Assembly: GCA_964478705.1 (NCBI GenBank)
Contig: CAYZIR010000005.1
Location: forward strand, 508 to 64,507
From: an uncultured Candidatus Saccharibacteria bacterium
Lineage (GTDB): Bacteria > Patescibacteriota > Minisyncoccia > Phycocordibacterales > EsbW-18
Length of the DNA stretch: 64,000 nt
Reading direction: 5' to 3'
Shown here: positions 1 through 64,000 of the stretch, piece by piece
Layout: each line of letters opens with the position of its first letter
How positions within the stretch are numbered: position 1 is the first letter of the stretch
The notes under the pieces: generated by a model
Seen by the model: only the letters and a program-made list of their open reading frames with translations
Told to the model about the DNA's origin: nothing
The model's database searches: none
Translations under genes and position numbers: made by a program

Positions 1-1082
1 AACATCGTTTGATGTGTCGCTCACGACTTCTACACGACACGATTCCTGAATCTGTGTGTTTGTGAACGTACAGGTCACCTCTTCTCCTTCTGAGAGCTCA
101 ACAGTAACTTCACCGTCATCACCAACCGACTGGTCCGTACAGCTGATTTGTGGGTATTCCCATCCTTCAGGAACGATTTCCGAAATCGTGTGTGAACCTA
201 CGCCAAGCGCCTGAGTCGTTGACGCTCCGTCACCAAGAGATCCTGCTGATTCTTGGTTAACGAAAAATTCAAAGGTAGCTTCTTGGTTGCTTCCTTCTGC
301 AATCTCCTTAACGATTGTGATTGAACCGCCCTGTGCGACCTCTTCACATTCGTTAGCGTGGATTGCCTGGCCCTCTGCGTCCCAGTTCTTACCAGGGAAA
401 TAGAATGGGATGATAACGATCTTGTACCAGAATGGAGGAATGATGTCCCCGCTGTGGCCGTTGTGACCGTTGTTCAACTTGAGGATGGAGTTGATCGAAG
501 GGCTTTGTGAGACCCATCCGTTACCGTTGTTTGCGTGACAGATATCAACATTTGAAGGAAACGATGGAAGATTGATAAATGCAGCAAAACCTTCTGTTGA
601 AGGTCCTTCTGTAAGCTCTTCACAAGCGTCACCGACGCCGTTTTCATCTGCATCTGTCTGATCTTCGTTTGGTGTGATCGGACAGTTGTCGTCCTCATCT
701 CCAACACCATCATCGTCGAGATCTCCGTTGCCATTGTCGTCGCCTTCAGGAGCCTTTTTGTTGTTTGAAGGACCTGAAATTGATGCGCCCTGAACTTCAG
801 GAGCAGGCTGTGAGTCGTCTACCGAATCGCACGCGTCTCCGACATCATCGCCGTCAACGTCCGACTGGTCGGTGTTCGCATCTGCTGGGCAGTTGTCTGT
901 GTCATCGTTCACACCATCGTCGTCCGCGTCGAGATCGACGGGTTCAACCGGTTCGGTTGATTCGTCGACAACCGGAGCATCTTCTGCTTTTACAGAATTA
1001 GGTGATGAATAAAAAAGACCCGCCATCAAAACGAGTGCGAGCACGAGAAGACCCGTTGTCCAGGCAAAGCCGGCATTGGATC
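1..1082 (-). CDS. Secreted protein with thrombospondin type-3 (Ca-binding) repeats, 5'-partial in window (C-terminus runs off the window edge)
   Basis: Minus-strand ATG at 1082 gives MKLRSNAGFAWTTGLLVLALVLMAGLF (signal peptide), then two DxDxDGxxDxxDNCP...Q.D.D.DG.GDACD repeats (DLDADDDGVNDDTDNCPADANTDQSDVDGDDVGDACD; DLDDDGVGDEDDNCPITPNEDQTDADENGVGDACEE). No stop before position 1, so absent from ORF track. The plus ORF 765..1001 is antisense and spurious. Confidence 0.6.
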
Positions 1083-1388
1083 GAAGTTTCATTGTAAGTT
1101 GTGTATACGACATATTGATAATCAAGGTCTTTAAGACCTCTAATAAAATTCCTATAAAGGTTTAGACAAGACGACGTAGCAACCTTCCCTAGTTCGGGAA
1201 AGTTTTAGCAAAGAACCCTCTTCTGAGAAGACCTCAAAAGCTTGAACTTGATAATAGCAAGATACAAGCTCATGTCAATGATTACGGACATGCTATTCGT
1301 TGAAAATAAAGGACGATTTTGGCATTCTAGGACATAAAATGGTTTTAAAGGACATTCTGAATCAGCTCGTTTTATAGGATACAAATCT

Positions 1389-1419
1389 AAAGGACATTTA
1401 TAGAAATTTTATGTCCTTT
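1389..1419. promoter_or_regulatory. Perfect 9-bp inverted repeat AAAGGACAT-N13-ATGTCCTTT upstream of valS, plus two more direct copies of AGGACAT(A/T) at 1329..1338 and 1347..1357
   Basis: Seen directly in sequence. Candidate operator/transcription-factor site in the 400-bp valS upstream region. Confidence 0.4.
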
Positions 1420-1535
1420 ATAAAAGACACCCCAAAGACATTTTGTGAGACATTACTATCCACACCTTATACACAATGACTTTTTGAATGCAAAAAGTTT
1501 TTGTTCCCGAAAAAAATAGCGCCTGCCGTGGTATT

Positions 1536-3653
1536 ATGATTTTTATGATTCCCGATAAATTCCTGAAACCGTACAATCCGAAAGAAACCGAACCGGCTAT
1601 ATACAAAATCTGGGAGGAAAGTGACTATTTCAATCCCGACAATCTTCCCTCAGAAAACAAGGAGACGTTCACGATTATCATGCCTCCACCAAACGCCAAC
1701 GGCTCGCTCCACGCGGGTCATGCGGTGTTTGTGACCATTGAAGACTTGATTATTCGTTTTGAGCGTATGCGTGGAAAACGTGCGTTGTGGCTTCCTGGTG
1801 CGGATCATGCGGGATTTGAGACACAGGTGGTATACGAGAAGAAACTTGAAAAAGAAGGGCGAACCCGTTTTGGCATGGATCCGAAACAATTGCGTGAGGA
1901 AATCATGGAATTTACGCTCGCAAACAAATCATTCATGGAAGGCCAGCTACGCCAGCTCGGTGCATCGTGCGATTGGGGTCGCGAGAAATTCACGCTTGAT
2001 CCCGACATCATCAATATTGTCTACGATACGTTTGAAACTCTCCATAAGGACGGGCTGGTTTACCGTGGCAAAAAAAGCATCAACTGGTGCACAAAGCACC
2101 AAACCTCTCTCTCTGAACTTGAAACGAAGAGTGAGGAACGTGTCGATCCGCTCTACTACATGAAGTACGGACCGTTTGTCCTTGCAACCGTTCGCCCGGA
2201 AACAAAATTCGGTGACACCGCACTTGCAGTGCATCCCGATGATGCTCGGTACAAAGAATGGATTGGAAAAGAAATTGAGTTTGAGGGATTGATTGGCCCT
2301 GTGAAGCTTAAAGTGATTGCTGATGAGTACGTCGATCCTGCATTCGGTACCGGTGTCGTTAAGATCACGCCTGCTCACGACCCCAACGACTTTGCAATGG
2401 CACAACGCCACGATCTTCCTATTGTTGAAGTAATCGACCAGTATGGAAAGCTCAACGAGAAATGTGGAAAATATGCGGGGCTCAAAGTCGAAGAGGCGCG
2501 GGCAATCATCGCGCAAGATCTCGAAGCTGCGGGCATGCTTGAAAAAGTAGATGCTGAATACAGACACAGTGTGAAGAAGTGCTACAAATGTGAACGTATT
2601 CTTGAACCGCGCGTCCTCCCACAGTGGTTTGTGAATATGAAGCCACTCGCCGAGCCAGTCATTAAGGCGATTGAGCGCGATGAAATCACCTTCTATCCTG
2701 ACCACTATAAAAAGATCATGCTCCACTGGCTGACAAATATTGAAGATTGGAATGTTTCTCGCCAGATTGCATGGGGAATCCCGATTCCTGCATGGTACAA
2801 GGGAGACGAAGTGTGTATCAGCAAAGAAAGACCAAACGGAGATGGTTGGGTCGCTGAAACAGACACTTTCGATACCTGGTTCTCCTCGGGCCAGTGGCCG
2901 TTCGCAGTCCTCGGCTATCCAGAGAATGCGGATTATAAGAACTTCTACCCAACCCAGGTGATGGAGACCGCAGGAGAGATTATCTTTTTCTGGGTCGCAC
3001 GTATGCTTATGTTCGGTCTCTATCGCACCGGCAAACTCCCCTTCTCAACCGTGTACCTCCACGGTATCGTCACCGCAAAAGACGGTCAAAAGATGAGCAA
3101 GAGTAAAGGTAATGTCATTAGCCCGCTTGAGCTCTCTGACAAATATGGCACTGACGCCCTTCGCATGGGACTCACCATCGGCAACACACCTGGGACAACC
3201 ACTGCGCTCTACGAAGACAAAATCAAGGCGTATAAGCTTTTCTCGAATAAACTCTGGAACATTACCCGTTTCGTGCTTGAAAACACTGACAGCATGCCCG
3301 ACACAACGTCAGTCGATACACCAAGCGATACCGCGCGTCGAAATGAACTCGCGACACTCGTACAGGAAGTGACGACAGACATTGAAAACTATCGCTTCTA
3401 CATGGCGGGAGAAAAACTCTATCATTACGTCTGGCACACATTTGCGGACGATATCATCGAAGAGAGTAAATCGATTCTGAAGGGAGAAGATATCCCCGCA
3501 CGCGATTCCCGAAAGGCGCTCCTTATTGATATCCTGAAGACATCGCTGGCACTGTTGCATCCGTTTATGCCCTTCATTACCGAAGAGATTTGGGGACACA
3601 TGCCGGGAACAAATGGAAATCTCTTGATGATTTCGCCGTGGCCTCGCGCATAA
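1536..3653 (+). CDS. valS: Valyl-tRNA synthetase (short form without C-terminal coiled coil)
   Basis: PPPNANGSLHAGHA (HIGH-type) and KMSKSKGN motifs; ValRS-like editing/CP1 region. Start moved to ATG 1536 (MIFMIPDKF..) rather than 1488. Confidence 0.88.
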   Translation: MIFMIPDKFLKPYNPKETEPAIYKIWEESDYFNPDNLPSENKETFTIIMPPPNANGSLHAGHAVFVTIEDLIIRFERMRGKRALWLPGADHAGFETQVVYEKKLEKEGRTRFGMDPKQLREEIMEFTLANKSFMEGQLRQLGASCDWGREKFTLDPDIINIVYDTFETLHKDGLVYRGKKSINWCTKHQTSLSELETKSEERVDPLYYMKYGPFVLATVRPETKFGDTALAVHPDDARYKEWIGKEIEFEGLIGPVKLKVIADEYVDPAFGTGVVKITPAHDPNDFAMAQRHDLPIVEVIDQYGKLNEKCGKYAGLKVEEARAIIAQDLEAAGMLEKVDAEYRHSVKKCYKCERILEPRVLPQWFVNMKPLAEPVIKAIERDEITFYPDHYKKIMLHWLTNIEDWNVSRQIAWGIPIPAWYKGDEVCISKERPNGDGWVAETDTFDTWFSSGQWPFAVLGYPENADYKNFYPTQVMETAGEIIFFWVARMLMFGLYRTGKLPFSTVYLHGIVTAKDGQKMSKSKGNVISPLELSDKYGTDALRMGLTIGNTPGTTTALYEDKIKAYKLFSNKLWNITRFVLENTDSMPDTTSVDTPSDTARRNELATLVQEVTTDIENYRFYMAGEKLYHYVWHTFADDIIEESKSILKGEDIPARDSRKALLIDILKTSLALLHPFMPFITEEIWGHMPGTNGNLLMISPWPRA

Positions 3654-3668
3654 CATTTCTCTTATCGT

Positions 3669-4352
3669 ATGATCTCTCCACTGGCAGTTGCGTTCGCTCT
3701 CATCGGTGGCATCCTTCCTACATTCGTCTGGTTGTGGTTTTGGCTCCGTGAGGACGCAATGCACCCTGAGCCACGGAAAATGCTCGCTCTGTCATTTGTG
3801 TTCGGAGCATGTGGTGTTGCAGTCGCAATACCGTTTGAACAGGCTGTCGCAACATTTGTGGGAAATCCTCTCTATGTGTTTGCCCTCTGGGCACTCATTG
3901 AGGAAGGTTTGAAATATCTTGCCGCATATTTCGGCGGTATGCATACACGCGCAGAAGATGAGCCTATTGATGCAATGATCTACCTCATCACCGCGGCGCT
4001 CGGTTTTGCGGCCGCTGAAAATACGCTCTTCATCCTGCAACCACTCCTTACAGGAGATATCTTTACAGGATTCGTGACACTGAACATACGCTTCATCGGA
4101 ACAACATTACTCCACATTCTTTCATCCGCCTTCATTGGTGCGGCAGTTGCCTTTTCGTTCTACAAGAACGCGCGAATACGACATGAACACCTGCTCTGGG
4201 GATTTCTCGGAGCATCTGCATTGCATGCGCTCTTTAATTTCCTTATACTTCATACAGGCTCACGTGGTATATTTTTTGTATTCCTCTCAATTTGGGTCTC
4301 TATTGTTGGGCTTCTCTTGATATTCGAACGCGTCAAACGCATCCGAAAATAA
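3669..4352 (+). CDS. PrsW-family intramembrane metalloprotease
   Basis: Multi-TM protein with EEGLKY, FAAAEN and HALFNF motifs typical of PrsW/CPBP-like proteases. Confidence 0.65.
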   Translation: MISPLAVAFALIGGILPTFVWLWFWLREDAMHPEPRKMLALSFVFGACGVAVAIPFEQAVATFVGNPLYVFALWALIEEGLKYLAAYFGGMHTRAEDEPIDAMIYLITAALGFAAAENTLFILQPLLTGDIFTGFVTLNIRFIGTTLLHILSSAFIGAAVAFSFYKNARIRHEHLLWGFLGASALHALFNFLILHTGSRGIFFVFLSIWVSIVGLLLIFERVKRIRK

Positions 4353-4440
4353 ATTTATTGGCTGATTACTGTATTTGTTCATTCGAAAAAAGCGTGACTG
4401 GAACGAATACACTAATCAACTAACAAACGAATCAACACAT

Positions 4441-4902
4441 ATGAAACGTTCTTTCTTCCAACGCCTCACTGGAGCAATCAATACGGATGACGAATTTTTT
4501 ATTGACGACTCTGAACCGGTCGTGAAGCGTTCAGGTGAGCGTCTCCTCTCGCTCGCAGAAGACAAAGAGCAAGAAGCGGAGCTCGCGGTTGATGTGAGTC
4601 AAACACCAAACGAAATCATCATCAAAACCATGGTTGCTGGCGTAAGTCCTGATGAACTTGAAGTTTCAATAAGCCAAGAGATGGTCATCATTAAGGGATC
4701 ACGACGACAAGCATACGAAGTTGATGACAATGACTACTTCCACAAAGAACTCTACTGGGGTGCATTTGCCCGAACCATTCTTCTCCCTGCGGAAGTAAAA
4801 TCTGAAGATGCGGTTGCTGAAATCAAACACGGTCTTCTCACTATCCGCCTTCCAAAGATCGACAAGCAAAAGCAGACGAAGCTTCGTATCAAGACGATAT
4901 AA
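4441..4902 (+). CDS. Hsp20/alpha-crystallin small heat-shock protein
   Basis: Alpha-crystallin domain (..IIIKTMVAGVSPDELEVSISQEMVIIKG...GAFARTILLPAEV..AEIKHGLLTIRLPK). Start at ATG 4441 (MKRSFFQRL). Confidence 0.8.
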   Translation: MKRSFFQRLTGAINTDDEFFIDDSEPVVKRSGERLLSLAEDKEQEAELAVDVSQTPNEIIIKTMVAGVSPDELEVSISQEMVIIKGSRRQAYEVDDNDYFHKELYWGAFARTILLPAEVKSEDAVAEIKHGLLTIRLPKIDKQKQTKLRIKTI

Positions 4903-4912
4903 CAAAAACTCC

Positions 4913-4932
4913 CCTTTCGGGGAGTTTTTGTT
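4913..4932 (+). terminator. Rho-independent terminator after hsp20
   Basis: AAAAACTCCCCTTTCGGGGAGTTTTTGTT hairpin plus T-run. Confidence 0.7.
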
Positions 4933-4950
4933 ATGTGTGCTTGGGGGCGG

Positions 4951-5110
4951 TTCGGTCACGAATCACTAAGTATTTTGCTCGCTTTGCTCACAAAATCCTA
5001 AGTGTTCTCGACCCCGCCTCGCCCCGCTCTGCGGGGCTCCGGCCTTCGAATCCTTCCCGAAGCTAAAACAAAAGTCGCCGAATGCTGACGCATCCGGCTC
5101 CTTTGTTTTT
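4951..5110 (-). repeat. ~160-bp tRNA-3'-flanking element bounded by 14-bp direct repeats of the tRNA-Phe 3' end
   Basis: GTGCTTGGGGGCGG at 4937..4950 and 5111..5124. Interior has hairpin CAAAACAAAGGAGCCGGATGCGTCAGCATTCGGCGACTTTTGTTTTAG and module GGATTCGAAGGCCGGAGCCCCGCAGAGCGGGGCGAGGCGGGGTCGAGAACACTTAGGATTTTG, homologous to the element 3' of tRNA-Leu(TAA) at 24758..24916. Confidence 0.7.
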
Positions 5111-5111
5111 G

Positions 5112-5185
5112 TGCTTGGGGGCGGATTCGAACCGCCGACCCTCTGCTCTTCAGGCAGATGCTCTAACCAACTGAGCTACCCAAGC
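5112..5185 (-). tRNA. tRNA-Phe (anticodon GAA), CCA not encoded
   Basis: Cloverleaf GCTTGGG/TA/GCTC..GAGC/TCTGC-CTGAAGA-GCAGA/GGCGG-TTCGAAT-CCGCC/CCCAAGC-A read on minus strand. Confidence 0.9.
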
Positions 5186-5186
5186 A

Positions 5187-5270
5187 TAATTCTTCTCTAA
5201 CCAATCCCGACGCTTCGGTCGGGACCCCGACCTCCGCCTTGCGGAGCGTCGGGGCTGAGCTACCCAAGCA
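5187..5270 (-). repeat. Partial tRNA-Phe 5' copy (nt 1-15 plus 16-25) interrupted at D-loop position 15/16 by a 50-nt GC-rich hairpin
   Basis: CTGAGCTACCCAAGCA at 5255..5270 duplicates 5171..5186. Insert TCCCGACGCTTCGGTCGGGACCCCGACCTCCGCCTTGCGGAGCGTCGGGG at 5205..5254. Near-identical insert at tRNA-Thr (60162..60211) and a related one at tRNA-Arg (5844..5903). Confidence 0.75.
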
Positions 5271-5464
5271 AATGAGGATGACACGCAGCGTTTAGGACGA
5301 AGGTTTCGAGGCGAGAGAAAAAGGAAGCTCGCTTACTTTTTCTTGAGACCGAGGAACCGGGAGTCCGAAGCTATGTGGTCCGAACGCCGCTTGGGTATGG
5401 TACTCCATATCCAAGTCTTGCGTATTCGCCATTTTACCACAATTTTCTAGCCTCTCAATGTACG

Positions 5465-5713
5465 CTAAAAACTGAAGAGATTTTTCACATTTGTTTGTGT
5501 TTCCTGGAAACCACCATACACGCCCTGAAGCGTCTCGAGATATGGCTTGAGGAAAAACAAAGCGCCGAACGACACACCGAGAATAACGACCCAATAGACA
5601 ATTTTTATTGCTCTACCCCACAGTGCTCCTCGGTAGAGTTTTTTTAAAAGCTCATTATTTTCTTTTCCAAGCGCAAGCGATTCTCTGAGCATTCGCTGTT
5701 CTTCGGGATTCAT
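5465..5713 (-). CDS. Hypothetical small membrane protein
   Basis: ORF with one hydrophobic helix (IVYWVVILGVSFGALFFL); no recognisable family. Confidence 0.35.
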   Translation of the reverse strand: MNPEEQRMLRESLALGKENNELLKKLYRGALWGRAIKIVYWVVILGVSFGALFFLKPYLETLQGVYGGFQETQTNVKNLFSF

Positions 5714-5828
5714 GACTGAATTATATCATGCATCATTATGATATAGTCGTTTTACGCCCTCATATGAGTACATATGAGATCGGCGTTCGGACAGAATAAA
5801 AGCAAGCTTTCATTCTGCATCCTCACTT

Positions 5829-5916
5829 GCCCTCATAGTTCAAAGCCGACGCTACGAAGTAGGTCTACTCCCCGATTCACGCCTCGCGTGGCGTCGGGGC
5901 TGATAAGAAGGTGTAC
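5829..5916 (+). repeat. Partial tRNA-Arg 5' copy (nt 1-15) followed by a 60-nt GC-rich hairpin insert
   Basis: GCCCTCATAGTTCAA (5829..5843) is identical to tRNA-Arg nt 1-15; insert AGCCGACGCTACGAAG...GGCGTCGGGGCTGA (5844..5903) shares the ends AGCCGACGCT / GCGTCGGGGCTGA with the Phe and Thr inserts. Confidence 0.7.
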
Positions 5917-5918
5917 GC

Positions 5919-5990
5919 GCCCTCATAGTTCAACGGATAGAACAACTCCGTCCTAAGGAGTGGATCTAGGTTCAATTCCTGGTGAGGGCA
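5919..5990 (+). tRNA. tRNA-Arg (anticodon CCT)
   Basis: GCCCTCA acceptor pairs with TGAGGGC; anticodon stem ACTCC/GGAGT; loop GTCCTAA. Confidence 0.85.
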
Positions 5991-6188
5991 CAAAACAAAG
6001 GAGTCGGATGCGTCAGCATTCGGCGAGTTTTGTTTTGTAGCTTCACAACAGGGATTGAAAGTGAGTGCGGGGCACCCCGCCAGTAGGCGGGGTCGCACGA
6101 ACAGGGCCGAGCGGAACGAGGAGCGACGGCGACGAGTGAGCGCTTGGCCAATTCCTGGTGAGGGCACAAAACAAAGGAGTCGGATGCG
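5991..6188 (+). repeat. tRNA-Arg 3'-flanking element bounded by 39-bp direct repeats that include the tRNA 3' end
   Basis: AATTCCTGGTGAGGGCACAAAACAAAGGAGTCGGATGCG at 5974..6012 and 6150..6188. Interior carries hairpin CAAAACAAAGGAGTCGGATGCGTCAGCATTCGGCGAGTTTTGTTTTG and motif GGAGCGACGGCGACGAG. Confidence 0.7.
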
Positions 6189-6204
6189 AATTGCTATCCT
6201 CTTA

Positions 6205-6660
6205 CTACCCTTTTGCAAGAAATCGTCCCAAGCCCCACACACGTCCAGCGTCAAAAGCATGCACAATAAGGAGACCTATTGCGTACACCACGTGCTCATC
6301 AACAATGTAGGCGTGCTCGTTCGGATATGGAAACTGTAAAATCGGAAGATAGTAGAGAGCCATCAAAATAATACCGAGCACCGAGGACAGTCGCGTGAAC
6401 ACGCCGATGATGAGAGAAACCCCAATCAAGGTGAGTCCCCATTCATTCAAGAAATCAACGAACGGTAATACGTTCGGTTGCGCAAAAAACTGAAAGAGCT
6501 CGGGAAACGTTTTCGCGCCGGCAAGATACCCCGCCGATGTCCACGAAGCATCGAGTACTTTTGTAATACCGGCATAAAAGAAAAGCCAACCGAGCGAGAT
6601 GCGGAGCAAAAAGAGGGAGATTCTCTGAAGCATAGATTCTTGATTAGTGGGTAAGATCAC
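6205..6660 (-). CDS. DoxX-family membrane protein
   Basis: 4-TM protein, LRISLGWLFFYAGITK..GLTLIGVSLIIGVFTRL pattern typical of DoxX. Alternative start at 6633. Confidence 0.6.
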   Translation of the reverse strand: MILPTNQESMLQRISLFLLRISLGWLFFYAGITKVLDASWTSAGYLAGAKTFPELFQFFAQPNVLPFVDFLNEWGLTLIGVSLIIGVFTRLSSVLGIILMALYYLPILQFPYPNEHAYIVDEHVVYAIGLLIVHAFDAGRVWGLGRFLAKG

Positions 6661-6745
6661 TATCCACTAAAGTATATCAAAAACGTATCTATCTGTGTGG
6701 GATTCTCGCGCCTCAACCTTGGCTCAAGACAATTTTACGAACCGG

Positions 6746-6816
6746 TGCGAGTAGCGAGAATCGAACTCGCGTCTGATGCTTGGGAAGCATCCATTCTGCC
6801 ACTGAACTATACTCGC
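6746..6816 (-). tRNA. tRNA-Gly (anticodon CCC), CCA not encoded
   Basis: GCGAGTA acceptor, anticodon stem GATGC/GCATC, loop TTCCCAA, TTCGATT T-loop. Confidence 0.85.
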
Positions 6817-6821
6817 AAAAT

Positions 6822-6860
6822 TCAACGGGGTCGCGTTGTACCACTAAACTAATCCCGCGT
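6822..6860 (-). repeat. tRNA-like 5' half fragment upstream of tRNA-Gly
   Basis: GCGGGATTAGTTTAGTGGTACAACGCGACCCC (read on minus strand) looks like an acceptor/D-arm but has no matching 3' half. Confidence 0.4.
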
Positions 6861-6861
6861 A

Positions 6862-7284
6862 TTAGCGTTGCTTCACATAATCCCCACTCCCCCACGAAAA
6901 CCAACCTTTCATACGCGACCAGATACTTTGTGATTCATTGGAGAGCGGTGTATCTTTCTCGTCCGAAAGTATCACAATCACCTCTTCATCTACTTTTGCA
7001 ACACCGAACCGATCTCGAATCTCTGCCTCAACGCCAACATCGGTCGATAAAGATTCTATTTTCGAATCAAGAAACGCCTCACGGTTTTCAAGGTCGCTAT
7101 ACGCCTCTTTGGTTTTCTCAAGTAACACAGCAGTCTTATGGGACTTCTGGTACATGTCCCATGTGTTCCATGCGCTCATAATAATGAACCCCGCAAAGAC
7201 AATGAACGTGAGCGGAGAATACATAAATCGTCGCGCTCGCTGTTTATCGTGAAAATCAATGTTTTTAGCTTTACGAAGAAGCAT
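6862..7284 (-). CDS. Septum formation initiator family protein (FtsB/DivIC-like)
   Basis: Single N-terminal TM, coiled coil, conserved RDRFGVAKVDEEVIV motif. Confidence 0.55.
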   Translation of the reverse strand: MLLRKAKNIDFHDKQRARRFMYSPLTFIVFAGFIIMSAWNTWDMYQKSHKTAVLLEKTKEAYSDLENREAFLDSKIESLSTDVGVEAEIRDRFGVAKVDEEVIVILSDEKDTPLSNESQSIWSRMKGWFSWGSGDYVKQR

Positions 7285-7366
7285 ATTTGGAAAAAAACGA
7301 GAGACGTACTACTATATCCAGCACCAGTGGTTTCTCAAAACCGCACTGATACACTAACCTAACGAT

Positions 7367-7474
7367 ATGCTATTCGACAAAAAAACTCAAAAAGCAGCAA
7401 AGGGGGTCTGGATGGTGATTTGTATTCTTGTCATCATCAGCATGATTCTCCTCTACACTCCGATTTTCGGCTAA
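7367..7474 (+). CDS. Possible 35-aa hydrophobic micro-protein
   Basis: MLFDKKTQKAAKGVWMVICILVIISMILLYTPIFG; single TM; no SD; converges on lepA 3' end. Speculative. Confidence 0.2.
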   Translation: MLFDKKTQKAAKGVWMVICILVIISMILLYTPIFG

Positions 7475-9270
7475 TTTCCGGAGCCTCCTTTCACCATCTG
7501 CAGAAACACATCGTGCGGAATGTTGACTTTCCCGCGCTCGAGCATTTTTTTCTTTCCTTTCTTCTGTTTTTCAAGAAGCTTCATTTTACGCGTAATATCT
7601 CCTCCATACAGATACCCCGTAACGTCTTTTCGCATCGCAGAAAGACTCTCAGATGCAATGATACGCCCCTTTGCTTTTGCCTGAATTTTTGTAACAAACA
7701 ATTGACGCGGAAGGACATCGTGTAACTTTGTCACCGCTTTCTTTGCCTCTTCTTCAACGATACGATTCGCTACAACGCGCGCAAAGGCCGGAACAGGCTC
7801 ATCAGCGACAAGAATATCGAGACGAACAACATCGGCATCACGAAGCCCTGTGAGTTCATACGAAATCGAGGCATATCCTGAGGTAACGCTCTTCAAGCGA
7901 TCAAAAAACCCACGCATCAGCTCTCGGAGTGGCATCGAGATGGAGAATGAGATGCGACCATCACGAAATGTTTTTGAGTCATCAACACTCGCCTCAAAAT
8001 CATAGAACGCTTGCATGAGCTGACTCATGTACTCAGGTGGAGCAATCAGATGCGCCGAGACCCACGGCTCACGGATTTTGACTGTTTGCCCGTCGTCAGG
8101 AAAAAGTGCCGGCGAGTAAATCATCTCTGTTCTTCCGTCGCGATAGGTCACTTCATAGGTAATTGAGGGGGATGTCACAACCAACGAAAGGTCGGACTCT
8201 CGCCTCAACCGTTCCGTCACAATTTCAAGGTGAAGCATTCCAAGGAACCCACAACGAAAACCGCGACCAAGTGTTCCTGATGATTCTTCTTCGTACGAGA
8301 GTGATGAGTCAGAAAGGCGAAGCTTCTCAAGTGCAAGACGCAAGAAATGCAAATCATCTTGCCCTTCTGGAAACACGCTCGCCCACACTACCGGCTTGGG
8401 TTGTTGATACCCAGGCAATGCCGGAGCAGGATCTTTGACGAGCGTAAGTGTATCACCGACGGAAACGATACCTGGCTTTTTGATACCGGTCACGATGTAG
8501 CCGATCTCTCCTGCGGTCAGAGAATCCATCTCTTTTTCTTGCGGAACGAGTACACCAACATCACCAACAATAAAATCTTCATGCGCCGCGAGAAAACGAA
8601 CTTTTTCTTTTGCCGATATTGATCCACTTTCCATACGAGCATGAACGATGATGCCTCGATGGTTCGAGTACGTGAAGTCAAACACAAGCGCCTGCGTCTT
8701 TCCTGCTTCTCCAACGTGTGGTGCAGGAATTCGTTCGATGATTGCAGAGAGAAGTTCCTCAACCCCCTCCCCCGTTCTCCCAGAAACTTTGAGCACCGAC
8801 TCCGGAGGACAATCCAACAGATCAACGATTTCAAGCAAAATATCATCCGCACGAGCGAGCGGAGAGTCGATTTTTGACAGCACGGGGATAATCACAAGCC
8901 CCTGCTCGCGAGCCATACCAAGCGTGGTAAGCGTTTGCGCCTGCACACCCTGAGTAGCGTCCACCAAGAGAATCGTGCCTTCTACAGCCTTCAGCGCCCG
9001 CGAGACCTCATATGAGAAGTCGATGTGCCCCGGAGTGTCAATAAGGTTCAGAACGTAGCTTGTAGCGTGTAGCGTGTAGTCCATTCGGACAGGGGCCATC
9101 TTAATAGTGATACCGCGCTCACGCTCCAAATCCATCGAGTCGAGGACCTGGTCCTTCATTTGGCGTCTATCAATCGTCTTGGTGTGCTCCAAAAGACGGT
9201 CGGCCAAGGTGGATTTACCGTGGTCAATGTGGGCGATTATGGAAAAGTTTCGGATGTTTTTGACGTCCAT
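7471..9270 (-). CDS. lepA: Elongation factor 4 (LepA)
   Basis: N-terminal GTPase (AHIDHGKST), EF-G-like domains, characteristic LepA C-terminal domain. Confidence 0.95.
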   Translation of the reverse strand: MDVKNIRNFSIIAHIDHGKSTLADRLLEHTKTIDRRQMKDQVLDSMDLERERGITIKMAPVRMDYTLHATSYVLNLIDTPGHIDFSYEVSRALKAVEGTILLVDATQGVQAQTLTTLGMAREQGLVIIPVLSKIDSPLARADDILLEIVDLLDCPPESVLKVSGRTGEGVEELLSAIIERIPAPHVGEAGKTQALVFDFTYSNHRGIIVHARMESGSISAKEKVRFLAAHEDFIVGDVGVLVPQEKEMDSLTAGEIGYIVTGIKKPGIVSVGDTLTLVKDPAPALPGYQQPKPVVWASVFPEGQDDLHFLRLALEKLRLSDSSLSYEEESSGTLGRGFRCGFLGMLHLEIVTERLRRESDLSLVVTSPSITYEVTYRDGRTEMIYSPALFPDDGQTVKIREPWVSAHLIAPPEYMSQLMQAFYDFEASVDDSKTFRDGRISFSISMPLRELMRGFFDRLKSVTSGYASISYELTGLRDADVVRLDILVADEPVPAFARVVANRIVEEEAKKAVTKLHDVLPRQLFVTKIQAKAKGRIIASESLSAMRKDVTGYLYGGDITRKMKLLEKQKKGKKKMLERGKVNIPHDVFLQMVKGGSGN

Positions 9271-9321
9271 AGGGTCGTTCAGTGACCCATCTTAACAGAA
9301 ATAGGCTTATTTTTCAGCTTC

Positions 9322-11058
9322 TTACATCTCCCCTGTCTCCGGAGCGATAGGAGTAGCAGTCTTCCAGAAGCGTGCTTTGATGGTTGTCGAAAATTCAACA
9401 AGCTCCTGATTGCGAAGAAGCTGTAAGGTTGCAACCCAGAAGAGAATGCCACAGACACCGGCGATGAGGCCTTCTACAAACACATGAAGCGCTTGTGACA
9501 GGTCGAAATACGGTGTGAGGAGATTGAGAGCGACGTACGATGCTCCAGCGCCGATAATCGATGCTGAGGCGCTCTGCCAAAATGTTGTATGAACCGAACG
9601 TGGTATGTGCCCGCCGAAGTCACGTCTGAATAAAATCCAAAATATCATTGCACTCGCAATCAAGCCCAGTGAATACACGAAAGCGATAACCAATATTGTT
9701 GTCCCACCAACATCGCTGATGCGAAGAAGAGATTCAAAGAAATATCGAATCATCGGTACCTGCTCAAAAATATTCCGAGCACCAAATGCCATCACGACCG
9801 TTGCAATCGATGTCGTCATAGTGATGATGAGCGGTCGAGCGGTCATACCAGCAGCGTAGTATGCTCGTACGAATAAAAGGATGATGCCGTGCGCAATCAA
9901 TGACACCAGAAAGAGTGCCAGCGCCGCTGCGGTCAAGCGCGTGTCAGCCCAATCGAATGCCCCTGACCCAAGAAGCGTGCGAACGATATGTGCACGAAGC
10001 ACCACCATGAGTGTGAGTGCTGGGAATGACCAGAATATGATGTGACGAAGTGCACTCACCAGCTGATCGATAAATGCTTCACGTTCTCCGTTTACAAACA
10101 ATTTTGAGAGTGTTGGGAATGCTGCGACTGAATATGCAACGCCAATTAACGTGAGCGGTGCCATATAGAGATTCGATGCGAAGGTGAAAATGGTCACTGA
10201 ACCCGGAGCAAGGGTTGATGCGATACCAACGAGCACGAGAAGCACAACCTGGTTGAGAGCAAGTGTGAGCGTTCGAGGAAGTGACACGGAAACCACGTTC
10301 CATATACGACGCAAATTGAAAGTGATAACGGGGCGCGGGAGAAGTCGCTCATGCACCACAACGGGAATCTGAATGAGCGCGTGGAGCAAAGCACCACAAA
10401 CGACACCCCATCCGATACCCGAGAGGCCATAGCGCGGATACAGGAAGATAATGCCAGCGATAATGCCGATGTTGTAGACAATCGGTGAAAGGGCGTAGAC
10501 GATAAACCGCCCCGAGAGCTGTGTGACACCCGCAAGAATGTTTGAGAAACCGAGAAATATCGGCGACAGCAGGAGAATCCTCGTGAGATGTGTAAACTGC
10601 TCTATCTCTGCCGAGCCGAACCCAGGATAGAGATACCGACCGAGTTGTGGTGCAAAGAAAAAGAGGAGTGCGCTCGCGAGGGTAATAAAAAATATGAAAA
10701 ACGACGTAATCTCAGAAAGAAAATGGCGCGCACGCTCCTTCCCTTCGCTCGCGATAATACTCTCAAGAAATGGAATCAGAACAAAGAGCGATACGATTGA
10801 CGCAATGGAAGCAAAAATGAAATCAGGAATACGAAAGGCGGCATAGTAGACGTCGAGTGTTGAGCCAGCACCGAAGAGATGTGCCAGCATACGATCCCGC
10901 ACCAACCCGAGGACTTGCGAAACAAGGGAGAAAATAGCAATAACATACGCGGCTGCATGCATACCGCCGATTGTCTGTGATAGAAGGGATACGATTCGAC
11001 GGACCATACGTGTCTGTGAACGTAATAATAGCAAATACAAGGCTTTCTGTAAGTACAC
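9322..11058 (-). CDS. murJ: Lipid II flippase MurJ/MviN
   Basis: 14-TM MOP-family protein with LGLVRDRMLAHLFGAGSTLDVYYAAFRIPDF signature. Start may be the internal Met at 11007. Confidence 0.85.
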   Translation of the reverse strand: MYLQKALYLLLLRSQTRMVRRIVSLLSQTIGGMHAAAYVIAIFSLVSQVLGLVRDRMLAHLFGAGSTLDVYYAAFRIPDFIFASIASIVSLFVLIPFLESIIASEGKERARHFLSEITSFFIFFITLASALLFFFAPQLGRYLYPGFGSAEIEQFTHLTRILLLSPIFLGFSNILAGVTQLSGRFIVYALSPIVYNIGIIAGIIFLYPRYGLSGIGWGVVCGALLHALIQIPVVVHERLLPRPVITFNLRRIWNVVSVSLPRTLTLALNQVVLLVLVGIASTLAPGSVTIFTFASNLYMAPLTLIGVAYSVAAFPTLSKLFVNGEREAFIDQLVSALRHIIFWSFPALTLMVVLRAHIVRTLLGSGAFDWADTRLTAAALALFLVSLIAHGIILLFVRAYYAAGMTARPLIITMTTSIATVVMAFGARNIFEQVPMIRYFFESLLRISDVGGTTILVIAFVYSLGLIASAMIFWILFRRDFGGHIPRSVHTTFWQSASASIIGAGASYVALNLLTPYFDLSQALHVFVEGLIAGVCGILFWVATLQLLRNQELVEFSTTIKARFWKTATPIAPETGEM

Positions 11059-11094
11059 AAAAGCCCCCGTGTATGCGAGGGCTTCTATGACTAT

Positions 11095-11509
11095 GGTTGT
11101 GCACCTGTAAGCCGAATTCTGTTATCGACAAGCATGTGTCTAGGACAAAGATTACTCAATGCCTCAAGCGGCTCTTCCCGCGAACGGGACACGGCCTTGC
11201 ACGTAGGTAAGGATTTTGCCGTTTCACCTCATTGTTGCCAATGAGACACCCCATGAGATAGTGATGCCCGACTTCTTACTTATTTGGACTCTTATCAAAG
11301 TCCGATTACCAAGTAGTTCAGACACCTTTATCTCACGGGGTCCCTATCCTTTCGGAATCGGGCGTTTCTGCTCGCACCTCTATGCTCACGCACGACGGGC
11401 GTTACCCGCTACCGTCCTCTCGGCATCGCAGAGCGATGACGGACGTGTTCGGACTTTCCTCATCCTCCATAGCTTTAGCGACGGAGGATGCGCTTGCCCG
11501 ATGACAACC
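11095..11509 (-). ncRNA. rnpB: RNase P RNA (bacterial type A)
   Basis: Minus strand reads ..GGGCAAGCGCATCCTCCGTCGCTAAAGCTATGGAGGATGAGGAAAGTCCGAACAC.. (P2/P3/P4 5' strand), GGGTAACGCCCG, GGTGAAACGGCA, and ..ACAGAATTCGGCTTACAGGTGCACAACC (P4 3' strand, P1 closing). P1 GGTTGT pairs with ACAACC. Followed by hairpin GAAGCCCTCGCATACACGGGGGCTTTTGTG (terminator, 11060..11090). Confidence 0.85.
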
Positions 11510-11582
11510 GTATAGAGTATACAATATTTCCTTGTCTCTGGGAAGAGAGTTGTGTATTTAAACATACAGAGCGAGCTTCTCT

Positions 11583-11659
11583 TTTTGAAAGCCTTTGGAG
11601 GAGCGACGGCGACGGAAAGAACAAAAGCCCTGCAGGGCTTTTGTGTGCTTTCAAAAAGA
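11583..11659 (-). repeat. 70-nt structured element just 3' of nrdB (copy 1 of 2; second copy at 51244..51321)
   Basis: Outer stem TTTTGAAAGC/GCTTTCAAAA encloses conserved GGAGGAGCGACGGCGACGG and inner terminator hairpin AAAAGCCCTGCAGGGCTTTTGT. Copy 2 has compensatory outer stem TTCTCTAAGC/GCTTAGAGAA. Confidence 0.7.
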
Positions 11660-11675
11660 TGAAGTGAGCGACGCT

Positions 11676-12683
11676 CTACCACTCCAACTGTCCTCCGGTC
11701 TTGTATTCGGTTACGCGCGTTTCGAAAAAGTTCTTCTCTTTGCGCGCATCCATAATTTCCGACATCCATGGAAACGGATTTTTCGTCCCATAGACAGTCT
11801 TCAATCCAATGCGTTCAAGGCGACGGTCAGCAATGTGTTCAAGATATTCTGCGATTGACTGTGGCGTGAGCCCGATGATGCCCTTTGGAAGCGCTTCATA
11901 CGCGTACTGTTTCTCAAGCTCAACGGATTTTTTAATTTTCTCGGTGATGTCTTGCCTAAACGACTCGGTCCAGATTTCCGGATTTTCAGCGACAATCGCA
12001 TTGATGAGCTCTGAACCGAATGCGAGGTGAATCGTCTCGTCGCGAAGGATGAATTGGAATTGTTCACCAATACCAATCATCTTGTGTCGGCGAAGCATTG
12101 AGAGCATCATCGCAAATCCTGCGTAGAAGAAGATACCCTCCATGATGACGTAGAAACCAACCAAGTCGTGCACGAAACGCTGGATATTCTCCGTGCTGTC
12201 TGTTTTGAATGTGTCATCGAGCACCGATTTGGTGAATCCGAGCACAAAGTCATCTTTTTCTTTAATTGAAGGAATCGTTTGATACATGTTGTACACCTCG
12301 TCGGGATTCAATCCCAATGTGTCACAACAGTAGATGAACGTGTCAGTGTGAATCGCCTCTTCATATGCCTGACGCAGGAGGTACTGACGGCATTCTGGGT
12401 TTGTGATGTGCTTGTAGATGGCGAGTACGATGTTGTTTGCGGTCAATGACTCGGCGGTGGAGAAAAAGCCGAGGTTGTACATAATCATATGACGTTCATC
12501 GTCGGTGATTCCCTTCTCTCCGACCGCCTTCCACATCTCAACGTCCTGTTGCATGGACACCTCTTCAGGAACCCAGTTGTTCGCAACGCCGGTTTTATAG
12601 TATTTACGTGCCCACTGATACTTCATCGGAAGAATCTTGTTTGGGTCGATACCTGATGCGTTGATGATTTGTTTTTGGGCCAT
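11676..12683 (-). CDS. nrdB: Ribonucleotide reductase class Ia small (beta) subunit
   Basis: Ferritin-like di-iron R2 fold (EEAIHTDTF.., ..ILRDETIHLAFG..). Confidence 0.9.
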   Translation of the reverse strand: MAQKQIINASGIDPNKILPMKYQWARKYYKTGVANNWVPEEVSMQQDVEMWKAVGEKGITDDERHMIMYNLGFFSTAESLTANNIVLAIYKHITNPECRQYLLRQAYEEAIHTDTFIYCCDTLGLNPDEVYNMYQTIPSIKEKDDFVLGFTKSVLDDTFKTDSTENIQRFVHDLVGFYVIMEGIFFYAGFAMMLSMLRRHKMIGIGEQFQFILRDETIHLAFGSELINAIVAENPEIWTESFRQDITEKIKKSVELEKQYAYEALPKGIIGLTPQSIAEYLEHIADRRLERIGLKTVYGTKNPFPWMSEIMDARKEKNFFETRVTEYKTGGQLEW

Positions 12684-12710
12684 ATGTACAGGTGGTTAGT
12701 CGAATAGAGA

Positions 12711-15590
12711 TTATTGGCACGATTCACACGTTGGGTCATCCAATTTACAGAGCTTCAGTGTCTGTGTTTGCTGTTGGACGCTCGTTGTGCGCATCACAGG
12801 CACGGTGACGGGTTCGGATGCAGAAATTTCTGCTTTTATGCTTGCAACCGCCTCTTCGGCAACGATACGTTCATGCACCGTCGACGAAAGATTTTGTTTT
12901 TCAAGTGCCACCGTGCTCTTTTCGATAGCAGACGCACCAAGAGAACGGAGATAGTAGGTTGTTTTGACTCCCATTTGCCATGCAAGCTGGTAGACGTCAG
13001 ACAGTTTTGCTCCCGATGTGCCTGAGAAGAAAATATTGAACGACTGGCTTTGGTCAATCCACTTGCCTCGATATGCCGTCGCTTTGACAAGAAATGCCGG
13101 GTCAATTGCAAAAACTTCTTTATGCTTTTCCTTAATCCACGCTGGAATCGATGAGATAGCATCGAGACTTCCTTCTGCTCCTTTAATCATTTCAAGCATT
13201 TCGCTATTCCAGAGCCCCTCTTTTTTAAGATCGTCGACAAGATAGTTATTGAAAACAATGAAGTCACCACTGATATTTGCTTTCACATAAATATTCTTGT
13301 AAATCGGCTCAATGGTTGGGAAACAACCAGCGATATTTGCAATCGTTGCTGTCGGTGCCATTGCCATACAGTTGCTGTTGCGCATACCATATTTTTTCAC
13401 CGCATCACGCACAACGCTCCAATTGAGTTTTGCTGTTCGCGATACGAGTATTTCCTCCCCACGATCGCGGGCGAGCAAATCGAGTGTGTCGACAGGGAAA
13501 ATCCCGCGATCCCATTTTGAGCCCGCGTAGGTCTCGTAGGTGCCACGCTCGCGTGCAAGCTCGGATGAAGCAAGAATCGCATAGTACGAAATCATTTCCA
13601 TACTTTCATCAGCAAAGCGAATACACTCTTCCGATTCAAATTTCAAATCTTGGAGGTACAGCGCATCTTGGAAGCCCATGATACCCAAGCCCACAGGTCG
13701 GTGGCGCATATTCGATTTTCTGGTTTCCGGAATCGGATAGTAGTTCAAATCGATCACGTTATCGAGCATGCGCATCGCAAGTGTTGCCGATTCTTTAATG
13801 CGTGCTTCATCGAGTTTACCGTTGACGATGTGCTCAGCAAGATTGATTGAACCCAAGTTACAGACGGCAACTTCATCGTCAGGTGCGTTGTTCAATGTAA
13901 TCTCGGTGCAGAGGTTTGAGTTGTGTACAACGCCAATATGGTCTTGCGGGCTACGAATGTTGGATGTGTCTTTGAATGTAATCCATGGGTGTCCTGTCTC
14001 AAAAAGTTGTGTGAGTACTTTTTTCCAAAGATCGCGTGCCTTAATTTGCACGAATGTTGTGAGTTTCCCTTCGGCACCAAGCGCTTCATATTCTGCGTAT
14101 CGAGCGCTGAATGCAGAACCATACAAATCAGGAAGCTCCGGTGTTTCATCTGGAGAAAAGAGCGACCACATTTCATCGTCGCGAACACGCTTCATGAATT
14201 CATCTGGAATCCAAAGTGCCGTGTTCAAATCTGGTGTGCGTCGTCGTTCGTCACCAGTGTTCTTGCGAAGTTCAAGAAAATCTTCAACGTCGGCGTGCCA
14301 CGGTTCAAGATACACCGCACATGCACCGCGCCTGCGACCACTTCGGTTGATACACACAACAGTTGAGTCAAGAATTTTCAAAAATGGAATGAGGCCGTTA
14401 CTGTCGATACCGGTTGATTTGATGCGAGATCCAGTTGCACGAAGCTTTGTCCAGCTGTAGCCAACACCACCGTCAAATTTTGCCATGTGCGAATAATCTT
14501 CATATGCCTTGAAGATGCTGTGGAGATCGTCTCCTGTAACACCGAGGTAGCAGGATGAGAGCTGAGAGTGTGGCGTACCTGCGTTAAAGAGCGTTGGCGT
14601 CGACGGCACATAGCGAAGCGCTGACATAAGGTTATAAAACTCAATCGCACGAGCTTCTTTATCGCTTTCAAGGAGTGAAAGTCCCATCGCAACACGCATC
14701 CACATCATTTGAGGCGCTTCAAGATAGATATGGCGCTTGCGGTCACGCTTGTCGCGAAGCAAATAGCGGTCTGCGAGCGTCTGTGTACCGAGGTAGCGGA
14801 GCATATCATCTCGCGACGGCTCAAGCGCCTGCGCAAGACGCACAAGATCAAACTCGCCCATTCGAGTATCGGTGATACCAAGATCGATTCCTTTTTTAAT
14901 TGATGCAATAAATCCCTGACGATATGCATCAGCGAACGCGCCATTTGATGGATCGGTCACGTCCATCGTGTCCGGATAGACAGACAGTTCAAGTGCCGTG
15001 CGCGATGCGAGAAGTGAGTACGCTGGGTCACGCTCGATAAATGAACGCGCAACAAGTGCAACGGTGTGAGAAAGATCGCGCATCGACATGCCTTCATACA
15101 TTTCTCGCTCTGCTTGCGCGACCAACTCATCAATATCAATATCGCGTTCGATGCCACGAGAAGATTTTGTGAACAGTCCGCGCAGGAAATCTCGCGTCAC
15201 TGAAATACGTTCTCCACCGGCGATCGTCACGAAAAATTCGCGACGTTCAATTTTTTCAACAACAACTTCCTGTTTCTCTTCACGAATTTTTGCGTGCTCG
15301 TATCGATAGACGATGTACGATTTCGCAACCTCAAAAAACCCTTTCTGCATGAGGGCACGCTCAACCATGTCCTGCACTTCTTCAACCGCAGGAATGTAGG
15401 TCTCGCCAACCGCATTTGCACGTTCAACAAGGTCGGCAACAACAATATCAGAAACCATCTCTGCATCTTTCTCTCTCTTTTCATTGAGCACATCAAGGAA
15501 TGCTCGCTCAATCGCATGCGTGATCTTCTCTTGCTCAAACGGTACAATCTTGCCTCGTCGCTTGCGAACTTCCTTGATGATTGGATGCAT
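12711..15590 (-). CDS. nrdA: Ribonucleotide reductase class Ia large (alpha) subunit with N-terminal ATP-cone
   Basis: ATP-cone (KRRGKIVPFEQEKITHAIERAF), NrdA catalytic barrel motifs, C-terminal Cys tail (CKLDDPTCESCQ). Confidence 0.92.
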   Translation of the reverse strand: MHPIIKEVRKRRGKIVPFEQEKITHAIERAFLDVLNEKREKDAEMVSDIVVADLVERANAVGETYIPAVEEVQDMVERALMQKGFFEVAKSYIVYRYEHAKIREEKQEVVVEKIERREFFVTIAGGERISVTRDFLRGLFTKSSRGIERDIDIDELVAQAEREMYEGMSMRDLSHTVALVARSFIERDPAYSLLASRTALELSVYPDTMDVTDPSNGAFADAYRQGFIASIKKGIDLGITDTRMGEFDLVRLAQALEPSRDDMLRYLGTQTLADRYLLRDKRDRKRHIYLEAPQMMWMRVAMGLSLLESDKEARAIEFYNLMSALRYVPSTPTLFNAGTPHSQLSSCYLGVTGDDLHSIFKAYEDYSHMAKFDGGVGYSWTKLRATGSRIKSTGIDSNGLIPFLKILDSTVVCINRSGRRRGACAVYLEPWHADVEDFLELRKNTGDERRRTPDLNTALWIPDEFMKRVRDDEMWSLFSPDETPELPDLYGSAFSARYAEYEALGAEGKLTTFVQIKARDLWKKVLTQLFETGHPWITFKDTSNIRSPQDHIGVVHNSNLCTEITLNNAPDDEVAVCNLGSINLAEHIVNGKLDEARIKESATLAMRMLDNVIDLNYYPIPETRKSNMRHRPVGLGIMGFQDALYLQDLKFESEECIRFADESMEMISYYAILASSELARERGTYETYAGSKWDRGIFPVDTLDLLARDRGEEILVSRTAKLNWSVVRDAVKKYGMRNSNCMAMAPTATIANIAGCFPTIEPIYKNIYVKANISGDFIVFNNYLVDDLKKEGLWNSEMLEMIKGAEGSLDAISSIPAWIKEKHKEVFAIDPAFLVKATAYRGKWIDQSQSFNIFFSGTSGAKLSDVYQLAWQMGVKTTYYLRSLGASAIEKSTVALEKQNLSSTVHERIVAEEAVASIKAEISASEPVTVPVMRTTSVQQQTQTLKLCKLDDPTCESCQ

Positions 15591-15797
15591 ACTAAAAGTT
15601 ACATAAAACTACCCCGACCTGATAAAAATAAAATAAAGAAAATCGGACGGCGTACCGGTCACATCAGCGATTCGGGCATCTTCAAACTCGTGGAGACATT
15701 GTAGCTAAAAAATGCCTCTCCCGTCGCGTGGATAAGCCACTCTTTTACTGCTTCAAAACGTATTCGGAGGCACGTCCAGACTTTACAGACTCACGTT

Positions 15798-16274
15798 TTA
15801 TTTTGTCACACCGTCCACCCCAAAAACCTCGAAACATGAGCCTTCAGTGACCTCTGCGGAGTCAAACACGCCAGCATTGACCTCAAGTACATAGCGCACC
15901 GGCAATGGTGGAGAAAAAATCTCTGGATAGGTCTCTGGAGAGACATTTCGAACGTCATAAACCAAGCAAAAAGCGTCATCTAACCATCCAATGTCGATTG
16001 GGAAGCGCATATCTCTCATCCAAAAACCATACGTGCTTGGTTTTTCAAATATAAAAAGCATTCCGGTTGAGGTAGCAAGGTTTTCTCTGCCCCCAAGACC
16101 TTTCCCATGCTCATCAGGAGTGTCCGCAATCTCTAGGGAATATACAACCCCACCAATATGGATGATGTTTTGAGTAAGTTGAGGAGTATTCTCTCCTATT
16201 TCTCTCTGAACTACGAAAAACCAAGCGCTTGCACAAAGCAGAGCTATACTAAGAAATATTAAGAGCGGTTTCAT
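15798..16274 (-). CDS. DUF192 (COG1430) family protein with signal peptide/TM
   Basis: GMLFIFEKPSTYGFWMRDMRFPIDIGWLD pattern. Confidence 0.55.
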   Translation of the reverse strand: MKPLLIFLSIALLCASAWFFVVQREIGENTPQLTQNIIHIGGVVYSLEIADTPDEHGKGLGGRENLATSTGMLFIFEKPSTYGFWMRDMRFPIDIGWLDDAFCLVYDVRNVSPETYPEIFSPPLPVRYVLEVNAGVFDSAEVTEGSCFEVFGVDGVTK

Positions 16275-16287
16275 ACCAAGCGTTATG

Positions 16288-16358
16288 CGGGCCCACGAGG
16301 AATCGAACCTCGACCTTCTCTTTTGGAGAGAGAAATTCTACCTTTAAACTATAGGCCC
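16288..16358 (-). tRNA. tRNA-Trp (anticodon CCA)
   Basis: GGGCCTA acceptor, loop CTCCAAA, TTCGATT T-loop; 3' end ..GGGCCCGCA (CCA not encoded). Confidence 0.85.
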
Positions 16359-16801
16359 TTGGTTTCGTATCCGAAACGCCAGTGTTTTCCTACACGTGCG
16401 GTTTTACGACGATGACAATTTGCACACCTCACATCACATTTTCCTATCTCATTCATTATCTCAGCTACAGAATAACTGTGCCGGAACATTTGAGAGATAG
16501 GGAGTCGTTTATCGGAGCGATGGTCGAAGTCTAGCACAACAATATCGTCTTCTCCACAGTCAATACAAGGATTCGCTTGAAGGTGTCGGAATATCACTTC
16601 CCTCAATACCTGCCTTTGTTTCTTGTTCCATTTCTTCGCTTTTTTAATATATTTTGTACGGTTTGCTTTATAATGGTCTTTTCTGTAGAGAGCATGACAG
16701 CTTTTACAAACATAGTGTCGTAAACCTTTATCTGCATCCTTCCAATTGAAATCATTCTCTTTCTTTCCTTCTTTGCATGTAGCACAAATCTTTGATTTCA
16801 T
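16349..16801 (-). CDS. Free-standing HNH endonuclease with N-terminal Cys4 zinc finger; its last four codons overlap the first 10 nt of tRNA-Trp
   Basis: CIDCGEDDIVVLDFDHRSDK...CDVRCANCHRRKT (HNH/His-Me finger); N-terminal CATCKEG..CKSCH. Final codons AAG GGC CTA TAG coincide with tRNA-Trp nt 1-10 on the same strand. Confidence 0.7.
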   Translation of the reverse strand: MKSKICATCKEGKKENDFNWKDADKGLRHYVCKSCHALYRKDHYKANRTKYIKKAKKWNKKQRQVLREVIFRHLQANPCIDCGEDDIVVLDFDHRSDKRLPISQMFRHSYSVAEIMNEIGKCDVRCANCHRRKTARVGKHWRFGYETKGL

Positions 16802-16814
16802 CTTTTTATTGTAA

Positions 16815-16850
16815 ATAAAAATACTCCAAATGGAATTCCATTTGGAGTAT
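16815..16850 (-). terminator. 36-bp perfect palindrome (bidirectional terminator) between rpmG and the HNH gene
   Basis: AAAATACTCCAAATGGAATTCCATTTGGAGTATTTT. Confidence 0.6.
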
Positions 16851-16868
16851 TTTTATGAAATCTTTATC

Positions 16869-17036
16869 TTATTTCTTCACCTGCTTATAGGTAACACGCT
16901 GTCGAAGCGTTGGGTCGAATTTTTTAAGTTCAAGACGGTCTTTGTTTTGCGCGCCTTGGCTTTTCTTTCCACGACGGCTGTAATAGACGTGGTCTGATTT
17001 GCTTGATTTAAGTCTGATGAGTGCGTCTTGTGACAT
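16869..17036 (-). CDS. rpmG: Ribosomal protein L33 (zinc-less form), 55 aa
   Basis: [55 protein letters not shown]; compare E. coli ..[21 protein letters not shown]. No Cys residues. Below the ORF-track length cutoff. Confidence 0.8.
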   Translation of the reverse strand: [55 protein letters not shown]

Positions 17037-17074
17037 GGAGGTATTTTAACAGATTTTTGACAGATAGCAATCAG

Positions 17075-17458
17075 TTATGAACCACTCTCGAGAAGCTCGA
17101 TGGTTCTTTTTAAAAGACTATTTGCCGTATCGATTTCAGCATGAGTCGTTTTTACAAAGCTTGTCGTTTGTTCCCCTTGAAGCATGGTGTCTAATCCAGC
17201 CTGTCTGCGCGCCCGGAACTCAGCCATAAAACTTTCTACATCATGCTGTAATGCTTGATCTTGAATATGTCCAACAGCGAGAGCATATAAAATATTGCTT
17301 TGCACACTCTGAAACCAATTTCCTCCAACCTTATGAGTTCTTTTGCCGGTCAGATCTTCTTCGGGTATCTCATCGGAATAATTTTCCAAGAGATTCCTTA
17401 ATTGTTCAACAATCTCCCTTCTCTCACCTGCTTCGGATTTGGGAATTTCAGGATTCAT
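17075..17458 (-). CDS. Hypothetical protein (127 aa)
   Basis: Start reset to ATG 17458 (GGAGGT 7 nt upstream) because the track ORF extension overlaps tRNA-Tyr. No recognisable family. Confidence 0.45.
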   Translation of the reverse strand: MNPEIPKSEAGERREIVEQLRNLLENYSDEIPEEDLTGKRTHKVGGNWFQSVQSNILYALAVGHIQDQALQHDVESFMAEFRARRQAGLDTMLQGEQTTSFVKTTHAEIDTANSLLKRTIELLESGS

Positions 17459-17479
17459 AAAGATACCTCCTACAAACTG

Positions 17480-17562
17480 TGCGCCGGGGAGGATTCGAAC
17501 CTCCGTAGGCAAAAGCCAGCAGATTTACAGTCTGCCCTCGTTGACCACTTGAGTACCGACGC
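17480..17562 (-). tRNA. tRNA-Tyr (anticodon GTA), long variable arm
   Basis: GCGTCGG acceptor, GGCAGACTGTAAATCTGCT anticodon arm, TTCGAATCC T-loop. Confidence 0.85.
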
Positions 17563-17568
17563 AAAATA

Positions 17569-17607
17569 ACAAACAACCTACAACAAACAACCTACAACAA
17601 ACAACCC
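17569..17607 (-). repeat. GGTTGT-type tandem repeat directly abutting the tRNA-Tyr 5' end
   Basis: tRNA sense strand: GGGTTGTTTGTTGTAGGTTGTTTGTTGTAGGTTGTTTGTTATTTTGC then tRNA. Same motif upstream of tRNA-Leu(TAG) at 25285..25323. Confidence 0.7.
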
Positions 17608-17619
17608 GAAAAAGCAAAA

Positions 17620-20343
17620 TTATACGTGCGTTTTTTCTTTACTCATTCGCGTATGACCAGCGGTTTTTGCACGAGACGCTTTCCCTTTTTTCGTCAGCGT
17701 AAAGGTAATGTCATCCTCGCCGTTTTCGAGCTTCTGCACATCAATTGAAACACTGCCTCCTTCAAGAATTCCACGTGAGACCATCAATTGCGCAACTTTG
17801 GTGAGAATTTTGTCCTGAATAAGACGCTTCAACGGTCGTGCACCATAGGTCGGATTATATCCGGCTTTCGCCAGATAATCGATTGCGCCGTCCGATACAA
17901 CAAGGTCGATTTCTTTTTCGGTAAGACGCTTGGTGACGTTCGCAAGCTGGATTTCAACGATTTTACGAATCGCGTCGTGAGGAAGAATGTTGAAGAAAAC
18001 AATTTCATCCAGACGATTGAGAAATTCTGGTCGGAATTGATCACGAAGCGCTTCCATGACTTTATCGCGAACATTGCCATATGACTGCTCGCTCGTATCA
18101 CTCGAGCCAAAGCCAATGCCATGCATACGGTCGATATATTGAGCACCAACGTTTGATGTCATGACGATGATTGCATTCTTGAAGTTCACCGTGCGACCTT
18201 TTGCATCGGTCAAACGACCATCATCAAGCACCTGCAACAGGACGTTGAACACATCAGGGTGCGCTTTTTCGATTTCATCAAAGAGGATGACTGAATATGG
18301 GCGGTGGCGAACAAGCTCAGCAATCGTGCCACCTTCTTCATGCCCGACATAACCCGGAGGCGCACCGATAACTTTCGATACCGAATGCTTCTCCATGAAT
18401 TCAGACATATCGACGCGAACGAGTGCTTTCTCGTCATCAAACATGAACTCCGCGAGTGCTTTTGCGAGCTCGGTTTTTCCAACACCGGTTGAGCCAAGGA
18501 ACATGAATGAACCGATCGGTCGGTTTGGATCTGAAATGCCAGCGCGCGAACGCTTGACCGCATTGGCAATTTTTTCAATCGCTTCATCCTGTCCAACAAC
18601 ACGCTTCTTCAACTCTTCTTCCATACGAGAAAGTTTTTCTGCCTCCCCTTCCAGCATGCGTGAGACAGGAATACCCGTCCAGCGTGCGACGATGTCAGCA
18701 ATATCTTCTTCACCGACTTCCTCTTTCAAAATTCGACGAGATTTTTGCAAACGTTTCAATCGTGTATTTTTTGTTTCAAGATCACGTTCAAGCGTCGGAA
18801 TCTTTCCATATCGGATTTCCGCTGCACGAGCGAGGTCGGCCGTCACTTCAGCGGCTTCAGCATCGAGTCGTGCACGCTCGAGCTGTTTCTTAATGTCTTT
18901 AATTTCACTGATTGTCTCTTTTTCGTTCTTCCACTTCAATTCGATTTCTGAGACAGCCTCTTTCAAATCAGCAATTTCTTTTTCAATCGTCTTCGTGCGA
19001 GTTTTTGCCTTTGTTGATTTGTCATCTTTTCCTCCCGCTTCATGCTTGAGTGCCTCTCGCTCAATCTCGAGCATCATAATTTTTCGATGCGTTTCTTCGA
19101 GAATTGGAGGCTTATTCTCAAGCGAGATGCGGAGCGCTGATGACGCTTCATCAATCAAGTCAACAGCTTTGTCTGGTAGAAAACGATCTGTGATGTATCG
19201 GGCTGAGAGGTTCACCGCGGAGATAATCGCATCGTCAGTTATCTTTACCCCATGGTAGAGCTCGTATTTTTCTTTGAGCCCACGGAGAATAGCAACCGCA
19301 TCATCAATGGTCGGTTCATTCACATACACGGGCTGGAACCGGCGTGTCAGTGCTGGATCTTTTTCAATATGACGTTGATATTCTTTAAGAGTTGTTGCAC
19401 CGATCGCGCGAAGCTCTCCACGAGCAAGCGCGGGCTTGAGCATATTCGAAGCATCCATCGCACCTTCTGCAGCTCCAGCGCCAACAATCGTGTGAATTTC
19501 GTCGATAAAGAGAATAATTGATCCGTTTGATTTCTCGACTTCTTTCACGATTGCTTTCAAGCGCTCTTCAAACTCACCGCGGTATTTTGTGCCCGCAATA
19601 AGCGAGCCGAGATCGAGCGATACAAGGTCTTTGTCTTTGAGCGACTCGGGTATGTCCCCACTGGCGATACGCTGTGCGAGTCCTTCGACCACAGCGGTTT
19701 TTCCAACGCCAGCCTCTCCGATAAGAATCGGATTGTTTTTGGTGCGACGAGAGAGAATTTGGATGATGCGCTGAATTTCCTTACTTCGTCCAATCACCGG
19801 ATCGAGTTTATTCTCTTTCGCCATCTGCGTGAGACTGCGTGTGTATCGTGCGATTGCTCGAGGTTTTTTACCAACGCCTCCATGATCAGTTGTGGTGCGC
19901 TCGCGAAGCTCGCGCAATACTTCAAGCACGTGCTCTTTCTCAATCTTGAATTGCGAAAGAATTTCTTTTGAGTCACCTGGAATATCGAGCGATGCAATGA
20001 ACAAGTGTTCTGTTGAAACAATCTTATCTGAAAGCATCGATGCGACATGCGTTGAATACTCGAGTGCTTTTGCTAGCTCAGGAGTAAGAAACATTTGGTA
20101 TGACGGAGACACCGTTGCGCCCTGATCAGGGTCTTCGAGTGCGTCGACAAAAGCATCGGTGAGAGCAATGGTATCGACTTCAAGTTTGTCGAGAATTGAA
20201 GCAACCATGCTCTCTTCCTGCAAAATGAGCGCTGTGAGCAAATGGATGATATTGACGTGACTCTGCCCACGCTCAAGAGCAAGCTCGTGCGCCTTTTTAA
20301 TCGCTTCCTTCGCTTTGGTTGTGAAATTCTTGAATGGAGACAT
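17620..20343 (-). CDS. clpB: Chaperone ClpB (two AAA+ modules and middle coiled coil)
   Basis: Clp N domain, two Walker A/B modules (GEAGVGKT; GSTGVGKT), long M-domain coiled coil. Confidence 0.95.
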
Positions 20344-20399
20344 AGTAGTGTGCTATCGCCGATAACAAAATATCACATATATTATGCGTTCGTCAAGCT

Positions 20400-21167
20400 C
20401 TACTCCCCTGCGCTTTCGCGGAGCGTCAGGAATACATCACTCCCGACATCTTCAGGCATCCCAACGATAGCCCCGGCAAGGTCAATCAATGGCGTTCCAA
20501 GGGGGATAGCAACACCGTTGATACTTGCACGAAGTCGTGAAGACACTGTGTTGATGCCAGACGGTATGAGCTCTGCGATGACGCCAGGCGCTATTTTTGT
20601 TGAAGCATCACCATAGAGCGCGATGACGCTTTGACCAAGAACGAGATTGTCGAACGGAGAAAATGCCGCGGGAGAGAGTGCTGGGAGAGGTTCGTTTGTT
20701 TTGCTTTCAAGACGGAAGAAACCTTGCTCTGTATCTGTTTCCGATGGATTCGCTTCGAGTTCTGTGCCATCAGAGAGTATTGCAACGTATCGTTCTCGGG
20801 AATCAACAATACGACGATCAGCAACAACAACGCCTTCTGCAGAAACAATCACGCCCATTCCCCGAAACTCAAGATTATTCTTGCCTTCAATCGTATAGAT
20901 TCGAACGATAGATTTTTTTGCGATATCAACAGCCTTTGCGACTTGTTCGCCCTCGGAGACAATCACTGTGCGTTCCTCAACAACTGTTTGTCCGCCAGTA
21001 ATGTTTTCGATTGGTTGTTCGATGATTCTGCTAATGACACGCGTCACATCGGTCGGTGCTTTTTCCATCAACGATACCGTTGCGATACCGGTCGCAATCG
21101 AAGTGACGAATGACACAAGGAGTGTCAGGAGAATGATCTGTGTTTTGTTCAAGCGTTCCAGATCCAT
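20400..21167 (-). CDS. Membrane-anchored trypsin-like (HtrA/S1C-like) domain protein, probably catalytically inactive
   Basis: Aligns to the HtrA core but the His position reads ADRRIV and the GNSGG Ser motif is replaced by AIPLGTPLIDLAG. Confidence 0.4.
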   Translation of the reverse strand: MDLERLNKTQIILLTLLVSFVTSIATGIATVSLMEKAPTDVTRVISRIIEQPIENITGGQTVVEERTVIVSEGEQVAKAVDIAKKSIVRIYTIEGKNNLEFRGMGVIVSAEGVVVADRRIVDSRERYVAILSDGTELEANPSETDTEQGFFRLESKTNEPLPALSPAAFSPFDNLVLGQSVIALYGDASTKIAPGVIAELIPSGINTVSSRLRASINGVAIPLGTPLIDLAGAIVGMPEDVGSDVFLTLRESAGE

Positions 21168-21182
21168 AGTGGGGTCATTATA

Positions 21183-21381
21183 TCATGTAGCGCGAAACAT
21201 GTAACATGTAGCGTGCAACACAGAATACGGAGTACAGAGTACGGAACATAGAGTACGGAGTACAGAGTACGGAACATAGAGTACGGAGTACAGAGTACGG
21301 AACATAGAGTACGGAACACGGAGTACGGAGTATGGAAACTCCAAACTCATGTACGCGTTACATGTTACATGTTTCGCGCTA
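21183..21381. repeat. 25-bp perfect inverted repeat enclosing a 28-bp tandem repeat array
   Basis: CATGTAGCGCGAAACATGTAACATGTA (21183..21209) and its reverse complement TACATGTTACATGTTTCGCGCTACA (21357..21381). Between them AGAGTACGGAGTACAGAGTACGGAACAT occurs three times plus partials. Confidence 0.8.
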
Positions 21382-21401
21382 CACGCTCTGTGCTCTGTCT
21401 T

Positions 21402-22565
21402 CTACGATTTCACAATATCTGAAAGTGCACTTGCGAGTATATCGATCTCTTCGGTTGTCGTCTCACGACCAAATGAAATACGGAGAGCATTTCGTGCCCG
21501 CTCGGGAGCAATCGCCTGCACGACATATGATCCTTCACCATCAGCTGAAAGACATGCACTTTTTGCAGACACAGCAATTCCTACTGCGTCGAGACGGGCT
21601 GAAATATACTCACCGTCATGACCTGGGAATGCAATGTTGATGATGTTCGGTGCTGATGCTTCAAGAGAACCGTTGATAACAACCTCCGGAAAGCGCTCTT
21701 GCAGTCGTGCAACGCAATACTCTTTCAAATCTTTCCAACGCTGAGAATCGTCAGCACGACACTCTGCAACACGGTCAATCGCGCATCGTAAACCAATTGC
21801 ACGAGAAACGTCTGGCGTTCCTTCATGCGAACGAATCCCTTGTGTCCCGCACGGCGATATATACGAAATTCCGCTTCGCACAAACAAGAGCCCCGTCCGT
21901 TTTGGTCCGTATATCTTCTGTGCGTCAATGACAAGCAAGTCTGCACCTATGTCATGTGGCAGGACATGCTCCGTGGCGACCGCCTGACTCGCATCAACAA
22001 GCAAGTTCGGTCGAAATGTTGCTGACGCGTACCGTTCTGTAATGATGTGCGCAATATCACGCAACGGCTGTCGTGTACCTAGCTCATTGTTCACAAGCAT
22101 CACGCTCACGAGTATCGTCGTATCACGAAGTGACTCGCGCAATCGATTACAATCAATGATTCCCTCTGCTGTCACAGGCACAACAGAGAGCGCTACACCT
22201 CGACGGGTGAGTGCCTCAACACATGATCGAACGGCCGAGTGTTCTATCGCACTGATCACGATGTGCATATCGGTATAGCTCGCGCCTCGATCGAGCCGTG
22301 CAGTGACACTTCCAAGAATCGCGCGCGACAATGCATCCGTTGCACCGTTCGTCATGTGACACTCATGTGCTTTGACACCAAGGTGTCCTGCGATTGCAAA
22401 GCGTGCATCTTCAAGCGCCTGTTTTGCTTCTCGCCCACCAGCATGCGCTGAATGTGCATTTTCAAAGTGCACGTCGTCCCACGCGCGCATTGATTCCTTT
22501 ACCAACGGATCAAGTGGTGTCGCTGCTGCATAGTCAAGATAGATTCGTGATGACATGTGCTTCAT
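21402..22565 (-). CDS. Cysteine desulfurase (class V aminotransferase, IscS/NifS-like)
   Basis: PLP-dependent fold, SRIYLDYAAATPLDPLV N-terminus, active-site region SAKSACLS. Confidence 0.8.
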   Translation of the reverse strand: MKHMSSRIYLDYAAATPLDPLVKESMRAWDDVHFENAHSAHAGGREAKQALEDARFAIAGHLGVKAHECHMTNGATDALSRAILGSVTARLDRGASYTDMHIVISAIEHSAVRSCVEALTRRGVALSVVPVTAEGIIDCNRLRESLRDTTILVSVMLVNNELGTRQPLRDIAHIITERYASATFRPNLLVDASQAVATEHVLPHDIGADLLVIDAQKIYGPKRTGLLFVRSGISYISPCGTQGIRSHEGTPDVSRAIGLRCAIDRVAECRADDSQRWKDLKEYCVARLQERFPEVVINGSLEASAPNIINIAFPGHDGEYISARLDAVGIAVSAKSACLSADGEGSYVVQAIAPERARNALRISFGRETTTEEIDILASALSDIVKS

Positions 22566-22648
22566 TCTAGTGAGAAAGCGAATGCGGTCAATGAAACATT
22601 CCGAATAAAGAAAAAACGTGGTATAGTAGTACTCGTTCTCATAAAACT

Positions 22649-24154
22649 ATGCCAGACAAAGGAACTATACAACGGCCTCCCGTTGTTGTCGTTCTTGGAC
22701 ACGTTGACCACGGTAAATCGAGTCTCCTCGACTTCATCAGGAAAACGAATATCGTTGCGCGAGAAGCTGGTGGTATCACCCAACACACTGCTGCATACGA
22801 AGTTGTCCATACGACAACCACGGGCGTAGAGAAACGAATTACCTTCATTGACACTCCTGGTCATGAGGCTTTTTCAGCACAACGAGAGCGTGGCGCGGGT
22901 ATCGCTGATATCGCAATTCTCGTGGTCTCTGCAGAAGACGGCGTCAAAGCACAGACAAAAGAAGCCTACAAAGCAATTGTTGCTTCTGCTATCCCCTTCA
23001 TTGTCGCAATCAACAAAATTGATGCACCAAACGCAAATATCGAACGAACAATCGCTTCCCTTGTAGAAAACGAGATTTATCTCGAAGGACAAGGTGGTAA
23101 CGCACCGTATGTATCAATCAGCGCAAAACGCGGAGATGGTATTCCAGAACTCCTTGAGTTGATTACCTTGCTCGCCGACATAGCAGAACTCACCGGCACA
23201 CCGAGCGCGTTGGCACACGCAATTGTTGTTGAGGCACACCGTGATCCAAAGAAAGGAATTTCTGCGACGTTCATCATCAAAGACGGAACACTGTCAAAAG
23301 GCATGTTCATCGCAAGCGAGGGAGCGTTCGCGCCTGTGCGCGCCATGATTGATTCATATGGTGCAGTGGTGGATACCGCAACGTTCTCATCCCCGATTAC
23401 CGTCGTCGGTTGGAGCGCCCTTCCACAAGTTGGTGCGTCGGTATCTTGTTTCTTAACGAAGAAGGAAGCTGAGGCACATGCTCTCATACACACAGCGGTT
23501 GTTTCTACAAAAACTACTGTAGATACAGAAGAATCTACCGACGATGAAACAGCGCTTATCCCACTTATCATCAAGGCAGACGTGCTTGGCTCGATTGACG
23601 CACTCAAACACCAAATTAATAAACTCGCTCTCGATCGTGTGAAATGGAAAATCCTCCACACCGATGTTGGTAATATTTCAGAAAACGACATCAAGCGTGC
23701 CGGCGGTGACACACGAACGGTGATTATCGGATTCAATGTACGCGTTGAGAATGGCGTAGCAGAAATAGCAGAACGAGCGGGCATCACGATTGATACCGAC
23801 ACTATCATTTACAAACTGACTGAACGACTCGAAGCCCTTATGACATCTCGTCGACCAAAACGAATGGTCGAAGAGCAACATGGTATTGCAAAAATATTGA
23901 AAACATTTAGTCAGACAAAGAGTAAACAAATCATCGGTGCGCGTGTTGAAGAAGGCGCTCTCAAGAAAGGTGATGTAGTGACTGTACTCCGCCGTGGTGA
24001 AATTATTGGCAAAGGGAAAATTCTTGAACTCCAGCAAGGCAAGCGTGATGTGCATGAAGTCAGTGAAGGCTCCGAGTTCGGCACAAAGATTGACGCGACA
24101 GTCGAAATTGCTCACGGTGACTCTATTGTTGGCTTTACATCGGTTGAGCGCTAG
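22649..24154 (+). CDS. infB: Translation initiation factor IF-2 (minimal form starting at the G domain)
   Basis: VVVVLGHVDHGKSSLLD G1 motif at residue ~11; G domain, domains II-IV; 501 aa. Confidence 0.9.
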   Translation: MPDKGTIQRPPVVVVLGHVDHGKSSLLDFIRKTNIVAREAGGITQHTAAYEVVHTTTTGVEKRITFIDTPGHEAFSAQRERGAGIADIAILVVSAEDGVKAQTKEAYKAIVASAIPFIVAINKIDAPNANIERTIASLVENEIYLEGQGGNAPYVSISAKRGDGIPELLELITLLADIAELTGTPSALAHAIVVEAHRDPKKGISATFIIKDGTLSKGMFIASEGAFAPVRAMIDSYGAVVDTATFSSPITVVGWSALPQVGASVSCFLTKKEAEAHALIHTAVVSTKTTVDTEESTDDETALIPLIIKADVLGSIDALKHQINKLALDRVKWKILHTDVGNISENDIKRAGGDTRTVIIGFNVRVENGVAEIAERAGITIDTDTIIYKLTERLEALMTSRRPKRMVEEQHGIAKILKTFSQTKSKQIIGARVEEGALKKGDVVTVLRRGEIIGKGKILELQQGKRDVHEVSEGSEFGTKIDATVEIAHGDSIVGFTSVER

Positions 24155-24214
24155 ATAGATGATACTTCATGTATCAGTGCCTCGATTCACTCGTTAGGAA
24201 CACACAACACCCCC

Positions 24215-24547
24215 ATGCGACATCATGCACAAAAAGAAGAAGCTCTTGCACACCTCGCTGCTGAATTTATTAACAGCACGTCTAATCGTAGATCGCTCAT
24301 TACGGTTACACGTGCATATCTCACCCCCGACGAGCGCCGTGCAGATATTTTCTTTACGGTATTCCCTGACGAACGCGAAGCAGAGGTTATGGAGTTCATG
24401 ACACGGAAACGTGCGGAGTTTCGTGGTTTTGTAAAAACACACACGAAATTTCGAATCTTACCAACAATGGATTTTTTGATTGATCGCGGAGAAAAAAATC
24501 GTCAGGCGCTCGAAGAGTTGTCAAAAGAGGATTCCCCCTTAGAATAA
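24215..24547 (+). CDS. rbfA: Ribosome-binding factor A
   Basis: RbfA KH-like pattern (..LITVTRAYLTPDERRADIFFTV..) and conserved infB-rbfA synteny. Confidence 0.7.
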   Translation: MRHHAQKEEALAHLAAEFINSTSNRRSLITVTRAYLTPDERRADIFFTVFPDEREAEVMEFMTRKRAEFRGFVKTHTKFRILPTMDFLIDRGEKNRQALEELSKEDSPLE

Positions 24548-24558
24548 GAGCAAGAGAT

Positions 24559-24630
24559 GGCCTGGTAGACAAGTGGTAAGTCGAGGGACTGCAAATCCCT
24601 TATGCGGGAGTTCGATTCTCCCCCAGGCCT
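24559..24630 (+). tRNA. tRNA-Cys (anticodon GCA)
   Basis: GGCCTGG/CCAGGCC acceptor, loop CTGCAAA, TTCGATT. Confidence 0.88.
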
Positions 24631-24667
24631 CATGGAGATAGTCATGGGTCATTAGTTTTGTTGATAT

Positions 24668-24755
24668 GCCCGGGTGATGGAATTGGTAGACATACAGGAC
24701 TTAAAATCCTGGGGCCGTGAATTCGGTCGTGTGGGTTCGATTCCCACCCTGGGCA
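24668..24755 (+). tRNA. tRNA-Leu (anticodon TAA), long variable arm
   Basis: GCCCGGG acceptor, loop CTTAAAA, variable arm GGGCCGTGAATTCGGTCGTG, TTCGATT. Confidence 0.88.
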
Positions 24756-24757
24756 CT

Positions 24758-24916
24758 CGGAGGAAATTTAAACATTTTGATCGACGGTGGGAATCGAAGG
24801 CCGGAGGCGCGCCATTGGTCTGAGCGCCGACCTGCCTGCCGGCAGGCAGGGGCGGGGTCGAGAGTACTTAGAATTTTAGGCGCATAGCGACTAAAATACT
24901 TGAGTTGCTCGTGACC
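24758..24916 (+). repeat. 159-bp tRNA-3'-flanking element bounded by 19-bp direct repeats of the tRNA-Leu(TAA) 3' end
   Basis: GATTCCCACCCTGGGCACT at 24739..24757 and 24917..24935. Interior ..GGAATCGAAGGCCGGAGGCGCG..GGGGCGGGGTCGAGAGTACTTAGAATTTTAGGCGCATAGCGACTAAAATACTTGAG..CGTGACC is homologous to the tRNA-Phe element. Confidence 0.75.
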
Positions 24917-24960
24917 GATTCCCACCCTGGGCACTTACAGAATATTTTCAAAATAGGGCA

Positions 24961-25011
24961 CTTTGTTGTAGAGTTGTTTGTACCACCCATATAGACAACC
25001 TATATGGGTGG
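24961..25011 (+). repeat. GGTTGT-repeat plus tRNA-Lys 5'-end fragment embedded in an 11-bp palindrome
   Basis: TTGTTGTAGAGTTGTTTGT then ACCACCCATA (= tRNA-Lys nt -1 to 9), forming the palindrome CCACCCATATAG-ACAACC-TATATGGGTGG. Confidence 0.5.
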
Positions 25012-25153
25012 GGCGTGCGGACCACATGGCGTAGATAGCTCGGGCTCCCATTTTCTCGTGCTCAAGCAAAAATAAGAACAAGCTCTTATTTTTGCTCTCC
25101 ACTCGAAAACACGCCCTCGCTTGAGAGACACACCGCGTGTCATCCTTACTAAA

Positions 25154-25226
25154 CCACCCATAGCTCAGCTGGTAGAGCAGCTCCCTCTTAAGGAGACGGT
25201 CGTAGGTTCGATCCCTACTGGGTGGA
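25154..25226 (+). tRNA. tRNA-Lys (anticodon CTT)
   Basis: CCACCCA/TGGGTGG acceptor, loop CTCTTAA, TTCGATC. Confidence 0.8.
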
Positions 25227-25284
25227 CAGCGTTTAGAAAAAGCTTGGCAACTTGTAATGATATGCGATTCGCCTTTTGTCTGTC

Positions 25285-25323
25285 TTTGTTGTAGGTTGTC
25301 TGTTGTAGGTTGTTGGTTATTTC
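25285..25323 (+). repeat. GGTTGT-type tandem repeat abutting the tRNA-Leu(TAG) 5' end
   Basis: TTTGTTGTAGGTTGTCTGTTGTAGGTTGTTGGTTATTTC followed immediately by the tRNA. Confidence 0.7.
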
Positions 25324-25405
25324 GGGCGAGTGGCGAAATTGGTAGACGCGCTAGCCTTAGGAGCTAGTGTCGCAAGACATGGAGGTTCGAGTCCTCTCTC
25401 GCCCA
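25324..25405 (+). tRNA. tRNA-Leu (anticodon TAG), long variable arm
   Basis: GGGCGAG/CTCGCCC acceptor, loop CTTAGGA, TTCGAGT. Confidence 0.88.
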
Positions 25406-25570
25406 CAAAACAGAGAGCCGAGTGCGTCAGCATTCGGCAATTTTGTTTTGCGCGATTGAGAGAGGGCTCGAAGGGCGGAACCCCGCAGAGCGAGGTGAGC
25501 CGGGTCGAGAAATTTTTACGAGCGACGGCGAGTAAAAAAATGTTCTTGGCCGAATTCTCTCGGCCAAAGC
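25406..25570 (+). repeat. tRNA-Leu(TAG) 3'-flanking element with degenerate direct repeat
   Basis: Hairpin CAAAACAGAGAGCCGAGTGCGTCAGCATTCGGCAATTTTGTTTTG, module GGGCTCGAAGGGCGGAACCCCGCAGAGCGAGGTGAGCCGGGTCGAGAAA, motif ACGAGCGACGGCGAG. Degenerate repeat TCTCTCGGCCAAAGC (25556..25570) versus tRNA 3' TCTCTCGCCCACAAAAC. Followed by a perfect hairpin 25569..25597. Confidence 0.65.
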
Positions 25571-25658
25571 TTAGCTTCGGGTAAACCGAAGCTAAGCTTT
25601 GCTATTTATTGATGGCTATTTTAGGCCTCAACCAAGGGTTCAAAACCGTATCTATTAC

Positions 25659-25686
25659 TTGACTTTTCATATAAAAATGATACAAT
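25659..25686 (+). promoter_or_regulatory. Consensus sigma-70 promoter (TTGACT-N16-TACAAT) for the 25755..27271 operon
   Basis: aTTACTTGACTtttcatataaaaatgaTACAATag; shares extended TACTTGAC -35 with promoters at 43196 and 53654. Confidence 0.65.
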
Positions 25687-25754
25687 AGTCCCAGAAGCAC
25701 CTTTACAACCTGTACGAAAATTAACTCTTCCCTCTTGTGGGAAAGGAGCGGTTC

Positions 25755-26366
25755 ATGACTAAATTTACCAAGTGGTTGACTGGCGCATTCGCGGAACACG
25801 CGGTTGTCGCCGGAGGAATCGCCGCAGGAGGCAAACTTCTTCAAAGCTTAGCGGACGTAGGTGTGGAGAAGGCCGGGGAGGCAATCATGCGAAAGTTCAC
25901 AACAGAAGACAGGATGGAAGCAAACCAGCTTCTGACAAAGGCTCTCTACGATACGAGGCTGATACCACAAGAGCGCGAAGGCGCCAAGGTGGTCAACTTC
26001 TACTATGCCAACCTCGACCCTGATGGACGCGATCGATTCGAGCGTCTCGTGGGATATTCGTGGGCCGTCATGAAAGACGGCATTGGCGCGCTCGACCTCA
26101 AACAGGTCGAGAAGACCGAAGAGAGACCCCAGCAGAAGAAGGGTGAAGAACCGAAGCCGCTGAAGACGAAGACGGTCTTGATCCCCAACAACCCCCCTGA
26201 TCTTGCGTTCATGAAACACTGGACGCAAGTTGGGATGATGGGAGAAAAATTCATCATCCTTGAGCTCGACAAGCTCGACAAGTCATCGCCGTGGACCCGA
26301 GTAGTTTCCAGCGGAGAGGCAGTCATTGACTTCATCGATGGATTCACGAATGGAGAAAAGCGATGA
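25755..26366 (+). CDS. Hypothetical soluble protein (203 aa), first gene of an orphan two-gene operon
   Basis: AGGAG 8 nt before ATG 25755; GC-rich relative to neighbours; no recognisable domain. Stop TGA overlaps next start (ATGA). Confidence 0.55.
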   Translation: MTKFTKWLTGAFAEHAVVAGGIAAGGKLLQSLADVGVEKAGEAIMRKFTTEDRMEANQLLTKALYDTRLIPQEREGAKVVNFYYANLDPDGRDRFERLVGYSWAVMKDGIGALDLKQVEKTEERPQQKKGEEPKPLKTKTVLIPNNPPDLAFMKHWTQVGMMGEKFIILELDKLDKSSPWTRVVSSGEAVIDFIDGFTNGEKR

Positions 26367-27271
26367 GCACCACAAGCACAACTGCGCACCAGCGTGGGCA
26401 ACAGGCGCGACAGATCGTCAACAAGGGTGTTGGCGGTCTCGGTAAGCTCGGCGCTTTTGGGGGATGTCTCTTGGTTATTCTCTTCCTGCTTGTTTGCATC
26501 TTCATGATGTTCGCAACCGGAGGGATCGTGGGACTCTTCACTACCGCTGGTGGATCATATGCGGGCAGTGAAATCACTCAGCGCATGAGCATGAGTGCTG
26601 TCTTTGCTGTGCTCCTTCTCATGAGCGCTCCACTCGCCGCGCTCGCATTGAAATCACTTTTCGGAGTGAAGAATGCGAGACAGAGCTGGTTGGGATTCGT
26701 TGTTTCCATCCTCATGGCAGGACTCATGACATGGGGAGTCAGCCTGATTCCGATGTCTAGCCCACGTTGGGGTCAAATCGCAATGATTGGATTGTTCGTC
26801 TTGATGATTGGGGGGCTTCTCCAAATCTTCCTTGACGAAAAATTCCTACCACGACTACGAACATTTACACAGTTGGGATGGGTACTCCTTGCTGGCGCTC
26901 TCATCGTGAGTGTCGCCACATGGTGGGACTCCCGTCCAAGTGGACCAACGGGGGGAAACACACCGATTCAGCATCAATTCTCATCAAGTGCGAACTTCGC
27001 GTTCGTCTTGGAAAACGGCAAGACCATTGTGCTTGATGTCGAGGATCCGAGGTACAACCTCGACCCCGACAACAAATACGATGTGGTGTGGGACAACCCA
27101 GCATTCGGGTGCATGGAGGTGCTCTTTGCAGGGCGCCTCGTCTGCACCGACTGCGCTGAGAAGCGCGGAGAATGCAAGTATCGGCAAGACTCAGCAAAAA
27201 CGGTCTTATTCCGGCCACTGCACCGCGGGGACGTGGTGCACGTGAGCGGAATAATCACCGCACGACGTTGA
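26363..27271 (+). CDS. Hypothetical 4-TM membrane protein with Cys-containing C-terminal soluble domain (302 aa)
   Basis: Four hydrophobic helices (aa ~35-175), then soluble domain with CTDCAEKRGEC; no recognisable family. Confidence 0.55.
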   Translation: MSTTSTTAHQRGQQARQIVNKGVGGLGKLGAFGGCLLVILFLLVCIFMMFATGGIVGLFTTAGGSYAGSEITQRMSMSAVFAVLLLMSAPLAALALKSLFGVKNARQSWLGFVVSILMAGLMTWGVSLIPMSSPRWGQIAMIGLFVLMIGGLLQIFLDEKFLPRLRTFTQLGWVLLAGALIVSVATWWDSRPSGPTGGNTPIQHQFSSSANFAFVLENGKTIVLDVEDPRYNLDPDNKYDVVWDNPAFGCMEVLFAGRLVCTDCAEKRGECKYRQDSAKTVLFRPLHRGDVVHVSGIITARR

Positions 27272-27287
27272 TTCGTACAGGTAACAC

Positions 27288-27325
27288 AAAGGCCCGCGTG
27301 CACGCACGCGGGCCTTTTTTCTTTT
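27288..27325 (+). terminator. Strong rho-independent terminator
   Basis: AAAGGCCCGCGTGCACGCACGCGGGCCTTTTTTCTTTT. Confidence 0.8.
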
Positions 27326-27340
27326 GAAAGAAACCACCTA

Positions 27341-27658
27341 TCAGAGTCCTTCTTCGATTTTCAATTCTTGCGTCCCCTGAAATTTGTTTTTTACATCGTC
27401 GTAGTTCGCTGGCTTGTCAGCACCAATCGTACCGATAATGATATTGATGATACCGAATACGGACACCATGATCACCATGCCAACCATTCCCCAGATGATG
27501 TTATTTCTCCCCTTCTCTCGACCGTCGTCGCTATCGCTGTTTCTAATGAATTCGATAACGCCCCATATGAAGATGATGACTGCAACTCCGAAGAGCGCGA
27601 ACAGTAAGGGCTCGAGAATCGAATCGTAGATACGAGCAAGAAGCTGATCAACGGTCAT
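27341..27658 (-). CDS. Pilin-like two-TM small protein, paralog 7 (no signal peptide)
   Basis: Core FIWGVIEF..DGREKGRNNIIWGMVGMVIMVSVFGII matches paralogs 1-6. Confidence 0.45.
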   Translation of the reverse strand: MTVDQLLARIYDSILEPLLFALFGVAVIIFIWGVIEFIRNSDSDDGREKGRNNIIWGMVGMVIMVSVFGIINIIIGTIGADKPANYDDVKNKFQGTQELKIEEGL

Positions 27659-27667
27659 GGACGTTGA

Positions 27668-28018
27668 TTATCGCTGAACGCCTGGAACAGGAAGTGAACC
27701 TCCTGTCTGAACATCAAACGCATTTGCAATGAATTTGACGAGACCAACAACGGCAACCATCACGAAGAGTGCGATGATACCGTAAATCATCAATTGCTTT
27801 CCTTCTGAACTCTTGTCCTCGTCGCCCTGTGCGAAGATGAACTTCACCAAACCCCAGAAGAATGCGAGAAGTGCCAAACCAACAACGATAGGTGTTGCAA
27901 GGTTTACCAATCGTCCGATTGCTTGCACAAGGTTCTCGATATTACCGAGTGACTGTGCGCTCGCAAGCGACGGAAGAAATGCGAATGCCGCAAGAGCGAG
28001 TACTGAATACTTTTTCAT
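27668..28018 (-). CDS. Pilin-like small secreted two-TM protein, paralog 6 (VirB2/TrbC-like topology)
   Basis: Signal peptide (..LASAQS), TM1 ..IVVGLALLAFFWGLVKFIFAQGD, charged loop, TM2 MIYGIIALFVMVAVVGLVKF. Confidence 0.5.
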   Translation of the reverse strand: MKKYSVLALAAFAFLPSLASAQSLGNIENLVQAIGRLVNLATPIVVGLALLAFFWGLVKFIFAQGDEDKSSEGKQLMIYGIIALFVMVAVVGLVKFIANAFDVQTGGSLPVPGVQR

Positions 28019-28099
28019 AGTGTTACTGTTTTTGAATCTAATTGCCTTTTATGGCCTTGTAATACGTATAAGTAAACCACGCTATCCCTAAACTATCAA

Positions 28100-28510
28100 T
28101 CAGCGGTTGTTGAAAGCTGGAATGGTCGGTGGAGGTAGCCCTTGGTTGTTCCCTTGATTGGTCTCATTAATGCCAACCGCACGCTGAAGGAAGCGAACGA
28201 TACCGAAGACTGAAAACATGACGAAAAGCGCAATAACACCGTACGTCATAAGCGTTCTTCCGGCCTCCTTCTCTTTTGGATCCCCTGCTTTGATGATGAA
28301 TTTGACCAATCCAAAGAAAAATACGAGGAGTGCGAGGGATGCGAGAATGCCAATAGCGATATTGATAATCGAAGTAATACCATCAAGTAAATTACAGAGC
28401 GTTGGATTGAGTGCTCCGGTACAATTTACGATTGCTGCGTCCACCGCAAACGGTGTGAGCATGAGTGCAAGAATACCGAGCCCGAAAGAAATTTTGATAT
28501 ATCGTTTCAT
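28100..28510 (-). CDS. Pilin-like small secreted two-TM protein, paralog 5
   Basis: ..FFFGLVKFIIKAGDPKEKEAGRTLMTYGVIALFVMFSVFGIVRF.. Confidence 0.5.
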   Translation of the reverse strand: MKRYIKISFGLGILALMLTPFAVDAAIVNCTGALNPTLCNLLDGITSIINIAIGILASLALLVFFFGLVKFIIKAGDPKEKEAGRTLMTYGVIALFVMFSVFGIVRFLQRAVGINETNQGNNQGLPPPTIPAFNNR

Positions 28511-28530
28511 ACAATAATGATACTAAGCGC

Positions 28531-28851
28531 TTAATTAGGTAATAGTGCGTTCTTAAGGAATTGTACGATGCCCCAGAACGAAAACAAGACAAACAACCCG
28601 AGAATACCGTAGCCCATCGTGCTTTTTGCACTCAGCTTCTTCTTCTCATCGCCTGCATACAAGATGTATTGCACAACCCCCCACATAAAGAAGAGCACCG
28701 CGAGCGACGAGAGGAGACCAATCAACGGGTTGACGAGCCCTGTAAACATTTCAATCAGTTGTTTGAGATTTTGTGGGGCACCCGCTGCCACCGCACTTAT
28801 CGGCAGTACTGCGCCAAGCACCATACCTATTCGAGGGAAAAATTGTTTCAT
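28531..28851 (-). CDS. Pilin-like small secreted two-TM protein, paralog 4
   Basis: ..LFFMWGVVQYILYAGDEKKKLSAKSTMGYGILGLFVLFSFWGIVQF.. Confidence 0.5.
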   Translation of the reverse strand: MKQFFPRIGMVLGAVLPISAVAAGAPQNLKQLIEMFTGLVNPLIGLLSSLAVLFFMWGVVQYILYAGDEKKKLSAKSTMGYGILGLFVLFSFWGIVQFLKNALLPN

Positions 28852-28855
28852 ATGA

Positions 28856-29263
28856 TTATTTGAGCACTTCTGTCTTTGGCGTCGGTTCTTTTTTTAGGTC
28901 GTCGACGGTTCCTTTAATGACATTGGCAAGTACTGTTGCACCAAGTAAAATCGCCGCCCCAATGACGGTGTAAAGAAATGATTCCTTCGCTTTCTTAAGC
29001 TCATCTTTATTACCCCGCGCCTTCACGAAGAGAAATCCTGAGTAAATGATGAAAATTGCAACAACATAGAATCCAATTTCTGCCACTTTTTCTGAAATCG
29101 CAATGATTGCGCCTCCAAGGTCGTCACAGTTTTCACATGCAAGCGGGTTCTCTATACCTTTTACCTCACCTGTTCCAACACCTCCCTGAGCAAAGACTGC
29201 AACAGGAATCATAATAAAAAGTGCAAGAACCAAGCCAAAAATATGTCGTTTATATGATTTCAT
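28856..29263 (-). CDS. Pilin-like small secreted two-TM protein, paralog 3
   Basis: Signal peptide ..AVFAQG; ..FYVVAIFIIYSGFLFVKARGNKDELKKAKESFLYTVIGAAILLGATVL.. Confidence 0.45.
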   Translation of the reverse strand: MKSYKRHIFGLVLALFIMIPVAVFAQGGVGTGEVKGIENPLACENCDDLGGAIIAISEKVAEIGFYVVAIFIIYSGFLFVKARGNKDELKKAKESFLYTVIGAAILLGATVLANVIKGTVDDLKKEPTPKTEVLK

Positions 29264-29690
29264 GAATACTATCTATTCTACCTTGTTTCTGAAAAACCTC
29301 ATCCACATCGGTATCCAAAAAGAAGTTCGTGAAGAGATTCACAATCAGCCACGCTGAAAATGTTATGGTAAGACCCCAAAATACATTCTGAAAGATCTTT
29401 TGTGCCTTACCTCGGTCTCCTGGGTTAGCGCTCGATGTTAGGTAGAGAAACCCTGCCCACGAGAAGAGAATTGCTGAGAGTGGAATCGCGATTGTCATCA
29501 AAAAATCAATGACGTTCTCGATGAGTGTTATAAAGTCAAGAAAATTACAATCCGGCCCTGCACATGGCACAAGGCCACCCGCACCAGGTATAGGATCCGC
29601 TGCCAAGACCGCCATCGGAACGAATATAAGACATATAAGCGCTATTGAGACCGCAATGCCACGGCAACGCATGTTCATATGCTCTTTCAT
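29250..29690 (-). CDS. Pilin-like small secreted two-TM protein, paralog 2
   Basis: Start reset to ATG 29690 (MKEHMNMRCRG..). Signal peptide ..AVLAADP; two TM with loop ..SSANPGDRGKAQK. Confidence 0.4.
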   Translation of the reverse strand: MKEHMNMRCRGIAVSIALICLIFVPMAVLAADPIPGAGGLVPCAGPDCNFLDFITLIENVIDFLMTIAIPLSAILFSWAGFLYLTSSANPGDRGKAQKIFQNVFWGLTITFSAWLIVNLFTNFFLDTDVDEVFQKQGRIDSIHEII

Positions 29691-29763
29691 ATATCCTTGC
29701 ATTGTATCGTAGAACATACGGTAACCACGCACGATAGAATCAAAAGAAGTGGACAACTGCCCT

Positions 29764-31059
29764 CTATCGGATCTCTGCACCCAAACGTGCTGACACATCC
29801 GCTACGGCGCGAGAAATCGAGAGACGCCCCGATGTGATATTGGCGACCATGTCAGAGAACGCCTTGTCTGTTTCAGACGAATTTGGGTCGAGAAATGCCG
29901 ATGCAATCAATGCTTCGTCGTAAAAAAGTGCTTGATAGGGGTCTTGAGGTTCACCAGCGAGCAAATCACGACGCACTGGAGGAAGATTCATCTTTTCGCT
30001 CCACAACGCCCCGGCGTCTGAGCCAGAGAGCAACGTCATGACACGAAAGGCACCCGCGACATTATCTGTCTGTTTTACGATAGCAATGCCATATATTCTT
30101 CCGAACGTTGTCACAAAGGAACTTTCACGAATCTGTGGAATGGCCGTCACATCGAAGTCGAGATTCGGATTTTTGTCACGGATTGCGAAGAGTTCGCTTG
30201 CAAAACCGAGGTACAGAGCAAGATCGCCTCGAATAAAGAAATCTTGGGAACGCGGAAGCGCTCTATTCCATGAGTAGAGTGGCTTAACGGGATTTGCAAA
30301 TTCCGTATAAAAACGAAGTGCAGAATCTGCTGGTGCCTCAGGAAGACCTAAGTCATCCGCGATGATGACACCTAAACGATTTCCTGCATCACGAAGCGTG
30401 ATAGGATTGCCCGCTTGCATGATTAAGGTTGCGATGATTTCTCGCGCATGATCAACGTTGCCGTATTCACCGAGTGCAATGACACTTTGGAGCACATTGA
30501 ACGAATCATCCACCTTAGTGAGTTTTGGATGGAAGTCGACAAGTTCATCCCAGAAGCGCGGTGGCTCAGGCAATCTCGCTGTATTCAATAACGTTCTGTT
30601 CCAGTACATCATCAGAGGATCGACGAGGATTGGAAGGCCGAGAATCCCATTCCGAGAGACAAAAATCTCTGATCCTTGTGTGTAGGTGTCACGAAAGAGG
30701 CGTTCGGTGATTGATTCAAACGGCACGGTGTAGAGCTTGTCTTCATACTCTGCAAGATGATCCCCTTGTACGATAATCGCATCGGGTCCGGTTCCTGATG
30801 CAAGGGCGTCAATCAACTCTTGCTTAAATTCGGCCTCCGAAAATGCCTCGTAGGTCACTTGTAGAGCACCACTCTGTGCTTCGTTGTATTTACTGACCAC
30901 TGAATTCACGATATCCGCTGGCAGGGTTCCCCAGACAATCGCTTCAGCAGGAACATCCTCACCACTACCGCCTGATTTACCGAACGTCGCAATAACAATA
31001 ACGCCGGCAACAATAAAAAAACCAAAAATACCGAGGAGTACTGACTGAAATGTACGCAT
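29764..31059 (-). CDS. Membrane-anchored extracellular solute-binding protein (ABC-transporter SBP family 1-like)
   Basis: N-terminal TM anchor then ~400-aa periplasmic-binding-protein fold; first gene of the minus-strand unit containing the pilin-like array. Confidence 0.55.
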   Translation of the reverse strand: MRTFQSVLLGIFGFFIVAGVIVIATFGKSGGSGEDVPAEAIVWGTLPADIVNSVVSKYNEAQSGALQVTYEAFSEAEFKQELIDALASGTGPDAIIVQGDHLAEYEDKLYTVPFESITERLFRDTYTQGSEIFVSRNGILGLPILVDPLMMYWNRTLLNTARLPEPPRFWDELVDFHPKLTKVDDSFNVLQSVIALGEYGNVDHAREIIATLIMQAGNPITLRDAGNRLGVIIADDLGLPEAPADSALRFYTEFANPVKPLYSWNRALPRSQDFFIRGDLALYLGFASELFAIRDKNPNLDFDVTAIPQIRESSFVTTFGRIYGIAIVKQTDNVAGAFRVMTLLSGSDAGALWSEKMNLPPVRRDLLAGEPQDPYQALFYDEALIASAFLDPNSSETDKAFSDMVANITSGRLSISRAVADVSARLGAEIR

Positions 31060-31113
31060 ATATATCTTAATAATACCCCATAGGTGTGCTCGACACGAGA
31101 GGTCTGTGGAAGA

Positions 31114-31650
31114 CTAGTGATGGGCAGATTTCCGCAACAGAAGACCGTAGTGGTGTTCTCCCGCATCAATCTTTTTTTCAAAAGTAAATCCAGCTTTTTC
31201 TGCAAGCATGCGTGCGGTCTCTTCTGAGACAACCTGATCCGGATGCGGACCCATCATCCCAAACGATTCCTTCCAGTCGACAATGAGCATTCGACCGAGC
31301 GGACGCAAAATACGGTATGCTTCAACAAGCAATTGTGCCTTATGTTCTATCTGAAATAATGTGTTGCTCAAGAGCACGAGATCAACAATTCCATCGGCAA
31401 GCGTTGTGCCCTTGGGTTCCTCAAGATCCGCCCAGATAGGGTGAAGATTTGAAATGTTTTCTTCTCGAGCTTCTTTGGCCAGTCGTGTAACTAAATCTTT
31501 TTGCACATCAAGTGCATATATCGTGCTTTGCGCTCCTGCATGTTTCACTAATTCCCGCGCATGCACACCGCTTCCGGTTCCCAAGTCGGCGATGACCATA
31601 CCATCACTCACACCTATCTGCCGAAGAATATCGTTTGGATGAGAAATCAT
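31114..31650 (-). CDS. Class I SAM-dependent methyltransferase
   Basis: Motif I VIADLGTGSGVHA, motif post-I LDVQKD. Confidence 0.7.
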   Translation of the reverse strand: MISHPNDILRQIGVSDGMVIADLGTGSGVHARELVKHAGAQSTIYALDVQKDLVTRLAKEAREENISNLHPIWADLEEPKGTTLADGIVDLVLLSNTLFQIEHKAQLLVEAYRILRPLGRMLIVDWKESFGMMGPHPDQVVSEETARMLAEKAGFTFEKKIDAGEHHYGLLLRKSAHH

Positions 31651-31712
31651 ACAAAAATAATAACGCCTCTTCACCAATTGTCTACCTGCCGTTGGTTGTC
31701 AGCTATTGGTTT

Positions 31713-34172
31713 TTAGAGACACACAAAGGAAGCAATAGAATCCCCTTCGCGCATTTTCATGATGCGAACACCTTGTGTTGCGCGACCGAGTTCAGGAATC
31801 TCTGCAATTGATGTGCGGATGACTTGGCCTTTCTGCGACATGACGACTAACTCTTCAATATCTGGAGTTACAACGTGCCCTGCAATCACCGGACCTGTTT
31901 TTTCAGTGACGTGTGATGTTTTGATACCGGAGCCACCACGATTCTGTGTTTTATAGTCGCTCTCAGGAGTACGCTTACCATACCCATTTTTCGACAAAAT
32001 AAGAATCGATGCGTCGGTGCGCCCCTTCTCAATAACGCCTGCAGAAACGATAATATCTTTTGCTTCAAGCTTCATGGCACGCACACCACCAGCGGTGCGA
32101 CCCATTTGGCGAATATCGCCCTCGTCAAACCTGATTGATTGCCCTTTTGATGTAATCAATGAAACCTCGTCTCCTTCCTTAACAAAGACGGTCGCCATGA
32201 GTTCATCGCCACTATCGAGCTTGATGGCGATAATGCCACTTCGACGTACATCGTGGAAACTTTCTGCTGCAACTTTCTTTGCTGTACCTCCCTTGGTGAC
32301 CATCATAATACTTCCCTTCTGTGCTTTCATATCTTTCGAAACAGGAAGAATTGAGGTGATGCGCTCGCCCTCAGATAATGAGAGGAAGTTCATGATCGAC
32401 TTACCTTTTGTCGCACGTTTTCCTTCCGGCAATTCATACATTTTCAACTGATACGCCTTTCCTTTATCAGTGAAAAAGAGCAAGTCACTATGTGTTGACG
32501 CAGTTAAGAATGTTGTCACGAAGTCCTCTTCCTTTGTATTCAAATCAACGACACCCACACCGCCTCGTTTCTGTGCTTTGTATTCAGATGGATTGGTTCG
32601 TTTGATATACCCGCCTGCGGTGTAGACGAGCACGTTTTCTTCGTCGGCAACAAGGTCTTCGACAGAAAATGCTTTGATACCACCTTTGACGAGTTTCGTG
32701 CGACGATCGTTGCCATATTTTTCTTTGATATCATTCAACTCGCCAACAATCACCTCGCGCATTTTTTTCTCACTCTTCAACAGCGCTGTAAGTTCTGCAA
32801 TGAGCTTCTGGATCTCTGCCAACTCGTCTTCAATTTTCTGTCGCTCGAGACCTGCAAGCTTTTGCAGACGCATTTCAAGAATTGCATTCGCCTGTATCTC
32901 AGAGAATTTAAACTTCTTGATGAGATTTGCCCGCGCTTCACCGGTATCTTTTGATTTTTTGATAAGTGCTACAACTTCGTCGATATGGTCGAGAGCTTTC
33001 GTAAGCCCCACAAGGATATGTTCACGTGCTGCCGCTTCTCGCAAATCAAACTCCGTACGACGACGGACAACAACCAAACGATGTTTGATGAATTCCTCGA
33101 GAATACTCTTCAGTGAAAGTGTGTGAGGAACACCGTCGACCAAACACACCGTGTTCATGTGGAAGGTGTCTTCAAGCGATGTGTGCTTATAGAGATAATT
33201 AAGAACTTTTTCTGGGTATGCTCCGGTCTTTAGTTCAATAACAATACGGATGTCTTTTGCCGATTCGTCACGAACATCACGAATACCCTCGAGTTTCTTC
33301 TCGTGGTGCAGGCTCGCGATTTTCTGGATAAGCTCAGCTTTGTTAACGCGGTATGGTAGCGATGTAATAACAATTTGGAATTGTCCTTTCTTCCCTTCAA
33401 CAACCTCCGCTTCACCACGAACAACGATACCACCTTTCCCCGTGGCATACGCATGCGCAATATCTTTTGCGTTGTACATAATACCGCCGGTCGGAAAATC
33501 TGGTCCTTTCACGAATTCAAGTAAATCTTCTCCCGTCGCATCTGGATCATTAATGAGCGTAACAGTCGCATCGATGATTTCACGGAGGTTATGCGGTGCA
33601 ATGTTTGTTGCCATACCAACCGCGATACCCAACGTTCCGTTCAACAAAAGGTTCGGAACAGCAGAAGGAAACACTACTGGCTCTCTGTAGCGACCGTCAT
33701 AGTTTGGTCGCCATTCAACCGTTTCTTTTTCAATATCACGAATGAGCTCAGCAGAAAGTCTCGACATTCGCGCCTCGGTATATCGCATCGCTGCCGGTGG
33801 ATCACCGTCGATCGATCCGAAGTTACCTTGACCGAGCACCAATGGGTATCGGTAGGAGAAGTCTTGCGCCATACCAACCATCGCGTCATACACAGAGGCA
33901 TCACCGTGCGGGTGATATTTACCGAGCACTTCACCGACAACCGCAGCTGACTTACGTGGTTTTGACGACGCCGTGAGTTTCATGCCATGCATTGCGTAGA
34001 GAATACGACGAAGCACCGGCTTCAAGCCGTCACGGACGTCTGGTAGTGCACGCATCGTAATCACCGACATCGCGTAGTCGAGGTACGATTCTTTCATTTC
34101 CGTCGTCACACTTCGGCCTATAACCCCGTCGACCGCGATTTCAGGCTCCTTGTCGTTGTTATGCACTGCCAT
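31713..34172 (-). CDS. gyrA: DNA gyrase subunit A
   Basis: Topo IIA N-terminal breakage-reunion domain (..[10 protein letters not shown]..) and C-terminal beta-pinwheel repeats. Confidence 0.95.
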
Positions 34173-34223
34173 AGAATACGCTCAGTATACAGTAAAAAAG
34201 ACCGTTTTTAAAGGAATATCGCA

Positions 34224-34457
34224 CTAAAAATTCTTTCGAAATGAGTCAAAAGCACCTCGTATTTGCGTCATCACACTCTGTGTTGGAGAAGGCGCTGTGG
34301 TCGTTTTAACCTCACTATCGGTGCTCCCAAAGCGTACAAAAAGCGACACAACCCACAAAATGGCAATAATGCCTGTAATCGTGAGGGCGGTCAGAAATGA
34401 GATACGACGACGCTCGTGTGGCGGTCGCTGTCGTAACCGTGCGATGAGCTCAAACAT
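34224..34457 (-). CDS. Hypothetical small membrane protein
   Basis: 77 aa with one TM (LTALTITGIIAILWVVSLFV). Confidence 0.35.
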   Translation of the reverse strand: MFELIARLRQRPPHERRRISFLTALTITGIIAILWVVSLFVRFGSTDSEVKTTTAPSPTQSVMTQIRGAFDSFRKNF

Positions 34458-34466
34458 ACAATAGAG

Positions 34467-35094
34467 TTACGCTTGTGGTGCCAGAACAACAATTTCACCC
34501 TCTTTCTCACTGATATCCTTTTTCTTGATGGTGAGCTTATCAATCGGAGCAACAGTTGAACCTTCTTCTTTCAAGAAAGCTGCGAGTGTGTCTTTTTCGT
34601 AATGAACAGGTATTACAATACGAGGCTCAAGCGAGACAACAAGTTTATGCGCCTCCGCTGGTGTCAGCACACCGTCACCCCCAACCGGGACAAAGAGGAT
34701 ATCGATATCACCCAATGACTCAAGTGTTTCGGGAGTCAGTGTGGTTGTGCCGAGTGGACCAAGAAAACAGAGTCGTGCATCTTCAAGGGTCAGCGTGTAG
34801 ATCGTGGCAATTTTTTCAGCACCTCCATACGTTGATACCGAATTCCATCCTTTAATAAAAATACCGCCGACTTCGTACTCACCCGCTCCCGAAATAACGA
34901 ATGGCTCTTTCTCACCACGAGACACGCTCTCAACGCCATTCATATCGTCGTGATTGAGAGAGATGAGTGCAATATCAGCACCAAAACTTGATGCGGAGTA
35001 TTTTTTTGAACGTTTCGAAACAGGATTAACCGCAACAATGGTTTCGCCAAATTGGATCTTCAGAGATTCGAGGGTGTTGTAGGTGATGATCATA
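34467..35094 (-). CDS. MBL-fold metallo-hydrolase (UPF0173/YtkL-like)
   Basis: Beta-lactamase-fold motifs (..ISLNHDDMNG.., ..VPVGGDGVLT..). Start reset to ATG 35094 (MIITYN). Confidence 0.6.
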
Positions 35095-35140
35095 ACCCGT
35101 ACAGTATAGCGAAAAAAACGTCTCAAGAACATATATGTGA

Positions 35141-35180
35141 GAACGTAAAAAGCGCCCAACCCTGAACGGGTTGGGCGCGA
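35141..35180 (-). terminator. Rho-independent terminator
   Basis: GCGCCCAACCCGTTCGGGTTGGGCGC + T-run on minus strand. Confidence 0.6.
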
Positions 35181-35187
35181 CAGTTTA

Positions 35188-35655
35188 TTATCCAGAGGCA
35201 ACTTCTAGGGGCTTTTCCAACTCCGTCAGAAGTGAGCTCAGTATCACTGCTCTGCTTTGCACTGTCCTGATTTCCCTCGCAAGGGACTCGAGAATAGCCT
35301 TCTTGAAACGATCAACTTGTCTCGAGACATCAAGACGTTGCACCTTATCCTCTGTTCTATCTTCCAACGGTGCATAACTAATTTCAAATGAATGCGACAC
35401 GCTCGGGATTTTCAAGATGTCACCCAGTGGGTGAAATGTTGGCTCAACACCCTTGAGCTCAAACGTGACTTTGAGACAAGAGTAGTGAAACGTACGCGAA
35501 TCAGTAATAACAATCTTGAGATGTTCGAAGGAAAACCTAGACGATGCTGGATCTTCCAACCCTTCGAGAGCGACCTGGACGATGCCGAGGACACAGTCCG
35601 GTTTGAGATTCGGCCCGATTGGCAAAACCTCAACGCTGAATCTGTTGCCCATCAT
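35188..35655 (-). CDS. Hypothetical protein (~155 aa)
   Basis: Start probably at the MMGNRF Met pair. No recognisable family. Confidence 0.4.
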   Translation of the reverse strand: MMGNRFSVEVLPIGPNLKPDCVLGIVQVALEGLEDPASSRFSFEHLKIVITDSRTFHYSCLKVTFELKGVEPTFHPLGDILKIPSVSHSFEISYAPLEDRTEDKVQRLDVSRQVDRFKKAILESLAREIRTVQSRAVILSSLLTELEKPLEVASG

Positions 35656-35746
35656 GATAAAGAACTCCTCTCTGGGGTGCTCTGCACCCCTTTCCTGTCG
35701 GCTCCTTCCCTGGAACCTGACATACAAGCTATATCACGCTTTTGAA

Positions 35747-36691
35747 TTACTGTAAATAGAGCCGTTTATTTTCTTTGTGCTCTTCAAATGTCGTCGCGTA
35801 ATGCATGATTCCGTCGTTTCCGGTGAGATAAAACCAATAAGGCGTTTCGGTTGGTTTGAGTGACGCTTCAAGCGATTCGATTCCTGGGTTACTGATTGGC
35901 GTTGGCGGAAGACCTCGGTAGAGATAGGTATTATACGGAGAATCAAACTCGAGCTCTCCCGCATCGAGCTCATGGGATGCTTTACCGAACAGATAGTAAA
36001 ACGGTGCATCCACCTGCAGTGCATGTTCTTCACGAATCCGTTTCCAGAGAATGCCTGAAACTATCTGTTTATCTTTTTCACCACGAGCTTCTTCTTCGAT
36101 GATTGATGCCATCGTCACCACATCACTCCACGATGTGGCGCCATCGGGAAGTTGGCTCTCTGCCAAGAGTGCCGTCTTTTCAATAAAGGTATTTCTCATT
36201 ACCTCAATGACCTCAGAGGACGTCACCGTCGGCAGAAAAAAATAGGTGTCGGGGAAAAGGTATCCTTCAAACGGACGTGCCTCTGCTTCAAACTCAGTTG
36301 GGTTAATGCGAGGGAGCACCCGTGCAAGTATGTCACCCATTTCAAATGATGTTGTCCCTTCAGGGATCAATACACGTACTGTCATTAGACGATAATCGCC
36401 CTTCGCGAGCCTCCATGCGATACGTACAATATTTTCCTGCTCTCGAAAGAGATAGTCTCCTGCTTTCACAGAGTCCGCTCCGCCCATAAACGAGATGGCG
36501 ACACGTAACATCGTGGAGGACACAATGATGTTATTCTTTTTTAGAATTTCGCCGGCGTCGTGCAATGAGCTTCCCGAAGGGATCGAAATCAGTGTATTCG
36601 GTGTAAACGTTTTTGGTGTTTGTAAAATGAGCACGAGAAACAATACGCTACACGCCACAGCACACCACGCGTACGTTCGCCGACACCACAT
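35747..36691 (-). CDS. mltG: Endolytic murein transglycosylase MltG/YceG family
   Basis: N-terminal TM, YceG-like domain (..VLIPEGTTSFEMGDILARV.., ..YLFPDTYFF.., C-terminal LTGNDG..HYATTFEEH). Confidence 0.75.
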   Translation of the reverse strand: MWCRRTYAWCAVACSVLFLVLILQTPKTFTPNTLISIPSGSSLHDAGEILKKNNIIVSSTMLRVAISFMGGADSVKAGDYLFREQENIVRIAWRLAKGDYRLMTVRVLIPEGTTSFEMGDILARVLPRINPTEFEAEARPFEGYLFPDTYFFLPTVTSSEVIEVMRNTFIEKTALLAESQLPDGATSWSDVVTMASIIEEEARGEKDKQIVSGILWKRIREEHALQVDAPFYYLFGKASHELDAGELEFDSPYNTYLYRGLPPTPISNPGIESLEASLKPTETPYWFYLTGNDGIMHYATTFEEHKENKRLYLQ

Positions 36692-36693
36692 AT

Positions 36694-37998
36694 CTATACA
36701 GGAAGGTTAACTGGCGGTTCAGCCTTACGTGATTCGATACGACCAAATGTTGGTGTTTGGGCAACACCTCCTGGGAAGTGATAAATTGTTGCGAGCTCTT
36801 CAGTGTTCAACACAAACGTCTTGCTCTTGTGCGGTGGATGAAAATATCCGCGAGCGCGATAGGCGTCGAACATTTCTTTTTTCATACTCGCGAGCTTTTT
36901 GCCGAATGGATCTTGGAACCAATAGTCAAATCCCGTACCACGAAACTTCTTGAACCCGTTCAAATGCTGACTACTATACTGCGCAAGCACACCATTCAAG
37001 GCGCCCTTGTTCGCTGAATTGAATTTGTCTTTCTCAGCAAGATACAGTGCACGAATTCCAACATCGAAGCCAAGCTTTGAAATACTACGCTCGAGTGCAT
37101 TCACAATATCTTTCTCAAAGGTTGTGAGGTTAATCGGCCCACCTTCTTCTCCGTCCTTACCTTGGATGCGTCGTTTCTTGATGATTGATTCAATTTCTTT
37201 TTTCACGTCATCTTTCCACTTATCAGTCGGTTTCATTTGATCACCCACTTTCTTACCAATATCAAAAATATCTTCTATCTTCTTAATGCCTGAAAAGAGA
37301 CCTCCCTCTTTTTTATCTTCTGCTTTGTGTGCACGAACAACAATCTGAATCCATGCTTGTTCTCCCTGCCCCAATCCACCGAGGTATTCAATCACCGGCG
37401 TTATTGGGTCAATCTTAAATTCTTCTTTAGGATCACGATCCATACCGTAGTCGACATATGTTTTGATAGGATATGGATCACCTTTTGTGAGTTGAAATTC
37501 GGCAGCAGAAATGTCTGCCGTGTCTTTGTCGTAAAGAAACGCGAGTGTATAGTCAGGTACTTCAACAACCTCCGTTGTCGGATACTGTGCATAAATATTG
37601 TTTTGGATGCTCTTAACGCCACCCTTCCATGTCCAAATAAAAAACTTCACGCGTCCTTCAAGCGAGACCAATTCAAGTGACGACCATCCCCGAACACCTC
37701 CCTTCCAGTACTTATCTTTCCATGTACCTTCACCACCGGTGTTATAGAGCGAATTGAGCACAATCTCCATGGCAACCGGTGATTTGTTTACTTCTTTTGG
37801 CACCCGGATTTCGAGGAGCACTGGCTCTTGCGACAAAATATACATCGTTCGTCGCCATCGCATCCATGCAATGCAAAAACCATAAACAAGAACAATCGGT
37901 AGCCACACGGGTGACGCGAGAAGAATAAAGCGAACCGCTGGCCAGAGTGCCACACCTGCATCTACGAAATACGAAATCATATGCCTATGATAGCGCAT
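36694..37998 (-). CDS. Hypothetical 2-TM membrane protein with large extracytoplasmic domain (434 aa)
   Basis: Two N-terminal TM helices then ~370-aa Lys/Asp-rich domain; no P-loop or recognised motif. Confidence 0.4.
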   Translation of the reverse strand: MRYHRHMISYFVDAGVALWPAVRFILLASPVWLPIVLVYGFCIAWMRWRRTMYILSQEPVLLEIRVPKEVNKSPVAMEIVLNSLYNTGGEGTWKDKYWKGGVRGWSSLELVSLEGRVKFFIWTWKGGVKSIQNNIYAQYPTTEVVEVPDYTLAFLYDKDTADISAAEFQLTKGDPYPIKTYVDYGMDRDPKEEFKIDPITPVIEYLGGLGQGEQAWIQIVVRAHKAEDKKEGGLFSGIKKIEDIFDIGKKVGDQMKPTDKWKDDVKKEIESIIKKRRIQGKDGEEGGPINLTTFEKDIVNALERSISKLGFDVGIRALYLAEKDKFNSANKGALNGVLAQYSSQHLNGFKKFRGTGFDYWFQDPFGKKLASMKKEMFDAYRARGYFHPPHKSKTFVLNTEELATIYHFPGGVAQTPTFGRIESRKAEPPVNLPV

Positions 37999-38057
37999 AG
38001 AGCGCGAACGTCGAGATACAAAAATCCTCCGCGATGTGCAGAGGGTTTTTGTATGGT

Positions 38058-39128
38058 TTATCGAGAGATACTGTAGCGTCCTTGGTCGTCTTTATCGAAG
38101 TAGTCGTCGTCTTGGAGGTTTACCACAATGGTGTTCGGTTTGACATATCGTTCTTTGAGCACTTTCTCGATGATATCGTCTTTTGTCATTGGACCGTGTT
38201 CATTGAGTACTTTTTTGATGACGTCGCGGACAACTCCTTCGACATAGCCCCATTCTGAGAGCGCGTAGAGACCTCGACCAACGAGCACAAAGCGAGAATC
38301 TTTGATGAGTTCGTTGTGGGTGGTTGCAATATGTGCCTTCTTGCCGAAGAGTTCAGCGATACGCTTTGCAACTTCAGTGAAGTGAAGCGGGCTTCCGTGG
38401 TTACGGATAGCAAGATATGCGTAGTCGCGGATACCTTTCGGTGTAATTGATGTTGATTCAGATGGACCCCATTCACCGAGTGCGTTGCTACCGATCTTTT
38501 TTGAAATCGAAAGCCAACGACGAATCATTTCTTCGGTTTTGTAGTGGTCAGAAAGATCTTTGACGTGGCTGAGGAACCCAGCGATGATATCTGCCTCTGA
38601 TACAAGCTCTTCGTCAGAAAGACCTGAGTAGAGTTTCTGGATAGCTTCTTCAATTGTTTCAGCAACTGACGAGTCAACGTGCCAGCGGTGTGTAAAGTGC
38701 TCATCTTCTTTTCGTTTCTCGAACGCTTCGCCAACAACCAAGAGGAAGTGATAGTGGTTGCGTGTTGATGGATCTTTTGAGAGGTGATTCAAAAATTCTT
38801 CTTCAGAAACAATTGCACCGAAGAAGAGCATTTCTTCTTTCAACTGATCGAATACGGCGCTTTCCTTTCCGTAGACGTCAGATTTACGAATAGTTGCAAG
38901 AGCGTAGTTCTCAATCTGACGAACGCGCTCACGTGTGATGTCGTATTGTTCACCAATCGCCTCAAGCGTCATGCGCTTCACTTTGTCACCCAAACCGTAT
39001 CGTTTGATGATGACGTCGCGAGCACGGTCAGAAAGAGCGCCGAGGAGACGCTTGGTGACCTGTTTTGGGTTGCCTGAAACCGCAATTGGCTTCGAAGCTA
39101 CCTTAGTTTTTGGAGCTGGTTTTGACAT
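38058..39128 (-). CDS. Sigma-70 region-4 HTH plus C-terminal HARE-HTH domain protein (putative transcription regulator)
   Basis: N-terminal RDVIIKRYGL..TLEAIGEQYDITRERVRQIENYALATIR (sigma r4.2-type HTH). C-terminal HFTEVAKRIAELFGKK...RFVLVGRGLYALSEWGY (HARE-HTH-like signature). Confidence 0.5.
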   Translation of the reverse strand: MSKPAPKTKVASKPIAVSGNPKQVTKRLLGALSDRARDVIIKRYGLGDKVKRMTLEAIGEQYDITRERVRQIENYALATIRKSDVYGKESAVFDQLKEEMLFFGAIVSEEEFLNHLSKDPSTRNHYHFLLVVGEAFEKRKEDEHFTHRWHVDSSVAETIEEAIQKLYSGLSDEELVSEADIIAGFLSHVKDLSDHYKTEEMIRRWLSISKKIGSNALGEWGPSESTSITPKGIRDYAYLAIRNHGSPLHFTEVAKRIAELFGKKAHIATTHNELIKDSRFVLVGRGLYALSEWGYVEGVVRDVIKKVLNEHGPMTKDDIIEKVLKERYVKPNTIVVNLQDDDYFDKDDQGRYSISR

Positions 39129-39204
39129 ACACGTTTTTTTAATATCTTTTGATTACTGTGAGATTCCCCAGTGTATCATGTGAATAACTATGCGTCAAGC
39201 GCTG

Positions 39205-42108
39205 TTACCCCTCCCTCACCACGAGGTTAAGGACCTTGTTCTTAATATAGACAATTTTGGCTATATCCTTGCCGTTAAGCCATTTTTCGATGTTTTCCTC
39301 GCCCCGAGCCAAGGCAAGAACGGTCGCTTCCTCGGTATCTCGAGAGCAGGTTATCGTTCCCCTGACCTTTCCATTGACCTGAATGGCTATAACGACCTCA
39401 GCCTCAACAAGCTTGTCCGAATCGAAGGTAGGCCACAAAGCCTCGTGAACTGATGACGTATTGCCCATGCTCTCCCAGAGCTCTTCCGTGAGGAACGGTG
39501 CGAATGGTGCCAAAAGGAGTAGGAGCGTAGTATATGCCGTGCGAGAAACAGCCGTCTCTTTTTCGATTGCATTCGTTAGAATCATGAGTTGCGAGACTGC
39601 TGTGTTCATACGAAGTGCTTCGATATCCTCCCCCACTTTCTTGATGGTTTGATTGAGGACCGTTTCAAGCTCAGGCGACAACACGACGTCCTCGACTCTT
39701 TCCTGCAGACGCGCAACGCGTTCAAGAAAGCGTCGTACACCAACGAGTCCATCGGTTGACCACGCGATCGCTTGATCGAACGGTCCCATGAACATCTCAT
39801 ACGTGCGGAGCGCATCTGCACCAAAGCGTTCAATAATGTCATCCGGGTTTACCACGTTCCCTTTCGACTTACTCATTTTCTCCCCGCCTTCGGCGAGAAT
39901 GAGTCCGTGGCTCGTACGCCGTTGGTATGGCTCAGATGTTGGAACAACGCCAATGTCGTAGAGAAACTTATGCCAAAAGCGCGAATAGAGAAGGTGAAGC
40001 GTTGTGTGCTCCATACCACCGTTGTACCAATCAACCGGAAGCCAGTGCTCAAGTTTTTTCTTGTCGGCGAGTACTTCCGCATTCTTCGGATCGCAGTAGC
40101 GAAGGTAATACCATGATGAACCTGCCCAGTTTGGCATAACATCGGTTTCTCGTTTCGCATTACCACCGCACGACGGACATGTCGTATTGACCCACTCATC
40201 CATGTTCGCGAGAGGTGAATCCCCTGTGTCAGTTGGTTCGTAGCGCTCAACGTGTGGTAGTTCTACCGGAAGGTCGGATTCGGAGACCGGCACCCATCCG
40301 CACGATTCGCAGTTGACCATTGGAATCGGTTCGCCCCAGTAGCGTTGACGTGAGAAGACCCAATCACGGAGTTTATATTTCGTCGTCCATGTGCCACCAA
40401 CTGCTTCAGTTATTTTTTTCCTTGCATCTTCACTGGCTAGACCATCAAATTGTTCAGAGTTGAGAAGTATTCCTTCACCAGTGTAAGATTGCTGACCGCC
40501 CACATAAAACTCCGCATATTTTTTGTGGTGTGGCCACGTAATCGTTGAAATAAGTTTGTCCTTTGAAACAACGATGAGTTCGTGTCTCCCCTCTTCTACT
40601 TCTGACTGTGAACGTTCTGTGGAGTTTAGAATAATTTCAATGGCAGGGCCGAGTGTTCGCTGATTTTTATTTTTTGTGTGTCGATATCCATGACAAGAAA
40701 TCATTGAGGTCATTGAATGCATGTTCACTTCAAAATCTGTGAATCCTGTTTCTTCAATAACCTCTCTGCGAACTGCGGTCAGAAGATCCTCGCCATCTTC
40801 AACTCCTCCACCCACCAAGTGGACATGATCTCCATCTTTAAGAAGGTAGAAGTTCCCCATGGTATCGTGAATGATTGCATCAACAGTTCGTCGGTTTAAC
40901 GTTTCGAGACCGGCACGCTCTTGGTGTATTCCCGCCCCTATTTCTTGATATGCGACTACCTGTCGCATAGGCAAATTAAATTTCTGTGCAAACGCGAAAT
41001 CACGTTCATCGTGTGCAGGGACCGCCATCACCGCACCGGTGCCGTACGAACCAAGCACGTAATCCGCAACATACACAGGAATCTCTTCATTGTTCGCAGG
41101 ATTGATTGCTGTAATACCTTCGAGCCGAACACCAGTCTTTTCTTTCCCTTCCGCGGTACGTTCCATTTCTTCCTTATTCTTTGCCTCTTCGATATATCGC
41201 AGAATCTCTTCTCTGTTCTTTATCGACTCATGACTAGCGACTAATGACTGCACCAAGGGGTGCTCAGGTGCTAAAACGATGTAGGTAGCGCCGAAGATGG
41301 TATCTGGTCTGGTTGTAAAAACAGTGATTTCTTTTTTCTCGCCCCCAGTAGCTAGAACCTGGAATCTGATCTCAGCTCCTTCGCTCTTGCCAATCCAATT
41401 ACGTTGTCCTGCTTTAGCCCGCTCAATATAGTCAACGGTGTCGAGGTCATCGTAGAGGCGTTCGGCGTATTTTGTGATCGCAAGCATCCATTGCTCTCGT
41501 TCGCGTTTCTCAACCTCCGTCCCACATCGCTCACACTTACCATCAACAACCTCTTCGTTTGCGAGACCGATTTTATCTTTCGGACACCAATTAATGGGAA
41601 CTTTTGATTTGTATGCAAGATCGTGTTTGAAGAGTTGCAAGAAAATCCATTGCGTAAAGCGGTAGTATGCGGGGTCAGTTGTGTTTACCTCACGCTCCCA
41701 ATCAAAGGAGAGTGCTAAGCGCTTCATCTGTGCGCGGTAATTGTCGGTATTTTCTTTTGTTACCTCACGTGGATCGCGTCCGACCTTGATTGCATAGTTC
41801 TCTGTAGGAAGACCGAAGGCGTCCCAACCAATTGGATAGAGCACATTCTCCCCTTGTCTGCGACGCTTACGAGCAACGACGTCGAGTGCAGTGTAGCCAC
41901 GAACATGACCGACATGGAGCCCTTCTCCTGACGGAAAGGGAAATTCGACGAGTAAGTATGTTTTCTTTTTATCCGCGCTATCGGACGCTTTGGGGGCACT
42001 CTTCTCAAAGATTTCGCGCCATTTCTCTTCAATCTGTTTGGAATCGTATTCGCGCATGAATAGCTTATAGCTTCTAGGTACGAGCGTGTAGGTAGGGACA
42101 TCATACAA
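39205..42108 (-). CDS. leuS: Leucyl-tRNA synthetase with inserted NUDIX hydrolase domain
   Basis: HVGHVRGY (HIGH), KMSKSKGNVV, CP1 editing domain (TTRPDT..YVLGSYGTGAVMAVPAHDERDFAFA). Inserted ~150 aa (aa ~385-535, nt ~40506..40956) contains Nudix box GGGVEDGEDLLTAVRREVIEETG. Confidence 0.9.
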   Translation of the reverse strand: MYDVPTYTLVPRSYKLFMREYDSKQIEEKWREIFEKSAPKASDSADKKKTYLLVEFPFPSGEGLHVGHVRGYTALDVVARKRRRQGENVLYPIGWDAFGLPTENYAIKVGRDPREVTKENTDNYRAQMKRLALSFDWEREVNTTDPAYYRFTQWIFLQLFKHDLAYKSKVPINWCPKDKIGLANEEVVDGKCERCGTEVEKREREQWMLAITKYAERLYDDLDTVDYIERAKAGQRNWIGKSEGAEIRFQVLATGGEKKEITVFTTRPDTIFGATYIVLAPEHPLVQSLVASHESIKNREEILRYIEEAKNKEEMERTAEGKEKTGVRLEGITAINPANNEEIPVYVADYVLGSYGTGAVMAVPAHDERDFAFAQKFNLPMRQVVAYQEIGAGIHQERAGLETLNRRTVDAIIHDTMGNFYLLKDGDHVHLVGGGVEDGEDLLTAVRREVIEETGFTDFEVNMHSMTSMISCHGYRHTKNKNQRTLGPAIEIILNSTERSQSEVEEGRHELIVVSKDKLISTITWPHHKKYAEFYVGGQQSYTGEGILLNSEQFDGLASEDARKKITEAVGGTWTTKYKLRDWVFSRQRYWGEPIPMVNCESCGWVPVSESDLPVELPHVERYEPTDTGDSPLANMDEWVNTTCPSCGGNAKRETDVMPNWAGSSWYYLRYCDPKNAEVLADKKKLEHWLPVDWYNGGMEHTTLHLLYSRFWHKFLYDIGVVPTSEPYQRRTSHGLILAEGGEKMSKSKGNVVNPDDIIERFGADALRTYEMFMGPFDQAIAWSTDGLVGVRRFLERVARLQERVEDVVLSPELETVLNQTIKKVGEDIEALRMNTAVSQLMILTNAIEKETAVSRTAYTTLLLLLAPFAPFLTEELWESMGNTSSVHEALWPTFDSDKLVEAEVVIAIQVNGKVRGTITCSRDTEEATVLALARGEENIEKWLNGKDIAKIVYIKNKVLNLVVREG

Positions 42109-42171
42109 CAGAAAAACCCGAACATCGAGATGTCCGGGTTTTTCTAGAAGCTAGCACCTACAACCGAGCCC

Positions 42172-43128
42172 CTACTTCTGATACGGCGGATATTTGACCG
42201 GATCAATCGTTCGCGTAAAGCAGGTTCGCCCCGCTTCATGCGTAAAGCGTGGGTCGAGACCTCCTCCCCATGAATCAATTGGCATTGCAACAGGGTCTTT
42301 GCCTGCGAGCGTACTTTCACGCGCAAACGTCGCGCATATCTCAAATGAAAGTGGGCCTGTGAGCGAGTATTCGTATGCGGTTTTTGTCTCTGGATCTACT
42401 GGAGCAACGTAACCGGTGAAGTTGTCGCCGAGGTCAGCGAGTGTCTTTGGAAGCTTCTCTTGCGTCTGCCAGTAGTTCAAGACCTGCCATTGAATATCCG
42501 AGAGGTGCATTTCACGCTGGCTATCGAGTCGCATCTCACGCTGTGCGCTTGGTGAACCAAACGTCATGAATCCACAGATAATCGCGAGAAGAATGAAAAG
42601 TCCTGCGATACCAACGAAGAGTTTATTCGGCTTCGATGAAGCGTCGCGACGAAGATCGTAAAAGTAGTATGCGAAGATGCCACCAGCGACAACTAATACC
42701 GCAAACACCTTGAGAATGAATCGAACCGTAACCTCACCTTGGAGGAATGTGTGGAGAAGCGCAACAAGATCACCCGCAACAGCGATACCTGCAGCGAAAA
42801 TAGTTAACCACACAAACCACTTACGAATCGGAAAATTACGCTTCTCACCATCCGCCAGGATGCTTTTACGAATGTGGTACGAGAGGAACAAATAGATTGG
42901 CACCACAATAATGAGCGTTGCGATTGCGAACATCGCACCGCCACCCACGTAGGTTCCATAGGCGTAATAGCCGTAGGATGTGTCGAGTGCATCAGCGAAG
43001 CGCTGGTTGATAATCGAAAACAAGAGCGCGAGCAAGCTCCCGGCCGATACATAGAGCGAAATCGCTGTACCAAGGTAGATAAAGAAATCTTTCGGCGTTG
43101 CTTTTACTTGATTTGTCTGTGAATCCAT
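42172..43128 (-). CDS. Multi-TM membrane protein (DUF5671-like N-terminus)
   Basis: Six predicted TM helices then soluble C-terminal domain. Confidence 0.4.
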   Translation of the reverse strand: MDSQTNQVKATPKDFFIYLGTAISLYVSAGSLLALLFSIINQRFADALDTSYGYYAYGTYVGGGAMFAIATLIIVVPIYLFLSYHIRKSILADGEKRNFPIRKWFVWLTIFAAGIAVAGDLVALLHTFLQGEVTVRFILKVFAVLVVAGGIFAYYFYDLRRDASSKPNKLFVGIAGLFILLAIICGFMTFGSPSAQREMRLDSQREMHLSDIQWQVLNYWQTQEKLPKTLADLGDNFTGYVAPVDPETKTAYEYSLTGPLSFEICATFARESTLAGKDPVAMPIDSWGGGLDPRFTHEAGRTCFTRTIDPVKYPPYQK

Positions 43129-43195
43129 AAATGGCTTTATTTTAAGGGCTAAAATACCCCTTCAGGATAGCATATCTGTTTTGCTGTCGGGGTAC

Positions 43196-43223
43196 TTGAC
43201 AAATAAATCTAGGGGTGTATAAT
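43196..43223 (+). promoter_or_regulatory. Consensus sigma-70 promoter TTGACA-N16-TATAAT
   Basis: gTACTTGACAaataaatctaggggtgTATAATgg; no ORF downstream before the terminator at 43766. Confidence 0.6.
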
Positions 43224-43229
43224 GGTCTT

Positions 43230-43797
43230 GTTGAGGTCGGCTTCGGTGAGCTTAGAAAGAAAGCTCTACGCCTTCCTTGGCATCACAGGTCGCCCCCCGG
43301 CCAGATTGTCTGCCGAGGGTCTACGCCTGCCACCGCGCCAACGGAAAAACACGGCGCCTGTTCTTTCAAAAAGGAGTCACACATTGAAGAAACGTTAGCA
43401 GTACGTTAGCCACGGAATCGTTCCGTGCTAAGGTTCCGTTCGCCTTAATCCCCTTTTAGGGAGAGAAAAGGAACGGAAACTAAACGTCGGACCAACGATA
43501 CACCTAAAATGGGTGACGGAGCTAACGATGCCAGGTGTGACTCGGCGCCGGAGATGAAAAGGGTGGCGCTGTATAAATAAATAACCCTGACTGTGACGGT
43601 AGTAGTGTTGTGTCGAATGCCGACAGAGGTTAAGACCCATCGGCAAACAGCCACGAGTGTGGCAAGACCAACAACATGAAACCGCAAAATCCTAGATCGT
43701 GCCTTACCGGTACGGCGACGGGTCGCAATATCTCCCCCCCCCACTAAATCTTACCGAAAGGAAGTGCCCCCGGCTCAACGAGTCCGGGGGTTTTCAC
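43230..43797 (+). ncRNA. Candidate ~570-nt structured non-coding RNA of unknown class
   Basis: Consensus promoter upstream, strong terminator GCCCCCGGCTCAACGAGTCCGGGGGTTTT at 43766..43794, no ORF with an SD. Internal hairpins CACGGAATCGTTCCGTG and GGTTCCGTTC...GGAACGGAAAC. Lacks tmRNA T-loop and SRP motifs. Confidence 0.4.
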
Positions 43798-43801
43798 ATA
43801 T

Positions 43802-44896
43802 CTAAATTCTAAACTCAATCACATCCCCATCTTTAACGATATACTCCTTCCCTTCTGTTCGAACGAGACCTTTCGCACGTGCTTCAGCGTATGAACCAGA
43901 ATCAATCAAGTCTTTCCAAAACACCACTTCTGCACGGATGAATTTATCTTTGAAGTCCGTGTGAATCGCCGTGCCAGCGATTGGTGCAGTCGAACCACGA
44001 GCAATCGTCCATGCGCGGGTTTCGTCTTCCCCTGTTGTCAGGAATGTAATCAAGTCGAGGAGCGCGTAGCCCGAAACAATCAAATCCTCAATACCACCGC
44101 GAACTGAGAGACTCTTTCGCATTTCTCCACGCTCGCTATCATCAACCGCATTCAACTCCGATTCGTTGCTCGCATCAACAATAACGTACGACGCTTTTTC
44201 CTGCTCAAAGAACGCAAGAAGATTCTGCCAACGTGGATCGTTACCTTCATCCAGGTTCGTCCCACCAGATTGCACGTTCAAGACGTAGAGCATCTTCTTC
44301 ATCGTGAGAAGCGTGAGCTTTTTCACTTCTTTCTCTTCATCCTCGGTCAATGCAACGGTTCGTGCGAACTTCTCCGCCAACAATGCTTCTTTTACCTTTG
44401 CGAGACCATTTCGTTCATGGAGTGCTTCCTTGAGCCCCGCACGTACCTCCTTTTCAACGGAGGAAAGACGCTTTTCAACAACCGCAAGATCCGCGAGAAT
44501 CAGCTCCAAGTTAATCACCTTGATGTCTTCGAGCGGTTCAATCTTTCCTGCAACGTGGATAATGTCGCCGTGCTCGAAGATGCGCACCACGTGCGCAATC
44601 GCATCAACCTCTTTGATGTGCGAAAGGAATTTGTTGCCGAGTCCCTGCCCTTCCGACGCACCCTTCACCAACCCCGCGATATCAACGAATTGAATTGCTG
44701 CAGGGATTGTTTTCTTCGACTTTGAAAAGTCAGTGAGTGCTTTCAAACGTGCGTCAGGTACTTCGACAATACCGACTGACGGGTCAATCGTACAAAACGG
44801 ATAGTTTGCAGCATCAACCGATTGTTTCGTAAGCGCATTAAAAAGGGTCGATTTGCCGACATTCGGTAATCCAACAATTCCGATTGATAAATTCAT
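43802..44896 (-). CDS. ychF: Ribosome-binding ATPase YchF/Ola1
   Basis: GIVGLPNVGKSTLFNALT P-loop, TGS C-terminal domain. Start at ATG 44896 (MNLSIGIVG). Confidence 0.9.
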   Translation of the reverse strand: MNLSIGIVGLPNVGKSTLFNALTKQSVDAANYPFCTIDPSVGIVEVPDARLKALTDFSKSKKTIPAAIQFVDIAGLVKGASEGQGLGNKFLSHIKEVDAIAHVVRIFEHGDIIHVAGKIEPLEDIKVINLELILADLAVVEKRLSSVEKEVRAGLKEALHERNGLAKVKEALLAEKFARTVALTEDEEKEVKKLTLLTMKKMLYVLNVQSGGTNLDEGNDPRWQNLLAFFEQEKASYVIVDASNESELNAVDDSERGEMRKSLSVRGGIEDLIVSGYALLDLITFLTTGEDETRAWTIARGSTAPIAGTAIHTDFKDKFIRAEVVFWKDLIDSGSYAEARAKGLVRTEGKEYIVKDGDVIEFRI

Positions 44897-44899
44897 ATT

Positions 44900-45012
44900 A
44901 AATGCGATATACATTACCCTCTGAAACCACTACCTGCCCCGCGAGATGCGATGCTATCTCTGCGGGGCCGACGTTCGGTAATCCAACAATTCCGATTGAT
45001 AAGTTCATATTA
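44900..45012 (-). repeat. 45-bp duplication of the ychF start region separated by a 68-bp GC-rich near-palindromic insert
   Basis: CCGACATTCGGTAATCCAACAATTCCGATTGATAAATTCATATTA (44855..44899) versus CCGACGTTCGG...GATAAGTTCATATTA (44968..45012), 2 mismatches. Insert contains CCCCGCGAGATGCGATGCTATCTCTGCGGGG. Confidence 0.75.
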
Positions 45013-45237
45013 TTGTCCGAGCAGTTGCTTAAGTTCGTCTGCGTGCTTCGCAAAGACCTGCTGTGCTGCGGTCATTCTATCCATACCACTTTTTGTCTTT
45101 ACTTCCGCCTCTTGTGCTATCTTCATGAAGAAATCAGGGTTCTTCTCAAAGGCCGAAATAATCATCTGTTTCTGGTCGTCAGGAACGCCCGCGAGCTGGC
45201 GCTCCATGAGTTTTTTCAATAAAAGTTCTTTAAACAT
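45010..45237 (-). CDS. Hypothetical small protein (75 aa)
   Basis: Helical, charged; no recognisable family. Confidence 0.4.
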   Translation of the reverse strand: MFKELLLKKLMERQLAGVPDDQKQMIISAFEKNPDFFMKIAQEAEVKTKSGMDRMTAAQQVFAKHADELKQLLGQ

Positions 45238-45307
45238 GTGGGCATCCTACCACAAAAAGAAAACCGCGTCCTGTAGTACAGAACGCGGTCTCTTTCGTCG
45301 AGTCAGC

Positions 45308-45559
45308 TTACTGAAGCTCGATTGTTGTGGTTGCGTTCAACGTGGTCGTTGATGTGCTTCCAGATTCATCTGTCGTAACGACTGTCGTGTTTGACGTCGT
45401 TGTAGCAGGAGTCGTTGTAGCACCATCCATGATAACTGCATCGTCTCCGCGGTTTACGAAGAAGAGGATACCAGCGATGATGAGGATAACGACAATCACC
45501 AAGATGGTGACACCTGCGTTACCGCTTTTGAAGTTGCGTGACATACCAATGTTTGACAT
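45308..45559 (-). CDS. Hypothetical membrane-anchored Thr-rich small protein
   Basis: N-terminal TM (VTILVIVVILIIAGILFFV), Thr-rich tail. Confidence 0.4.
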   Translation of the reverse strand: MSNIGMSRNFKSGNAGVTILVIVVILIIAGILFFVNRGDDAVIMDGATTTPATTTSNTTVVTTDESGSTSTTTLNATTTIELQ

Positions 45560-45684
45560 TTAATTACTAATCACCAATTGACCCTATCGGCGTATTACGC
45601 TTACAAACGCCGTTCAAAAGCGTCCGAAAGGAGCATCGCGACAGGAAGCCACATTCTAACAGAAAAGGGGTGAAAAAGCTATAC

Positions 45685-45722
45685 CCAGCTTGGTTCAAAC
45701 CAGGCTGGGTAGAGCACCGAAA
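45685..45722 (-). terminator. Rho-independent terminator for the large surface-protein gene
   Basis: TACCCAGCCTGGTTTGAACCAAGCTGGGTA + T-rich tract on minus strand. Confidence 0.6.
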
Positions 45723-45749
45723 AGGGTTATGGCCTCCTCTGTAGTTGTC

Positions 45750-48700
45750 TTACGAGCGGGTATTTTCGACTGTTTCTGGAGCAAATGCGTACGCACCACC
45801 AATTGATCGAAGAGAGCGTTCTTTCAGCATGTCGAGAACTCGCACAAGTGAAAGGCGAACTGACGTATAGGCTGAGTCATAACGTTCGTCAACACCATGA
45901 AGGAGCTCTGCGACGATTGATTCAAGTTCTTTATTCGAGAGATGGTAGGTCACTTCAGCGATGTGCGTATTCACACGGGTTCGCTCTTCTGCGCCCTCAA
46001 GTCGTGCACGATGTGCACTGTCGAGTTCAGAAACCACCTTGCGCATGAAGTCGGCGACCGGCTGTTCTTGATGCTTCAACATTCGAAGGAAGGTAAAGAC
46101 CTTTTTGTCTTCGCCTCGGACAATCCATTCAACAAAGATTGGAATCATCGAGAGTGTTGAGATGAAGAGTGATTCACGAACACGCTCTTTATCAAGAACC
46201 AACCAACCATCTTCACGAGGGAAACGACCCTTTGCGATTTCGATTACCTGCGAGAGGCGCTCGAGGGCTTTCTTTTCATCGTTCTCAACTGAATTGCCGA
46301 TGAGTTCTGCTCCATCATCAGAAACCAAGACTCGTGATACTCGTGCTTCGTTCTGAATGCGAGAATAATCGCGTCGAGCAGGTTGTTCGGTCATTCGGGT
46401 ATCAACAAACGCTGGTGTAGAGGTTTTCTCAACAACTGGTGTTGATACTGACGCAAGTGCATCTGGAGCTTGTGCTACCGGTCGTGAGAATGATTCATGC
46501 ATGCGTGATTCTTGTACAATTTCACGAATAGACTGAACACGGGCTGGCGCACTTGCTGTGACCGTATGTGCGAACTCTTCGTATGAGGCGAGAGGTTCAT
46601 GAGCAGACGATTCGTACTCAGCGTCCATAGATGGCGCTACGTTTGTGAATCGCTGTCCTGACTTGCGGAGAAACGCGTATACAACACCTGCTGAGATTGC
46701 CACGAGACCAAGAATAAAGAGAATGATTTGGACAATACTTGAGCCAAGACCAGTGTATGGAACTTGTGTGAGCGAAATCGATGCTCCCAAGACTTCTGGT
46801 TCAGAGAAGAGCACAACGCTCGGTCGGCGACGGTGTCCGCCACCCCCACCACCTCCATCATCATCGTCATCGTCATCATCATCATCGTCGTCATCTCCAG
46901 GAGTTTTGACAACAACACTACCCTTACATGCAATGCCACCACTTGGTCCAGTGAACGAAGCAATGTAAACAGTGTCTACCGTTGGCTTTGTTGTTGTTGA
47001 ACCATTCAGTGGAACTGGTCCGATACCCTGATCAATCGTCGCTGATGTGACATTCTTTGATGTCCACGTGAGTGTTACTGTCTCGCCACTCTGAATAGAG
47101 TTTGGACTTACATCGAGCGTACACTCAGGAACCGGCTCGCTTGAAGGAATAGTGAATTTCACACCTGCATTACAGTAGTTGCGCCCAGGGGTGAAGTTTG
47201 GATCAACCCAAAATGAGTACGTGCGACCTGGCTTGACCGGAACGTTCGTAACAGTTGCTCCGGTGATTCCGTCTTCACAATAGTAGTGAGGGCTTGCACC
47301 ATCAAGACAGGTTTTGAAGCGTGGGTCATCGTAGCGGTCGGTCGTACCGTCATCAAGGCGAATATTGTATGAGACCGCACCTGGAACTGGATTCCACGAG
47401 AGCGTGACGGTGTTTGTATCTGCAGGAAGTGTTCCTGACGGGAAGAGATTTGTTGGGGGAATACAGATGGGGCTGTCAGTCACCGTAATCGTGAGGGTCT
47501 GAGTAATCGCACATTCAGCACCGCTATTCGCAGATGTTGCCTTAACGAGGTATGTGTATGTACCAACCGCAGTAACTGTTCCCGAAATCGTTGCGCCATT
47601 GATCGAGAGACCTGGAGCAGCATTCACCGCTGTGATAACGATTGAGACAGGAGCGATACCACCCGACGTCGTCACCGTGTGTGAGAACGGAAGATTAAGA
47701 CCGGCAACCGCTGTGTTTGAACTTGTGATGGCTGGTTTTGCAGGACACTGGTTGGTCTGGCCAACAGTGATTGTAAAGACCTGACGTGTCGCACATGAAA
47801 GTGTGCTGTTACCACCGCTCATCGCAGTGACCTCGTAGGTGTACACACCAGGGGTCGTTGGCGTACCCGACACTGTCGAAGCACTCGTGTCGATCACCAA
47901 GCCCGGTGCAGCAGGACCAATAGGATTAATGCTGATTGAAATCGGATTCACACCGCCTGTGGTTGTCACTTTGTAGAAGTACGGAACACCAAGCATCGCT
48001 GTTGCTGAAGGAGTGCTTGTGATCGTCGGTTGAACAGGACACTCATTGACTCCGTCGCCAATGATGATTGTCAGAGTTTGTGTTGGACCACACGCAGAGT
48101 CACCATCAGCATTTTGTGCCTTGATCGAATAGGTGTATGTGCCGGTTTGTGTTGGCGTACCTGAGATTGTCTTACCGTTGATTGAGAGACCAGGAGCAGG
48201 ATTGACCGGTGTGATTGTTACAACAGTGCCAAGACCGCCCGCGGTTGTTACGGTGTGTGAGAAAAGCTGACCAACCTGACCCGATGCTGACGCAGGACTT
48301 GTGATGGTCGGCTGACCTACCGGACACTGTGGAGGAGGCACGATCGTAACTGAACACTGTACGGTCTTTGTCTGACTCTTAAACGTTACTGCAACCGTCG
48401 CAGTTTTAGTTCCAACAGTTGTGTATGTGTGAACGACTGGGTTTGTCGTCGAACCATCAGGGAACGTATCATTACCGTTCCAAAGATATGAGAATGCACC
48501 CGTAACACCCGTAATTGTCGCAGTCCATGTTACTGGTTCGCCAATTTTTGCAGGGTTCGGGAGACCGACACACACAAGATCCCAATCAGGATCCTGCGAA
48601 CAGAGTGGGAGCTGCTGGTAGACCTGACCTTTGATGAGCTTTGCAGACGATGAATAGTTTGAGTTTCCTGGGAATGAGACGACATCGAGCTGATAGCGAC

Positions 48701-49199
48701 ATGACGGAAGGTCGACGCGGAAGCTCTTGGTCTGACCAGGGCCAATTGTTTTTTCGTCAGAATCAAAAAGTGTCTGAGGAATCTGGTGAATCGGATCTGA
48801 ATAGACTTGGAAAACTTTCAATGCAAATGGGAACGAACATGTTGGGTGTTCGTTGGTAATTGAGACAGTACCACCTGCAAGATCAAAAGTGTTGTAGATC
48901 TTGAAGTACTGGTCACGAAGCTGACGCAACTCAAAGTCGCTTGCTGGAATACAATCGTCGACTGTCGTTTCTTGACCACCGTCGCCAGGGGCAGGATCGA
49001 CGGGTTCGTCTTCTTTTGGTGCGGGTTCAACAGGTGTAGGCTCTGGTGCTGGGTCAGCCTTCTCTTCTTTTGTTTCTTCGGCAGTCGTGCCACTCGTGTC
49101 TCCACTTTCTTCAGCGGTTACGGCGAACGGAATTTGCCAAGCAACAAAAACCACAAACGCGAGAATTGCGAGTGTTTTGAGGACTGAAATACGTGTCAT
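45750..49199 (-). CDS. Large single-pass surface protein: signal peptide, Pro/Glu linker, four Ig-like repeats, FnIII-like domain, poly-Asp/poly-Gly tract, TM helix, ~330-aa cytoplasmic domain
   Basis: Four ~95-aa repeats (QCPVGQPTITSPASASGQVGQLFSHTVTTAGG..; ECPVQPTITSTPSATAMLGVPYFYKVTTTGG..; QCPAKPAITSSNTAVAGLNLPFSHTVTTSGG..). D13-G7-HRRRP tract encoded at ~46800..46900; VPYTG then TM then RK; start set at MTRISV (49199). Confidence 0.7.
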   Translation of the reverse strand: MTRISVLKTLAILAFVVFVAWQIPFAVTAEESGDTSGTTAEETKEEKADPAPEPTPVEPAPKEDEPVDPAPGDGGQETTVDDCIPASDFELRQLRDQYFKIYNTFDLAGGTVSITNEHPTCSFPFALKVFQVYSDPIHQIPQTLFDSDEKTIGPGQTKSFRVDLPSCRYQLDVVSFPGNSNYSSSAKLIKGQVYQQLPLCSQDPDWDLVCVGLPNPAKIGEPVTWTATITGVTGAFSYLWNGNDTFPDGSTTNPVVHTYTTVGTKTATVAVTFKSQTKTVQCSVTIVPPPQCPVGQPTITSPASASGQVGQLFSHTVTTAGGLGTVVTITPVNPAPGLSINGKTISGTPTQTGTYTYSIKAQNADGDSACGPTQTLTIIIGDGVNECPVQPTITSTPSATAMLGVPYFYKVTTTGGVNPISISINPIGPAAPGLVIDTSASTVSGTPTTPGVYTYEVTAMSGGNSTLSCATRQVFTITVGQTNQCPAKPAITSSNTAVAGLNLPFSHTVTTSGGIAPVSIVITAVNAAPGLSINGATISGTVTAVGTYTYLVKATSANSGAECAITQTLTITVTDSPICIPPTNLFPSGTLPADTNTVTLSWNPVPGAVSYNIRLDDGTTDRYDDPRFKTCLDGASPHYYCEDGITGATVTNVPVKPGRTYSFWVDPNFTPGRNYCNAGVKFTIPSSEPVPECTLDVSPNSIQSGETVTLTWTSKNVTSATIDQGIGPVPLNGSTTTKPTVDTVYIASFTGPSGGIACKGSVVVKTPGDDDDDDDDDDDDDGGGGGGGHRRRPSVVLFSEPEVLGASISLTQVPYTGLGSSIVQIILFILGLVAISAGVVYAFLRKSGQRFTNVAPSMDAEYESSAHEPLASYEEFAHTVTASAPARVQSIREIVQESRMHESFSRPVAQAPDALASVSTPVVEKTSTPAFVDTRMTEQPARRDYSRIQNEARVSRVLVSDDGAELIGNSVENDEKKALERLSQVIEIAKGRFPREDGWLVLDKERVRESLFISTLSMIPIFVEWIVRGEDKKVFTFLRMLKHQEQPVADFMRKVVSELDSAHRARLEGAEERTRVNTHIAEVTYHLSNKELESIVAELLHGVDERYDSAYTSVRLSLVRVLDMLKERSLRSIGGAYAFAPETVENTRS

Positions 49200-49273
49200 A
49201 TATGCGTTACTCATAGTCTGTAGAAATAAAACCCACACCAGTAATCGTAGAATCAATTATACACCTAATAATA

Positions 49274-49906
49274 TTATCCGTCAAGTGCTTCATCTGCTAT
49301 CGGATACGCACCAACAAATTCTGCTGAAACAACATATCGCTCTTCTTTTGCACCAAATACGTTACACGTCGCAAGCGTCAGCATCTTCACCGAGCTACGG
49401 AGATTGATTTCGGCCTCTTCGGCATTGACCAATCCGACACTTTTGACGCGATAGAGGTATTCTTTCCCTTCTGACTGCACGCGAATCACATCATTCTCTT
49501 TGAGATTTTTCAAACCATTGAATACCTTATACGCTTGATTGTTGACGACACGAAATCCTGTTGAGTGGCCAAGGAGAAACATATTGCTCGTATCTTCAAG
49601 ATCACCCGACCCTGGGTAATGTACAACGCCCTCCATGAGTGCTGCATCAAGCGCTTCAATCGAGCGTGACACCGGATTCATAATCTTTGCGTCAACATCG
49701 ATAGCATCAATAATGATCCGAACTGGCGCATCATCATATGCCAACGGAGCTGTGGTGTCTGTCGTCGTACTCAATGATACTGAAGAGTTTTCCTGTGCAA
49801 TATCGAGTTTCGGCATAATGCCCAATGACCATGAGAGTGCAAGGAGAATTGAGAATAGAAAGAACCACGTGACACCAACCGTCACAGGTCGTTGCTGTGC
49901 AAGCAT
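49274..49906 (-). CDS. Sortase family transpeptidase
   Basis: N-terminal TM, conserved His (MFLLGHSTGF), active-site TLATC (LTLATCNVFG), Arg downstream. Directly upstream of the surface-protein gene. Confidence 0.7.
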   Translation of the reverse strand: MLAQQRPVTVGVTWFFLFSILLALSWSLGIMPKLDIAQENSSVSLSTTTDTTAPLAYDDAPVRIIIDAIDVDAKIMNPVSRSIEALDAALMEGVVHYPGSGDLEDTSNMFLLGHSTGFRVVNNQAYKVFNGLKNLKENDVIRVQSEGKEYLYRVKSVGLVNAEEAEINLRSSVKMLTLATCNVFGAKEERYVVSAEFVGAYPIADEALDG

Positions 49907-50163
49907 AATGAAACCCTCCACAGCGTAGAGTGGAGAGTTTTTCGAGATGTTTGTTGGTCGAAATACCTTCTGCATATGGGTCGTATCTAGAGAATCAATG
50001 ATATCATAATTTATATAAAAGTCAAGTATCCCCTGTATCTACCGCCACGGTACTTTTTTGAGTCATAGAGCAAACCTTGACATTGTTTTAAAATCGTATA
50101 TAATGCTCGCACCTATCGGTTTTTCGAAGCCGAGGCCATTGTTAGAGGGTTTTAGAAAATTAT

Positions 50164-51225
50164 ATGACATATCTCAATATTCAGACGTCTCAGACCAGCA
50201 AAGATACTGCAAAACAGGTTCTCCGAGGAGTCGGGGCACTTGTCTTTGTTGTTGCGATTGTATGGGTTGGCATGCAGAGCTTCCGTGTACTTCCAGGCGT
50301 TCGTCACCTCTTCGCAAATGCACTCGTCTCAGTACAGTCGTTCTTCTCACCTGAAGAGCGCATCGTTGTATCGGTTATCGACAGCCAAGTTGTTGTCGAT
50401 AAACCATTCAACATTACATGGGAACACCGAGGTAAGGAGGATCGAGGTTCATACACCATGATGTATGAGTGTCGTGACTCAGTGCACCTTGCACGTGTTT
50501 CATCAACAGGAGGAGAATCAACAATCTTCTGTAACACTGAAGTCCCTATCCTTGGAGACGAAACGAACCTTTCCCTCATTGCGCGTGGCAACGTCATCGG
50601 CGCTGTTGATGTTCCCTTCTATGTTCGCTTCACGCGAAATAATACATCGGTCATCAGTGAAGAAGGTTCTACTGCTATCCGTGTTCAAGAAATGTACTTC
50701 GATACCGGCATCGCAACATCAACCGATAGCACTGCAACAACACCCTCAACTCCATCAACACCAGTGACACCAGTTCCTGGAACCCCAACAACGGTCACAA
50801 TTCCTATCGTGACATCACCGACCTCAGATCCAAACGGTGAAGCCGACCTCTCAATTCGCATCATCGCAGTTGGTCTTGTCGATAAAAACAGTGGTTCGTT
50901 CAGCGAACGCAATGAAATTCCAAAAGACCTCCCATCAAACAAGCGTGGTGCAATCAAATTTGAGATTGAAAACAAGGGCACAAAAAAGACTGGTGACGAT
51001 TGGAACTTCTCTGCGAAACTCCCAACATCACCGTCGTACACGTACACATCGCAATCACAGCAGGACCTCTACCCTGGCGACAAGATCGAATTCATCATTG
51101 GTTTCGACAAGCTCGTGAATAAAGATGAGGCAAGCTATACCATCACGGTTGATCCGAAAGATGAGATTGACGAATCAAACGAAAAGAATAACTCAATCAC
51201 ACGCACGATCGAAATTGATCGATAA
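50164..51225 (+). CDS. Membrane-anchored protein with Thr/Pro-rich linker and C-terminal CARDB-like domain
   Basis: N-terminal TM; TPSTPSTPVTPVPGTPTT linker; C-terminal beta-sandwich pattern (ADLSIRII..IKFEIENKGTKKTGDDWNFSAKL). Confidence 0.45.
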   Translation: MTYLNIQTSQTSKDTAKQVLRGVGALVFVVAIVWVGMQSFRVLPGVRHLFANALVSVQSFFSPEERIVVSVIDSQVVVDKPFNITWEHRGKEDRGSYTMMYECRDSVHLARVSSTGGESTIFCNTEVPILGDETNLSLIARGNVIGAVDVPFYVRFTRNNTSVISEEGSTAIRVQEMYFDTGIATSTDSTATTPSTPSTPVTPVPGTPTTVTIPIVTSPTSDPNGEADLSIRIIAVGLVDKNSGSFSERNEIPKDLPSNKRGAIKFEIENKGTKKTGDDWNFSAKLPTSPSYTYTSQSQQDLYPGDKIEFIIGFDKLVNKDEASYTITVDPKDEIDESNEKNNSITRTIEIDR

Positions 51226-51243
51226 AAATCGCTCGTCAGTTAC

Positions 51244-51321
51244 TTTCTCTAAGCACACAAAAGCCCCGGGTGGGGCTTTTGTTCTGTCCGGCGCCGTCGC
51301 GCCTCCCAAGGCTTAGAGAAA
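51244..51321 (+). repeat. 70-nt structured gene-3' element, copy 2 (homolog of 11583..11659)
   Basis: TTTCTCTAAGCACACAAAAGCCCCGGGTGGGGCTTTTGTTCTGTCCGGCGCCGTCGCGCCTCCCAAGGCTTAGAGAAAG. Confidence 0.7.
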
Positions 51322-51397
51322 GAACAGACTCGCTCTCGTGTTGGAATACAGAATACAACACCAACCCGAGTCTCTGCTGCTGAGCACTCGCTATAAT

Positions 51398-53521
51398 TTA
51401 GATATCGAGGTTCGCAAGTTTTGCGTTGCTTTGGATGAATGATTTGCGGGATGGAACGTCGGTGCCCATAAGGATGTCGAAGATTCGGTCGGCTTCTTCT
51501 GCATCATCAATACGAACTTGTTTCAGGATGCGTCGCGCAGGATCCATGGTTGTCTCCCACAGCTCGTCTGAGTTCATTTCACCAAGACCTTTGTATCGCT
51601 GGACCGAGAGTTTTGGTGTTTTAGCTACCTGTTTTTTTACTGTTTCTTCCTCTTCGCTTTCCTGCTCGCTTGACTCGCCTTCTGCACCCTCACTCTCATC
51701 GGTTTCTTCGATATCGTCAGCTGACACACCTTCTGACTTCAAAAATGTTGCTTTCTCTTCTTCTGTGTAGAAATAAAAGAGTTCTTTTCCTTTTTTGATT
51801 TTGTAGAGTGGTGGCTGGGCGATGTAGAGGAATCCACCATCAATCACAGGGCGGAAGTAACGGAAGAAAAGTGTAAGGAGAAGCGTGCGGATGTGTGCAC
51901 CGTCAACATCGGCGTCGGTTGCAATAACAATTTTGTGATAACGCAATTTTGAGATATCAAATGTATCCGCGATTGCGGTCCCCATCGCAATGACGAGATT
52001 TTTAATCTGTTCAGAGCCGAGCATGCGATCAAGACGGGTGCGCTCAACATTGAGGATTTTACCGCGGAGCGGGAGAATCGCTTGTGTGCGACGATCTCGA
52101 CCGCTTTTTGCGGTACCACCAGCGGATTCTCCCTCCACAATGAATATTTCAGACTCTTCGGCACTCTTCGATTGACAATCGGCAAGCTTACCTGGAAGGG
52201 TCATCCCGTCGAGTGCCCCTTTGCGAAGAATCGAATCTTTTGCCGCTTTTGCTGCCTTACGCGCACGAAGCGCAAGAATTACTTTCTGAACAATCGCTTT
52301 TCCATCGTCAGGGTGTTCTTCGAGGAATGTAGAAAATGCTTCACCGAAAACGGTTTCAGTTGCTCCACGAGCTTCAGTTGATCCGAGCTTTGCCTTTGTT
52401 TGACCTTCAAACTGGATCTCAGGAAGCTTCACCGATACAACTGCGGTCAATCCTTCGAGCACATCCTCGCCGGAGAATGCACCGTCCGCTTCTTTGAGTG
52501 CACTACCCTTCTTTGCAAAATTGTTGAGCGTTCGCGTGAGTGCGGTTTTGAAGCCAGTGATATGTGTTCCCCCTTCGCTGTTGTAGGTGTTGTTTGCAAA
52601 CGCCGTAATGCGCTCAGAGATGTCATCAACATATTGAAGTGCGACCTCCACATATACGCCGTCCATTTCTTTCTCAACATAAAAAATATTCTTGTGGAGC
52701 GTCGCTTGGTGTTCGTTGTAGTGGCGAACGAGCGACATCAAACCTCCTTCGAAATAGAAGGACATTGATGGATTGTCGGTGAGAAGTGTACGAACGTAGA
52801 GCTCACCTTCGTCTTTAAAATCACCTTTCATCTCGCGTGCATCAACAACGCTGATGCGAAGCCCGCGCACGAGGTATGCCTGCTGACGCAAATGACCAAC
52901 AATCTTGTCCCATGAGAACGCAATTTCTTTAAAGATCTCTGGATCTGGTTCAAACGTAATAGCGGTACCGCGTGCATCGGAACTCCCAAGTTTTTTTACA
53001 GCGGCCTTCGTCTTCCCCTGTTTGTACTCCTGCATGTAGTGGCCACCATCGCGGTGAACATCGGCACGCATGTAAATAGAGAGTGCATTCACCACTGATG
53101 CACCGACACCGTGCAAACCTCCCGAGACTTTGTATCCACTATCATCACCACCGAACTTACCTCCGGCGTGAAGCGTTGTCATGATCGTTTCAAGCGCGGA
53201 GACACCACTTTGTTTGTGTTTATCGACAGGAATACCACGGCCGTTGTCGGCAACCCGAATGCGATTGCCTGGAAGCAAGACGACTTCGATATCGTTGGCA
53301 TGTCCACCCATCGCTTCGTCACGCGAGTTGTCGAAGATTTCCCAAATGAGATGGTGAAGACCGTCGAGACCTGTCGTACCAATGTACATACCCGGTCGCT
53401 TGCGCACCGGTTCCAATCCTTCGAGGACTTGAATGGAATCAGCACCATATGATGCCGATACTTTCTTTTCTTTATCCTTGCCGGCTGAAGCTTCAGCGGA
53501 GGTGGGTTTTTTGGATGCCAT
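51398..53521 (-). CDS. gyrB: DNA gyrase subunit B (with acidic insertion near C-terminus)
   Basis: GHKL ATPase, transducer, TOPRIM and tail domains; insertion ADDIEETDESEGAEGESSEQESEEEETV. Confidence 0.95.
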   Translation of the reverse strand: MASKKPTSAEASAGKDKEKKVSASYGADSIQVLEGLEPVRKRPGMYIGTTGLDGLHHLIWEIFDNSRDEAMGGHANDIEVVLLPGNRIRVADNGRGIPVDKHKQSGVSALETIMTTLHAGGKFGGDDSGYKVSGGLHGVGASVVNALSIYMRADVHRDGGHYMQEYKQGKTKAAVKKLGSSDARGTAITFEPDPEIFKEIAFSWDKIVGHLRQQAYLVRGLRISVVDAREMKGDFKDEGELYVRTLLTDNPSMSFYFEGGLMSLVRHYNEHQATLHKNIFYVEKEMDGVYVEVALQYVDDISERITAFANNTYNSEGGTHITGFKTALTRTLNNFAKKGSALKEADGAFSGEDVLEGLTAVVSVKLPEIQFEGQTKAKLGSTEARGATETVFGEAFSTFLEEHPDDGKAIVQKVILALRARKAAKAAKDSILRKGALDGMTLPGKLADCQSKSAEESEIFIVEGESAGGTAKSGRDRRTQAILPLRGKILNVERTRLDRMLGSEQIKNLVIAMGTAIADTFDISKLRYHKIVIATDADVDGAHIRTLLLTLFFRYFRPVIDGGFLYIAQPPLYKIKKGKELFYFYTEEEKATFLKSEGVSADDIEETDESEGAEGESSEQESEEEETVKKQVAKTPKLSVQRYKGLGEMNSDELWETTMDPARRILKQVRIDDAEEADRIFDILMGTDVPSRKSFIQSNAKLANLDI

Positions 53522-53653
53522 GAAATGAAAAAGCGCCTTTCACCGCCTCTGGCGGGATTCCGCTAAAAGCGGTGATGCGTTGTGGGTCTAGTATAGCAAA
53601 AAAGAGGTCACATTTGAAGCAAATATGACCAATTTATATGAGGTTTTTGATAC

Positions 53654-53682
53654 TTGACATTTATATTGTAATATAGTACAAT
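53654..53682 (+). promoter_or_regulatory. Consensus sigma-70 promoter TTGACA-N17-TACAAT
   Basis: aTACTTGACAtttatattgtaatatagTACAATatt; third copy of the TACTTGAC-type promoter. Followed by a ~78-nt structured leader (GAGGTGGGATACGCCATCTCAC; ACCCGGACGGGT). Confidence 0.6.
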
Positions 53683-53766
53683 ATTCTCCGTAGAGGTGGG
53701 ATACGCCATCTCACACTTTCAGAACCCGGACGGGTTCAAAGGGTCGGACGACCCAGAAAGGCAGCC

Positions 53767-54183
53767 ATGTTCCTTCATAAGAAGCAGGTACGACCGGTGT
53801 TCGAAGCTGTCCTCAAGGACTTCCCGTGGCTGTGGTCAGTGATCCACGGCGACTGGAGTAGGAAAGACTTCAACGTGCACCGAATCCTTCAGCTGGACGA
53901 CATCGAAGGGCGCGTGTCCTTCAACGAGTTGGTCCCAACGACGATCGTGGCCTACTTCGAAACTGGAGGGGTTCCACACGTTGGGGTGATCACGCCAGAG
54001 AGGCTGGTGGAACTCACATCCTGGAATCCGCCCGCGGGAGAATTCGATCGCGGAGGAATCCGGATCGCAAACATCCTCCGCGAAACATTCGCGGTCGCAA
54101 ACAACATCGTCATCGATCTCAAGGCGGTGGCGGTCACGACCCCGAACTTCTGCATCATCTGGGTTCTTGCGCCGAACAGCTGA
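53767..54183 (+). CDS. Hypothetical protein (138 aa), GC-rich orphan gene
   Basis: No recognisable family; visibly GC-rich; own promoter, leader and terminator. Confidence 0.5.
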   Translation: MFLHKKQVRPVFEAVLKDFPWLWSVIHGDWSRKDFNVHRILQLDDIEGRVSFNELVPTTIVAYFETGGVPHVGVITPERLVELTSWNPPAGEFDRGGIRIANILRETFAVANNIVIDLKAVAVTTPNFCIIWVLAPNS

Positions 54184-54190
54184 CAACATC

Positions 54191-54225
54191 GCTCCCGAAG
54201 CTCTCGTAGCTTCGGGAGCTTTTAT
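54191..54225 (+). terminator. Rho-independent terminator
   Basis: GCTCCCGAAGCTCTCGTAGCTTCGGGAGCTTTT. Confidence 0.75.
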
Positions 54226-54227
54226 AT

Positions 54228-54734
54228 CTACAATCCAATAAACATTGCCAATCCGCGCCATGAAGACATAAAATCTTCTTTTGGCATACAAAGGTTCGGT
54301 CCAACTTCTGGGTCATGGTACAAAAAACCGCGCTCATCGCTCCCGACGACAAGAACCGTGTGGTATGAACCATTGTTTTTCTTAAGAGACACGATCGGAA
54401 GTCCGTTGCGTTCATGAGATTTTCGTATTTTTTCGTATCCTTCGTTTCGCAAACGCGTTTCTTCTTCGGGATCCTTGTTTCGAAATTCTTCTCGATGCGC
54501 GGGCACGCCATACTTTTTTGCGAGCTCGATGATTACATCGTGCTTCCATCCTCGCTCACAAAACCCGCCCACTGCAGAAGCTTCATCAAGAAGTTCGTTA
54601 ATCGTTCGCCCCTCAAGTTTCCCGTAGTACGAGAGAGCCATAAAAAGATTCACGATTGTGCACGCGCGAGGACGCCATATCTCTGGGAGAGAGAAATCGT
54701 ATTGAGAAAGATATGGGACGGGCAGATTTTGCAT
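54228..54734 (-). CDS. C39-like papain-fold cysteine peptidase domain protein
   Basis: Cys in PRACTIVNLFMAL, His in YHTVLVVG, Asp in FLYHDP; peptidase_C39_2 / YvpB-like arrangement. Confidence 0.5.
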   Translation of the reverse strand: MQNLPVPYLSQYDFSLPEIWRPRACTIVNLFMALSYYGKLEGRTINELLDEASAVGGFCERGWKHDVIIELAKKYGVPAHREEFRNKDPEEETRLRNEGYEKIRKSHERNGLPIVSLKKNNGSYHTVLVVGSDERGFLYHDPEVGPNLCMPKEDFMSSWRGLAMFIGL

Positions 54735-54786
54735 ACTAAGAAATCATTGTACTAAAAAGCCCGTCACAATGTGACGGGCAGGAACA

Positions 54787-55356
54787 TCAGTCTTCTTGTA
54801 CCCCGCATCGCGCAACAACTTGGATATAACTCTCGGTTCTGAACAGCTCGGACGGCTCACATACGATTCCAGGCAAATTCATCCCATCAAGACAAAGCAC
54901 GTAGTGCATGTTTTCACCAGGAATGGACAGTGGTTTGTGCGGGAAAATGAGCTTACGCCCCTCCATTGTCTTGCGGTTATGCGGTTGGAAAAATGCCACT
55001 GCATCTTCCCACGTCGGGCGCTCAAGACCTTCATCCTTGATAGCCTTTAGTATTTGTGGGAAAGAAAGTCCGTTAGGAAGTTCGAGAATTCGAACCTCTA
55101 CACGACGTCTCTTTTGAGTTGGCACAAGTTTATTCGAGCTGAGCATGAGGTCAGCACGCGGACTGAACGAAAGTTTCAACACTTCAGCAAGCGACCGATA
55201 CCGCCCGAGTGTAAGCATGAAGGTCGGCCACGGATTTTCCCGACGCATAAACCTTTGAAGCGCTTCTGCCCACTCGTGAGCAACCTTTTTGTTACTAGAC
55301 CCCAAGCGATCGAACAGATCCTTAAGGCTACCGCTGACTTCCCATACCTCTAACGC
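54787..55356 (-). CDS. Hypothetical protein (189 aa)
   Basis: Start reset to ATG 55356 (MNRALEVW) with AGGAGG 5 nt upstream; no recognisable family. Confidence 0.45.
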   Translation of the reverse strand, partial: ALEVWEVSGSLKDLFDRLGSSNKKVAHEWAEALQRFMRRENPWPTFMLTLGRYRSLAEVLKLSFSPRADLMLSSNKLVPTQKRRRVEVRILELPNGLSFPQILKAIKDEGLERPTWEDAVAFFQPHNRKTMEGRKLIFPHKPLSIPGENMHYVLCLDGMNLPGIVCEPSELFRTESYIQVVARCGVQED

Positions 55357-55518
55357 ACGGTTCATACAACCTCCTTTAAGGTTGTGCCATAGGGCCACCA
55401 AAATGGCAGTCATAGCACGTAACGCTCCATGGAGTGAAGAGCTATGTGCTATGACCACCGTACACAACAACAAAGAACACTGAGAGCGTTATACTCCTCT
55501 CCCATCTTCGGGTCAAGG

Positions 55519-55556
55519 CTAACGAACCTCCCCCGCTCAGCGGGGGTTGGGTGCGC
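55519..55556 (-). terminator. Tandem hairpin terminators after pheT
   Basis: GGTGCGCTAAGCGCACC and CCCCCGCTGAGCGGGGG on minus strand. Confidence 0.6.
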
Positions 55557-57950
55557 TTAGCGCACCTCCCATCCCTTTCCGCGAATCTCATCCTCAATCT
55601 TACCCATGATCTCACTCACCTCAACATCAGAGAGCGTTTTTTCGTTCGATTGAAAGACGATGTGATATGCGTATGATGTTCTTCCCTCTTTGGTGAATGT
55701 ATCGAAAAGATCCAACCGAGCAAGAAGTTTGCCAGCATGACTTTTGATGACGCCTTCGAGATCTTCTGAGCTGTTGGTTGTTGGTTGTTGGTTGTTGGTT
55801 CCCCCGACCCATACTGCAATGTCACGAAGGATAAAAGGATAGACCGAGATCGGCGCGAATGTCATGTTTGGCAAACGTGGCAAGTCGCCGTACGAGTCAG
55901 GAGTTGGAAGCGATTTGATCGTTTTTGAAAGGGATGCGGTGGCAATGTTTGCTCGCTTCATCCATACAAGCGGAGAAGTGGAGGTCGTCGTCACTGCTGC
56001 AATTGCAGCATCAAGATCTCTGCCCTTTTCTGTCGCAATCCCAATTTGTTGTTCCTCACCAGTCTTACTAAATATGGTGCCAATTTCGAAAATTCGTACA
56101 GCATCGACGCCAATGAGCGGCCTATTTTTTTGGTTGAGCTCAAGGGCAGCCTTTAAACCTTCTACGAGTGACGAACGAAGATATTTTTTATCATTAGCAA
56201 TCGGGTTCGCTACTTCAATTTCACCATCGTCTTGAAATGAGTATGTCGACACCTCGGAAAAGCCGGCATCAACAAGCGCTCGGCGGACGAGCGCTTTGTA
56301 GTATTCGTTCTTGTTGACCGCAGGTGTGAATCCGTCGAAAGGCAACGGTGTTGATGGAATCGATTCAAGACCTTTGAGCCGGCCGATTTCTTCGATCAAA
56401 TCTTCTTTGATACGGATGTCGATGCGCGGCGCGGGAACTGTCACCACAAAGCGTGGTTCGTTGTTCGTGATGATGCGACGATAGCCGACGATATTTTCAA
56501 ATGCCTTGGAACCAGAAAGATCTTCAATGACGACTTCGCCCTTATCCCATTTTCCTGATGCATGAAGGATTTTCCCTTCACCAAGATAGATGCCGTTGTG
56601 ATCGATACCTGCCGAGAGCTTTGTCCCTGCCATGAATTCATGCGAGACACTTGTCTGACGAACTTGGTCGATACCAAGACTTTCAATATGTTCTGTCGAT
56701 CCATCACCCTTTCGATCTGAGAATACGATGTCTCCCGCACGAAGATCATTTGCCTCAACCGGCGCACTAAAAACAAACTGATCAACAGCCATACGCGGAA
56801 TTGCGATTCCAGCTTGTGCGTAGAGATATGCGACCAAAGATGAGCAGTCGAAAGCTCTTGGCGCATCACTCAAAACACTTGCACCGTATTTGTATGGAGC
56901 GCCAACCAAGGTTGGAGCAAGTTTCAAAATCTGTTCAAGCGGCTGTATGTAGGTGTATTCAAAACCAAGACGCTTGAAGTAGTCTTCGACCTCACTTTGA
57001 GAACACGTCGTGCCGAGCGCTGTGTTAATTTCCGAAAGTGAGACGCCAACAACGTAGAGATTCTTTTTGTTTGGATACGACTCAACAATGTCTTGTGCGA
57101 CTTTTCCATTCGCGAGCTCTTCAATGAGTGCCGAAAGACGCTCCATAGCAATCGCAGTAAGTTCAGGACTGATTCCCTGCTCGAATCGGATTGACGCATC
57201 GGTGCGAAGTCCGAGCTTCTTTGATGTCTTGCGAATGTTTACGGGATCAAAATTGCAGACCGAAAGAACGATGCGTGTCGTGTTCGCATCAATACCCGAT
57301 GTCGAACCGCCTTTTACGCCAGCAATATCGAGTGCTTTCTCGCTGTCGCTGATAACAAGAACGTCTGGGTTCAGTACGAATTCCTTACCATCAAGGGTGG
57401 TGATTGTTTCATCTTCTTTTGCTGAACGTATTGAAAGAGCTGTTGGTTGTGAGTTGTTGGTTGTGAGTTTGTCATAGTCGAATGCGTGAACCGGCTGACC
57501 TGTTTCGAGCATCGTGAGGTTCGTTGCATCAACAACGTTGTTGATCGAACGCTGTCCGTGTGCAGCAAGTTTTATTTTGAGCCATTCGGGAGATTCGCCG
57601 ATTGTGACACCTTCGACATAGCGCTTCATTGCGCGTGGAACGAGCTTTGAGTTTTCGATGGTAAGCGAAAGATGATCGCTTGTTGAAATACCTGAGTCGG
57701 TTTTTGGATGAGCCTCAGGAATGTTTGCTGTGACATTGAGAAGCGCGGCGACTTCACGAGCGATACCGTGGTATGAAAAACCATCGTGGGAACGGTTTGG
57801 AAGCACTTTGATATCGAGAATCGTATCGCTGCCGTGTGACTCGGTTCCGTCGATTTCAAATGCATGCATCGTAATCGTGCGCGACAAATCAGCAACCGAT
57901 GGAAGCGGTTTGTCGAAATATTCCTGAAGCCATGCGTAGGAGAATTTCAT
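55557..57950 (-). CDS. pheT: Phenylalanyl-tRNA synthetase beta subunit carrying an inserted NlpC/P60 domain and two in-frame microsatellite insertions
   Basis: B1 and B3/4 (..PEWLKIKLAAHGQRSINNVVDATN..), B5 (..VEDYFKRLGF..), B6/7 (..VTVPAPRIDIRIKEDLIEEIGRLKG..), FDX-ACB C-terminus. aa ~340-490 (nt ~56481..56933) carry APYKYGAS..FDCSSLVAYLY..AGDIVFS..HNGIYLGEGKILHAS. Repeat-coded peptides TTNNSQPT (nt 57441..57464) and GGTNNQQPTTN (nt 55770..55802). Confidence 0.85.
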   Translation of the reverse strand: MKFSYAWLQEYFDKPLPSVADLSRTITMHAFEIDGTESHGSDTILDIKVLPNRSHDGFSYHGIAREVAALLNVTANIPEAHPKTDSGISTSDHLSLTIENSKLVPRAMKRYVEGVTIGESPEWLKIKLAAHGQRSINNVVDATNLTMLETGQPVHAFDYDKLTTNNSQPTALSIRSAKEDETITTLDGKEFVLNPDVLVISDSEKALDIAGVKGGSTSGIDANTTRIVLSVCNFDPVNIRKTSKKLGLRTDASIRFEQGISPELTAIAMERLSALIEELANGKVAQDIVESYPNKKNLYVVGVSLSEINTALGTTCSQSEVEDYFKRLGFEYTYIQPLEQILKLAPTLVGAPYKYGASVLSDAPRAFDCSSLVAYLYAQAGIAIPRMAVDQFVFSAPVEANDLRAGDIVFSDRKGDGSTEHIESLGIDQVRQTSVSHEFMAGTKLSAGIDHNGIYLGEGKILHASGKWDKGEVVIEDLSGSKAFENIVGYRRIITNNEPRFVVTVPAPRIDIRIKEDLIEEIGRLKGLESIPSTPLPFDGFTPAVNKNEYYKALVRRALVDAGFSEVSTYSFQDDGEIEVANPIANDKKYLRSSLVEGLKAALELNQKNRPLIGVDAVRIFEIGTIFSKTGEEQQIGIATEKGRDLDAAIAAVTTTSTSPLVWMKRANIATASLSKTIKSLPTPDSYGDLPRLPNMTFAPISVYPFILRDIAVWVGGTNNQQPTTNSSEDLEGVIKSHAGKLLARLDLFDTFTKEGRTSYAYHIVFQSNEKTLSDVEVSEIMGKIEDEIRGKGWEVR

Positions 57951-57953
57951 AAT

Positions 57954-58457
57954 TTATTTGAGAGTATATGAATGTTCAACCGTATCGGTCTGGCTTGTCG
58001 AAACGTTCCAGATGCTTTCTCTCATCGTGAGAAGTGCTGACTGATTCTTGAGATCAATCTTGAGAACATAATCTGACTCCGGACCATCACCCCCACCAGC
58101 TGCTTCAAGTGAAGATCCTGACCATGCGGTGATACCAAAATGATATGGACGAACCATTGGGTAATACTGTCCGTTATCCTGCAACTGAAGTACGACGGCT
58201 CTGTATTCATCGCATGTCATGTCAATCTGATGACAGTAGATCTGAGTCGAGTGGGCAGCCTTGGCCGGCACCGGACCATTCTCGTCAACCGTCCACGAAC
58301 CGCTGATACTGATCCACTGATCTCCCGGAGTGCCACCACTATCGAATTCCATCGGAATAGACCCGACAAGGTCGCTAATGCCGACCGACGTACGACCGCA
58401 CATCCAAATGACTACGGCAACAATAACGACAATGAGACCGATGATGATTTTTTTCAT
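57954..58457 (-). CDS. Hypothetical membrane-anchored protein (167 aa)
   Basis: N-terminal TM then soluble domain; no recognisable family. Confidence 0.4.
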   Translation of the reverse strand: MKKIIIGLIVVIVAVVIWMCGRTSVGISDLVGSIPMEFDSGGTPGDQWISISGSWTVDENGPVPAKAAHSTQIYCHQIDMTCDEYRAVVLQLQDNGQYYPMVRPYHFGITAWSGSSLEAAGGGDGPESDYVLKIDLKNQSALLTMRESIWNVSTSQTDTVEHSYTLK

Positions 58458-58459
58458 AG

Positions 58460-59317
58460 TTAGAACTGATCAGTTACACGAAGATCGCCCGAGTAGAGCA
58501 GTCGAACGTCGGGAAGTCCGTGACGAAGCACAAGCAAGCGATCGATACCGGCGCCAAACGCGAACCCACTCCACTCGCGCGGGTCGATACCCGCGCTCTC
58601 GAGCACTTTGGGGTGCACGAGTCCTGCGCCCATGATCTCAATCCATCCAGTGCCTTTGCAGACACTACACTCCCTCCCCGCCTCACCACCACAGCGGAAA
58701 CACGACACATCAACTTCAACGCCCGGTTCGACGAACGGGAAGTAACTTGGACGAAGTCGCACGATACTTTCGGCCGCGAAGAACTTTGAGAAGAATGTCT
58801 CGAGCGTTCCCTTGAGGTGCGCGAGGCTAATGTTCTTACCAACAACAAGTCCTTCGAGTTGATAGAACTGCGCTTCGTGTGTCGCGTCAGTTGCTTCGTA
58901 ACGATAGACCTTACCCGGCGCGATGATACGGAACGGCGGTTTGTGCGATTCCATGTAGCGCACCTGCACCGGTGAGGTGTGTGTGCGCAGAAGAGACGCG
59001 GAATCACGCGAATTTTTATTTGCGTTTATTTGCGTGGGCTCTTCATTCGCGTTTTTTGGCGTCTTCAACCAGAAGGTATCCCACATATCCCTAGCAGGGT
59101 GATGTTCCGGGATATTCAACGTATCAAAGTTGTAGTGTTCGGATTCAGCTTCAGGTCCTTCAGCGACCTCGAACCCCATCGAACCAAAAATGCCGATAAT
59201 ATCGGAAATAGCCAACGATATAGGGTGTTGATGGCCTTTTGGGTCGGTCATAGAGAAGCCCATTGTACGTTTACAAGTAGCTTTTTCCAAGTCGTCGCAC
59301 GTAATCCACTTGGTCAA
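58460..59317 (-). CDS. pheS: Phenylalanyl-tRNA synthetase alpha subunit (catalytic core only)
   Basis: Class II motifs (..FRCGGEAGRECSVCKGTGWIEIMGAGLVHPKVL..GFAFGAGIDRL..); lacks the N-terminal coiled coil. True start uncertain (59317 or internal Met). Confidence 0.85.
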   Translation of the reverse strand: MTKWITCDDLEKATCKRTMGFSMTDPKGHQHPISLAISDIIGIFGSMGFEVAEGPEAESEHYNFDTLNIPEHHPARDMWDTFWLKTPKNANEEPTQINANKNSRDSASLLRTHTSPVQVRYMESHKPPFRIIAPGKVYRYEATDATHEAQFYQLEGLVVGKNISLAHLKGTLETFFSKFFAAESIVRLRPSYFPFVEPGVEVDVSCFRCGGEAGRECSVCKGTGWIEIMGAGLVHPKVLESAGIDPREWSGFAFGAGIDRLLVLRHGLPDVRLLYSGDLRVTDQF

Positions 59318-59390
59318 TACGAGTCAAGAGGTATATACCTTGCTATGGATGTTACGAATTATATAACCCACATACACGGAGGAAATATCG

Positions 59391-60002
59391 ATGCCCGAAA
59401 CTCAAGGGTTGATTCGACCTGATCCGAGCGTAGTCATGCCCAGTACCCACGTCGCCCGTCAACGAAAACTGCCTGATGTGCGCAATGCAATCACGCACAA
59501 AGGTACGGTTGGTGAGCACGAAATCTACATCACCGCGGGGACGTACGACGACGGGACACTCGGTGAAGTGTTCATCATCATCTCGAAACAAGGTTCGACA
59601 ATTTCAGGACTCCTTGATGGTTTCGCGATTCTCTTCTCGGTTGCACTTCAATATGGTGTACCACTCGAGGTCATCGTCGAAAAACTCTGTCACACACGGT
59701 TCGAACCATCAGGGTTTACCAAGAACCCAAGGATTCCTATCGCAAAATCGATTTATGACTACATCGTACGCTGGCTTGCATCCAAGTTCTGTTCACCGGA
59801 TGTACAACAGGCTTTTGGTGTCATCAGGAACGATGCGACAGAACCTGAAACCTCAGTGACGGTGCAACATGCACCTACAAGCTCTCCGACCATTCGTCAT
59901 GGCGGTGACGGCATCAGTTGTCGTGTATGTGGCGGAATCACTGTTCGTAACGGTTCTTGTCACGTCTGCCCCAACTGTGGCAGCACAACCGGATGCAGTT
60001 AG
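59391..60002 (+). CDS. Stand-alone TSCPD-domain protein (class II RNR C-terminal-like) with C-terminal Cys4 zinc ribbon
   Basis: GEVFIIISKQGSTISGLLDGFAILFSVALQYGVPLEVIVEKLCHTRFEPSGFT resembles the NrdJ C-terminal region; CRVCGG..CHVCPNCG ribbon; GGAGG SD. Confidence 0.55.
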   Translation: MPETQGLIRPDPSVVMPSTHVARQRKLPDVRNAITHKGTVGEHEIYITAGTYDDGTLGEVFIIISKQGSTISGLLDGFAILFSVALQYGVPLEVIVEKLCHTRFEPSGFTKNPRIPIAKSIYDYIVRWLASKFCSPDVQQAFGVIRNDATEPETSVTVQHAPTSSPTIRHGGDGISCRVCGGITVRNGSCHVCPNCGSTTGCS

Positions 60003-60066
60003 ATTACAACGATCGCTGTACCAACATGGCCCACCGTCCAATTAGGACGATGGGCCTTCGTTTTTC

Positions 60067-60142
60067 TGGAGCCGCTTCCCAGACTCGAACTGGGGACCTT
60101 CTCTTTACAAAAGAGTTGCTCTACCAACTGAGCTAAAGCGGC
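60067..60142 (-). tRNA. tRNA-Thr (anticodon TGT), CCA encoded
   Basis: GCCGCTT acceptor, loop TTTGTAA, TTCGAGT, 3' ..AAGCGGCTCCA. Confidence 0.88.
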
Positions 60143-60150
60143 AATATATT

Positions 60151-60227
60151 TATTCTACCAAAGCCGACGCTTCGGTCGGCTCCCCGACCCTCGCCCTGCG
60201 AGGCGTCGGGGCTGAGCTAAAGCGGCA
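60151..60227 (-). repeat. Partial tRNA-Thr 5' copy interrupted at D-loop 15/16 by a 50-nt GC-rich hairpin (sibling of the tRNA-Phe insert)
   Basis: CTGAGCTAAAGCGGCA at 60212..60227 duplicates 60128..60143. Insert AGCCGACGCTTCGGTCGGCTCCCCGACCCTCGCCCTGCGAGGCGTCGGGG (60162..60211) is ~85% identical to 5205..5254. Confidence 0.75.
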
Positions 60228-60254
60228 GTAAAAGCGAGTATACACTAATCTCTC

Positions 60255-60632
60255 CTATTCTTCATTCATTTTTCCATGCTCCTTAATACGCTTAAGGTAC
60301 AATGACGGAGCACCTTTTGAGACCAACAACTTTTCTCCTTTCACCGCTTTTATCATTTTTTCGGCAAGAAGTACGATAACGAAACGTACTGTCCACACCA
60401 CATATTCTTCCCCCCTCTGGATACTCTTCATAAGAAGAGTACTCAAAGAACCGAAAGCGCGCTGTAATGAAGCAGACATCTGTTCCCACCACGCTTGAGC
60501 TCGCGGAGACCATCGGACGAGAAAGCGAGTTAAAAAAGTTTGTGTACCTCCGTACACTTCGCGTTCTTTTACAGCAAGAAAAAGTGCTGTGAGAAAAAGA
60601 CTTCCAAGAAATATCGGTATTGCAAGTGGCAT
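60255..60632 (-). CDS. Hypothetical membrane protein (125 aa)
   Basis: N-terminal TM (IPIFLGSLFLTALFLAV); no recognisable family. Confidence 0.35.
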   Translation of the reverse strand: MPLAIPIFLGSLFLTALFLAVKEREVYGGTQTFLTRFLVRWSPRAQAWWEQMSASLQRAFGSLSTLLMKSIQRGEEYVVWTVRFVIVLLAEKMIKAVKGEKLLVSKGAPSLYLKRIKEHGKMNEE

Positions 60633-60659
60633 ACTGTGTGCGGAGTACTTCCGCTACGG

Positions 60660-61124
60660 TTAGATTGAATATTTCACAAACTTCCCAAGCTCTGTACGCT
60701 CGCCAAACTTTTGCACTGCACTCTTGATGAGATCGCCGATTGTTTGATCAGGGTTTTTGATGGCAGGCTGTGCAAGAAGCATGTCTGCTCCACCAGCAAG
60801 AATTTCATCGTCGGTTGCAGCAATTTGCATTGCAATATCTTTTGCAAGCTGTTGAAATTCTTCATTGCGTGCAACGAAATCCGTCTCACAAAGGAGCTCT
60901 ACCAACGAACCAACCGCACCGTGCCCATGAATGTACGCCTGGACGGTCCCTGAACCGAGATCACGATCAGATTTCTTAGAGGCAATCGATGCGCTTTTCT
61001 CACGAAGGTGTGCAAGTGCTTTCTCCATATCACCGCCAGCTTCTATGAGCGCCTCCCGGCATTGCATCATCGAAACGCCCGTTGCATCGCGAAGCTGTTT
61101 AATGTCTTGTGCTGATACTGTCAT
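60660..61124 (-). CDS. tsf: Elongation factor Ts (short form)
   Basis: N-terminal UBA-like [34 protein letters not shown]; conserved rpsB-tsf order. Confidence 0.8.
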
Positions 61125-61174
61125 ATAAAAATATAATAGCGCGAGAGCGCAACATGCGCCATCGTAAAAACTCT

Positions 61175-61954
61175 CTAGCCACGTGCCGGACGTCGCGCAG
61201 GGCGTTCTTCACGATCTACGACAGGAGCTTTCGTAGGCTGTGCTTCAACAACACGAGCAGGGGCACGCTTCGCACCTTCACGGTAGGCTTCGGCAAGTTG
61301 GCTGAGGACGTAGGTGATCGAAGAGCGATTAGAATCATTTGCAGGAATCGGATACTTAATCGCTCGCACATCACAATCTGAGTTTGCAATAGCGACAACC
61401 GGAATCTTTAAAAGTTTTGCTTCCGCAATGGCGTTTTTTTCGTGTCTTGGATCAACAACAATCAATGCCGAAGGGAGGCTTCGCATTCCACGAAGACCAC
61501 CAAATGTCTCATCGAGACGCTTGATTTTTCGATCAATCATCAGACGTTCAAGTTTTGTGTATTTTGTGAGTGTTCCCTTCTCTCGATCATCTGAAAGCGT
61601 TTCAAGACTATCGACGCGCTTCTTGATGAGTGCAAAGTTTGAAAATGTTCCTCCAACCCAACGTCCTGCGACGTACGGTGCATTGATAGACTCTGCGATG
61701 CTCTTCACAGCACCGCGTGCTTCAAGCTTGCTACCGGCAAAAAGGATCTGTTTGCCTGATGCACCGAGGGCTTCAATAAATTCAGTCGCACGTGCGATTG
61801 CTTGTGCGGTTTTTTCAAGATCAAAGAGTTCAACACCACCTTTTGCACCAAAAAGATTCTGCTTGTGCGATGGGTGACGACGCGCCTTTGGATATGCGTA
61901 ATGAGCACCTGCCTTGAAGAGTGCGTCGACTGCTTTTGTATCGGATACTTTCAT
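61175..61954 (-). CDS. rpsB: 30S ribosomal protein S2
   Basis: [64 protein letters not shown]. Start at ATG 61954 (MKVSD). Confidence 0.85.
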
Positions 61955-62050
61955 GTGTTTTTCGAAAAAAAGAGACCCTGTTCGAATGTCTAGGGCGTGG
62001 ACGCAGTGTACCAAAATAAGGCTCTTTCTGCAAGATACCCGTCTGTATGT

Positions 62051-63025
62051 TTATTCTGTGTCTTCTTCGGACAAAGAACCGCCCCCTGCCTGTGAAAGTG
62101 CCGTTACTATTTTATCGATACCTCCTCCGAGAATTCCAGGAATATTCGACCAGCTCTCTTTGATGCGGTGGTCAGTGACACGGTCTTGCGGGAAGTTATA
62201 CGTGCGAATCTTTTCCGAACGATCCCCTGTTTTGATGAGGGTTTTTTGCTCGGTCGAGTCTTTCTTCATCTGTTCTTCCTCGTGCAGTGCCTCGAGTTTT
62301 GCTTGAAGGATTTCAAACGCCTTATCACGATTTCGCCCCTGACTTCGCTCTGACTGCGATTTCACGATGATGCCGGTTGGCTTGTGTACCAGTCGAACCG
62401 CAGTCTCCACTTTGTTCACGTTTTGCCCACCAGCACCACCCGAGCGCGTGAATTCCATTTCCACATCAGTCATGTTGATGGTAACGGTTTTTTTCTTGCG
62501 AATCGGGAGCACCACTACCGCAGCGGTTGATGTGTGAATACGACCAGATTTCTCGGTTGCTGGAATTCGCTGTACGCGATGTACCCCAGTTTCGAATTTA
62601 AGCTCAGCGTACACGCCTTTGCCACTGATTTCGAATGATGCGTCCTTGTAGCCACCCATAGTTGCACGTGACTCATCGAGCACAGTCACTCGCCAGCCTT
62701 TTATTTCTGCGTATTTTCGGTACATCATCGAGAGCTCCTCGGCAAACAGTGCTGCCTCTTCCCCGCCAGCACCCGCACGCACTTCGAGGATAATTTCGTT
62801 TGGCGACTCTTCATCAGCTTCATCTTCCTTCATAATCATCTCAATCTGTTCGGTCAACGCTTTTTCTTGGAGCTCAATGTTTTTGATATCGTCTTCCGCC
62901 AGTTCCGCAAGCGACGGATCATCCATGGCAGTCTTCTTGAGTGCCTCTTTTTCGCGCGAAAGACGCTCCAACTCTCCGGCGAAGTAGGCGGTTTTCTGAT
63001 TCTTTTTTAGAGCATCAAGATCCAT
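62051..63025 (-). CDS. prfA: Peptide chain release factor 1
   Basis: GGQ motif ([18 protein letters not shown]), PxT-class domain. Start at ATG 63025 (MDLDALKKN). Confidence 0.85.
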
Positions 63026-63096
63026 ATGTTTTTCATTATCATAGCAGGAATCCCGCCCCGCCCTCATATGAGGGCGGGGCGGGATAGAAACTGTAT

Positions 63097-63381
63097 TTAT
63101 TTTTCCTCCGATTCAGTCTTCTTAGGAGACTTTTTGGCGGCGCGCTTGGTTGCGGTTGCTTTAACAGCTTCGCGCTTGCCAGCTGCGGTTGCCTGAAGGT
63201 TCTTGAATTTCTCAAGGCGTCCCGCGAGAATCTTTTTACTGTCGTCACCGACGTAAAATGGATGACACGATGAACACACCTCGATATCGAGTTTCTCCAT
63301 CGTCGAGCCGACAGTAAAGGTGTTACCACAGGCACACTTTACGGCCGCTTGATAGTATTTCGGGTGGATATCTACTTTCAT
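63097..63381 (-). CDS. rpmE: 50S ribosomal protein L31 (with Lys/Ala-rich C-terminal extension)
   Basis: [45 protein letters not shown] (Cys4). Start at ATG 63381. Confidence 0.8.
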
Positions 63382-63424
63382 AAGGAGCCCATGATACAAC
63401 AGGAAAACCTTATCTGCAAGACTT

Positions 63425-64000
63425 TTAGAGAGCTTGAATATAGGCTCGTGTGATCGGCCCAAAGAATCCGACCGCAGGAGTGATGCCGACCGCTGTTTGG
63501 AATTCTGCCAATGCAGCTTGGGTGAGCGGGCCAAAGTATCCTGTAGCTCCATTTGACGCCAGAGTTTGTGCCTTTGGTCCTTTATTTTGAGCAATAAGGA
63601 AAAGCTGGAGCGTTCGGACATCATCACCGATATCACCAAGGGTGAGGTTGCGGGTGTAGGTGAAGTCGGAGGATGAATCTGATGTATCTTCGAGATATTT
63701 TTCTGCGCCCGCCGGGACTGTGCCACCAGCAAGAACGAGCTCAAGGAGAAGCTGTTTCAGTTTTGCGATCAGTGCAAAGAGATTGAATCCTCCCGAGCTT
63801 CCTCGTATAGGTTTGTTGTGCGAACCACTGCTTCCCCCTCCATCATTATCTTCTTCCGGCGCTGGTTCCTCATCATCTCCACCAATTGCGCTTCCGTCGT
63901 CAAAAAGAATGAAGTATCCAAGACCATAGGCGCTCTCCTCACTGGCGAAGTTGCCGCTGAAGTACAATTCAGTCTCGTTGGCAGGAAGACCGATTGCGCT
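63425..64000 (-). CDS. Peptidoglycan-binding (PG_binding_1) domain protein, 5' end beyond window
   Basis: LTLGDIGDDVRTLQLFLIAQNKG...GYFGPLTQAALAEFQ matches the PGBD consensus; the reading frame stays open from the annotated Met at 63967 to the window edge. Confidence 0.5.
   Translation of the reverse strand, partial: SAIGLPANETELYFSGNFASEESAYGLGYFILFDDGSAIGGDDEEPAPEEDNDGGGSSGSHNKPIRGSSGGFNLFALIAKLKQLLLELVLAGGTVPAGAEKYLEDTSDSSSDFTYTRNLTLGDIGDDVRTLQLFLIAQNKGPKAQTLASNGATGYFGPLTQAALAEFQTAVGITPAVGFFGPITRAYIQAL

Follow-up and report, generated by a model that had tools for sequence, protein, structure and literature searches.

A canonical NlpC/P60 cysteine peptidase domain nested in the B5 domain of phenylalanyl-tRNA synthetase beta in Patescibacteria

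The beta subunit (PheT) of phenylalanyl-tRNA synthetase (PheRS) encoded in the window, the whole 64,000 nucleotide stretch of DNA that was analysed, almost certainly carries a complete and canonically ordered NlpC/P60 papain-like cysteine peptidase domain in a surface hairpin of B5. Over a large branch of the Candidate Phyla Radiation (CPR) a housekeeping aminoacyl-tRNA synthetase hosts a second, unrelated and apparently active enzyme. Our literature search found no published account of an NlpC/P60 domain in PheT, nor of a bacterial monomeric PheRS in the CPR. The activity is an unstudied one in gene-poor organisms and offers a concrete target through which the salvage of peptides or muropeptides, or else the quality control of translation, could be tested in Patescibacteria.

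The PheT host and the nested domain

To judge from its sequence, the window ORF is a genuine bacterial PheT that is otherwise ordinary and minimal. It scored 424 bits against TIGR00472 (pheT_bact), above the equivalog cutoff of 402.65, and Pfam placed B3_4, B5, tRNA_synthFbeta and FDX-ACB in that order. The full-length AF2 model (pLDDT 93) matched bacterial PheRS beta chains in Foldseek with E values of 1e-54 to 1e-39. The gene and its parts are listed below.

55557..57950, minus strand: pheT, PheRS beta subunit, 797 aa, without the B2 tRNA-binding domain and with the NlpC/P60 insert
57066..57950, minus strand: B1 and B3/4 (editing) domains, aa 1-295; Pfam B3_4 at aa 104-280, E 4.7e-61
56952..57065, minus strand: N-terminal half of B5, aa 296-333, last residues KRLGFEYT; the first of two Pfam B5 stretches
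56469..56951, minus strand: complete NlpC/P60 (MEROPS C40) catalytic domain nested in the B5 hairpin, aa 334-494, from PF00877, Foldseek and the 7cfl alignment
56613..56687, minus strand: additional loop or beta-hairpin particular to this family, aa 422-446, after the GDIVFS strand and ahead of the His strand, missing from Acd24020 in the pairwise alignment
56361..56468, minus strand: C-terminal half of B5, aa 495-530, RFVVTVPAPRIDIRIKEDLIEEIGRLKG; the second Pfam B5 stretch, aa 495-527
55881..56360, minus strand: B6/7 catalytic-like module, aa 531-690; PF17759 at aa 531-665
55560..55859, minus strand: B8 / FDX-ACB anticodon-binding domain, aa 698-797; PF03147 at aa 702-793

The B1, B3/4, B5, B6/7 and B8 domains are collinear with those of the solved PheRS beta chains of T. 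thermophilus (1pys/2iy5), E. coli (3pco) and S. haemolyticus (2rhs), and pheS lies upstream as it does there. Unlike these enzymes the window PheT lacks B2, has about 160 aa inserted in B5 and carries Ser in place of the editing-site Glu. The OB-fold tRNA-binding domain B2 gave no tRNA_bind match in PheT using the Pfam and TIGR profiles, and aa 40-42 align to about positions 155-159 of full-length PheTs. When aligned with T. thermophilus, the editing residues bHis261 and bThr249/bAsn250 are all kept as His155 and Thr143/Asn144, and because these three are conserved B3/4 looks functional. The equivalent of bGlu334 is Ser230, and as Ser occupies this position in 90% or more of the insert-bearing PheT family, canonical Tyr editing may be altered.

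An NlpC/P60 domain in PheT was originally predicted from the sequence alone at 56481-56933 (minus strand, aa 340-490), and the profile search with PF00877 (NLPC_P60) confirmed it at an E value of 2e-16. With 60.3 bits in the Pfam scan of PheT, where the gathering score is 23, this match is far beyond chance, and it is split into two stretches because of an internal loop. The best NCBIfam matches for the insert were RipC, RipB and p60. The boundaries of the insert, about aa 334-494, are approximate. Every motif quoted in the prediction is present, with APYKYGAS at aa 351-358, FDCSSLVAYLY at 367-377, AGDIVFS at 405-411 and the His-containing DHNGIYLGEGKILHAS at 450-465, and the triad residues are Cys369, His451 and His463. 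The standard P60 motifs PYxxG, DCS, PRxxxxQ, GDxVF and HxGxY are all kept. The predicted placement between B5 and B6/7 had to be corrected, as the second Pfam B5 stretch covers profile positions 34-66 of 67, which places the flank VTVPAPRIDIRIKEDLIEEIGRLKG in the latter half of B5 and not in B6/7, and the insert is therefore nested inside B5. The description of the domain as CHAP-like holds at the clan level but not at the level of the family, as the CHAP profile (PF05257) found no match in PheT at E <= 0.1 and the domain is canonical NlpC/P60 instead. The permuted relatives of NlpC/P60 (LRAT/H-RAS-like and YaeF/YiiX) were considered and rejected; the order Cys369-His451-His463 is the non-permuted one, and the YaeF profile reached 13.8 bits (E 0.024) against a cutoff of 279.

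The predicted structure agreed with this identification, with a fold that matches solved NlpC/P60 endopeptidases. With AF2 the B5+NlpC/P60 module gave a pLDDT of 88.5 and a pTM of 0.85. Foldseek aligned the fold to C. difficile Acd24020 (7cfl) with a TM score (target) of 0.89-0.92 and an rmsd of 1.6-2.4 A, and dozens of further C40 structures matched the insert at E < 1e-5. The best matches outside PheRS were all peptidoglycan endopeptidases (Acd24020, NpPCP, T. thermophilus DL-endopeptidase, MepS, LytE, CwlO and YkfC). In the pairwise alignment the insert is collinear with the catalytic domain of Acd24020 save for two extra loops. The loop at aa 422-446 varies in length, with two length classes, and has a conserved E-F-(M/L)-x-G-T motif; the full PheT model has strands at 419-422 and 427-430 in this region. 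The insert thus resembles the C40 DL-endopeptidases (Acd24020, B. subtilis LytE/CwlO and E. coli MepS) in fold (TM 0.8-0.9), in Cys-His-His order and in P60 motifs, at 20-28% identity. Unlike them it has neither a signal peptide nor wall-binding repeats, is nested in a domain of another protein, and is longer at two places, by 4 aa in GAS-VLS-DAP and by a hairpin of 20-40 aa that precedes the His strand. Pfam detected no wall-binding domain, SH3b and LysM included, in PheT, whose N-terminus is the B1 domain, MKFSYAWLQEYF. No solved PheRS beta chain has a counterpart of the insert and two 78%-identical relatives also lack it, indicating that, as predicted, this stretch does not belong to the usual set of PheT domains.

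Conservation, inheritance and release of the module

The top 120 homologues all came from metagenome genomes of Patescibacteria/Paceibacteria, and 118 of these share the NlpC/P60-in-PheT architecture. It was present in hundreds of relatives, forming more than 100 divergent clusters from NCBI, JGI, ENA and Logan assemblies, and a contig scan with a single-protein query returned 11 loci. The insertion site in PheT is identical in all sequences compared. The insert is an old feature of PheT, present in many Patescibacteria of the Paceibacteria/Parcubacteria group, and its inheritance looks mainly vertical. Insert and host distances were correlated with a Pearson coefficient of 0.51, as compared to 0.70 for the control of host N-terminal against C-terminal regions, on a star-like phylogeny, and this signal is too weak to bear on strictly vertical descent in either direction. 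The two 78%-identical relatives, P0012 and P0013, nest within the insert-bearing clade and retain all PheT domains with the NlpC/P60 domain precisely absent. They have the same Ser230, also lack B2, contain no substitute domain and are otherwise intact. As these two lost the insert precisely, aminoacylation is probably independent of it.

Conservation of the triad had been proposed as a check, and the alignment of the 118 insert-bearing homologues showed it for all three residues, with the third the most variable.

56844..56846, minus strand: codon (TGC) for Cys369 (FDCSS), the catalytic nucleophile; 117 of 118 homologues have Cys here
56598..56600, minus strand: codon for His451 (DHNGIY), which is catalytic; 117 of 118 homologues have His here
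56562..56564, minus strand: codon for His463 (ILHAS), third of the triad; 105 of 118 homologues have His here and the others Phe, Tyr or Gln

In the model, helix 369-379 begins with Cys369, and both His residues lie on strands, His451 on 451-457 and His463 on 460-465. Across 78 non-redundant loci with identity down to 33%, Cys369 (scored where the locus covers the position) and His451 are invariant, and the His463 position is His or occasionally Tyr, Asn or Gln. The insert had a dN/dS ratio of 0.098, as compared to 0.087 in the remainder of PheT, and mean pairwise identity was 0.50-0.52 for the insert, 0.53 for B3/4 and 0.40 for CLM. Purifying selection on the insert matches that on the essential synthetase domains. 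A near-invariant Cys and His in more than 190 sequences is hard to account for without catalysis.

The module also occurs as a family of stand-alone B5+NlpC/P60 proteins of 190-240 aa that retain the triad and always include B5. In some lineages a stand-alone gene directly follows a mitochondrial-type PheS::FDX-ACB fusion. No B1, B3/4 or B6/7 was found within +/-10 kb of these fusion loci, and the stand-alone module is the sole PheT remnant seen in that range. The freed module nearly always follows pheS directly, the stop codon of one gene overlapping the start codon of the next; at one locus (L012) the module is paired with a gene for a C39-like peptidase, C39x, away from pheS. The stand-alone module and the PheS::FDX-ACB fusion would record a stepwise reduction from a heterotetrameric bacterial PheRS to the mitochondrial type with the peptidase module as the surviving piece of PheT, and this series bears on the possible origin of monomeric organellar PheRS. 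A piece of PheT released as an independent protein is also represented by CtdA, a canavanyl-tRNA deacylase of B3/B4 fold that is a stand-alone paralogue of the PheT domain (PMC12449066). CtdA keeps the tRNA-editing fold, whereas the module keeps B5 and a foreign peptidase domain.

Two further genes of the window belong to this neighbourhood.

58460..59317, minus strand: pheS, PheRS alpha subunit without the N-terminal coiled coil; PF01409 at aa 26-285, E 3e-94
54228..54734, minus strand: C39x, a C39-like (Peptidase_C39_2) cysteine peptidase of 168 aa without a signal peptide; PF13529 E 1.3e-6, PF03412 E 1.8e-5

The pheS product matched profile positions 67-322 of TIGR00468, and its true start is probably internal, near Met19. 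In C39x, Gln11, Cys25, His125 and Asp141 are conserved in 43 orthologues; the homologue search from the window C39x returned 6 matches, the family being too divergent for the word index, and three of the 6 are on contigs whose lengths equal those of contigs with an insert-bearing PheT. C39x adjoins or is near the module, on its downstream side, in 41 of the 68 evaluable loci (~60%). Among PheT-insert loci the count is 37 of the 56 that could be evaluated and among stand-alone loci 8 of 12, with gaps between the two genes that are often just -13 to +20 bp. About 40% of loci, among them those of the closest insert-bearing relatives (L101 and L102), have no C39x, which is therefore not an obligatory partner. 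Its adjacency could in part be inherited synteny (pheS-pheT-C39x-gyrB). Loss of C39x together with the insert was considered and rejected, as the insert-less loci L018 and L019 lack C39x but L101 and L102 lack it too, and the absence is not specific.

Possible functions of the module

The reading that we favour, at about an even balance of probability, is that B5+NlpC/P60 is an autonomous cytoplasmic amidase module hosted in PheT, possibly acting on gamma-glutamyl or muropeptide-like substrates. It is fairly probable that the module is catalytically active and functionally autonomous. A muropeptide or gamma-glutamyl substrate class, suggested by the nearest solved structures and profiles, is a tentative assignment. 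In the proposed mechanism, His451 would deprotonate Cys369 at the start of its helix while His463 orients His451, and Cys369 would then attack the amide carbonyl to give a thioacyl enzyme that is resolved by water, as in DL-endopeptidases. Having no signal peptide and a cytoplasmic enzyme as host, the module must find its substrate in the cytoplasm. The likeliest substrate would be a small gamma-glutamyl- or isopeptide-linked peptide, for example an imported or recycled peptidoglycan stem peptide, on which the module would be like the YkfC-type cytoplasmic muropeptide endopeptidases. The working unit would be the B5+NlpC/P60 module and not the whole PheRS, with B5 probably a structural platform and possibly a substrate-binding partner, and with PheT chiefly a stably expressed host. 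The module may often work with the putatively co-transcribed cytoplasmic C39-like cysteine peptidase.

A cytoplasmic NlpC/P60 domain had been called unexpected when it was predicted. The location is unusual but not unprecedented, as Bacillus YkfC is already known as a cytoplasmic enzyme and acts on L-Ala-gamma-D-Glu-L-Lys. YkfC and the cyanobacterial AvPCP and NpPCP (PDB 3h41, 2hbw and 2evr), which the models match at E 1e-7 to 1e-9, share with the module a catalytic NlpC/P60 domain with an accessory domain packed on it. Their accessory domain is an N-terminal SH3b, whereas here a winged-helix-like B5 topologically encloses the peptidase. No ykfABCD-like operon is present here. Another known system is the E. 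coli glutathionylspermidine synthetase/amidase (Gsp), in which a cytoplasmic papain-like Cys amidase of the CHAP clan is covalently joined to an ATP-dependent ligase. The PheT insert would likewise be a papain-like Cys amidase of this clan on a cytoplasmic ligase. The Gsp amidase, however, is an N-terminal fusion that cleaves the ligase's own product, whereas the PheT insert is nested and any chemical link to Phe-AMP or Phe-tRNA would be hypothetical.

Action on an amide or thioester substrate, for example as a deacylase, had been suggested with the prediction; the evidence leans somewhat towards a PheRS-independent amidase. An observation that counts against autonomy is that the module was kept inside PheT over deep divergence and, once freed, is nearly always found right behind pheS, which also fits a lasting physical link to PheRS. 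A tethered cysteine hydrolase could act on activated phenylalanyl species or mischarged tRNA (Tyr-tRNAPhe, m-Tyr-tRNAPhe, N-acyl-Phe-tRNA or peptidyl-tRNA), or could transfer Phe from Phe-tRNA to an acceptor via a thioester. We consider such chemistry unlikely; if true, it would be a new type of synthetase-associated editing or transfer domain. Retention of the insert in PheT across more than 100 divergent clusters, the usual translational coupling of the freed module to pheS, the constant pairing of B5 with NlpC/P60, the Ser at the bGlu334 position in at least 90% of these PheTs and the apparent loss of B3/4 but not of the module in the monomeric PheS::FDX-ACB lineages are all consistent with it. 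However, all of the nearest folds and profiles belong to peptidoglycan endopeptidases, which cleave amides, the P60 substrate-side motifs are present, P0012 and P0013 share Ser230 with no replacement domain, the L012 pair lies apart from pheS, and the remaining B3/4 editing residues His155, Thr143 and Asn144 are conserved. We also know of no NlpC/P60 enzyme that acts on tRNA esters. More doubtful is a specific form of this proposal, in which the module would be a novel type of catalytic domain attached to a synthetase. By way of a Cys thioester it would hydrolyse or transfer the aminoacyl or peptidyl moiety carried by a tRNAPhe-linked species, the C39-like peptidase possibly being its partner, and it would have been kept beside monomeric PheRS because B3/4 editing was lost.

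The remaining explanations have much lower probability. PheRS or the module might be released by lysis or unconventional export to cleave host or own peptidoglycan. Patescibacteria are commonly episymbionts, to which such cleavage could be useful, and the closest relatives of the domain are true peptidoglycan DL-endopeptidases. We consider this very improbable, as neither a signal peptide nor a cell-wall-binding domain occurs in PheT, the stand-alone module or C39x, being embedded in an essential cytoplasmic enzyme ill suits a domain to export, and no dedicated secretion system was suggested in the loci examined. Slimmer still is the probability that the triad is vestigial and the fold a structural, binding or regulatory element, for example one replacing the missing B2 or coiled-coil tRNA-binding appendages. 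This PheRS does lack both B2 and the PheS coiled coil, and pseudo-enzyme NlpC/P60 domains exist (RipD in NCBIfam). Against this, Cys and His are near-invariant over more than 190 sequences, P0012 and P0013 likewise have no B2 and are otherwise intact, and the stand-alone module persists without the remainder of PheT. An assembly chimera, an intein or a mobile insertion without host function would fit an insertion that is clean, in frame and precisely losable, but is effectively refuted by the more than 100 independent clusters (NCBI, JGI, ENA and Logan), by the dN/dS of 0.098 and by the one identical insertion site. The Pfam scan of PheT found no intein, Hint or homing endonuclease family at E <= 0.1, and the NlpC/P60 fold accounts for the entire insert.

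At NCBI many of the insert-bearing PheTs are named 'C40 family peptidase' or 'PheT-related protein', and the stand-alone modules are named 'PheRS beta chain' or 'cell wall-associated hydrolase'. Such names can skew completeness and metabolic inference for CPR genomes.

An NlpC/P60 domain nested in the B5 domain of PheT

By its profile matches the 797-aa ORF of the window is a bacterial PheRS beta subunit, scoring 424 bits against TIGR00472 (cutoff 402.65) and carrying the Pfam domains B3_4 (aa 104-280), B5, tRNA_synthFbeta (531-665) and FDX-ACB (702-793). This is a minimal PheRS, without the B2 OB-fold tRNA-binding domain in PheT and without the N-terminal coiled coil in PheS. As listed, the PheS ORF begins with TTG. 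PheS in relatives is 245-263 aa long, which makes an internal true start near Met19 probable.

55557-57950, minus strand: pheT (TIGR00472 and Pfam)
56469-56951, minus strand: NlpC/P60 insert, about aa 334-494, nested in the B5 hairpin
57261-57263, minus strand, as pheT: Ser230 codon, B3/4 editing site, equivalent to T. thermophilus bGlu334
58460-59317, minus strand: pheS, upstream of pheT

The original prediction had described an NlpC/P60 domain at 56481-56933, lying between B5 and B6/7; this interval encodes aa 340-490. All of the motifs it quoted were found and Pfam NLPC_P60 matched with an E value of 2e-16 (60.3 bits, gathering score 23), while NCBIfam ranked PheT models first, then the NlpC/P60 endopeptidases RipC, RipB and p60. 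The placement was wrong. Pfam B5 is split by the insert into two matches, the second of which (aa 495-527) accounts for profile positions 34-66 of 67. This puts the peptidase within B5, at the B5 hairpin between the flanks RLGFEY and RFVVTVPAPRIDIRI. We have very little doubt about this anatomy.

A whole-protein AlphaFold2 model built with a 120-sequence alignment had a mean pLDDT of 93 and a pTM of 0.76, and the leading Foldseek matches in the PDB were bacterial PheRS beta chains (E 2e-54 to 5e-39). The modelled fold of the inserted part matched solved NlpC/P60 catalytic domains as predicted, best the C. difficile autolysin Acd24020 (7cfl; target TM 0.89-0.92, rmsd 1.6-2.4 A, 28% identity) and then Acd33800, AvPCP, NpPCP, YkfC and SAV0400. 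The entire Acd24020 catalytic domain is collinear with the insert at the sequence level, but the insert has two conspicuous additions: GAS-VLS-DAP is longer by four residues, and a loop of some 25 residues (aa 422-446) precedes the His strand. The NlpC/P60 fold of the insert is canonical and not permuted, and its triad is intact. Solved PheRS structures have nothing at this site and align to the window PheT as two blocks flanking the insert. B5 plus insert modelled alone gave a pLDDT of 88.5 and a pTM of 0.85, and the two parts are therefore predicted to form a single rigid module (best structural matches 7cfl, 2evr, 4xcm, MepS, LytE, CwlO, RipA and RipB).

Conservation, selection and secondary loss

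PF00877 within PheT was common to 118 of the 120 best whole-protein homologues (identity 43% to 89%), all from metagenome-assembled Patescibacteria with source names including Pacebacteria, Paceibacterota, Campbellbacteria and Parcubacteria. Searching 1.84 billion cluster representatives with the insert only gave 65 matches at E <= 1e-30, and the best 150 were mostly PheTs, proteins of ~770-830 aa matched at about residues 330-500. The proposed Cys/His/polar triad was kept in these relatives, and across the 78 non-redundant loci that genome and metagenome scans supplied, the catalytic Cys and His did not vary wherever their positions were covered.

Residues conserved among the 118 insert-bearing sequences
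Cys369: 117/118
His451: 117/118
His463: 105/118; others Phe, Tyr or Gln
Tyr353, Ser358, Gly381, Pro385, Asp407: 118/118
Arg386, Gln391: 117/118

Mean pairwise identity was 0.50-0.52 for the insert; for the PheT domains it was 0.53 (B1+B3/4), 0.54 (B5), 0.40 (catalytic-like module) and 0.53 (FDX-ACB). By this measure the insert equals the essential PheT domains in conservation. Nei-Gojobori dN/dS between the window and P0002 (a homologue from locus L103, 89-91% identical) was 0.098 in the insert, against 0.087 elsewhere in the gene. The insert is under strong purifying selection and, judged from these comparisons, almost certainly catalytic. A decaying insertion or an assembly artefact was ruled out by the dN/dS of 0.098 together with the conservation of the insert.

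Two homologues from independent assemblies, P0012 (631 aa) and P0013 (632 aa), are 78% identical to the window PheT. Their B5 hairpin is of the ordinary short kind (GF.HEV-KG-DTFVVT), the domain is precisely absent and every other PheT domain is intact, so the segment is not a normal PheT domain. In a tree made without the insert they nest within the insert-bearing clade beside P0004, and their lack of the domain is therefore a secondary loss. The insert thus appears dispensable for PheRS as such.

Stand-alone modules and neighbouring genes

The insert search also gave complete proteins of ~200-240 aa that run from the first B5 strand (M..YR(V/I)G(L/I)S) to just past the last B5 helix. A dedicated search for stand-alone B5+NlpC/P60 gave about 58 clusters, from sources including Minisyncoccota, Parcubacteria and Wolfebacteria, in which the Cys, His and His residues vary hardly or not at all. 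At L013/L014, L015/L016 and L017 a PheS-like gene (tRNA-synt_2d + FDX-ACB), the module, a Peptidase_C39_2 gene and gyrB follow in this order, the module start overlapping the PheS stop; the window has the same synteny (pheS, pheT, C39-like, gyrB). The fused PheS has 379-382 aa and the architecture of mitochondrial monomeric PheRS, scoring 236 bits against TIGR00469 (cutoff 258) and 231 against SrmL (cutoff 300).

L013 2909-4713: PheS::FDX-ACB locus
L015 8862-10669: PheS::FDX-ACB locus
L017 8851-10672: PheS::FDX-ACB locus
L057, L061, L062, L070, L073, L075, L076, L080: further PheS::FDX-ACB loci

Around L013/L014, L015/L016 and L017, in-house HMMs detected neither B1/B3/4 nor B6/7 over +/-10 kb, and none of the PheS::FDX-ACB loci has a full pheT at that range. 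B8 seems to have moved onto PheS, and at L013/L014, L015/L016 and L017 B5 plus peptidase is the sole other PheT remnant. In a neighbour-joining tree of the modules, drawn with no bootstrap support, most stand-alones form a single clade within the PheT-embedded modules, while the stand-alones L012 and L094 fall in other places, suggesting three or more separate releases from PheT. At L012 the module and a C39-like gene lie away from pheS, beside a RuvB-like gene. The module is independent from the rest of PheT. Embedded and stand-alone modules at L048, L068, L079, L082 and L094 keep Cys/His/His and carry Asp368 to Ser, Arg386 to Ser and Gln391 to Lys/Met, substitutions at otherwise near-invariant substrate-side residues that hint at a different substrate specificity in this subgroup.

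54228-54734, minus strand: C39-like Peptidase_C39_2/C39 protein, 168 aa, no signal peptide, downstream of pheT
54787-55473, minus strand: 228-aa ORF between pheT and the C39-like gene
57954-58457, minus strand: 167-aa ORF with an N-terminal hydrophobic anchor, between pheS and pheT
59391-60002, plus strand: 203-aa ORF beside pheS, class II ribonucleotide reductase C-terminal TSCPD + zinc ribbon only

A C39-like orthologue, assigned by a family HMM, directly followed pheT (within <= 400 bp, in many cases 2-20 bp or overlapping) in 33 of 56 evaluable PheT-insert loci and was nearby (<= 2.7 kb) in 4 more; it was likewise adjacent or nearby in 8 of 12 stand-alone loci. In about 60% of related loci it directly follows an NlpC/P60-bearing pheT or a stand-alone module, a frequent but not obligatory link. 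Gln11, Cys25, His125 and Asp141 are conserved (n=43 sequences), and the protein therefore looks like an active cytoplasmic cysteine peptidase. Its absence from the insert-less loci L018 and L019 is uninformative because gyrB directly follows pheT in their nearest insert-bearing relatives, L101 and L102.

The 228-aa ORF had no family match and no tblastn match in ~100 related loci; it could be a lineage-specific gene or no real gene at all. The 167-aa ORF matched no Pfam or NCBIfam family; a 34%-identical homologue lies just upstream of pheT in L102 (5480-5989), and pheS and pheT abut directly in L018, L019 and L101. The 203-aa ORF corresponds to residues 670-862 (52% identity) of an 862-aa class II ribonucleotide reductase at the same position in L019 and L101. 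In the window the catalytic part is missing from this position, so that the ORF could be what remains of a truncated gene, or one part of a split one; a distant RNR-like region (24% identity) lies at 12894-14642, minus strand.

Proposed activity and relation to PheRS

No export signal was found in the window PheT, and the substrate of the insert would be cytoplasmic. We propose that Cys369 (nucleophile), His451 (base) and His463 (orienting residue) would hydrolyse an amide bond through a thioacyl intermediate. We somewhat favour an autonomous catalytic role for the module. Its nearest relatives are without exception gamma-D-Glu-diamino-acid endopeptidases and it retains the PR...Q and PYxxG motifs, so the most economical guess, and a tentative one, is a small gamma-glutamyl or isopeptide-linked peptide, such as a peptidoglycan stem peptide imported or recycled by an auxotrophic cell. 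Such an activity would resemble that of YkfC, which is cytoplasmic. Given the rigid module model and the constant retention of B5 with the insert, B5 may be comparable to the SH3b domains of YkfC and AvPCP, and the C39-like peptidase may make a second cleavage.

The main alternative, which we consider unlikely, is that the domain is coupled to PheRS and acts on aminoacyl- or peptidyl-tRNA. In its favour, the domain has long resided inside PheT, the released module is tightly coupled to pheS, and B3/4 has been lost in the monomeric PheS::FDX-ACB lineages; against it, in L012 the module sits away from pheS, and all nearest relatives of the insert cleave amide bonds. The editing site gives a further point in favour. 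T. thermophilus bGlu334 recognizes the Tyr hydroxyl in the B3/4 editing site, and Ser takes its place in at least 90% of this PheT family, although the equivalents of bHis261, bThr249 and bAsn250 are conserved, so that editing specificity may differ. Against the reading, the insert-less relatives share the same Ser and have no substitute domain.

Both PheT and NlpC/P60 are well-known families and PF00877 is already recorded in databases for these proteins; full-text searches turned up no description of the PheT-NlpC/P60 architecture, and none of stand-alone B5+NlpC/P60 proteins or of a monomeric PheRS in such bacteria. The nearest precedents are of two kinds. One is ligase-amidase fusions such as E. 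coli Gsp. The other is released PheT domains such as the B3/B4-fold deacylase CtdA (PMC12449066). Public naming is inconsistent (for example P0003, P0042, P0057, P0295 and P0312): some full insert-bearing PheTs appear at NCBI as 'C40 family peptidase' or 'PheT-related protein', and stand-alone modules as 'phenylalanyl-tRNA synthetase beta chain' or 'cell wall-associated NlpC family hydrolase'.
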